Sequence record: SRR20825006_530
Reading direction: 5' to 3' (one strand)
Length of the DNA stretch: 33,668 nt
In this document: positions 1 through 33,668 of the stretch, in pieces
How the letters are laid out: the number at the start of each line of letters is the position of its first letter
Position numbering within the stretch: the first letter of the stretch is position 1
Made by a program: the position numbers and the translations under genes
The notes under the pieces: model-generated
Database searches by the model: none
Told to the model about the DNA's origin: nothing
The model's input: only the letters and a program-made list of their open reading frames with translations

Positions 1-1131
1 CGAGCCGTCATGGCCGGTGTTCATGGCCTGCAGCAGATCGAACGCTTCGGGTCCACGCACCTCGCCCACAATGATTCGTTCAGGACGCATACGCAGACAG
101 TTCTTGACCAGTTCGCGCATCGTGATCTCGCCGGAGCCTTCGATATTGGGCGGGCGGGTTTCCAGGCGCACCACATGTGGCTGCTGCAACTGAAGCTCCG
201 CCGAGTCTTCGCATGTAATTACGCGCTCGGTCGGATCGATAAAGCCGGTCAGACAGTTCAACAGCGTGGTCTTCCCGGAACCGGTACCGCCCGAGATCAG
301 GATGTTACAGCGCGAATGTCCGATGATACGCAGAAGTTCTGCGCCTGGCTCTGAAATGGACCCGAAGTTCACAAGATCCTGCAGACGCAACTTGTCCTTT
401 TTGAACTTACGAATTGTGAGCGTTGGCCCATCAATCGCCAGCGGCGGGGCAATCACGTTCACACGTGAGCCGTCAAGAAGGCGGGCGTCACAGATCGGGG
501 AAGAGTCATCTACGCGGCGGCCGACCTGGCTCACAATGCGCTGACAAATATTCATCAGCTGGGCATTGTCACGAAACCGGATATTGGTGCGTTCAATCTT
601 TCCGTTGACCTCGATATAGGTCGTATCGGCACCGTTCACCATGATATCGGCGATATCATCGCGCGCCAGCAATGGCTCCAGCGGGCCGTACCCCAGAACG
701 TCGTTACAAATGTCGTCGAGCAGTTGTTCCTGCTCGGAAATCGACATTACAACATTCTTGATACTGATAATCTCGACGACGATGTCGCGAATCTCTTCAC
801 GCGCGCTTTCGGCATCCAGCTGCGCGAGTTGCGACAGGTCGATCGTGTCGATCAACGCATTGAAGATGGTCATCTTCGTCGCATAATACTGGTCTGACTG
901 CTGGTTCACCTTGCGAACCGGTTCCGGCTTGGCTTCCGGCGCCTGCACGCGCACGGGTTTGGAACCACCCGCCGACGGAGGTTTCGGCGCGCCCTTCACC
1001 GGCACCGGGTCGGGCACAGGTGGCTTTTTGGGCGTCGGCTTCGGCTTCACCTCAGCCGCCGGGGCCGGCTTTGGAGCTGGCGCTGGTGCTGTTAGTTGCG
1101 CGCTTGAGGCAGGTCGTTTTCCAAAGGCCAT
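1..1131 (-). CDS. cpaF: Tad pilus secretion ATPase CpaF/TadA (3' end runs off the window)
   Basis: Manual minus-strand translation from ATG 1131 ([10 protein letters not shown]...). It contains Walker [11 protein letters not shown] and [32 protein letters not shown]. Lies directly downstream of cpaE; absent from the ORF track because it is truncated. Confidence 0.95.
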
Positions 1132-1150
1132 ATGAAATTCCCCCTAGGGG

Positions 1151-2539
1151 TCACTTTCCCAGCAATTTCTTAAGGAACGACTTCTCCTGAGGCTCCACCG
1201 CCCGGCCTGTCAGCGTGGATGCCAGATGGTCGATGGCCTGCGCCGACTTAGACGCCGGATCCGTTTCAGAGATCATCTGGCCGTTATTCGCGGCCGTACC
1301 GAACAGCTCAGGATCGAAAGGCAGAATGACATCCGGCTCTACACCGATGGCAGCCGCGAAATCCTTCACCGGAATTTCCGGACGTTTTGGCACTCCGCTC
1401 ATATTCAGCACGAGACGCGGTGGATGGTCGTTCGGCCGCTTTGCCTTGAGCTGGTCAATCATGTTCTTGCCGTTCCGAAGCGATGCGAGATCTGGCTGGC
1501 AGACCACAATCACTTCATCAGAGGCAATCAATGTGCTGAGCATCCAGCTTGACCAGATATGCGGTAAGTCAAGCACGAGGTACGGCACATTACGCCGTAC
1601 GCCCTCAATCACGGTGGTGTAGGCTTCGTCCGGAATATCCATGATCTGATTGATCGTGGCGGGCGCTGTAAACAAGGACAGTCGGTCTGTCGGCTTAGCC
1701 AGCAAACGTTCAATAACGGATTCGTCGGCGCGCTCCGGTGCGAGCAGCGCATCAGCCACTGTCTGAGGCGTCTCCTGATTGAAGTCCAGAGCCGTCGTTC
1801 CGAAGGAAAGGTCCAGGTCCACAAGCGTGGTATTGACCTTGACGTTCTCAGCAAGCGCCCAAGACAAATTGTGCGCGATTGTCGAGGCCCCTACTCCGCC
1901 CTTTGCGCCCACAACAGAGATCTGCTTTCCGACAAATGGCGAGTCCGGGTTGACGAACAACTCACCGATTGAACGGATGATTTGCAAGGGCTGGAACGGC
2001 GGCACCAGATACTCACTCACGCCGCGCGCAATGAGCTGTCGATACAGCATGATATCGTTGACGGCACCGATCACCATGACTTTGACAGTCTCGTCGCAAT
2101 GCTCAGCAAGCGCATCGATTTCACGAACAACCTGCCCAGCCGATTCCGACGATTCAATCATCAGCAGATTGGGAGTCGGATTCTCGCTCATATACGCAAT
2201 GGCCGCGGGAATGCCGCCGGGGATGCATTCGACCGTAGCCCGGCCCATACGTCGGTCTTGCGCGCTGACTTCCAGCAGGCCGCGTGTTTCCGCGCGCTCA
2301 TAGAACAGCTTGATGGATATGGCGGGCAACATGACGTCGCCACCGCTCGGCTCTGAATGTCCAAGGCCATGCGTATCATTGTCTGCAGTCAGGCCCATGG
2401 GCGCGCCTTCGGCAACAGCCTGGTCCACGCTGTCGTCAACCTCATTGAGGTCGATATCAGACGGTGTGTGGTCGGACATCGAATCTTCGGAAAAGACGTC
2501 CTCGAAATCGTCGTCGAACAATGCGTTTTCGTTTGACAT
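1151..2539 (-). CDS. cpaE: Pilus assembly protein CpaE/TadZ (receiver-like plus MinD/ParA-like ATPase domain)
   Basis: Deviant Walker A GAKGGVGASTIAHN, LVDLDLSFGT motif, C-terminal amphipathic FLKKLLGK; position between cpaD and cpaF. Confidence 0.93.
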   Translation of the reverse strand: MSNENALFDDDFEDVFSEDSMSDHTPSDIDLNEVDDSVDQAVAEGAPMGLTADNDTHGLGHSEPSGGDVMLPAISIKLFYERAETRGLLEVSAQDRRMGRATVECIPGGIPAAIAYMSENPTPNLLMIESSESAGQVVREIDALAEHCDETVKVMVIGAVNDIMLYRQLIARGVSEYLVPPFQPLQIIRSIGELFVNPDSPFVGKQISVVGAKGGVGASTIAHNLSWALAENVKVNTTLVDLDLSFGTTALDFNQETPQTVADALLAPERADESVIERLLAKPTDRLSLFTAPATINQIMDIPDEAYTTVIEGVRRNVPYLVLDLPHIWSSWMLSTLIASDEVIVVCQPDLASLRNGKNMIDQLKAKRPNDHPPRLVLNMSGVPKRPEIPVKDFAAAIGVEPDVILPFDPELFGTAANNGQMISETDPASKSAQAIDHLASTLTGRAVEPQEKSFLKKLLGK

Positions 2540-2565
2540 TATCTACTAAGTCCTTCTCGTCCCCA

Positions 2566-3276
2566 CTAGTTGCCGACCGCAGTCGACACAGAACCTGACT
2601 CGGCATCGCTCCGCTCGGCGCCGGTTGACTCGCCCTCGCGGAACTTTCCAAGGATTGTGCTTCGGCGCACGGGATCGCCCTCATCCAAAGCGCGCTGGCC
2701 CAACAAGTCGCCCGGATCCGATATCATTGCCGCAAGATTGGTCCGGATTGAGCAGCCAAGAGTAGGCAACTCATTGTTGGATGAAATGTCTGCCATGTTC
2801 AGGGAGGCGAGCGACGGGCAATCCGGCGCAATCGCATCATAGGCCTGATAAGCAAGGATCATCGGTTCCGACACAGTCGATTCTGCACCATGGCTGCTGC
2901 CCGAGATCTCTTCGTACTCCACGCCATTTTCCCACGCGATTTCGCGGGCTTCAGCAACGGCGGATACCGCGAACTGGGGATTGGATGACGATTCCGGCAG
3001 CGACATGATCAGCGGGCCGTGGCCAACCGATCGGTAGCTGGCCACAAAGTTCTGGATGCGAGCCTTGTCACTCAGGCTCAGCTGGCTGGCCTCCGGGTGA
3101 ATGTCGATCTCAAGAAATTCCGTGCGCTTTGCAACAGTAATTGGATTGCGATCAAGCGGCGTACCCTGAAGATATGATGCCGGCACGGCAGTCGGTGCCG
3201 CGCTGGAACAGCCCGTCACGGTCAGGGCGCCGAGCGCCGCGGCCAGAGCAAGAGGTGAAGTCAATAGCCTGGTCAT
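2566..3276 (-). CDS. cpaD: Pilus assembly lipoprotein CpaD
   Basis: Signal peptide with lipobox-like LTVTGC from ATG 3276; C-terminal LGCSIRTNLAAMISDPGDLL typical of CpaD; gene order. Confidence 0.85.
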   Translation of the reverse strand: MTRLLTSPLALAAALGALTVTGCSSAAPTAVPASYLQGTPLDRNPITVAKRTEFLEIDIHPEASQLSLSDKARIQNFVASYRSVGHGPLIMSLPESSSNPQFAVSAVAEAREIAWENGVEYEEISGSSHGAESTVSEPMILAYQAYDAIAPDCPSLASLNMADISSNNELPTLGCSIRTNLAAMISDPGDLLGQRALDEGDPVRRSTILGKFREGESTGAERSDAESGSVSTAVGN

Positions 3277-3286
3277 CCTGGGTCCC

Positions 3287-4852
3287 CTACTCCTCAATAA
3301 ATCCAACGGGTGCACGATAGTCGGAAGCATCTACCTTTGCGCCGTTCTTGCCATATTGCTCATTGATCTTTCCGAAGAAGATGGTCTTTGCGTCCGACGC
3401 ATTTGCGAAGCCATCTGCCGGTGTCCGCAACTGATCCTTGGACGTTGGATCCACCAGATACGGAGTGACGATCACGACCAGTTCGGTCTCTTCCTGAATG
3501 AAGTCACGTGATTGGAACAAAGCCCCAAGGATCGGCAACTTCTTCAGGCCTGGAACTTGGTCAAGGCTCTGACGTGACCGTGTCTGGATGAGACCTGCCA
3601 TCATCATGGAGCCGCCGGACGGAAGTTCAATCGTCGATTCAGCGCGCCGCACTGACAAGGCTGGTAGTGTCACGCCCTCCACTGTCACAACATTGCCGGA
3701 ATCATCAATCGTCGTTGTGCTGGTTCCCTGAAAGGCACCTTCTGACGAGAGCTCTGATACTTCAGTCGACACTTTCAGCGAAATGCGCCCTTCCGACAGC
3801 ACGACCGGCGTGAAGCCAAGGCCAACACCATAGGGTTTGAACTCGACGGTAATGCGTCCGTTATTGTCCTGGCCGACAGGAACCGGGAATTCACCCCCGG
3901 CAAGGAATTTCGCAGCTTCGCCAGACATGGCGACAATATTCGGTTCGGCCAGCGTGCGCACGACGCCAATCCGCTCCAATGCATTGATTTCGGCCCCGAT
4001 ACTGGATTGCAAATCCGTACCGACATAGTTTTGGTAACCAATTGTGCCACCGAAGCCGCCAAGGCTCTGTCCCTGAACCGGATAGCTCAGTGAACTGCCG
4101 ATATCGCCATTGAAAGAATATGGCAGGCCCGGCGCAAGCGCGGTGGTCCCGGAATCCACCGGCACACCGCTTCCATTATCCACAAATAGCTGCCGCTCCA
4201 CCAATGCAGCCAGATCTCCGAAACCCGGCGATCCGGTCAAATTGATTCCCAACTGCTTGACGGCATTGCGTTGCATCTCGACGATGCGCACTTCCAGAAG
4301 CACCTGGTCTTTCGCAGCGATGCTGATCATGTTGATGACTTGCGTGTTTTCGCCAGCCTGCACATAGGCAGAGACGAGACGCTCAACGGCATTGGATGCG
4401 CTCAAACTGTCTGCCGAACCAGTCAGAACCACGCTGCCATTCATGCCTTCAATGCGCACACGGGCGCCGGGCACATGGCGTGCCACGAGCTGCTCCAGCG
4501 ATGCCATGTCCATCTCGACCCCGATTTCGAGATTGAGGATCTGATTGCCGGCATTGTCGAATACGAACGCATTGGTCTGTCCAAAGCTCACGCCCCGGAA
4601 GATGATACGTTTCGCTGTCTGCACGACCGCGTCGGCAATGTCCGGATTGGTGATGACGACATCGGCGGCCGGAGTGTCGAGTTCGACAATCATCGACTTG
4701 TTCAGGCCGAGTGTGACCTGTTGGCTGTATTCCGATTGACCCGGATGCGTGATCCGTGTCCCCAAACTATCTGATTGGGCTTGTGCCACCGGAACGAGCG
4801 CAATGGCTGATGCCAATGCTGCAAGACCCGGTAAAATCCTGGACAATTTCAT
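3287..4852 (-). CDS. cpaC: Tad pilus secretin CpaC/RcpA
   Basis: Signal peptide; secretin motifs LAEPNIVAMSGEAAKFLAGGEFPVP and VPGLKKLPILGALF...ETELVVIVTPYLV. Confidence 0.95.
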   Translation of the reverse strand: MKLSRILPGLAALASAIALVPVAQAQSDSLGTRITHPGQSEYSQQVTLGLNKSMIVELDTPAADVVITNPDIADAVVQTAKRIIFRGVSFGQTNAFVFDNAGNQILNLEIGVEMDMASLEQLVARHVPGARVRIEGMNGSVVLTGSADSLSASNAVERLVSAYVQAGENTQVINMISIAAKDQVLLEVRIVEMQRNAVKQLGINLTGSPGFGDLAALVERQLFVDNGSGVPVDSGTTALAPGLPYSFNGDIGSSLSYPVQGQSLGGFGGTIGYQNYVGTDLQSSIGAEINALERIGVVRTLAEPNIVAMSGEAAKFLAGGEFPVPVGQDNNGRITVEFKPYGVGLGFTPVVLSEGRISLKVSTEVSELSSEGAFQGTSTTTIDDSGNVVTVEGVTLPALSVRRAESTIELPSGGSMMMAGLIQTRSRQSLDQVPGLKKLPILGALFQSRDFIQEETELVVIVTPYLVDPTSKDQLRTPADGFANASDAKTIFFGKINEQYGKNGAKVDASDYRAPVGFIEE

Positions 4853-4854
4853 TT

Positions 4855-5697
4855 TCAGCTTCCCCCCGGCCCGGCATTTGACGCTTTGCCGTTCCGATAA
4901 ATCAGAATGCCACCATTGCTGTTGCCGCCATTCTCAAGCATGTCGATCCGTGCTGCCCGGTCATAGCTATCCCCAACATCCGACCAGGGACGCAGCGATA
5001 GCGAAAGCGCGCCTTTGCGCTGCGAAAGCGCAATCAGTTCGGCTTCCTTGCTATCCACTTCCAGCGTGGCCGTATTGCCCACTTGAGAGGCGCCGCCTTC
5101 ATCATATGTCAGGTAGACCTGATCGATCGCCAGTACACGCACGTTCTGAATAATGGTTTCGGTGGCAGTCTGCGGCACCATTTCGCCATTCATCTGCATC
5201 GTGGCTTGATATGTCAGGATCACATCCACCCGATCATTCGGCAAAATAAAGCCGCCGGATGCCGATTCTGTAGATATTTCGACGGACATGGCGCGCATGC
5301 CGGGCTCAATCAGCGCGGCCATCGTGCCCGTATCACCCTTCTTCACCAGCTTGCGAGGCAGGATCGGCTCATTCTCGAAGATAGGCACCCGCACGACACT
5401 GCCGGCCAGCTCCTCTATCGCCTCCGGTGAATCGGTCTCCGTGCGATAGCCAGCAACAATACTCTTTTCCGGCCAGTCCGCCCATTCCAGATCATCCACG
5501 GTCACGAGATCACCGATGTCCAGGTCACGGCGTGCAACAAGCACTTTCGTCTCGGACACTTCGCGCGTTTCGACCACGGTCTGCTGCTCAGTCTGGATCG
5601 TCGGCGCAGGTGCCTGCGCGAGATTGCGGACAAGGAAAGCCGCCGCAATTGCGGCAACCGCAGCGCCGATCAGGATGATTAGACGAATTGGCGACAT
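4855..5697 (-). CDS. cpaB: Flp pilus assembly protein CpaB/RcpC
   Basis: N-terminal TM, SAF-like VLVARRDL, GMRAMSV...GGFILPNDRVDVILT...QNVRVLAIDQ. GAGGAG RBS before ATG 5697. Confidence 0.92.
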   Translation of the reverse strand: MSPIRLIILIGAAVAAIAAAFLVRNLAQAPAPTIQTEQQTVVETREVSETKVLVARRDLDIGDLVTVDDLEWADWPEKSIVAGYRTETDSPEAIEELAGSVVRVPIFENEPILPRKLVKKGDTGTMAALIEPGMRAMSVEISTESASGGFILPNDRVDVILTYQATMQMNGEMVPQTATETIIQNVRVLAIDQVYLTYDEGGASQVGNTATLEVDSKEAELIALSQRKGALSLSLRPWSDVGDSYDRAARIDMLENGGNSNGGILIYRNGKASNAGPGGS

Positions 5698-5786
5698 GAG
5701 GCCCCACTCCTCTGGAAACAAGACTCCGCGGACGGCCCTGAACGATTCAGAGTGGTCCGGTCAAAGGCGACCTTTTCACAAGGCCA

Positions 5787-5802
5787 CTAAAGCATCGTTA
5801 AC
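5787..5802. promoter_or_regulatory. CtrA-like box upstream of cpaB
   Basis: CTAA-AGCATCG-TTAAC, one mismatch to TTAA-N7-TTAAC; overlaps the cpaA stop codon, ~90 bp before cpaB. Confidence 0.55.
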
Positions 5803-6313
5803 TGAAAAGACTGATCCGGCTTAATACATCGGTAAGAAATGGCGACTGGGGACCGGCGGCAAAAACACCCGCAGCAATCGCGACTCCATAGGGAACGCCC
5901 GCCTTTTCCTCGAAAGGGGCGCGGACAGCTCCCGGAACCACTTCAACCGGCATGGTCTTGCGAACCAGAATGATGAGGATGGCGCATGCGCCACCCGCTA
6001 CAGCCATCACGAACAGGAATGTGATGCTGGCACTCGGCCCGACCCAAAGCATCACGGCAGGGATCATCTTGGCGTCCCCTCCCCCAACGATATTGAACGC
6101 GAACAAGCCGAACGCGATCAGGAAGGCACACAAGGCAGTAATAAGGTGTCCCACGATGATTTCCATCGGAACGCCTGAAACGAACGCTGCCGGCACGAAC
6201 AACACTGCGAGCGTCACGTTCAACCAGTTCGGAATCGTCAGGCGATTCACATCATGAAGCGCTGCAAAAACGCACAAGGCCAGGAACAGGCCGGCAATCA
6301 TGGCCAGGATCAT
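5798..6313 (-). CDS. cpaA: Prepilin peptidase CpaA/TadV (A24 family)
   Basis: Hydrophobic protein with HD...IPN and GGGDAK catalytic motifs and C-terminal VPYGVAI; next to pilA. Confidence 0.93.
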   Translation of the reverse strand: MILAMIAGLFLALCVFAALHDVNRLTIPNWLNVTLAVLFVPAAFVSGVPMEIIVGHLITALCAFLIAFGLFAFNIVGGGDAKMIPAVMLWVGPSASITFLFVMAVAGGACAILIILVRKTMPVEVVPGAVRAPFEEKAGVPYGVAIAAGVFAAGPQSPFLTDVLSRISLFS

Positions 6314-6394
6314 TGAGGGCTTCCTTCAAGTCTGTTGCGAAGCATGCTGACCCAAAAGATTGAAGGAAGTTTTTAAGCTCCGCCGTATGAGCAT

Positions 6395-6429
6395 AAAAAA
6401 GAAGCCGCCAGGTTTTCCCCGGCGGCTCC
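6395..6429 (-). terminator. Rho-independent terminator after pilA
   Basis: Minus strand: GGAGCCGCCGGG-GAAAA-CCTGGCGGCTTC followed by TTTTTT. Confidence 0.85.
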
Positions 6430-6461
6430 ATTTGTATAGCAAGACTAAATAAGTCTTGGTC

Positions 6462-6623
6462 TTAGGCTGCGTTCATGTCGTCGGCAACGCCCTGGAACTT
6501 TTCGTTCACAGAATTACCGAGGGCGGTAGCACCGCCGATGATAGCAACAGCGATAAGCGCAGCGATCAGACCGTATTCAATAGCCGTAGCGCCGGACTCG
6601 TCTTTCAGAAAACGTGCAAACAT
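6462..6623 (-). CDS. pilA: Flp family type IVb major pilin (53 aa)
   Basis: Manual translation MFARFLKDESGATAIEYGLIAALIAVAIIGGATALGNSVNEKFQGVADDMNAA*. Has the Flp G/ATAIEY processing motif and a GGGAG RBS; below the ORF-track size cutoff. Confidence 0.97.
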   Translation of the reverse strand: MFARFLKDESGATAIEYGLIAALIAVAIIGGATALGNSVNEKFQGVADDMNAA

Positions 6624-6929
6624 TGGAAACTCCCATCATGCAATTGTTATTGCCCCGGCAATAATCCTCTACCCGGAACATGACTGACACTACCGGTTCA
6701 TTCTCAATATCGCGTGAAAGAAAACAGAAAATCCGTGAAGGCAAAACAGGGTTTCGTTTACCTTCTTAGTGCCCGCAAATATTGGGCTTTTGGTGATTCG
6801 GAAATTGCCGGTCCAGTCCCATATAATGACTAGAACAGCGAAATTTGGTCGTCGTGGGTACGCTATTAGGAAACGTGCAACCTTATTGGAAGAATGTGCG
6901 CGGGCTGAATTAAGTCTGGAGACAGCAAG

Positions 6930-7373
6930 ATGAATCTGTTCGCGAAAATCTGCACACTGCCGGTTGCCGCTGCGCTTGTGTCCCAAATCGCGGTCGCGGG
7001 CCCTCTGTCGGTAGAAGTGAACAAAACCATACCGGTTCACTTGCGCAGTGCAGCTGCCAGCGTCGTCCTGGGCAATCAGACAATCGCAGACGTTGCGGTC
7101 CATGATGAGAAGCTCATCTTCATTACAGGCAAGACGTTTGGCACCACCAATTTGCTGATTTTCGACAAATCTGGCCGCCAGATCTATTCCACAGACATCC
7201 TTGTTGTCGCGAATGAAGCGAATGTGGTGACGATCAACCGGTCAGGATCCAACTATACATATGACTGTGCACCTACCTGCCGCTCAACCCTCAGCGTTGG
7301 CGATGCTCCGGAGCACTTCGAACAGTATATCGATCAGCAAACGGGCGTGAAGGCACTGTCCGACAGTAATTGA
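6930..7373 (+). CDS. Pilus assembly protein with secretin-like N-terminal domain (CpaI-like)
   Basis: Signal peptide; SVVLGNQTIADV...GKTFGTTNLLIFD resembles the N-terminus of CpaC in this window (VVITNPDIADA...GVSFGQTNAFVFD); YDCAPTC motif. Confidence 0.8.
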   Translation: MNLFAKICTLPVAAALVSQIAVAGPLSVEVNKTIPVHLRSAAASVVLGNQTIADVAVHDEKLIFITGKTFGTTNLLIFDKSGRQIYSTDILVVANEANVVTINRSGSNYTYDCAPTCRSTLSVGDAPEHFEQYIDQQTGVKALSDSN

Positions 7374-7496
7374 TTGACGGTTCGTACCGTTTCTCTGACC
7401 CGAATACATAAAATTCGACAGATTCGCGAAACTGGCTGATCACCCACATCTGATAGACACCTCACCTGATCAAATGGGTCTGTGTGGGTGACGACA

Positions 7497-8054
7497 ATGA
7501 CATTACAACTTGGCATTCTTGCGCCACGACTGCGCAGCAAGTTCAAGGCATGGTGTGAAAACCGGCGCGGTGCGACCGCCGTCGAGTTTGCGCTCGTATC
7601 CGTCCCTTTCTTCTTCCTGATCTTCGGCCTGCTGGAAATCTGCCTGATATTCATCATGTCCACAGTACTCGAACATGCGTTGGCGGAAGCCTCCAGAAAG
7701 ATCCGTACCGGACAGGCCCAGGACAACAGCTTCACAAAAGTCGAGTTCCGGAACGAAGTCTGCTCAAAGTTCTACAATCTGCTCAATTGCGATGATCGCC
7801 TCTATATTGACGTGCGCTCGCTCGACAAGTTCAGCCTCGCCGACCTGACCACGCCGTTGGCCGGTGACGGTGAAATTGATGATACCGACTTCAAATATGA
7901 TCCCGGCTCGGCCAATGATATTGTGGCTGTGCGTGTCTATTATGAGTGGTCCCTCATGACCCCGTGGGTATCGACACCTTTGTCCAACCTTCCAAACAAT
8001 CGCCACCTGCTTCAGGCCAATGCGGTGTTCCGCAACGAGCCTTTCGGAGATTGA
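7497..8054 (+). CDS. TadE/TadG family minor pilin (CpaJ-like)
   Basis: RRGATAVEFALV prepilin motif followed by a TM helix; C-terminal FRNEPF. Confidence 0.9.
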   Translation: MTLQLGILAPRLRSKFKAWCENRRGATAVEFALVSVPFFFLIFGLLEICLIFIMSTVLEHALAEASRKIRTGQAQDNSFTKVEFRNEVCSKFYNLLNCDDRLYIDVRSLDKFSLADLTTPLAGDGEIDDTDFKYDPGSANDIVAVRVYYEWSLMTPWVSTPLSNLPNNRHLLQANAVFRNEPFGD

Positions 8055-8665
8055 TGACCATGACCAAGAAATCCCTGCTCTCTCGACTTAATCCCCGTCT
8101 CAAATGGCGCGGTGTGCGCGGCATTCGCTATAATGAGGAAGGTGTCTCTGCGGTCGAATTTGCGTTGATCGCACCGATCCTGATTTTCATCTATCTGGGC
8201 GCGGTCGAGCTGAGCCTGCTGATGCGGGTGGATCGCCGCGTCACATCAACCACGGCGAGCCTTGGCGACCTGACCGCACGTCTCGCAACGGTCACCGACG
8301 AAGACATGGAAGAAATGTTTGCCGCCGCAGAAGTCATGATGCAGCCATATGAGGCACAGAGCGCCACCATGCGGATCACCAGCATCGTCGACAGTGGAGA
8401 CGGCAAGGCCGTTGTCGCATGGTCAGACGCCTACAAGATGACCGCCTATTCCAAAGGCGCGACGGTCACGGTCCCAAGCGGGATCATCTCGTCGCCAGGA
8501 TCGATCATCTTGTCCGAAGTCGTCTATGAGTATGACAGCAAGATTGGTGGCTTCCTCAACACAACGATGACGATCGACGATGAATTCTATCTCCGTCCTC
8601 GCCGTGTCGACGCAATTGCCCGCGTGACCCTCGGAACAGGCGATTCTTTCGGCCCGACCAGCTAG
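8054..8665 (+). CDS. TadE/TadF family minor pilin (CpaK-like)
   Basis: EEGVSAVEFALIAP prepilin motif, C-terminal FYLRPR; TGATG stop/start overlap with the upstream gene (alternative start 8060). Confidence 0.88.
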   Translation: MTMTKKSLLSRLNPRLKWRGVRGIRYNEEGVSAVEFALIAPILIFIYLGAVELSLLMRVDRRVTSTTASLGDLTARLATVTDEDMEEMFAAAEVMMQPYEAQSATMRITSIVDSGDGKAVVAWSDAYKMTAYSKGATVTVPSGIISSPGSIILSEVVYEYDSKIGGFLNTTMTIDDEFYLRPRRVDAIARVTLGTGDSFGPTS

Positions 8666-8678
8666 GTTCCCCTGCCCT

Positions 8679-10181
8679 CTATTCAGCAGGGGTCTTGGAC
8701 ACTTTCACGGTTGTCAGTACGGCAAAGCCGCAAAAGAACAGAAGCGCGATGGCAGACATGCCGACTCGCTGGCTGTTCGACCATGTCGTGAACAATTCGA
8801 TCAGCAAGGGCCCGATCCAGACAGTGACGGTGCCCGCAATCGCATAAAGCCCGAAGAACTCCCCCCGCATATGCGTTGGTGCAATGTGGACCAGCATCGA
8901 CCGGCTCGACGAAATGTTCGCCGTGGCGAACACGCCGATCAGCGCCCCGTTCAGCAGGTAGGTGACGTCAGACAGGCTGGAGAAAACGGGTGCCTGCCAC
9001 AGTTCGCGGTTCTCGATCAGGCCGAACAGGATGGAATCCCGCGTCACGGACAAGCCAAAGAACAAGATGATGACGATTGCCATCAGCTCCATCAGGAGCG
9101 CATTCTTCGGGCCGAGCTTTGAGTCGAACCAGCCGCCCGCCACACCGCCAATCGCCGCCCAGATCGAGGCCCAGATTGCGTAGACGGTCAGCTCGACAAT
9201 GCCCCAGCCGAGGAACAGGCTGACATAGACGGCCGCCAGCGCCAGCAGGGCGAACATGCCATCGGCATAAATGGTACGCGCAATCAGGAATTTGAACGCT
9301 TCCCGATATTCAGCTGCCTTGCGCACTGTGCGGACAACCCCCGCAGCCCCTTCTTTGACCGATGGGAAAAACGGGGTCCCCTTCACACCCGTATCTTTGG
9401 CGTAAAGGAAAAACGGAACGATCATCACGGCCAGCCATACCGCGCAGATCGGTCCGGCAATGCGGAAATGCTGGTACCGTGCGGTATCAATACCGAACAG
9501 GGGCTCCGCGAATGGCCAGTTCAGCATATCCGGCAGGGCAAACATGAAGACGATTGCAACGAACAACAGCGTCGCCGCCGCATTGCCGAGTGCCAAACCA
9601 AAGCCCGACACGGCCGGGAGGGCGCTTGGCCGGGCGGCGTCGGGAAGCATGGAGTTATGCGTCACCTCACTGAATGTGTAGGTGACATAGGCTGCGATGA
9701 GGATGGCGATGATTGTGCCGGTGGAAAATCCGGATTCGCCAGGCACGGCCCACCAGAGCAGGAAGCTGAGCACAGACAGGACACCGAGGAACAGGATCAG
9801 GAGCGGCTTGCGCCTCAGGCCCCGGTCGAATGCCGCTCCGAGGAAGGGCGCCGTCAGCGCCGCAATCGCGCCCGCCCATTTTGACAGGGACGCCACCACG
9901 GCCTGTCCTTTTGCGCCAGCAACCTGGCGCGCGGTTTCCGGGTCCATCCCTTCCAGCTCTCCGCTGGCCATTATGTCCGCGCCAATGATGTCGCGGGCGA
10001 AATAGGGCGCGAACACATAGATGATGATGAGGATATAATAGGGATTGCGCGCCCATTCGAACCAGGCCCACGCAAAGCCCGTCTTGCCGAGCGCTCCGCC
10101 CTCCCCGGCCGTGTGCGCGCCTTGCGCAGCTACAATTGCAGCTTCTTCGTCCTGGCCGGGCGAAATGGATGTCTCGGTCAT
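8679..10181 (-). CDS. MFS transporter (UMF1/Atg22-like)
   Basis: About 12 hydrophobic segments; WAWFEWA..., APFLGAAFD and SSRSMLVHIAP...GEFFGLYA motifs. GGAGG RBS before ATG 10181. Confidence 0.85.
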   Translation of the reverse strand: MTETSISPGQDEEAAIVAAQGAHTAGEGGALGKTGFAWAWFEWARNPYYILIIIYVFAPYFARDIIGADIMASGELEGMDPETARQVAGAKGQAVVASLSKWAGAIAALTAPFLGAAFDRGLRRKPLLILFLGVLSVLSFLLWWAVPGESGFSTGTIIAILIAAYVTYTFSEVTHNSMLPDAARPSALPAVSGFGLALGNAAATLLFVAIVFMFALPDMLNWPFAEPLFGIDTARYQHFRIAGPICAVWLAVMIVPFFLYAKDTGVKGTPFFPSVKEGAAGVVRTVRKAAEYREAFKFLIARTIYADGMFALLALAAVYVSLFLGWGIVELTVYAIWASIWAAIGGVAGGWFDSKLGPKNALLMELMAIVIILFFGLSVTRDSILFGLIENRELWQAPVFSSLSDVTYLLNGALIGVFATANISSSRSMLVHIAPTHMRGEFFGLYAIAGTVTVWIGPLLIELFTTWSNSQRVGMSAIALLFFCGFAVLTTVKVSKTPAE

Positions 10182-10273
10182 GCGGTATCCTCCCAAGTGC
10201 CGCTTGCCGGCATCTGTCGACTAGCGTGCACATTCGGAAAGAAAGTGAAAGCGGTTTTGCCGCTGTCGCAACG

Positions 10274-11698
10274 TCAGGCCGACAGCTTTTCCGCCAATTC
10301 GGCCGCGTACTTGGTGATGTCCCCCGCGCCGAGACAAACCACCATCGCGCCGGGCTCAGCCAGGGCTTTCAATGTCTCTGGCAACGCCTCCATGGACGGG
10401 ATCGTTGCAGCACCGCGATGGCCATTGCGGACTATGCTGGCGACGAGGGTCTCATGGTTGAACCCGTCAATCGGGCTCTCGCCCGCTTCATAGACCGGCG
10501 CGACCAACACATGGTCAGCCTGGTCGAAACAGCGGGAGAAATCCTCGAACAGGTCGCGCAGACGTGTATAGCGATGCGGTTGGCAAACCGCGATCAGCTG
10601 GCCTTGCCCCTGCATGGCGCGGGCAGCCTTTAATACGGCCGAAATCTCTACCGGGTGATGACCATAATCATCAATAATGCGGACGGGCGGCTTGCCTTCG
10701 ACCGGCACCCATTCCCCGACCTGTGTGAAGCGGCGCTTCACCCCGCCAAATTGCCCCATCGAGGTCCGGATCTGATCGTCTGTGGCGCCTAGCTCCAGCG
10801 CGACGGCAACGGCGGCCAGCGCATTCTGGACATTGTGCTCGCCCGCCATCGGCAGAGTCAGCCCTTCGATCATCCGCGGCTGGGCAGAGCCGGGACGGCG
10901 CAGCGCGACATCGAAATGCGCGCCCGACAGATCGGTTTTCAGATTGATGGCGCGGACATCGGCCTGGCGGTTGAAGCCATAGGTGATGCGGCGCCGGTCC
11001 GTAACGCGCGCAGCCAATCCCTGCACTTCAGGATGGTCCGTGCACAGGACGGCAAAGCCATAGAAAGGCAAATTCTCGACAAAGGTATCAAACGCCTCGC
11101 GGAGTTTCTCCATGGACCCGTAATGGTCCATGTGTTCGGCGTCGATATTGGTGACCACGGCGCAGGTCGGGTGGAGCTTGGCAAAAGTGCCGTCGCTTTC
11201 GTCACTCTCGACCACCATCCAGTCGCTCTCGCCTGCCTTGTAGTTCGACCCATAGGCATGGATGATCCCGCCATTGATGACGGTCGGGTCGATATTTGCG
11301 CCATCCAGCAGCGCCGCGACCATCGAGGTCGTCGTCGTCTTGCCATGTGTGCCCGCAATGCAGACCGTGTATTTCAGCCGCGTGATCTCGGCCAGCATGT
11401 TAGCCCGGCGCACGACCGGAATACCTGTGGCGCGCGCCGCATCGACCTCTGGATTGCCAGACTTGATCGCGGTGGAGATGATTACCGTGCCGGCCCCCTC
11501 CACATTCTCGGCGGCGTGCCCGATGAAGATCTTCGCGCCCCGCTCGCGCAGGCGCTGGATATTGTCGGACTCGCGTATGTCAGAGCCCTGCACCTGATAG
11601 CCCATCGTGATCATGACATCGGCGATGCCAGACATGCCGATGCCGCCAATGCCGACAATATGCGCGGGACCAAGATCAAACGGAGTGGGAGAAGTCAT
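10274..11698 (-). CDS. murC: UDP-N-acetylmuramate--L-alanine ligase
   Basis: [51 protein letters not shown]. Confidence 0.97.
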
Positions 11699-11887
11699 GC
11701 AGGATCGTCCAAATGAGGAAACGGGAACGCCTAGCGATACCGTGACGCGGGAGCGCGAAGCAAGGACTGCTTGCGCATGACGCATTCATGAAATCCGAGG
11801 CGTTTTTCTTGAATGGGCATCGTGCGATCCCAAAATGACTGTAATGAGGCACAATTCGGGTGCTTCGTAGCGAGGGGAACCGCACTC

Positions 11888-12376
11888 ATGAAAATGCATC
11901 TGGCCCAGCTCAATGTCGGCCACCTCGTCGCGCCGACGGATGATCCGCGCGTGAAAGATTTCATGGACAATCTCGATTTCATCAACGGGATCGGCAAATC
12001 CATGCCCGGTTTCGTCTGGATGATGGAAGGATCGGGTGAGCCCGGCCAGGGCAATACGGAAGCCAAGATCGATGGCGATCCGCAGTTCGTTGCCAATCTG
12101 ACCGTCTGGGAAGACGTACAAAGCCTCGAAACCTTTGTCTGGGGCACGATCCACCGGAAATTCTACGAACGCCGCGCTGAATGGTTCGAGATGATGCGCG
12201 AGATGCATTTCGTCATGTGGTGGGTGCCAGAGGGCCACGAGCCGACACTGGACGAAGCACTGGAACGACTGGCCCGCCGCCAGCAAGATGGCGACACGGA
12301 TGAAGCCTTCGGATGGGAATGGCTGCGTGAAGCCGAATTGCACAAGACGCACGCTTGCGCGCCCCGTGTTGCCTAA
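11888..12376 (+). CDS. DUF3291-like protein
   Basis: MHLAQLNVG...PGFVW...NLTVWED...FVWGTIH...RRAEWF...[20 protein letters not shown]...G.T..AF pattern. GAGGGG RBS before ATG 11888; stop overlaps the murG stop. Confidence 0.85.
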
Positions 12377-13470
12377 AGCTCCGCCACCCGCTCGGCCATG
12401 TCTGCCAGCTCTTTGGCGGCGTTGACCTTGGCAGACGCCTTGGCTGCGGCTGCCCGTGCGCGCAGATCGTCGGCATCCTGCAGACGGGCCGTTATCAGCG
12501 CGCCCAGCAATTGCGGATAGAGATTGCTCTCCAGCACCATGTCGGCGGCGCCAATCTCCGTCAGGGCCTCGGCATTGGCGGCCTGATGATCATCCATGGC
12601 AATCGCCAGCGGAATCAGGATGGACGGCCGACCGACCGCGGCAATCTCCGATACTGTGCCGGCGCCCGACCGTGCGATGACGAGATGCGCCTGTGACAGC
12701 TTCTGCGGCATGTCCGAGAAGAACGGCGACAACTCGGCTTCAATCTTCACACGCCGATACATGTTATCGACAAAGGCATACTGTTCCTGACGCACCTGCT
12801 GGATGATGCGAAGCCGCGCCTGCAGCGGGGGCGGCACGAAATCAACAATCGCCGTCGGGATCGTTTCACCGATGATCTTGGACCCCTGACTTCCGCCCGT
12901 AATCAGGATGGTCAGCATATCGTCCGTGGAGGGATAGGGATCCTCCCGCCGCGCCAGTATGGCCTCACGCACCGGATTGCCGACGGCCAGATGCGCGCTC
13001 CAGGAGGGTAGCCTGTCGAGCCGCTCGAACCCGCTGGCGACCAGTTTGGCCTGCCGGGCGAAACGTCGGTTGACCCGCCCGAGAACAGCGTTCTGCTCAT
13101 GGATGATGATCGGCACCTTCATGCGGCGCGCCGCAGCCAGTGCCGGGAAGGCCGGATAGCCACCAAAGCCTGCGATCAGGCTGGGCCGGGTTTCACGGAT
13201 CAGGGTTTTCGCACGGGATATGCCCGCATTGATCTTCATGGCCGTCGCCGGCAGAGTCCATGGCTTGCGGAGATTGGGGGAAGAGGCCTGAATCTGTTCC
13301 AGCCAGTCTGCCGGAAATTCCTTGGCATATTTTGCGCCGCGCTTGTCAGAGATCAGGCCAACCTTCCAGCCTCTTGCAATCATCTCGTCGGCAAAGGCTC
13401 TGGCGGGGAACATGTGCCCCCCCGTGCCACCTGCTGCGATGACGACAAGCTTGTCTCTGTCTTCAGCCAT
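12373..13470 (-). CDS. murG: Undecaprenyl-PP-MurNAc-pentapeptide GlcNAc transferase
   Basis: [45 protein letters not shown]. Confidence 0.97.
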
Positions 13471-14614
13471 ACCGGCCCCTTGTGCGCGTACCTTGTCCGC
13501 GCACAAGTGCCAGCGCAAGGCCCAGTGTCAATCCCGTCCCGATCATGGACGAGCCACCATAGGACACAAATGGCAGTGTCATGCCCTTTGGCGGGATAAG
13601 GGCCAGATTTACGGCAATGTTTATGGCAGCCTGAAGGCCGAATAGCGTGAAGAGTCCGGCAGCCGCAGCGCGCGCATAGCCATCTTCCACACGTGAACTG
13701 GCACGGAAGCCCCGCAGGATCAGCAATACGAAAACCGCCATCAGCATCAGCGCCGCGATCAGGCCAAACTCCTCGACCATGACCGCATAGATGAAATCAG
13801 TGTGCGCGTCCGGCAGATGGATCTTAACTTGCCCCTCCCCCGGTCCAACACCAAACAATCCCCCCCGGCCGATGGCTTCGGCAGCACGGTCAATCTGGTA
13901 AGTATCGGCAGAGTCTGGATTGATGAAGCTGTTCACCCGGTAGCGAACATGCGGCAGCAAGGCATAAAGCGACGCCGACAAGCTGACCCCACCAACCGCG
14001 AACCCCGCCGCCCATTTCCACGGCAGGCCACTGACATAGAACGTCACGACGAAGGCCGCACTCAACAACACCGACTGTCCGACATCCGGTTGCAGCAATA
14101 ACAGGCCGAGCGTGACCGCATAGAACAGGAAGGCAATGATCGCCCAAGGCCCGGTTGGATACAGCTCTCGCTGCGCCAGCAACCAACCGCTCAGGACAAT
14201 CAAGGCAGGCTTCACCATCTCGCTCGGCTGCAGGGAAAACCCGGCAAACCGCAACCAGCGCTGCGCGCCCTTGGCCTCGTGTCCCCAAACGAGAATGAAG
14301 AACATCAGGGCAAGGCTGACGATAAAGACCAGCGTTGCAAACCGCCGCGCCCAGGTCCGGTCCAGCATGCTGACCACCACCATGATGGTCGCGCCCAAAC
14401 CGGCAAAGCAGACCTGACGGAACACAAAGAAGTATTCATCCGAATAGCCAATCCGCGCCGCCGCAGTCGGCCCCGCCGCAAGCGACATGAGCAGGCCAAT
14501 GGCAATCAGGAAAAACGCACCGCCGAAGAGCCCCCAATCGAGCGTCCGCCGCCACTCGGTCAGCCAGGACATGTCCGAGCGTGCGAGCAATGGGGCGGAT
14601 GCTACGTAGGTCAA
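13463..14614 (-). CDS. ftsW: SEDS peptidoglycan polymerase FtsW
   Basis: GAQRWL...[35 protein letters not shown]; lies between murD and murG. Confidence 0.95.
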
Positions 14615-16026
14615 GCCAACTCCTTCAACTCCTGCGGCATCATTGACTGGACGATGCTCCGGAACACATCTCCGCGATGTTCAAAGTCGCGGAACTGGTC
14701 GAAACTTGCACAGGCAGGTGAAAGAAGAATGACCGGATTTTCGTCTCCGACCACTTTTGCATCACGAAATGCAGCCTGAACTGCATTTTCGAGCGTGCCG
14801 CATGTTTGCAGGGCCACCTTGCCCTTCAGCGTTGCGGCGAAGGTTTCTTCGGAGTCCCCGATCAGATAGGCCTTCGTGATGTTCGGGAACAGCGGCGCCA
14901 ATGGCTGGATGCCCTCAGCCTTCGAAACACCGCCTGCAATCCAGTATGCTTTCTTGTAGGCTTTCAACGCCTGTTCGGCGGCTTCGGCATTGGTCGCCTT
15001 GGAGTCATTGACGAATTTCACGCCATCAATCTCGCCAACCATTTCGAGTCGGTGGGCAAGACCCGGGAAGGTGCGAATACCATCCATGATGGTCTGTGGG
15101 TCGAGGCCCAGCGCCCGGCAGGCGGCATAGGCTGCCGCGGCATTCTGGTGGTTGTGACGGCCCGGCAGCGCCATGCAGTCGGAGAGGTTACCGACGAACT
15201 GCGCCTGACCGCTATTGCTGTCATAGAGTCGTCCGTCCACGGCGCTGACGCCCCGGCCGAGCGCATAGGTGGATGAAGCCTGGACAACACGCGCTGGTCC
15301 ATTTGCCGACAGGCCGATGGCGATGGACTGGGTGATCACATCGTCAAAGCCAATGATCGCAACATCTTTCTCGGTCTGGTTCTGGAAGATGCGCATTTTC
15401 GCAGCCTGGTACCCGTCCATGCCGCCATGGCGGTCCAGATGATCCGGCGTGATGTTGAGCAGCACGGCGACATCGCAATGCAGGCTCTTCACCAGGTCCA
15501 GCTGGTAGGAAGAGAGCTCCAGAACATAGGTTGCGTTGGCGTGCAGTGGGGCAAGGTCCAGCACGCCTGTGCCGATATTGCCCCCGATGCGCGCATCACG
15601 GCCCGCATGTTTCAGGATATGCCCGATCAACGCGGTTGTGGTCGACTTCCCGTTCGTGCCGGTGATGGCCACGATCTTCGGACGGCCACGCTCTGGCAGG
15701 GCCTGCACAGCGCGGGCGAACAATTCCATGTCGCCGACGACCGGCACATTGGTCATTTCCGCCATCCGCACAATCCGGTGCGGCTGCGGGAATTTGTATG
15801 GCACGCCGGGGGAAAGGACGAGCGCGGCAAAGGTCTGCCAGTCGCGCTTGTTGATGTCTGACAGGGTCAGGCCAGCGGCCTCCGCCTTTGCGCGAGTCTC
15901 TTCATTGTCATCCCACGCATGAACACGCGCGCCCCCGGCCTTGAGGGCCTTGGCAGCCGAGAGGCCTGTCCGGCCAAGGCCGAACACAGCAACATCTCTT
16001 CCAGCATATTCAGTAATCGGAATCAT
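14611..16026 (-). CDS. murD: UDP-MurNAc-L-Ala--D-Glu ligase
   Basis: ITGTNGKSTTT, ELSSYQL, DHLDRH, NDSKATN, LLSPACASFDQF. Confidence 0.97.
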   Translation of the reverse strand: MIPITEYAGRDVAVFGLGRTGLSAAKALKAGGARVHAWDDNEETRAKAEAAGLTLSDINKRDWQTFAALVLSPGVPYKFPQPHRIVRMAEMTNVPVVGDMELFARAVQALPERGRPKIVAITGTNGKSTTTALIGHILKHAGRDARIGGNIGTGVLDLAPLHANATYVLELSSYQLDLVKSLHCDVAVLLNITPDHLDRHGGMDGYQAAKMRIFQNQTEKDVAIIGFDDVITQSIAIGLSANGPARVVQASSTYALGRGVSAVDGRLYDSNSGQAQFVGNLSDCMALPGRHNHQNAAAAYAACRALGLDPQTIMDGIRTFPGLAHRLEMVGEIDGVKFVNDSKATNAEAAEQALKAYKKAYWIAGGVSKAEGIQPLAPLFPNITKAYLIGDSEETFAATLKGKVALQTCGTLENAVQAAFRDAKVVGDENPVILLSPACASFDQFRDFEHRGDVFRSIVQSMMPQELKELA

Positions 16027-16036
16027 GGGTCTCGGC

Positions 16037-17230
16037 TTACCTCAGCTTCAACGTTGCGAGGCCCGCGAGGGCGAACAAGACGGACAGGATCCAGAAGCGC
16101 GCCACAACGCGCGTTTCTGGCCAGTTTTTCTTCTGGAAGTGGTGGTGCAGCGGCGCCATGAGGAAGATGCGCTTGCCTTCCCCCGTCAGCTTGCGGGTGA
16201 CCTTGAACCAGCCGACCTGTATCATCACAGACACCGCTTCCATCACGAACAGACCGCCAATGATAACCAGCGCAAATTCGTGCTTGGCCGCCACCGCAAC
16301 GACACCCAGCATTCCTCCAAGCCCGAGCGATCCGGTGTCGCCCATGAAGACCTTGGCCGGATAGGCATTATACCAGAGGAAGCCCATGCCCGCGCCGATC
16401 ATGGAGGCGAGCAACACGGTCAGTTCGCCGGTGCCCGGCGTGAACTGGATGCCGAGATAGTCGGCGAAGACGAAGTTACCTGTCAGGTAAGCAATCAGGG
16501 CATAGGAGGCAGCCGCGAAACTCATCGGCACAATGGCGAGGCCATCCAGACCGTCGGTGAAGTTCACCGCATTCGCGCTGCCGACAACCACGATCATGCC
16601 AAACAGGATGAAGAAGCCGCCAAGCGGGAAGAAATAGTCATTTACGAAGGGCACAGCCACGCCGCCGGAAAAGGCCGGGTCGGCAGGCTCGACGCTTGTT
16701 TCAGGTGCCAGGCTGGCAATGCTCTCAGCCAATCCGTTCAGCGGGCCCCATTCGGCATGACCCGCTGGCGTGTGCGCGCCGTGCAGGCCCATGATGAACG
16801 CACAGGCAATCGCCGCTATGCCAAAGCCCGCGAGCAGGCGCACGCTCGCCGGAACGCCATCCGCGCTCTGCTTGGAAACCTTGGCAAGATCATCCAGGAA
16901 GCCAAGAACGGCGTAAGACAGTGTCACGAACAGTGTGACCCAGATGTATGGGTTCGTCAGGTTGCCCCAGAGCAAGACGCCGACCACCAGGCCCAGCCAG
17001 ATCAGGAAACCGCCCATTGTCGGCGTGCCCTGCTTCGACAGCTGCGCTTCCAGCGACAAGTCGCGGATCGGCTGGCCCTTACCCTGCCGGGCACGGAGGA
17101 AGTTGATGATTGCGTCTCCGAACAGGACGGTCACAAGGAACGCCGTCACCACGGCCGCGCCGGACCGGAATGTGATATAGTTCAGAACGTTAAATATACC
17201 GCTGTCTGCGGCCAGCCATTCGTATAGCAT
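16037..17230 (-). CDS. mraY: Phospho-N-acetylmuramoyl-pentapeptide transferase
   Basis: [43 protein letters not shown]. Confidence 0.97.
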
Positions 17231-18663
17231 CACCCAACCTCTGCGGCGCCTTCTGCCCCGCGTTCCATCTTACCCATTGCCGAGTCGCTCCATTGGCGAA
17301 TTCGGTCAGCTAGTTTCGCCATCCCGGACGCATTCGACCCCTTGATCAAGAGCACATCTCCATCTCGGAGCGCATTTTGCAGAGGATTCCACAGCTCTTC
17401 CCAATTGCGAGTCCAGGTCTGCTCCAACTGAGGCGGAAGTGCGTCCGAAAGATGAGTCATTTTGTCGCCTGCCAGGAAAATGGCAGCTGGTCCAGTATCC
17501 GCCACCGGATCCGCAAGCGCGGCATGTTCAGCATCCGACGTTTCGCCAATTTCGAGCATTTCGCCGAGCGCAATCAGCCGACGTCCACTGCCCCGACGGG
17601 ACAGCGCAGCCAATGAGGCCTTCATGCTCGCCGGGTTTGCATTGTAGGCATCATCGATCAGCGTAATGTGTCCACCCTGTGGCAGGGTGAGCTGTTCGGC
17701 TGCCCCCCGACCGGGAGGTGGCGTGTAACCGGAAAGTGCCTCGGCGCAGTCCTCGACCGACAGACCGGACTGGCTGGCGGCCAGAACCGCCGCTGCCGCA
17801 TTCATGGCCCAATGCTCACCAACCGCATTGATCGTGACAAGCACCGGCTTGCCGACAATATCGAGCTGGATCCGGCTTTCATTGCCGTCTGTCTCATATC
17901 CGACAATACGCGCCGTCGCATTGGCGCTCCGGCCAAAACTCTCGAGATTGCCCGTCGGGCAGAAGCGCCGCGCGCGTCCGGCAAGATAGTCAAAGAATTC
18001 GTCATCGGCAGGCAGGATAAATGTCCCACCGGCCTCCATGCCGGTAAAGATATCTGCCTTCTCATGCGCAACTGCGCTGAGAGAGCCGAGCCCTTCAAGA
18101 TGCGCCCCCGCAATACAGGTCACGATGCCGGTATGCGGACGAACCATCTGGCTGCGCGGCGCGATCTCGCCAGGAGTCGACATGCCAATCTCGAAAACGG
18201 CGCGCGTGGTGTCTTCCGGCATGCGCGCCAGAGTCAGCGGCACACCCCAATGATTGTTGAAACTCTTCACATTCCAGTGCGCCGGGCCGAAGGCGCGATA
18301 GATCTGTGCCAGCATTTCCTTGACGCTGGTCTTGCCGGCTGAACCGGTCACGGCCGTGCGATGCGCGCCACAGCGGACCCGCGCGGCCACACCCATCTGC
18401 TCCAGCGCTTCCTGCACATCATCCACAATGAGCTGAGGCCCCTGCCCGACCTGACGCGACACGAGTGCGCCCGCCGCGCCCGCAGCAAAGGCCGCCTCGA
18501 CGAAATCATGCCCATCGCGCTGGTCCGTCAGCGCCACGAACAGGTCGCCCGGCTTCAGGCTGCGTGTGTCGATCGACACTGAACCCGTCACAGAGAACGG
18601 ATCCGTCGCCCTGCCACCCGTAATGAGCGCGATATCGGAAGAGATCCAGAGCGGCGCGTTCAT
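17230..18663 (-). CDS. murF: UDP-MurNAc-tripeptide--D-Ala-D-Ala ligase
   Basis: [55 protein letters not shown]. Confidence 0.96.
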
Positions 18664-20099
18664 CCGGCGCCGCCTTTCAGCGCATCCAGCGCCGTGTCCT
18701 GATCTGAGAACGGGATGATATCCGCGCCAATGATCTGGCCGGTCTCGTGGCCCTTGCCAGCGATCACCAGCGTGTCGCCTTTTTTCAGTTCGGCGATAAT
18801 CGTCCGGATGGCCTCTCCGCGGTCGCCAATCTCGCGCGCGTTCGGCGCGGTTTCGAGAATGGCATGCCGGATCATGTCCGGGTCTTCAGAGCGCGGGTTG
18901 TCGTCGGTGACGATCACATCGTCGGCCTGACGCGTTGCGATCTCACCCATCAGCGGGCGCTTCTTGGCATCGCGGTCACCGCCGCACCCAAAGATGACTT
19001 TCAGTCGGCCAGCTGTATGCGGACGAACGGCGCGCAGCAACACGTCGAGCCCGTCCGGCGTGTGGGCATAATCGACAAACACGCCCGCGCCTGCCTCGGT
19101 CTTGCCGACCAGTTCGAGTCGCCCCTTAACGGGCTTCAGCTTGGACAGGCCGTCCATCACCGCGTCGACGTCCATGCCCAGCGACAAGCAGATCGCCGCC
19201 GCCGCCAGCGCATTCAACGCCTGGAACTCGCCGATCAGCGGCAGTTCGAAAGGCTTCAATTCGACATCGCGCCAGAACAGGTTGAGCACCTGCCCGGTCG
19301 CGCGCGGCATGATTTCGTCGATCCAGAGATCCTCGCCGCGCCAGCCGAAGGACACGACCTGCAGGCCATGATCGGTTGCGGCCTTCTCGAAGACCTCGCG
19401 ATGGTCGCTGTCGGCGTTCACGATGGCTGGCATGCCCTGTCCGCCAAAGTCGCGGAACAGGCGCAGTTTGGCGTCGAGGTATTCTTCCATCGTGGCGTGA
19501 TAGTCGAGATGGTCCTGGGTAAAGTTCAGGAAAGCAACAGCCGACAAGTCCACACCATCAAGGCGATGTTGCTCCAGGCCGTGGCTGGACGCCTCCATCG
19601 CACAATGGGTGACCCCTTGCCCGGCCAGTTCGTGGAGGGTCTCGTGAATGGTAACCGGATCAGGTGTCGTATGGCCGACATCAATCTTGCCCTTCGGGCC
19701 AATGGCACCAAGCGTGCCCATCGAGGCAGCCGACAGGTTTGCATTCGCCCAGATCTGGCGACAGAAATCCACCGTCGAGGATTTGCCATTCGTACCTGTC
19801 ACGGCAGCGATCGTTTTCGGCTGCGCGACATGGAAGCGCTTCGCGGCAAGGGCCAGCGCGCGGCGCGGCTCATCCGCGATCACATGCGTAGCACCATCTA
19901 CCGCAACGCCGCCTTCGGACAGGATCGCCGCAGCGCCTTTTTCGATTGCCTGCGGAATATAGTCCCGACCATCCGATACGGTGCCTTTCAGCGCCGCGAA
20001 CAGATAGCCCGGCGCTACCCGACGGCTGTCAGCCGTCATGCCTTTGATTTCGATGTCTCCCTGCTCGACGAGCGGGAACAGGTCTTTCAGTTTGGTCAC
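18660..20099 (-). CDS. murE: UDP-MurNAc-dipeptide--meso-DAP ligase
   Basis: VTGTNGKSST, TTPDP, MEASSHGL, DYAHTPDG, GCGGDRD, DNPR (DAP-type motif), AGKGHE. Confidence 0.97.
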   Translation of the reverse strand: MTKLKDLFPLVEQGDIEIKGMTADSRRVAPGYLFAALKGTVSDGRDYIPQAIEKGAAAILSEGGVAVDGATHVIADEPRRALALAAKRFHVAQPKTIAAVTGTNGKSSTVDFCRQIWANANLSAASMGTLGAIGPKGKIDVGHTTPDPVTIHETLHELAGQGVTHCAMEASSHGLEQHRLDGVDLSAVAFLNFTQDHLDYHATMEEYLDAKLRLFRDFGGQGMPAIVNADSDHREVFEKAATDHGLQVVSFGWRGEDLWIDEIMPRATGQVLNLFWRDVELKPFELPLIGEFQALNALAAAAICLSLGMDVDAVMDGLSKLKPVKGRLELVGKTEAGAGVFVDYAHTPDGLDVLLRAVRPHTAGRLKVIFGCGGDRDAKKRPLMGEIATRQADDVIVTDDNPRSEDPDMIRHAILETAPNAREIGDRGEAIRTIIAELKKGDTLVIAGKGHETGQIIGADIIPFSDQDTALDALKGGAG

Positions 20100-21724
20100 A
20101 AGGAACTCCTCTTCTCCCGGCCGGAGCGGAGGGCTGCGCCCGCCGGGCGAATATCCTCGAACCGTGGCGCAAGACCCAGAAGCGGCGCGACACGTTCTAT
20201 CATTCGTCCCGCCGCCGGAGCCGCATTGTAGGCCGCCGTGGCGCCGGCCCCTGATCCGGCCTTCGGATCATCGAGGGTCACGATCAGGGCATATTGGGGG
20301 CGATCATAGGGAAAGACAGCCGCAAAGCTCGTGACATTGTGGTCATCATCATACCCGCCAAGGATCGGCTTCTCCGCCGTGCCGGTTTTTCCCGCAACGC
20401 GATACCCGGCAACTTCGGCATTCTTGCCGGTGCCGGTGACGACCGCTTCGCGCATCATCACGTTCACCATTTCAGCCGTCAGAGCAGACATCACTCTTAC
20501 AGGCGCAGGGCGATCCCGATTGTTCATGATCAGGGTCGGCTGAACCCGCTCACCCCCATTCGCAAAGGTCGAAAAGGCAGCCAGGAAAGACATGGGCGAT
20601 ACAGCAATGCCATGCCCATAGGACACGGTAGCAGAATAGAGATCGTCAAACCGCTCGGGCAGGATTGGCGCCGAGCTGCCCGCCAGTTCGATATTCACCC
20701 GCTCCATCAGACCGGCGCGGATCAGGAAATCCTGCTGGCGCCGCGGCCCCAGTTTCTCATTGATCCGGACCGTGCCGATATTGGAGCTCTGGGAAATGAT
20801 GTGCGTGATGTCGGCATCGCCATGGAATGGGTGATCATCCTCAATCCGGAAACCGCGAATTTCCAGCGGGCGGCGCACATCAAACAATTCGGTCGGGTGC
20901 ACCACGCCGGCTTCGAGCGCAGCGGCGACCGTGAAGGGCTTGAAGATGGATCCGAGTTCGTAGACCGCCCCGGTCGCACGATTGAGGCGGGACGGATCCG
21001 ACATCGGAATATCAACTGACCGGTTCGGGTCAAAGGGTGGCCAGCTGGCCATGGCGCGCACTTCGCCGGTTTGCGCATCCAGCAGGATCGCGGCGCCACC
21101 TTCAGCTTCATGCTCGGCAGCGGCGATTGACAGCTCAGCCTCGACCGCTGCCTGCACGCCATTATCGATGGTCAGGCGGACCGGCTCTCCACCGGCGGCC
21201 AGACGTTCATTCTGGCTATACTCAATGCCGCCTGCGCCGAGGCCGTCCACATTCGTGTAGCCCAGCAAATGTCCGGCCAAGGTACCGCGTGGATAGGCAC
21301 GGCGGCTCTCTTCCTCGAAACGCAACCCTTCAAGGCCCAGATCAAACACGGCTTTGCGCTGGCGTGGGGTCAGGCCGCGCTCTACCCAGACAAACTCACG
21401 GGTCTGATCTGACAGGCGCCGGGTCATCTCCGCCACGTCGAGATCCGGCAGGACCGTCGCGAGCGCTTCGGACACTTCGCCGCCATCCCAGATCAGTTTC
21501 GGATTGGCGACAAGCGAGTAGGCGGAGACGGATGTGGCGAGCAGTTCGCCATTGCGATCAACAATATCGGCCCGCACGATGCGCTCAGCCTTCTGACCTG
21601 CCGCATGCGCAGGTGCCGCCCCGCCCGCAAGGGACAGGTAGCCGGCCTTGCCAGCCAGAACGACAAACAGCGCACTGACCGCGAGGCCAGCAAGCCGTGT
21701 CCGGTTCCGGGAGGCTTCGCTCAC
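20096..21724 (-). CDS. ftsI: Division transpeptidase PBP3
   Basis: RADIVDRNG; catalytic SxxK (SIFK), SxN (SSN) and KTGT motifs; position after ftsL. Confidence 0.93.
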   Translation of the reverse strand: MSEASRNRTRLAGLAVSALFVVLAGKAGYLSLAGGAAPAHAAGQKAERIVRADIVDRNGELLATSVSAYSLVANPKLIWDGGEVSEALATVLPDLDVAEMTRRLSDQTREFVWVERGLTPRQRKAVFDLGLEGLRFEEESRRAYPRGTLAGHLLGYTNVDGLGAGGIEYSQNERLAAGGEPVRLTIDNGVQAAVEAELSIAAAEHEAEGGAAILLDAQTGEVRAMASWPPFDPNRSVDIPMSDPSRLNRATGAVYELGSIFKPFTVAAALEAGVVHPTELFDVRRPLEIRGFRIEDDHPFHGDADITHIISQSSNIGTVRINEKLGPRRQQDFLIRAGLMERVNIELAGSSAPILPERFDDLYSATVSYGHGIAVSPMSFLAAFSTFANGGERVQPTLIMNNRDRPAPVRVMSALTAEMVNVMMREAVVTGTGKNAEVAGYRVAGKTGTAEKPILGGYDDDHNVTSFAAVFPYDRPQYALIVTLDDPKAGSGAGATAAYNAAPAAGRMIERVAPLLGLAPRFEDIRPAGAALRSGREKRSSL

Positions 21725-22062
21725 TCGGGCACCTCCCCGTTCTCGGTGGATGCAGGCGCCGGGACGCTCAGGCTGTTGGGCTTGCCAACCAGTGCATCCA
21801 GATCCCCCTCGGAAGCCATCTGCTCCGGCTTGGGCGGTGCCATACCCAGTTCGGTGCGGGCATATTCCTCAATCCATTCGCGGCGGCTCATGTGCGACAG
21901 CTCGGTTTCCAGCAGCGCCTTTTCCTGGCGCGCCTCCTCGATCTGCGCCTCAACCGCCATCAGCTCAGCCGCGGTGTCCTTGGCGCCATATTTGGCACGA
22001 TAGAGGCTGACAATCAGCAGGCCGACAACGACCAATCCAAACAGAAATGCGCGGCGGCTCAT
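21721..22062 (-). CDS. ftsL: Cell division protein FtsL
   Basis: Short protein with one TM followed by a coiled coil, located between rsmH and ftsI. Confidence 0.85.
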   Translation of the reverse strand: MSRRAFLFGLVVVGLLIVSLYRAKYGAKDTAAELMAVEAQIEEARQEKALLETELSHMSRREWIEEYARTELGMAPPKPEQMASEGDLDALVGKPNSLSVPAPASTENGEVPE

Positions 22063-23081
22063 AGGGCATCCTCCAGGTCTGACAGGGGCGGCAGATTCAT
22101 GCCGTCGCTGGCCTCTTCTTCGATGGCGGGTGCGCTGGTACGGATTGCGGCCCGCAACTTGGCGGAGCGTGCGCGCGGATTGCCTTCAACTTCGTTATCA
22201 GACGGCAGAACCGCCTTGGAAACAGCCAGCTCGAACGTGGAGTCGGGGCCTTTCTGCGCAACCGGCAAATGACGCGATCCGCCGCCCATCTTGCCGGCAC
22301 GGTTCTTCAACCACTGTTTCACCATACGGTCTTCCAGCGAGTGGAAGGCCACGATCACGAGACGGCCGCCCGGACGCAGCAGGCGTTCGGCAGCGTGCAG
22401 CGCACGGGCCAACTCTCCCAGCTCATCGTTCACATACATGCGGATGGCCTGAAACGTCAGCGTCGCCGGGTGAATACGCGCGCCCTTGCGCCCGCCCACG
22501 GCCTTTTCAACCGCATCGGCCAGTTCGGTGGTTGTCTCGAACGGCGTGTCATCACGGTGCAGCACAATCGCCCGGGCAATCCGGCGTGCCTGGCGCTCTT
22601 CGCCAAGACGGAAGATGATGTTCGCGAGGTCGCGCTCACTCATCATATTGACCACATCCGCCGCCGTTGGGCCTGTATCGCCCATGCGCATGTCCAGTGG
22701 ACCATGCTTCATGAAGGAAAAACCGCGCGCAGCCTGGTCAATCTGGAAACTGGAAACACCGATGTCGAGCACAACGCCGTCAACATGTTCATATCCCGCC
22801 GCACGGACGATGTCGTCCATTTCGCCGAAGCGACCGAGCAAGGGTACGAGACGTTCCGTCTTTTCCGCCATCTTCCGGGCGCGCGCAATGGCATCCACAT
22901 CGCGATCAATGCCAATCAGGGTGCATTTGGAAGACCCAAGAATGGCGCGGCTATAACCGCCGCCGCCAAACGTGCCGTCAACAATGATCTCCCCATCCCT
23001 GGGGGCGAGCCATTCCAGCACTTCATCCAGCATGACCGGTTTGTGGCCAGGGTCGGGAGCGAGGGGCGCGTCCTGTGTCAT
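22059..23081 (-). CDS. rsmH: 16S rRNA m4C1402 methyltransferase
   Basis: HKPVMLDEV, DGTFGGGGYS, DIGVSSFQID, GPLDMRM, FHSLEDR, NPRARSAKLR. Confidence 0.97.
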   Translation of the reverse strand: MTQDAPLAPDPGHKPVMLDEVLEWLAPRDGEIIVDGTFGGGGYSRAILGSSKCTLIGIDRDVDAIARARKMAEKTERLVPLLGRFGEMDDIVRAAGYEHVDGVVLDIGVSSFQIDQAARGFSFMKHGPLDMRMGDTGPTAADVVNMMSERDLANIIFRLGEERQARRIARAIVLHRDDTPFETTTELADAVEKAVGGRKGARIHPATLTFQAIRMYVNDELGELARALHAAERLLRPGGRLVIVAFHSLEDRMVKQWLKNRAGKMGGGSRHLPVAQKGPDSTFELAVSKAVLPSDNEVEGNPRARSAKLRAAIRTSAPAIEEEASDGMNLPPLSDLEDAL

Positions 23082-23593
23082 CAGCTGTCGCCCCCATCCA
23101 CGAGTTTCAGGGCGGCATTCCCCGAAGCCTGCTGGTGCAGCACTTCGGAATAGGCATGCCCGAGCGCTTCCAGCGTGTCTTCTTTCGCAGCCTCGGCGGC
23201 CATGGCGTCGAAATGTTCAGCATGGCGATCCGGGTTCCATATCTGGAAACTGTCCATATTGCCCGCGAATTTGACGCGATCGGTCAGGTTTGCCGCCTTC
23301 ATCAACTCGTCAGACAGTTTGATGCGGCCGGTATCGTCCATCTTCAGGTCGGCAGAGCCTGCGATGATGCGTGTGACTAGGGCCTTGCGGGCGGGGGAGT
23401 GCGGGGCGAGCCGGGTCAGCGTCGCCCGATACATTGCCATCAGGGCCTCACCGCCGCCTTCCAGGCAACCGGATCCGTCGAGCGCCGACCAGAGGAAAAT
23501 CCGGTTTCCACCGCCCAGCGCAGCGCGAAAGGAAGCGGGTATGGAAACCCGACCCTTTGCATCAATAGCGCTTTCATAGGTGGAAACGAACAC
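23081..23593 (-). CDS. mraZ: Division/cell wall cluster transcriptional regulator MraZ
   Basis: Two DxxGR motifs (DAKGRVSIPASFR, DDTGRIKL). Probable GTG start at 23593; first gene of the dcw cluster. Confidence 0.92.
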   Translation of the reverse strand: MFVSTYESAIDAKGRVSIPASFRAALGGGNRIFLWSALDGSGCLEGGGEALMAMYRATLTRLAPHSPARKALVTRIIAGSADLKMDDTGRIKLSDELMKAANLTDRVKFAGNMDSFQIWNPDRHAEHFDAMAAEAAKEDTLEALGHAYSEVLHQQASGNAALKLVDGGDS

Positions 23594-23632
23594 CCGCCAA
23601 CCCTGACTTTGTCTGCCTAAACCCCGCATGGG

Positions 23633-23648
23633 TAAACCATGTCTTAAC
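23633..23648. promoter_or_regulatory. CtrA-like box upstream of mraZ
   Basis: TAAA-CCATGTC-TTAAC, one mismatch to TTAA-N7-TTAAC. Confidence 0.6.
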
Positions 23649-23658
23649 GTGGAGTATC

Positions 23659-23683
23659 ATGGGACAGTATGGGCCTCAATGGG
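23659..23683. promoter_or_regulatory. Putative MraZ-binding direct repeats
   Basis: ATGGG at 23659, 23669 and 23679 (exact 10-bp period), with a second pair at 23767 and 23777. E. coli MraZ binds TGGGN repeats with this period. Confidence 0.7.
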
Positions 23684-23950
23684 CACTGTGGATGAATCGA
23701 AATATCCACATCCGTAAATCACCAGAACAAAGATGAAATATTACAGGAACATATCGAAACAGCCGAATGGGCCGAAATGGGCGGCCGGTAATTTTTCTTT
23801 CTGAATCAGGCCGCTGCCCTCCCCTGCTGTGACGTGAAAGGCACGGGGGACGGAACATGTCTTTTTCTGCTGATTTCCACAGCTCGTTTCGGCAGTGCCC
23901 AGTATCTGTTCGTTTCGGCCCCGTATCACTTCGCGAATGCTTCGAATCGC

Positions 23951-23984
23951 AAAAAAAGCCCCGAAGCAATGCTTCGGGGCCTTT
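23951..23984 (-). terminator. Rho-independent terminator after ahpD
   Basis: GCCCCGAAGCA / TGCTTCGGGGC inverted repeat (23958-23980) followed by T7 on the minus strand. Confidence 0.9.
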
Positions 23985-24013
23985 CCATGGGTCTTGGAAC
24001 ATTCGCCGCGCAA

Positions 24014-24547
24014 CTAGCCGGCCGTGACCGCCTCAGCAGCCAGCACGCGGGCGACTGCATTGACCACAGCGCCGATGCGGATGCCCGCCTGGATCTGCTC
24101 GGTCGACAAGCCGTGCTTGCGCAATTCGGCTTCATGCGCATCGAGACACATGCCGCAGCCATTCACGGCGGACACACCAAGGGAATAAAGCTCGAAGTCC
24201 GCTTTCTCGATTCCCGGCGCACCGATCACGTTCATGCGCAGCTTGGCTGGCAAGGTCTGGTACGTCGAATTGCTGATCAGGTGGATCGACCGGTAATAGA
24301 CATTGTTCATGCCCATGATCGCGCTGGCAGCTTTCGCAGCCTTGATCGCTTCGGGGCTCAGCTTTCCGTCCGCTTCCGCTTCCAGCGCCGTCAGCGTCTG
24401 GGGTTCACCCACAGCATGGGCACAGGCGAGGAAACAGCCATATTTCTGTTGGTCGCTCAACAGGGTCTCGTTCATCAGCGAGCCGAGATTGAGCTTCAGA
24501 TCCTTCGCATAGTCAGGCAGCGAAGATTTCAGGGACTCGATAGACAT
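24014..24547 (-). CDS. ahpD: Alkyl hydroperoxide reductase AhpD
   Basis: LPDYAKDLKLNL, MGMNNVYYR and SAVNGCGMCLDAH (CxxC) motifs. Confidence 0.95.
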   Translation of the reverse strand: MSIESLKSSLPDYAKDLKLNLGSLMNETLLSDQQKYGCFLACAHAVGEPQTLTALEAEADGKLSPEAIKAAKAASAIMGMNNVYYRSIHLISNSTYQTLPAKLRMNVIGAPGIEKADFELYSLGVSAVNGCGMCLDAHEAELRKHGLSTEQIQAGIRIGAVVNAVARVLAAEAVTAG

Positions 24548-24566
24548 GAATCCTCATCCTTCCGGA

Positions 24567-24769
24567 ATTCGTTGTTTTGATGGGGTGGGGAGCGAATGGG
24601 TCCGACAAGCCTTGCAGGCTAGAGGGGTGGGAGTGCCAACGTCCGGAACTGGGTGGACGGAAGGCCTGCCGGACCTTTCGCGACGCTGAAGGGAAGATGC
24701 CTCATGGGTGGGGGAGGGAGTGAGACATCTTCCCGGAAGTTTCAGCGTTGCGCTCTATCTATGCGCAAC
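24567..24769 (-). ncRNA. Candidate structured RNA element between ahpC and ahpD with CCACCC-containing loops
   Basis: 14-bp and 15-bp stems with G-U pairs on the minus strand and four C-rich loops (see findings). Function and family unassigned. Confidence 0.5.
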
Positions 24770-25330
24770 CTAGGCAGCTGGTTCCAAAATATCTCCGCCA
24801 ACCGGACGATTACATGGGCACAGCTCATCGGTCTGCAGGGCATCCAGCACGCGGAGCGTGTCTGCAGGGCTGCGGCCGACGTTCAGATTGGTCACATAAA
24901 CGTGCTGAATCACGTTGTGCGGGTCGACAACATATGTCGCGCGATAGGCAACGCCTTCAGACGGCTCACGCACGCCAAGACCGTCAACCAGCTCACCGCG
25001 GGTGTCCGCAAACTGCCAGATCGGCAGCTCTGCGAGGTCTGCGTGGTCGCGGCGCCATGCCAGCTTCACGAACTCGTTGTCGGTGGACCCGCCGAGCACA
25101 ACCGCGTCGCGGTCTTCGAAGTCGCCGGACAGGCGGGCGAATTCAGCGATTTCAGTTGGGCAAACGAAGGTGAAGTCTTTCGGGTAGAAGAAGATGACTT
25201 TCCATTTACCCTCAAAGGAATCCTGCGTGATGGGCTCGAATGCGCTTTCGCCATTCTGCTCATGCTGCATGAATTTCGGCTTTACGCCCGTGACTGTGAA
25301 CTCGGGAAGCTTTTCGCCAATGCCAAGCAT
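24770..25330 (-). CDS. ahpC: Peroxiredoxin AhpC (AhpD-coupled type)
   Basis: FFYPKDFTFVCPTEI and C-terminal DELCPCN. GGAGA RBS before ATG 25330. Confidence 0.95.
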   Translation of the reverse strand: MLGIGEKLPEFTVTGVKPKFMQHEQNGESAFEPITQDSFEGKWKVIFFYPKDFTFVCPTEIAEFARLSGDFEDRDAVVLGGSTDNEFVKLAWRRDHADLAELPIWQFADTRGELVDGLGVREPSEGVAYRATYVVDPHNVIQHVYVTNLNVGRSPADTLRVLDALQTDELCPCNRPVGGDILEPAA

Positions 25331-25416
25331 AGTGGATCTCCTGGGATAAGATGTTGAGGCTGCCGGAACGGTGGGCCCGGTGGCCGTGCTTTCTCGCAGT
25401 TGCGGCAAAAAGGAAA

Positions 25417-25453
25417 ATTGATAATTCCCATTGCCGGTATAGATTGTCTCTAT
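25417..25453. promoter_or_regulatory. OxyR binding site
   Basis: ATTG-N7-CCAT-N7-ATAG-N7-CTAT has the exact spacing of the ATAG-N7-CTAT-N7-ATAG-N7-CTAT consensus; lies between the divergent ahpC and oxyR genes. Confidence 0.85.
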
Positions 25454-26351
25454 GATTATACCGACCCTTCGCCAACTGCAGTATCTAGTGGCTCTTGGAG
25501 AGACCGGCTCGTTCTCTCGGGCCGCCGAGGCGTGCTATGTGACGCAGCCCACCTTGTCAGCCGGGATCAAGGAATTGGAGGATTTGCTGGGCGTCAAACT
25601 GGCCGAACGCGAACCGCGCGGCGCCAAGCTGACTCATGCCGGAGAGCTGGCGGTGTCGCGCGCCAATGCGCTGATCAATGATGCCCATTCCCTGGTCCAG
25701 TCGGTTCAGAGCGCCGGCGCTCTGCTCACGGGCCCCTTTCATCTCGGCGCGATCCCGACCATCGCGCCCTTCGTCCTGCCAGCGGCAGTCCGCGCCCTCA
25801 GCGAGCAATATCCCCAGCTCAAACTCTACCTGCACGAAGAGAAGACACCGCGCCTGATCGACCAGTTGCGCACGCGCACTCTGGACGCCGCCCTGATTGC
25901 CCTGCCCTGGGACGTTCCGGGCATCGAGATGCTGCCGCTATTCGATGATGAATTCCTGTTTGCCGCGCCCGCTTCACACCCGCTGGCCAAGAAAAACGGC
26001 CTCTCGCCAGAAGACCTGGCGGGCGAGAACCTCCTCCTGCTCGAAGACGGGCACTGCTTGCGCGATCATGCACTCTCCATCTGTCGCATGAAGACCGGCA
26101 ACGGCACTGATCAGGTGGCCGCTACTTCACTCGGAACATTGGTCAACATGATTGCCGGGGGCCTTGGCGTCTCGCTCCTGCCCAAACTCGCCACAGATAA
26201 CGGCCTGAACATCGGACCGGACGTCGCCGTACGCGAATTCGTCAGTCCCGTGGTCGGCCGCCAGATCGGTATCGCCTGGCGCACCGGCAGCCCACGCGAG
26301 GCCGATGCCCGCAAGATCGGTGAAATCGTCAAGGCCGCCACCCGGCACTAG
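25452..26351 (+). CDS. oxyR: Hydrogen peroxide-inducible LysR-family regulator OxyR
   Basis: LysR HTH (TLRQLQY...FSRAAEACYVTQPTLS), GAIPTIAP, redox motif LLEDGHCLRDHALSIC; divergent from ahpC. Confidence 0.95.
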   Translation: MIIPTLRQLQYLVALGETGSFSRAAEACYVTQPTLSAGIKELEDLLGVKLAEREPRGAKLTHAGELAVSRANALINDAHSLVQSVQSAGALLTGPFHLGAIPTIAPFVLPAAVRALSEQYPQLKLYLHEEKTPRLIDQLRTRTLDAALIALPWDVPGIEMLPLFDDEFLFAAPASHPLAKKNGLSPEDLAGENLLLLEDGHCLRDHALSICRMKTGNGTDQVAATSLGTLVNMIAGGLGVSLLPKLATDNGLNIGPDVAVREFVSPVVGRQIGIAWRTGSPREADARKIGEIVKAATRH

Positions 26352-26383
26352 ACCTCTTCCCCTCTGATAATCGGGATTTCATC

Positions 26384-26436
26384 TTGACGGTTCCCGTGGC
26401 CAAGCCTAATCATATAACGCGTTATATAACTGATTA
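26384..26436 (+). promoter_or_regulatory. Promoter and palindromic operator of the MarR-GNAT gene
   Basis: TTGACG (26384-26389) with a -10-like GCCTAATC (26404-26411), and a perfect 16-bp palindrome ATATAACGCGTTATAT (26412-26427). Confidence 0.7.
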
Positions 26437-26448
26437 TGGAATCCCGTG

Positions 26449-27420
26449 ATGAGCCAGGATATTCTCGCACAAGTTGGCTATCTGGGCCTGGCCAGTCGGC
26501 TGAAGCGTCTTGCCGACCGGCTGCAGGCAGAAGCTGTGAGCGTGTTCGACAATCGCGCCTATCCGATCCAGACGACGCACTTTCCCTTGATCGCCGCGCT
26601 TGAGGCCAACGGCCCGCTCAGTGTGAGCGCGGCGGTCGAGGCCACCGGCGTTAGCCAGCCCGCCATCACGCGCATCCACAATGCGCTCCAGAAGATGGGC
26701 CTGACCGACACGCGCCCGATTGAGGGCGACAATCGCCAGAAGGAAATCTTCCTCACGCCGGCCGGGGAAGCGCTGGTGTCCGAAATGCGCGCCAGCTTCT
26801 GGCCCGCCGTTCAGGAGGCCGCCGAGCAACTCTGTCTCTACCCAGACCATGACTTGCTGGCGGAAATCAGCCTCGTGGAATCGCGTCTCGCCGAGCAGCC
26901 CCTGTCGGCGCGGATCGAGACCCTGGCCAATCCTGCGGGCCTGAAGATCGTGGAATTCTCAGACGAACTCGCCCCGCATTTCGACCACATCTCCCGCGAA
27001 TGGGTCGAGGAAATGTTCCGCCTTGAGCCGGAAGACATCGCCATGATCGAAAACCCACGTGCCAAGGTGATCGACAAGGGCGGCACCATCCTGTTCGTCG
27101 AAGATCCGGAACTCGGCATCATTGGCACCTGCGCGCTGATGCCGATGGCGGATGGCAGCGTGGAACTGACCAAGATGGGCGTTCTGGCCTCCGCGCGCGG
27201 CCGTAGGGCCGGAGACTTCCTGATGCGGCAGATTCTGAAGCGCGCCCGCCAGATGGAAATCCAGGATCTCTTCCTGCTGACCAATTCGAAATGCGCGTCG
27301 GCCATCCGGCTCTACGAGAAATACGGCTTCCGGCATGATGACGACATCATGCGCCGCTATGGCCACCGCTATGAGCGCTGCAACGTCACCATGTCCTATG
27401 CGATGCCTGCCCGCTCATAG
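26449..27420 (+). CDS. MarR-type HTH / GNAT acetyltransferase fusion protein
   Basis: N-terminal LASRLKRL...GVSQPAITR...DNRQKEIFLT winged HTH; C-terminal ELTKMGV...ARGRRAG...AIRLYEKYGF GNAT motifs. Confidence 0.9.
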   Translation: MSQDILAQVGYLGLASRLKRLADRLQAEAVSVFDNRAYPIQTTHFPLIAALEANGPLSVSAAVEATGVSQPAITRIHNALQKMGLTDTRPIEGDNRQKEIFLTPAGEALVSEMRASFWPAVQEAAEQLCLYPDHDLLAEISLVESRLAEQPLSARIETLANPAGLKIVEFSDELAPHFDHISREWVEEMFRLEPEDIAMIENPRAKVIDKGGTILFVEDPELGIIGTCALMPMADGSVELTKMGVLASARGRRAGDFLMRQILKRARQMEIQDLFLLTNSKCASAIRLYEKYGFRHDDDIMRRYGHRYERCNVTMSYAMPARS

Positions 27421-27448
27421 AAAAGCCCCGCCGGTGGGGCGGGGCTTT
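27421..27448. terminator. Bidirectional terminator between convergent genes
   Basis: AAAGCCCCGCC-GGTGG-GGCGGGGCTTT. Confidence 0.85.
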
Positions 27449-27486
27449 GTCGCCGATCTGTGCCGGCATCTCCCTTTGGCCTTGGC

Positions 27487-28944
27487 CTAGCTCGCTTCGC
27501 GCTCCTGGCGCACATCGAGATCATATTCGCGGACCTTGCGATAGAGCGTCGAGCGGCCAATGCCGAGACGACGCGACACTTCACTCATATGGCCTTCATA
27601 GAAGTCGATGGCATACTGAAGGATATCGCGCTCGATATCGCTCAGCGTGCGCAGCTCGCCCGCCTCGTCCTGAATGGCTACCGGGCCGTTCTCGCCGGAC
27701 TGAACGGGCTCGGCGATATCGGGGGCCTTGTTGAAGGGCGATGAAGGCAGGTTGCTCACATCCGGCATCTGTCCGGAAATCTGAGGGAAATCCTGCGGAC
27801 GCAACTGGTCGCCATCGCACAGAACCACAGCGCGGAAGACAGCATTCTCCAGCTGGCGGACATTGCCCGGCCAGTCAAAGGCGTACAGCATCTTCATCGT
27901 CTCGTCGGCCACACCGGTCACTTTCGCGCCTTCGCTGGCATTGAAGCGATTCACGAAATGGTCGACCAGCGCCGGAATGTCATCACGGCGTTCGCGCAGC
28001 GACGGCATGTCAACCGGATAAACATTGAGGCGATAGAACAGGTCTTCGCGGAATGTGCCTTCGGCAACCTGTTGCGACAGATCGCGGTTGGTTGCGGAAA
28101 TGATCCGCACATCCACCTTGGTCGGGCGGCGCGAGCCAACGGCATCCACCTCCCCTTCCTGCAGGGCACGGAGCAGCTTCACTTGTGCATCCAGCGGCAA
28201 CTCACCCACCTCATCGAGGAAAAGCGTGCCGCCATCGGCCTCGACAAACTTGCCGAGCGCTTTTGAGACGGCACCGGTAAAGGCGCCCTTCTCATGACCG
28301 AACAGGATCGACTCGACCAGGTTTTCCGGGATCGCACCACAGTTCACGGTGACGAATGGTTTCCCGGCACGGTCAGATGCGCCCTGAATGCAGCGGGCAA
28401 CAACTTCCTTACCCACACCACTTTCGCCCAGGATCAGGACGGGAATATCAGAACTCGCGGCGCGTTCGGCCAGACGCACGACCTGGCGCATCGGCGGCGC
28501 GGTCGCGATCATGTCGTCAAAGCTCATGCCGCCTTCGGATTTGCGCGAGAGGCGCTTCACTTCCCCTGACAGGGATTGCAATTTCAGGGCGTTGCGGATC
28601 GAAACGACGACGCGCTCCGGATTGGCGGGCTTCACGATGAAGTCCACCGCGCCGCGGCGCATGGCTTGAACGATCGTGTCAATGCCGCTGGTCGCCGTCA
28701 GCATGATGACCGGCAGGTCAGCGCGCTTGGTCGACAGGCGTTCCAGCGTGTCCATGCCCGACAGGCCCGGCATGGTCAGGTCCAGCAGGACCACGTCGAT
28801 GCCATCCTTCGGGTCAGAGGCAAGCGCAAGTCCCGCCTCGCCATCCGGCGCCGTGCGACAGGCAAATCCAGCCTTCTCGACCGCAGCCTGAAGCAGGCGG
28901 CGCTGGGTCGGATCGTCATCAATTACAAGCACCGTCTTGGCCAT
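27487..28944 (-). CDS. tacA: Sigma54-dependent response regulator (REC-AAA+-Fis HTH), TacA-like
   Basis: VIDDDPTQRRL receiver start, GESGVGKE, GAFTGA, FREDLFYRLNV, WPGNVRQLEN and YEGHMSEVSRRLGIGRSTLYRK, resembling Caulobacter TacA. Confidence 0.85.
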   Translation of the reverse strand: MAKTVLVIDDDPTQRRLLQAAVEKAGFACRTAPDGEAGLALASDPKDGIDVVLLDLTMPGLSGMDTLERLSTKRADLPVIMLTATSGIDTIVQAMRRGAVDFIVKPANPERVVVSIRNALKLQSLSGEVKRLSRKSEGGMSFDDMIATAPPMRQVVRLAERAASSDIPVLILGESGVGKEVVARCIQGASDRAGKPFVTVNCGAIPENLVESILFGHEKGAFTGAVSKALGKFVEADGGTLFLDEVGELPLDAQVKLLRALQEGEVDAVGSRRPTKVDVRIISATNRDLSQQVAEGTFREDLFYRLNVYPVDMPSLRERRDDIPALVDHFVNRFNASEGAKVTGVADETMKMLYAFDWPGNVRQLENAVFRAVVLCDGDQLRPQDFPQISGQMPDVSNLPSSPFNKAPDIAEPVQSGENGPVAIQDEAGELRTLSDIERDILQYAIDFYEGHMSEVSRRLGIGRSTLYRKVREYDLDVRQEREAS

Positions 28945-29586
28945 TGCGATTACTACCTTCTCTACAAGGAACCGACGGATCGCCCGTTCCCGAAACCAGA
29001 TGTTTGATACAAAGCGGAACACATCCGTCCCGTATCGTTACGCCCCGTTCTGACACAGCGAGGTGGAAGTCTGGTTGAATCGAAAGGTGAAATTTGACGC
29101 AAATCTGAAGTGTGCGTTGCGCGCGCAGGCTCTCGCGGGTGCGGCCTCACCTTCGAGCTGGCCGCCATGGCCATGCGGCACGGAGACATTCGCGAAAATC
29201 GTGGCGCTCATCCACACGGTTTATTTCAGATTGTTACAAAGTGAAAAACCTGAAAGTTTCTCTCAGACCCGGTGGTTTTCTCGTGCCGATTGTGTCCCCC
29301 GCCCCACTTCACATCCATGCCCCTGTAGCGCGCACAACACGATGCGGAAGGCGCGCCAGCCCCGATCGGATACGTCTTGCGCCCTTTGGCCCCCAGTCGT
29401 GAGCGCCAATATCCGCAAGCGTGACGGATCAACGAATCATAAAATCGAAGCCCGCTCGGACATGAGCGATTCCGGTCTCGATCCGGGCATCGACAAGGGG
29501 GGGAAAACTTCCTAGAGACCGTCCCTTGTTCGGGCCCACAAGCTCGAACCGGATTATAGTAGCTGCGCGGGTTTGGGGACGCAGAT

Positions 29587-29778
29587 ATGCAGGAAAAGAG
29601 ACAGTCTATTTCTAGCGCACAAGACACGGAAGAGGACACAAGCGCAGATCCATTGCGCGACGCACTCAGGAAATCCTTTGAGGAGAGTCTGAAAGCGCCA
29701 CCCTCTGCGAGACTTGAGGAGCTGATGGCACAGCTGCGTTCGAAGGAGCGCAGCCAGGATTCGGACACCAAAGACTAG
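29587..29778 (+). CDS. Small NepR-like anti-sigma factor domain protein
   Basis: Core LRDALRKSFEESLKAPPSARLEELMAQL resembles the NepR helix-(P.P)-helix pattern; GGGGA RBS. Confidence 0.55.
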   Translation: MQEKRQSISSAQDTEEDTSADPLRDALRKSFEESLKAPPSARLEELMAQLRSKERSQDSDTKD

Positions 29779-29793
29779 GCGCGGACGCCGCGT

Positions 29794-30150
29794 TCAGTGA
29801 CGGAACGCAGGCTGGCGGATCAGTTCGGCCAGAATATAACCGGCCATCGCACGATCAAACTCAACCCCGACCGCCGGGCCAACGCGCCAGCGCACCGTGC
29901 AATCGACCTGGAAATGCGGCTCCGACGGGGTCCGGCGCAGCAGCAAGTGGAAGCGGTTTGGCAGATCGGCCCAGTCGCCGACTTTCAGACAGGCCCCGTG
30001 GACCGATAAATCCTGCACGAGAATGCTGCGCGCCTCGCTATAATCCATCAGGACAACTCGCCCGGACGTTTGCAGGCGAACGCGCGTGCTGCGCCGCAAT
30101 TCGGCAGGGGCGGAATCGGCCTGGGTCGGAACGGAAACGAGTTGGGTCAT
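29794..30150 (-). CDS. PilZ domain protein
   Basis: RxxxR (RRSTR) and DxSxxG (DLSVHG) c-di-GMP motifs; C-terminal CTVRWR...VGVEF. Confidence 0.88.
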   Translation of the reverse strand: MTQLVSVPTQADSAPAELRRSTRVRLQTSGRVVLMDYSEARSILVQDLSVHGACLKVGDWADLPNRFHLLLRRTPSEPHFQVDCTVRWRVGPAVGVEFDRAMAGYILAELIRQPAFRH

Positions 30151-30245
30151 GCCCCTACTATGCCCCAGCCCCCATTTGGTTCATTTTTTCCTACCCTGAC
30201 GAGAGTCCGGGCAATCTGGTCGCCTCGGTCGACGCGCCGCCGCGA

Positions 30246-30683
30246 TCAGACAAGGTCCAGCGCGCGCAGCACGGCGCCCTGATCATAATAGGGGCGTTCG
30301 CAGATAATCCGGTCACTGCCCGGGGCGAATTCAAACGTTGCCGCCATGCGCACCTTGAAACGGCGCCCGGTGGGCTCAATCGTGGTCTTGCCGACCTGTA
30401 GCGGGCCGGTATGCGTGCCCGTCAGCCAGAACTCAACCAGAAGTTTGTCGGTCGCCTCATCGACGGCTATCGAGATGATTTCATTGTCCTGATCCGGAAA
30501 GGGCGTGCGCGACAGTTCGAAATAGCGCCGCACCGCGGCCTCCCCGTCGAACACCTGCCCGCCGCCATGCATCTCATACCGGGGATGCGCGAACGTCGCC
30601 ATCACCGCATCCCAATCATGCGTCACCTCCAACGCCATATGGTTACGGACATTCGCGATACGGGCTTCGGTCAGATTGGTCAT
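30246..30683 (-). CDS. SnoaL-like/ester cyclase family (NTF2-like) protein
   Basis: AVRRYF...FPD, LTGTHTGP...EPTGRRF, ERPYYD motifs. GGGGAAG RBS before ATG 30683. Confidence 0.85.
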   Translation of the reverse strand: MTNLTEARIANVRNHMALEVTHDWDAVMATFAHPRYEMHGGGQVFDGEAAVRRYFELSRTPFPDQDNEIISIAVDEATDKLLVEFWLTGTHTGPLQVGKTTIEPTGRRFKVRMAATFEFAPGSDRIICERPYYDQGAVLRALDLV

Positions 30684-30739
30684 TGTCTTCCCCATTCATT
30701 TTCTTTGACCTTCACCCTCGATCCAAGGTTGCGCAAGCA

Positions 30740-30754
30740 TTAACGAAAGGTAAA
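30740..30754. promoter_or_regulatory. CtrA-like box upstream of the large membrane protein gene
   Basis: TTAA-CGAAAGG-TAAA, one mismatch to TTAA-N7-TTAA. Confidence 0.45.
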
Positions 30755-30785
30755 GTTCAACTTGGGTGAGGAGGACGGTGTACAT

Positions 30786-33203
30786 ATGTCTCTCGGAGTT
30801 GAATTTGGGTTTCGGCGCCCGCAATGGATGGGATTTAAGTCCCTGGACGCGTCGGATGGCATCCGAACAGGGGCCGTGGTCTCGATGACGGCGATATGCC
30901 TGCTTCTTTGGCCGCTATCAGACGCCGACCGACAACAAACACCGAATTATGCCCTGCTGGCCGCCCTATGGGTGGGAGCTGTGGCGGCGGGACTTCTCCG
31001 GAGTCACCAGATATGGGCCCGTCTACATTCCGCGCTCGCCGTGAACCCCTCAAGGCGTACGCGCAGTAATGAAAAAATCATCGCCCAAGGCTTGAAAGAG
31101 CTGTTCGTCTATCTGCTGCTCTCACTTTTGGCCCTGTCCGTGCTGGCCTTCGTATCTGGCAGCCCCCTGATTTCGGAACTTGAGCATATACGATTGCGAG
31201 GCTCGGACGCGGAACGCAGTCTTCTACATATCGCAATTTATTGCGCCTTTTTCGCGGGGGCTTTCCTTCCAATTTTGACAGCCATCGCACGCATGGCTGC
31301 AGCAGAAGCCAAGCAAAGCAAGTCGCCTTTGTTCAGGACAGATGTCGTGTCTCGCAACTCGTTGATCACGAGCTTCATAGCCATTGGCGGCATTCTCCTT
31401 TTGGCGTGGGCCGCTGGCGCCGGGTTCTTCTCGATTGATCAGGATCTGGGTGTCATCATCTACCTTGTAGTCATCATCGCATTCCTGGTTTTCATAATCG
31501 CGCCACATCTCACGCGTCATCTGAATCAAAACGAAGAAAATCGCACAGCACGGGCGAGCACCGCAGCGGGCGGCATCGCCAGTTTTGCTCCGGAAGTATG
31601 GGTCAGCCGACTGGATTCGATCCTTGTCCGGCTTGTAGCCCCCTTGTCCGGCGCAACCCAGCATGGAGCACCCGTGCCTCACCTATTGGTAGTCGGTCTG
31701 ATTCTTCCACTATCCGCCATCGGCTTCGTTTTGAGCAGCCCCTTTGGTCTCATCCCCATATTCCTTGCAATGTTGATCGTTATAGCGCTCGGCAGGAGAT
31801 GGGCATGGGTGGAAGCAGACAGGGAAACAGCTTCACGCCTTCAATCGACAGACTTCCGAAAATCGCAGGATATTCATATTGGCTTTGACAACGACCTCAA
31901 GGATGAAGCCCTATTGGGCTATGTTTCCTTCTTTGTTTTGGTCCCCTTGGCGCTGTTCCAGATAGAACAGTTCAGCTTTGCTTTCGATACGGAGCAATCT
32001 CTTGCAAGCATGCCCCCCACACAGCAATTCTACGCGTGGATCAGCTTCTTTGGCGCAGAACTGGCGAAGGCCGTACCTTTTGTCGATTGGTGGGAAATTT
32101 ATCAGGTCGAAGTAAACACCCCCATTTCAGTATCCGACAATGTCGGCAACCCCACACTCGCCAAGCACCTGACCTTCGCCGCACGCGCTCTGGTCGACCT
32201 CGTGATCATGGCGGCTCTATTTCAGGCATTTGGCATATGGCAACGCAGCCGCGCCCAACAGCGCCTGTACGATGCGGGCCACATCAACGCTTTTGATCCC
32301 TTCACGGAACAGGAATTCTTTGAACGTGGCATACGATACGACCACAACGAAAAGACATACATTCCCAAGCCCAGCTTCAGAAAGCGCGTTGAGAAGCATA
32401 GAGAAGCCAGAGAAGAGCTGAAGCTTCCCGCATTTCCTTACAGTCCACGCCGACTTAGCGAGCTGCTGAACTCTCCAGACCCTGATCTGAAGGCAGGTGC
32501 CGAATGGATGGTAAGTGAGTATCGGGTACTTGCCGGGCCACCTGCCGAACAACTTTCACAGCTGGAAGAACAATGGCGGCAGCCTTGCGACTTCCGAGAG
32601 CTGTACACTCAATATCGGGCAACCAGCCACCCGCAAAGGAGGGCTGCTGCCAAAAACACGATAAGAAACGAAAAACTGAAATTCGAGCGACTGTTAGACG
32701 ACCTGATTGAGGCCGGAGCGAACAATAACAAATGGTTCGCTCTGAACCAAGCAAACACCCTACTGAAGCTTCTTGAGCATATCAGCAACTTGCCTGAATT
32801 CGTCTACGCGCACTCCCTGGCGATCGACTATCTCAGCGAACGGCGCGGTCAATTCATTCTGCTTGCTCTTGCCTCCCACACACTCACTGACAATGCCGAC
32901 TCCGTAGCGCCTGCTTGGCGCCGTCAGATCGAGGGAAAATTCAATCGCGTTCCGAACGTCGTTCTAGGCCGCAGTGAGATGCGTCAGATTGTTTATGACG
33001 CGATGGAGCGGTACGCAGACCTCTGTTTCGCGTGGCGGGAAATTTCGAGAATCGAAGAAACCATGAGCTTTTTAGAACTTATGGCCCAGACAGATGCCGC
33101 CGCCCCCGCGCGCTTGAAGGCCGGAACTATCGCCAACCAGTTGCGCAACCGGCTTACAGACCTTCTATCCACCACCACACCGAACACAACAAGAACACCC
33201 TAG
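30786..33203 (+). CDS. Large polytopic membrane protein of unknown function
   Basis: Uninterrupted ORF of ~805 codons with a GAGGAGG RBS; about 10 hydrophobic segments in the N-terminal ~490 aa and a soluble C-terminal ~320 aa. Confidence 0.85.
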   Translation: MSLGVEFGFRRPQWMGFKSLDASDGIRTGAVVSMTAICLLLWPLSDADRQQTPNYALLAALWVGAVAAGLLRSHQIWARLHSALAVNPSRRTRSNEKIIAQGLKELFVYLLLSLLALSVLAFVSGSPLISELEHIRLRGSDAERSLLHIAIYCAFFAGAFLPILTAIARMAAAEAKQSKSPLFRTDVVSRNSLITSFIAIGGILLLAWAAGAGFFSIDQDLGVIIYLVVIIAFLVFIIAPHLTRHLNQNEENRTARASTAAGGIASFAPEVWVSRLDSILVRLVAPLSGATQHGAPVPHLLVVGLILPLSAIGFVLSSPFGLIPIFLAMLIVIALGRRWAWVEADRETASRLQSTDFRKSQDIHIGFDNDLKDEALLGYVSFFVLVPLALFQIEQFSFAFDTEQSLASMPPTQQFYAWISFFGAELAKAVPFVDWWEIYQVEVNTPISVSDNVGNPTLAKHLTFAARALVDLVIMAALFQAFGIWQRSRAQQRLYDAGHINAFDPFTEQEFFERGIRYDHNEKTYIPKPSFRKRVEKHREAREELKLPAFPYSPRRLSELLNSPDPDLKAGAEWMVSEYRVLAGPPAEQLSQLEEQWRQPCDFRELYTQYRATSHPQRRAAAKNTIRNEKLKFERLLDDLIEAGANNNKWFALNQANTLLKLLEHISNLPEFVYAHSLAIDYLSERRGQFILLALASHTLTDNADSVAPAWRRQIEGKFNRVPNVVLGRSEMRQIVYDAMERYADLCFAWREISRIEETMSFLELMAQTDAAAPARLKAGTIANQLRNRLTDLLSTTTPNTTRTP
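33182..33196. promoter_or_regulatory. Alphaproteobacterial LexA (SOS) box
   Basis: GAAC-ACAACAA-GAAC, an exact GAAC-N7-GAAC, 40 bp before the uvrB ATG. Confidence 0.8.
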
Positions 33204-33236
33204 ACACCTCCCTGCCCGCGCCCCATATCGGGGGGT

Positions 33237-33668
33237 ATGGCTCCTCCTCCTCCTTCCAAGGGCGTTTCCGAAGCGCCCAGCGTGTTCTCGCTTGATGGCT
33301 TCGCGCGCGATGCCGCCGGCGCCCTGCCGTCCGACAACTGGACGCCCCACCGGCCTGACCGCGACTGGGTCAAGCTGGAGGGCGGCAAGCGGTTCAAGGT
33401 GCATTCCGAATACGAGCCCGCGGGCGACCAGCGCACCGCGATCCCCGAACTCGTCGAAGGCATCGGCGCGGGCGAGCGCGACCAGGTCCTGCTCGGCGCG
33501 ACCGGCACCGGCAAGACCTTCACCATGGCCAAGATCATCGAGGAGACGCAGCGCCCGGCGATCATCCTCGCGCCAAACAAGACCCTCGCCGCGCAATTGT
33601 ACGGCGAATTCAAGGGCTTCTTCCCCGACAATGCGGTCGAGTATTTCGTCTCCTATTACGACTACTAC
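33237..33668 (+). CDS. uvrB: Excinuclease ABC subunit B (5' part, truncated by the window)
   Basis: Manual translation: MAPPPPSKG...[14 protein letters not shown]...[17 protein letters not shown]...[34 protein letters not shown]. Confidence 0.97.

Follow-up and report, generated by a model that had tools for sequence, protein, structure and literature searches.

A structured RNA with invariant C-rich loops between ahpC and ahpD of marine Hyphomonas, a candidate small RNA kept in genomes without ahpCD

INTRODUCTION

OxyS of Escherichia coli is a small RNA (sRNA) that is encoded divergently from oxyR and is activated by OxyR. MicL has its promoter inside the upstream open reading frame (ORF), and DapZ, CpxQ, and SorX are sRNAs derived from 3'UTRs. 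RsaE-type sRNAs present C-rich loops that pair with G-rich or Shine-Dalgarno-like stretches of their target mRNAs. Hairpins between cistrons can also work as stabilizers, as in the puf operon of Rhodobacter and the malE-malF REP, where the stem suffices. Proximity of the sRNA to the ecfG-nepR-phyR locus is typical of GsrN but is not universal.

GsrN of Caulobacter crescentus is a sigma-T (EcfG)-dependent sRNA that activates katG, and its C-rich loop pairs with a G-tract in the katG leader, as its description states (PMC5869019); the sigma-T motif published there is GGAAC/CGTT, with a spacing of 15 to 17 nt. The cuckoo RNAs, or CcsR1-4 (RSs0680), carry CCUCCUCCC in every hairpin loop, and the family, with its conserved loops on covarying stems, is known from Rhizobiales and Rhodobacterales; the paper that describes it (PMC4615179) mentions neither ahpC nor Caulobacter nor Hyphomonas. 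The literature searched holds no description of a structured ahpC-ahpD intergenic RNA or of a related Hyphomonas sRNA. The spacer RNA described here lies on the minus strand of a 33,668-nt stretch of DNA (SRR20825006_530, hereafter the window). In our best reading, it resembles GsrN, cuckoo, and OxyS in design and is a member of none of them.

RESULTS

Gene setting of the spacer

The host of the window is a marine Hyphomonas, and the closest named record for AhpD, an uncultured Hyphomonas MAG, is 97% identical. The minus strand carries, in this order, ahpC, a 222-nt spacer, ahpD, mraZ, and rsmH, and a gene for an OxyR-like LysR regulator diverges from ahpC.

25452..26351, plus strand: oxyR-like LysR regulator (Pfam HTH_1 and LysR_substrate), divergent from ahpC
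24770..25330, minus strand: ahpC, AhpC/TSA peroxiredoxin (Pfam AhpC-TSA, E value of 8e-28; the best NCBIfam match is AhpC, below cutoff)
24014..24547, minus strand: ahpD, alkylhydroperoxidase (NCBIfam TIGR00777, 255.5 bits, above the cutoff of 191.95; Pfam CMD)
23081..23629, minus strand: mraZ, an ORF whose homologue in locus L169 has the Pfam MraZ domain; downstream marker of the shared locus

The oxyR-like gene has OxyR PRK11151 as its best NCBIfam match (E value of 2.4e-72), at 243.8 bits and below the curated cutoff of 329. The ahpC start at 25330 was picked by aligning MLGIGEKLPEF with relatives.

Fold of the spacer RNA

The initial annotation had listed four hairpin elements with CCACCC loops on the minus strand of the spacer and had proposed them as an array of tandem sRNAs, possibly of the cuckoo type.

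24769-24747, minus strand: hairpin (a), GTTGCGC/GCGCAAC, read from the sequence
24734-24721 and 24704-24691, minus strand: arms GGGAAGATGTCTCA and TGAGGCATCTTCCC of hairpin (b), with the loop CTCCCTCCCCCACCCA at 24720-24705
24675-24661 and 24613-24599, minus strand: basal stem (c), GGTCCGGCAGGCCTT and AAGGCTTGTCGGACC, enclosing the arms CGTCC/GGACG and GGC/GCC
24597-24567, minus strand: hairpin (d), ATTCG...CGAAT, read from the sequence

Every listed stem and loop was found at these positions, and the three non-Watson-Crick pairs of the two main stems (b and c) are, as claimed, all G-U on the minus strand. Counting both strands, the window as a whole contains 18 occurrences of CCACCC, where 19 are expected; 4 of the 18 are minus-strand copies within 24583-24711, a 130-nt part of the spacer. 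The predicted folding energy of the 222-nt spacer is −87.4 kcal/mol, compared with a mean of −60.6 kcal/mol (standard deviation, 4.4) for 200 dinucleotide shuffles, none of which folded as well (z = −6.1). This minimum-free-energy structure contains hairpin (a), hairpin (b) within part of an outer stem, and junction (c), and hairpin (d) is absent from it. A cmscan search of 24000-25500 with 4,227 Rfam families at an E value of ≤10 gave no relevant match to the spacer RNA, so that its proposed novelty stands with respect to Rfam; the sole match in this region, IS1222_FSE (E value of 3.6), lies inside ahpD on the opposite strand.

Conservation and covariation

Comparison with related loci redefines the RNA as one molecule of two domains, a hairpin followed by a three-way junction, in place of the four-hairpin array.

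24597..24754, minus strand: conserved RNA core, matched by covariance model R1 at 176 bits
24679..24752, minus strand: domain 1, outer stem CGC.ACGC/GCGU.GCG around hairpin (b) in the RNAalifold consensus
24705..24720, minus strand: C-rich loop CUCCCUCCCCCACCCA, putative main seed, with 15 of its nt invariant on a variable stem
24599..24675, minus strand: domain 2, a 15-bp basal stem that opens into a three-way junction, whose arms 1 and 2 end in the loops ACCCAGUUCC and ACUCCCACCCCUCUA, respectively
24548..24598, minus strand: variable C-rich tail, without a U-tract, that holds the ahpD ribosome-binding site and hairpin (d), itself unconserved; poorly conserved in the alignment except for GGAAGGATGA ahead of the ATG

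In 10 related spacers, hairpin (b), the outer stem surrounding it, and junction (c) are kept with compensatory changes. The 15-nt loop CUCCCUCCCCCACCC (CTCCCTCCCCCACCC) of hairpin (b) is identical in all 10, while the stem beneath it varies, with compensatory changes at 6 of 12 pairs and 99% of cells paired. The RNAalifold structure of these spacers comprises 38 pairs, with 98.0% of cells paired and 9 pairs changed on both sides, counts that, like the other covariation counts given here, overstate independence, the sequences being related. The observed pairing or covariation score was reached by 0 of 500 shuffles, and slid controls of the same alignment were 35 to 44% paired. The basal stem of the junction is mostly invariant and retains its G-U pairs, and arm 1 covaries; the conserved G-U pairs fix the transcribed strand as the minus strand.

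The junction also aligns across both clades, that is, together with the stand-alone copies described below. Its 21 pairs, counted over 21 distinct sequences, include 8 with compensatory changes, and 94.8% of cells are paired; covariation is found at 5 of 7 pairs of arm 1, and slid controls were 25 to 48% paired. Hairpin 1 of the stand-alone copies is 98.1% paired, with 2 compensatory pairs and several G-U/G-C switches, and its loop CAACUCCCCACCCA, which is related to loop (b), is invariant in 11 of 11 copies. RNAalifold on the full-length MAFFT alignment of the 21 sequences recovered domain 2 and not hairpin 1; since the two clades misalign there, the pairs of hairpin 1 were counted per clade. 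An alignment made by the covariance model was left out of the counts, as it contains two antisense matches.

The other two hairpins of the initial annotation did not hold up as conserved elements. Hairpin (a) is missing from the clade of G016, G021, and G050, and the stretch with hairpin (d) is a variable tail in the 10-spacer alignment, so that the conserved unit runs from about 24754 to about 24600 (∼155 nt). Hairpin (a) coincides instead with a promoter-like −10 region (see below), and no loop contains CCUCCUCCC, which removes the cuckoo-type array. The 10-spacer alignment, the covariation, and the loop invariance bear out a conserved, structured minus-strand RNA whose C-rich loops are its most constrained parts. 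A reading as a small protein was rejected: 1- and 2-nt indels separate close relatives inside the conserved core, and the G-U pairs suit an RNA.

Promoter-like motif upstream of the RNA

Alignment of the 90 nt upstream of every RNA copy revealed a motif, preceded by an A/T-rich stretch, that is an ECF-type, predicted promoter.

24760..24790, minus strand: ECF-sigma-type promoter-like motif, consisting of a T-rich stretch, GGAAC at 24785-24781, 17 nt, and CATA at 24763-24760

Each of the 24 copies, which come from two gene contexts, has GGAAC-N17-[C/G][A/G]TA (23 by regular expression and that of G062 by alignment), and the motif ends 5 to 9 nt ahead of the first helix in all of them, while the letters of the 17-nt spacer vary freely. 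The −10 element is CATA in 18 copies, CGTA in 5, and GATA in 1, so that the motif is possibly of EcfG type with a −10 element off consensus. In the window, the last six codons of ahpC overlap the −35 box. The ahpC genes of the G016 clade stop earlier, and the identical TATTTTGGAACC sits there in noncoding DNA past the stop, which argues that it is conserved as DNA and not as codons. Among 65 other alphaproteobacterial ahpC-ahpD loci, the motif was found in one record only, a Hyphomonas locus of the window type.

The ECF-size sigma genes of G001, the genome nearest to the window, number five. Two of them are EcfG-like, and the 11-kb locus in which they lie resembles a general stress response (GSR) locus and contains six GGAAC-N16-C[AG]T[AT] sites against 1.25 expected, with CGTT, CATT, and CGTA as −10 variants. 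Genome-wide, TGGAAC-N16-17-CRTA is not enriched in G001 (15 matches, compared with 20 for the reversed control), and no regulon can be read from it.

Transcript ends and read-through

The stretch was found in 18 public runs, 13 of which are recorded as RNA and come from 10 studies. Four RNA-library runs from four studies were compared as contigs, which give no strict starts, strands, or levels.

25373, minus strand: approximate 5' end of the ahpC transcript, where the contigs of 4 of 4 RNA-library runs (4 studies) stop, although contigs cannot prove a start
24600, minus strand: discrete 3' end of an abundant ahpC-plus-RNA transcript, where Illumina adapter letters are fused exactly in runs X1 and X4 (two studies)

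Depth in the RNA runs is 0 to 3.6 on the oxyR side of 25373 versus 43 to 412 on ahpC. One contig spans 23991-25373 and is compatible with an ahpC-RNA-ahpD transcript, in keeping with the cotranscription with ahpC that had been proposed. The contig 24600-25373 has a depth of 412 in X1 and 72 in X4, and those of ahpD have 50 and 8; this ∼8-fold lower depth of ahpD relative to ahpC plus RNA is a ratio of per-contig means that decay instead of termination may explain. The 3' arm of the junction extends a single nucleotide beyond position 24600. We read this as an abundant, discrete RNA 3' end where the junction closes, past which roughly one transcript in ten continues. On the 5' end, level, and strand of the sRNA, the contigs are silent, and that they show no break near 24754 carries no weight. 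The ahpD contig of X4 ends in adapter letters at 24557, within the ahpD ribosome-binding site, a processing hint only at its depth of 8.

In the stand-alone copies, the junction is followed by the U-tract UAUUUUUCUU (UAUUUU(U)C...), forming an intrinsic terminator, in place of which copies of the window type have CAUUCGCUCCCC or AAUACGCUUCC, the window itself having CAUUCGCUCCCC. A scan for intrinsic terminators made no call inside the ahpC-ahpD spacer of the window. The end at 24600 could arise from U-poor termination or from cleavage in the tail followed by trimming.

Distribution and copies without ahpCD

BLAST found the spacer in 9 of 80 Hyphomonas genomes, in one copy each, at 73 to 99% identity. 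G001 (99% identical) has one full match, its other matches being ≤30 nt with E values of 0.014 or worse. Model R1, built on the core, retrieved exactly one full-length copy in each of 23 of the 80 genomes, comprising the 9 known loci at 146 to 176 bits and 14 new loci at 29 to 49 bits; model R2, the junction alone, retrieved single copies in 24. The RNA is thus single copy and not a dispersed repeat, an outcome on which the initial annotation had made its reading depend. R1 had no match in a sample of 123 genomes from 17 other genera of the family, nor R2 in a sample of 140 genomes from 39 other genera of the order, with E values that are rough in both searches.

The new loci have a different gene setting. 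No AhpC or AhpD was found by tblastn within 1.5 kb of the 14 new loci (the stand-alone loci other than that of G063), and in all 15 stand-alone loci the RNA lies between a divergent oxyR (84 to 85% identical) and a downstream mraZ, as identified by tblastn. The oxyR start is 115 to 230 nt upstream of the RNA, and the gap between the RNA and mraZ is ∼430 nt. The stand-alone locus thereby equals the oxyR-mraZ locus of the window minus ahpC and ahpD, in accordance with a Pfam check of one locus. The 15 genomes, 9 of which are reported as 100% complete and 0 to 3% contaminated, gave no AhpD match anywhere at an E value of ≤1e-20, a protein present in 37 of the 80 Hyphomonas genomes. The predicted folds of the 14 new loci follow the same design, namely, a long hairpin with the loop CAACUCCCCACCCA and then a junction closed by GGCCCGGCAAGCC...GGCUUGUCGGGCC, with the arm loops CCACCCAUC and CCGUCCCCCUCCCAA.

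The RNA is therefore kept without the genes that it would regulate in cis, and it need not depend on the OxyR-ahpC promoter. In an OxyR tree, made by a quick method and with many open forks, the outgroups and a basal Hyphomonas clade have ahpCD adjoining oxyR, which favors a probable loss of ahpCD in the stand-alone lineages rather than an insertion. The stand-alone label takes two changes on this tree, the starred branches force only one, and the number of losses is not fixed. Both the ECF-type motif inside the end of ahpC and the persistence of the RNA in genomes without ahpCD go beyond the initial annotation.

Other ahpC-ahpD spacers

A further 21 Hyphomonas ahpC-ahpD spacers, which R1 and R2 do not match, are 102 to 242 nt long and structured, with C-rich loops and without the GGAAC motif; four of them (G011, G007, G060, and G019) present an analogous hairpin and three-way junction. 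Structured ahpC-ahpD spacers of 70 to 280 nt with a C>G skew are common in alphaproteobacteria, and many are terminator-like. Among other alphaproteobacterial spacers, 26 of 64 have a hairpin of ≥6 bp whose apical loop contains a C-rich pyrimidine run (CCUCCCCC, CUCUCCCCCC), a count that is descriptive since the loci are related to one another. Such hairpins occur in 1 of 63 stretches of equal length after ahpD, in 0 of 64 reverse complements, and, over 20 rounds of shuffling, in a mean of 5 and a maximum of 8 spacers.

Target searches

Sites of GGGTGGGGA number 18 in G001 (15 in the control) and 27 in G090 (12 in the control), and no convincing conserved target emerged from them; 1 of the 18 sites in G001 lies at a ribosome-binding site, 7 nt before the ATG of a glutamine-amidotransferase-like ORF. 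A search of G001 with the 15-nt loop at ≤3 mismatches gave 71 matches versus 69 in the control, thus no sibling copies or long complementary target, and the only exact match is the RNA locus itself. In G001, the katG leader has, ∼45 nt ahead of the start, the sequence GGGAGGGA, to which UCCCUCCC in loop (b) is complementary, a weak lead; the katG leader of G090 has no match of that kind to loop (b).

DISCUSSION

Comparison with described RNAs

The likeness to GsrN concerns design features, and neither R1 nor R2 finds a match outside Hyphomonas. In both RNAs, a 5' hairpin with an exposed C-rich loop is the most conserved part (here invariant in 10 of 10 and 11 of 11 copies), the 3' structure serves as a terminator (a putative one here), and the −35 box GGAAC (predicted here) stands at a 15- to 17-nt spacing (17 nt in 24 of 24 copies here). 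Both are also linked to peroxide defense, GsrN via katG and the spacer RNA via the oxyR-ahpCD locus. They differ in that GsrN has ∼100 nt and two hairpins, whereas the spacer RNA, of ∼155 nt, includes a three-way junction and presents three loops rich in C, and in the −10 element, which is CGTT for GsrN and CATA or CGTA (one GATA) for the spacer RNA. Unlike GsrN, the spacer RNA is located off the GSR locus; in G001 it is on contig C18, whereas the ECF- and GGAAC-rich locus is on C15.

As in OxyS, the RNA is the first element transcribed divergently from oxyR in 15 Hyphomonas genomes, and the OxyR-side block ATCAA..CTTTTTG.CGCA is kept at the stand-alone loci. In contrast, the RNA has no Rfam similarity at an E value of ≤10, with the OxyS model included in the search, and ahpC intervenes in the window. 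With MicL and with such 3'UTR-derived sRNAs as DapZ, CpxQ, and SorX, it shares an ECF-sigma-type promoter (predicted here) at the end of the upstream coding sequence and a 3' end common with the upstream mRNA; it differs from them in being intercistronic, so that ahpD expression needs read-through, and in being a free-standing gene in sister species. The puf and malE-malF stabilizers similarly have a stable structure after the first cistron that coincides with the 3' end of an abundant upstream segment, but the loops of the spacer RNA are invariant and the element outlives the operon.

A candidate sRNA nested in the ahpCD operon

We consider it rather probable that the spacer is an sRNA gene of ∼155 nt nested in the operon that also caps the ahpC mRNA and throttles ahpD. 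What suggests a regulator with a function of its own is that related species kept the RNA after losing ahpC and ahpD. Its 5' domain would display the invariant C-rich loop on a hairpin and its 3' junction two more, the junction being the putative 3'-end or terminator structure. Two routes probably lead to the RNA, one from its own ECF-sigma-type promoter, GGAAC-N17-CATA, and the other through the OxyR-side transcript of ahpC, whose last part, up to the end at 24600, is the RNA. In trans, the exposed C-rich loops would most likely pair with G-rich or Shine-Dalgarno-like stretches of mRNAs, a step suggested by the analogy with GsrN (PMC5869019) and cuckoo (PMC4615179), by the invariance of loops and not of stems, and by the survival of the RNA after loss of ahpCD. 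In cis, the 3' structure without a U-tract may cap the ahpC mRNA and let a minority of transcripts continue into ahpD. Promoter activity, the sigma factor used, processing, action in trans, and targets are what we infer in this scheme.

A more ambitious version, which we put forward tentatively, makes the RNA the Hyphomonas counterpart of both OxyS and GsrN: a C-rich sRNA with three seeds that would integrate OxyR (through the ahpC promoter or the divergent oxyR promoter) and an ECF or general stress sigma factor (through its own promoter), with a leaky terminator as a valve for AhpD versus AhpC, and with the C-rich-loop hairpins of 26 of 64 other spacers as simpler relatives.

Alternative explanations

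Action purely in cis is the strongest of the alternatives, if an unlikely one. The stable stem-loops of the spacer would then guard the ahpC mRNA at its 3' end and dampen read-through, giving much AhpC and little AhpD, with no role in trans. The discrete 3' end at the junction foot and the ∼8-fold lower depth of the ahpD contig are what such an element would leave, and the structured, C>G-skewed, often terminator-like spacers that are widespread in alphaproteobacteria, including the 26 of 64 with a long hairpin and a C-rich apical loop, point the same way. However, the RNA persists, together with its loops and the upstream motif, in 15 genomes that lack ahpD (and, at the 14 loci searched, ahpC); a stabilizer requires a stem, not 15 invariant loop nucleotides; and the conserved GGAAC-N17-CRTA would have no role.

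Still less probable is that the RNA binds protein, serving as a sponge for a poly(C)-binding factor or recruiting it, or that it regulates the downstream ahpD or mraZ in cis as a leader or riboswitch-like element. Three similar C-rich loops on a rigid scaffold would suit the former, and the stand-alone junction followed by a terminator resembles an expression platform, in an RNA whose orientation is always that of mraZ. Yet the downstream gene is not the same in the two clades, ∼430 nt separate the RNA from mraZ, known riboswitch or leader models in Rfam give no match at an E value of ≤10, and no candidate binding protein was identified.

Membership in the cuckoo/CcsR family, whose tandem hairpin sRNAs with anti-Shine-Dalgarno loops are cut out of a stress transcript, is very improbable in spite of real resemblances. 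As in the described family (PMC4615179), compensatory mutations alter the stems beneath conserved C-rich loops that are pyrimidine only and anti-Shine-Dalgarno-like, and the RNA is stress linked by its gene context and probably cotranscribed with the upstream gene. The loop motif is nevertheless CUCCCUCCCCCACCC or UCCCCACCC, with CCUCCUCCC absent from the spacer and from every loop, and the 2 to 4 adjacent similar hairpins of cuckoo contrast with a hairpin in an outer stem plus a three-way junction. The spacer RNA is, moreover, present in one copy per genome, gives no relevant Rfam match at an E value of ≤10, and belongs to a Caulobacterales host and another gene context, whereas the cuckoo family is described from Rhizobiales and Rhodobacterales (PMC4615179).

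That the spacer is a REP-like repeat dispersed in the genome, or that its fold is a product of chance in GC-rich DNA, can practically be dismissed: GC-rich matches of 15 to 30 nt to the basal stem region do occur elsewhere in relatives, but BLAST and two covariance models agree on a single full-length copy in each genome (no other match exceeds 38 nt or has an E value below 0.005), the 15-nt loop at ≤3 mismatches has hardly more matches than its control (71 versus 69), and covariation and the z score of −6.1 contradict a chance fold.

Implications

The same RNA, nested in an operon in some species and a free gene in sister species, offers a natural experiment that separates a role in cis from a role in trans. 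The C-rich apical loops behind ahpC in many alphaproteobacteria suggest a theme wider than one genus, and if the RNA is indeed the counterpart of OxyS and GsrN, they would belong to an old, unrecognized class of anti-Shine-Dalgarno sRNAs derived from the 3' end of ahpC. If the sRNA reading is true, this is a new sRNA family for a poorly studied marine genus, and peroxide defense (OxyR and AhpCD) would be tied to an ECF-type stress promoter at the RNA level, in parallel with GsrN and katG in Caulobacter.

The 3′ end of ahpC and its promoter-like box

In the clade of the window, AhpC terminates in ...GGDILEPAA, and the final ahpC codons overlap the conserved TTTTGGAACC box (window 24770-24790). 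The ahpC open reading frame of the clade of Hyphomonas genomes G016, G021, and G050 ends approximately 28 nt sooner, and the TTTTGGAACC box is noncoding there. Four diverged Hyphomonas loci (L244 to L247, from genomes G011, G007, G060, and G019) have ahpC-ahpD spacers of 207 to 242 nt that fold into a hairpin and a three-way junction with C-rich loops. These four spacers match neither the covariance model of the RNA core nor that of the junction alone, having diverged beyond both. They present TGTAAT at the position expected for GGAAC, which may represent a decayed or changed putative promoter.

The general-stress-like locus of G001, the nearest to the window among the genomes compared (L202, G001:C15:62000-73000), encodes two ECF sigma factors that resemble EcfG, one of 198 and one of 201 amino acids. 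GGAAC-N16-C[AG]T[AT] sites occur six times in this locus versus 1.25 expected, and include a divergent pair at 3383-3458.

Candidate target and transcript ends

The katG leader of G001 (L204, the region upstream of katG) contains GGGAGGGA, which is complementary to UCCCUCCC of loop b, the invariant C-rich loop and putative main seed of the Hyphomonas RNA. OxyR-box-like repeats of the ATAG..CTAT type are found upstream of katG in all three regions (L203, L204, and L205).

The ahpD contig of RNA-library run X4 spans 23989-24557 at depth 8 and runs into adapter letters within the ahpD ribosome-binding site, and 24558-24599 is without coverage. The end at 24557 may be a processing site, or noise.

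ahpC-ahpD spacers of other alphaproteobacteria

A long hairpin with a C-rich pyrimidine apical loop (such as CCUCCCCC, CUCUCCCCCC, or AUCUCCC) is present in 26 of 64 ahpC-ahpD spacers from other alphaproteobacteria (L041 to L119), and a U-tract often follows it. Among the controls, taken from downstream of ahpD, only 1 of 63 stretches has such a hairpin.

Near-perfect, very long hairpins occur in five Sphingomonadales spacers (L114, L110, L079, L082, and L088). That of L114 folds with −117.9 kcal/mol across 169 nt, with approximately 45 consecutive pairs in one run. These look like inverted-repeat or REP-type insertions rather than the C-rich-loop design.

The alphaproteobacterial C-rich-loop hairpins may be related to the Hyphomonas RNA as simpler forms, or they may represent a theme of ahpC 3′ ends in its own right.
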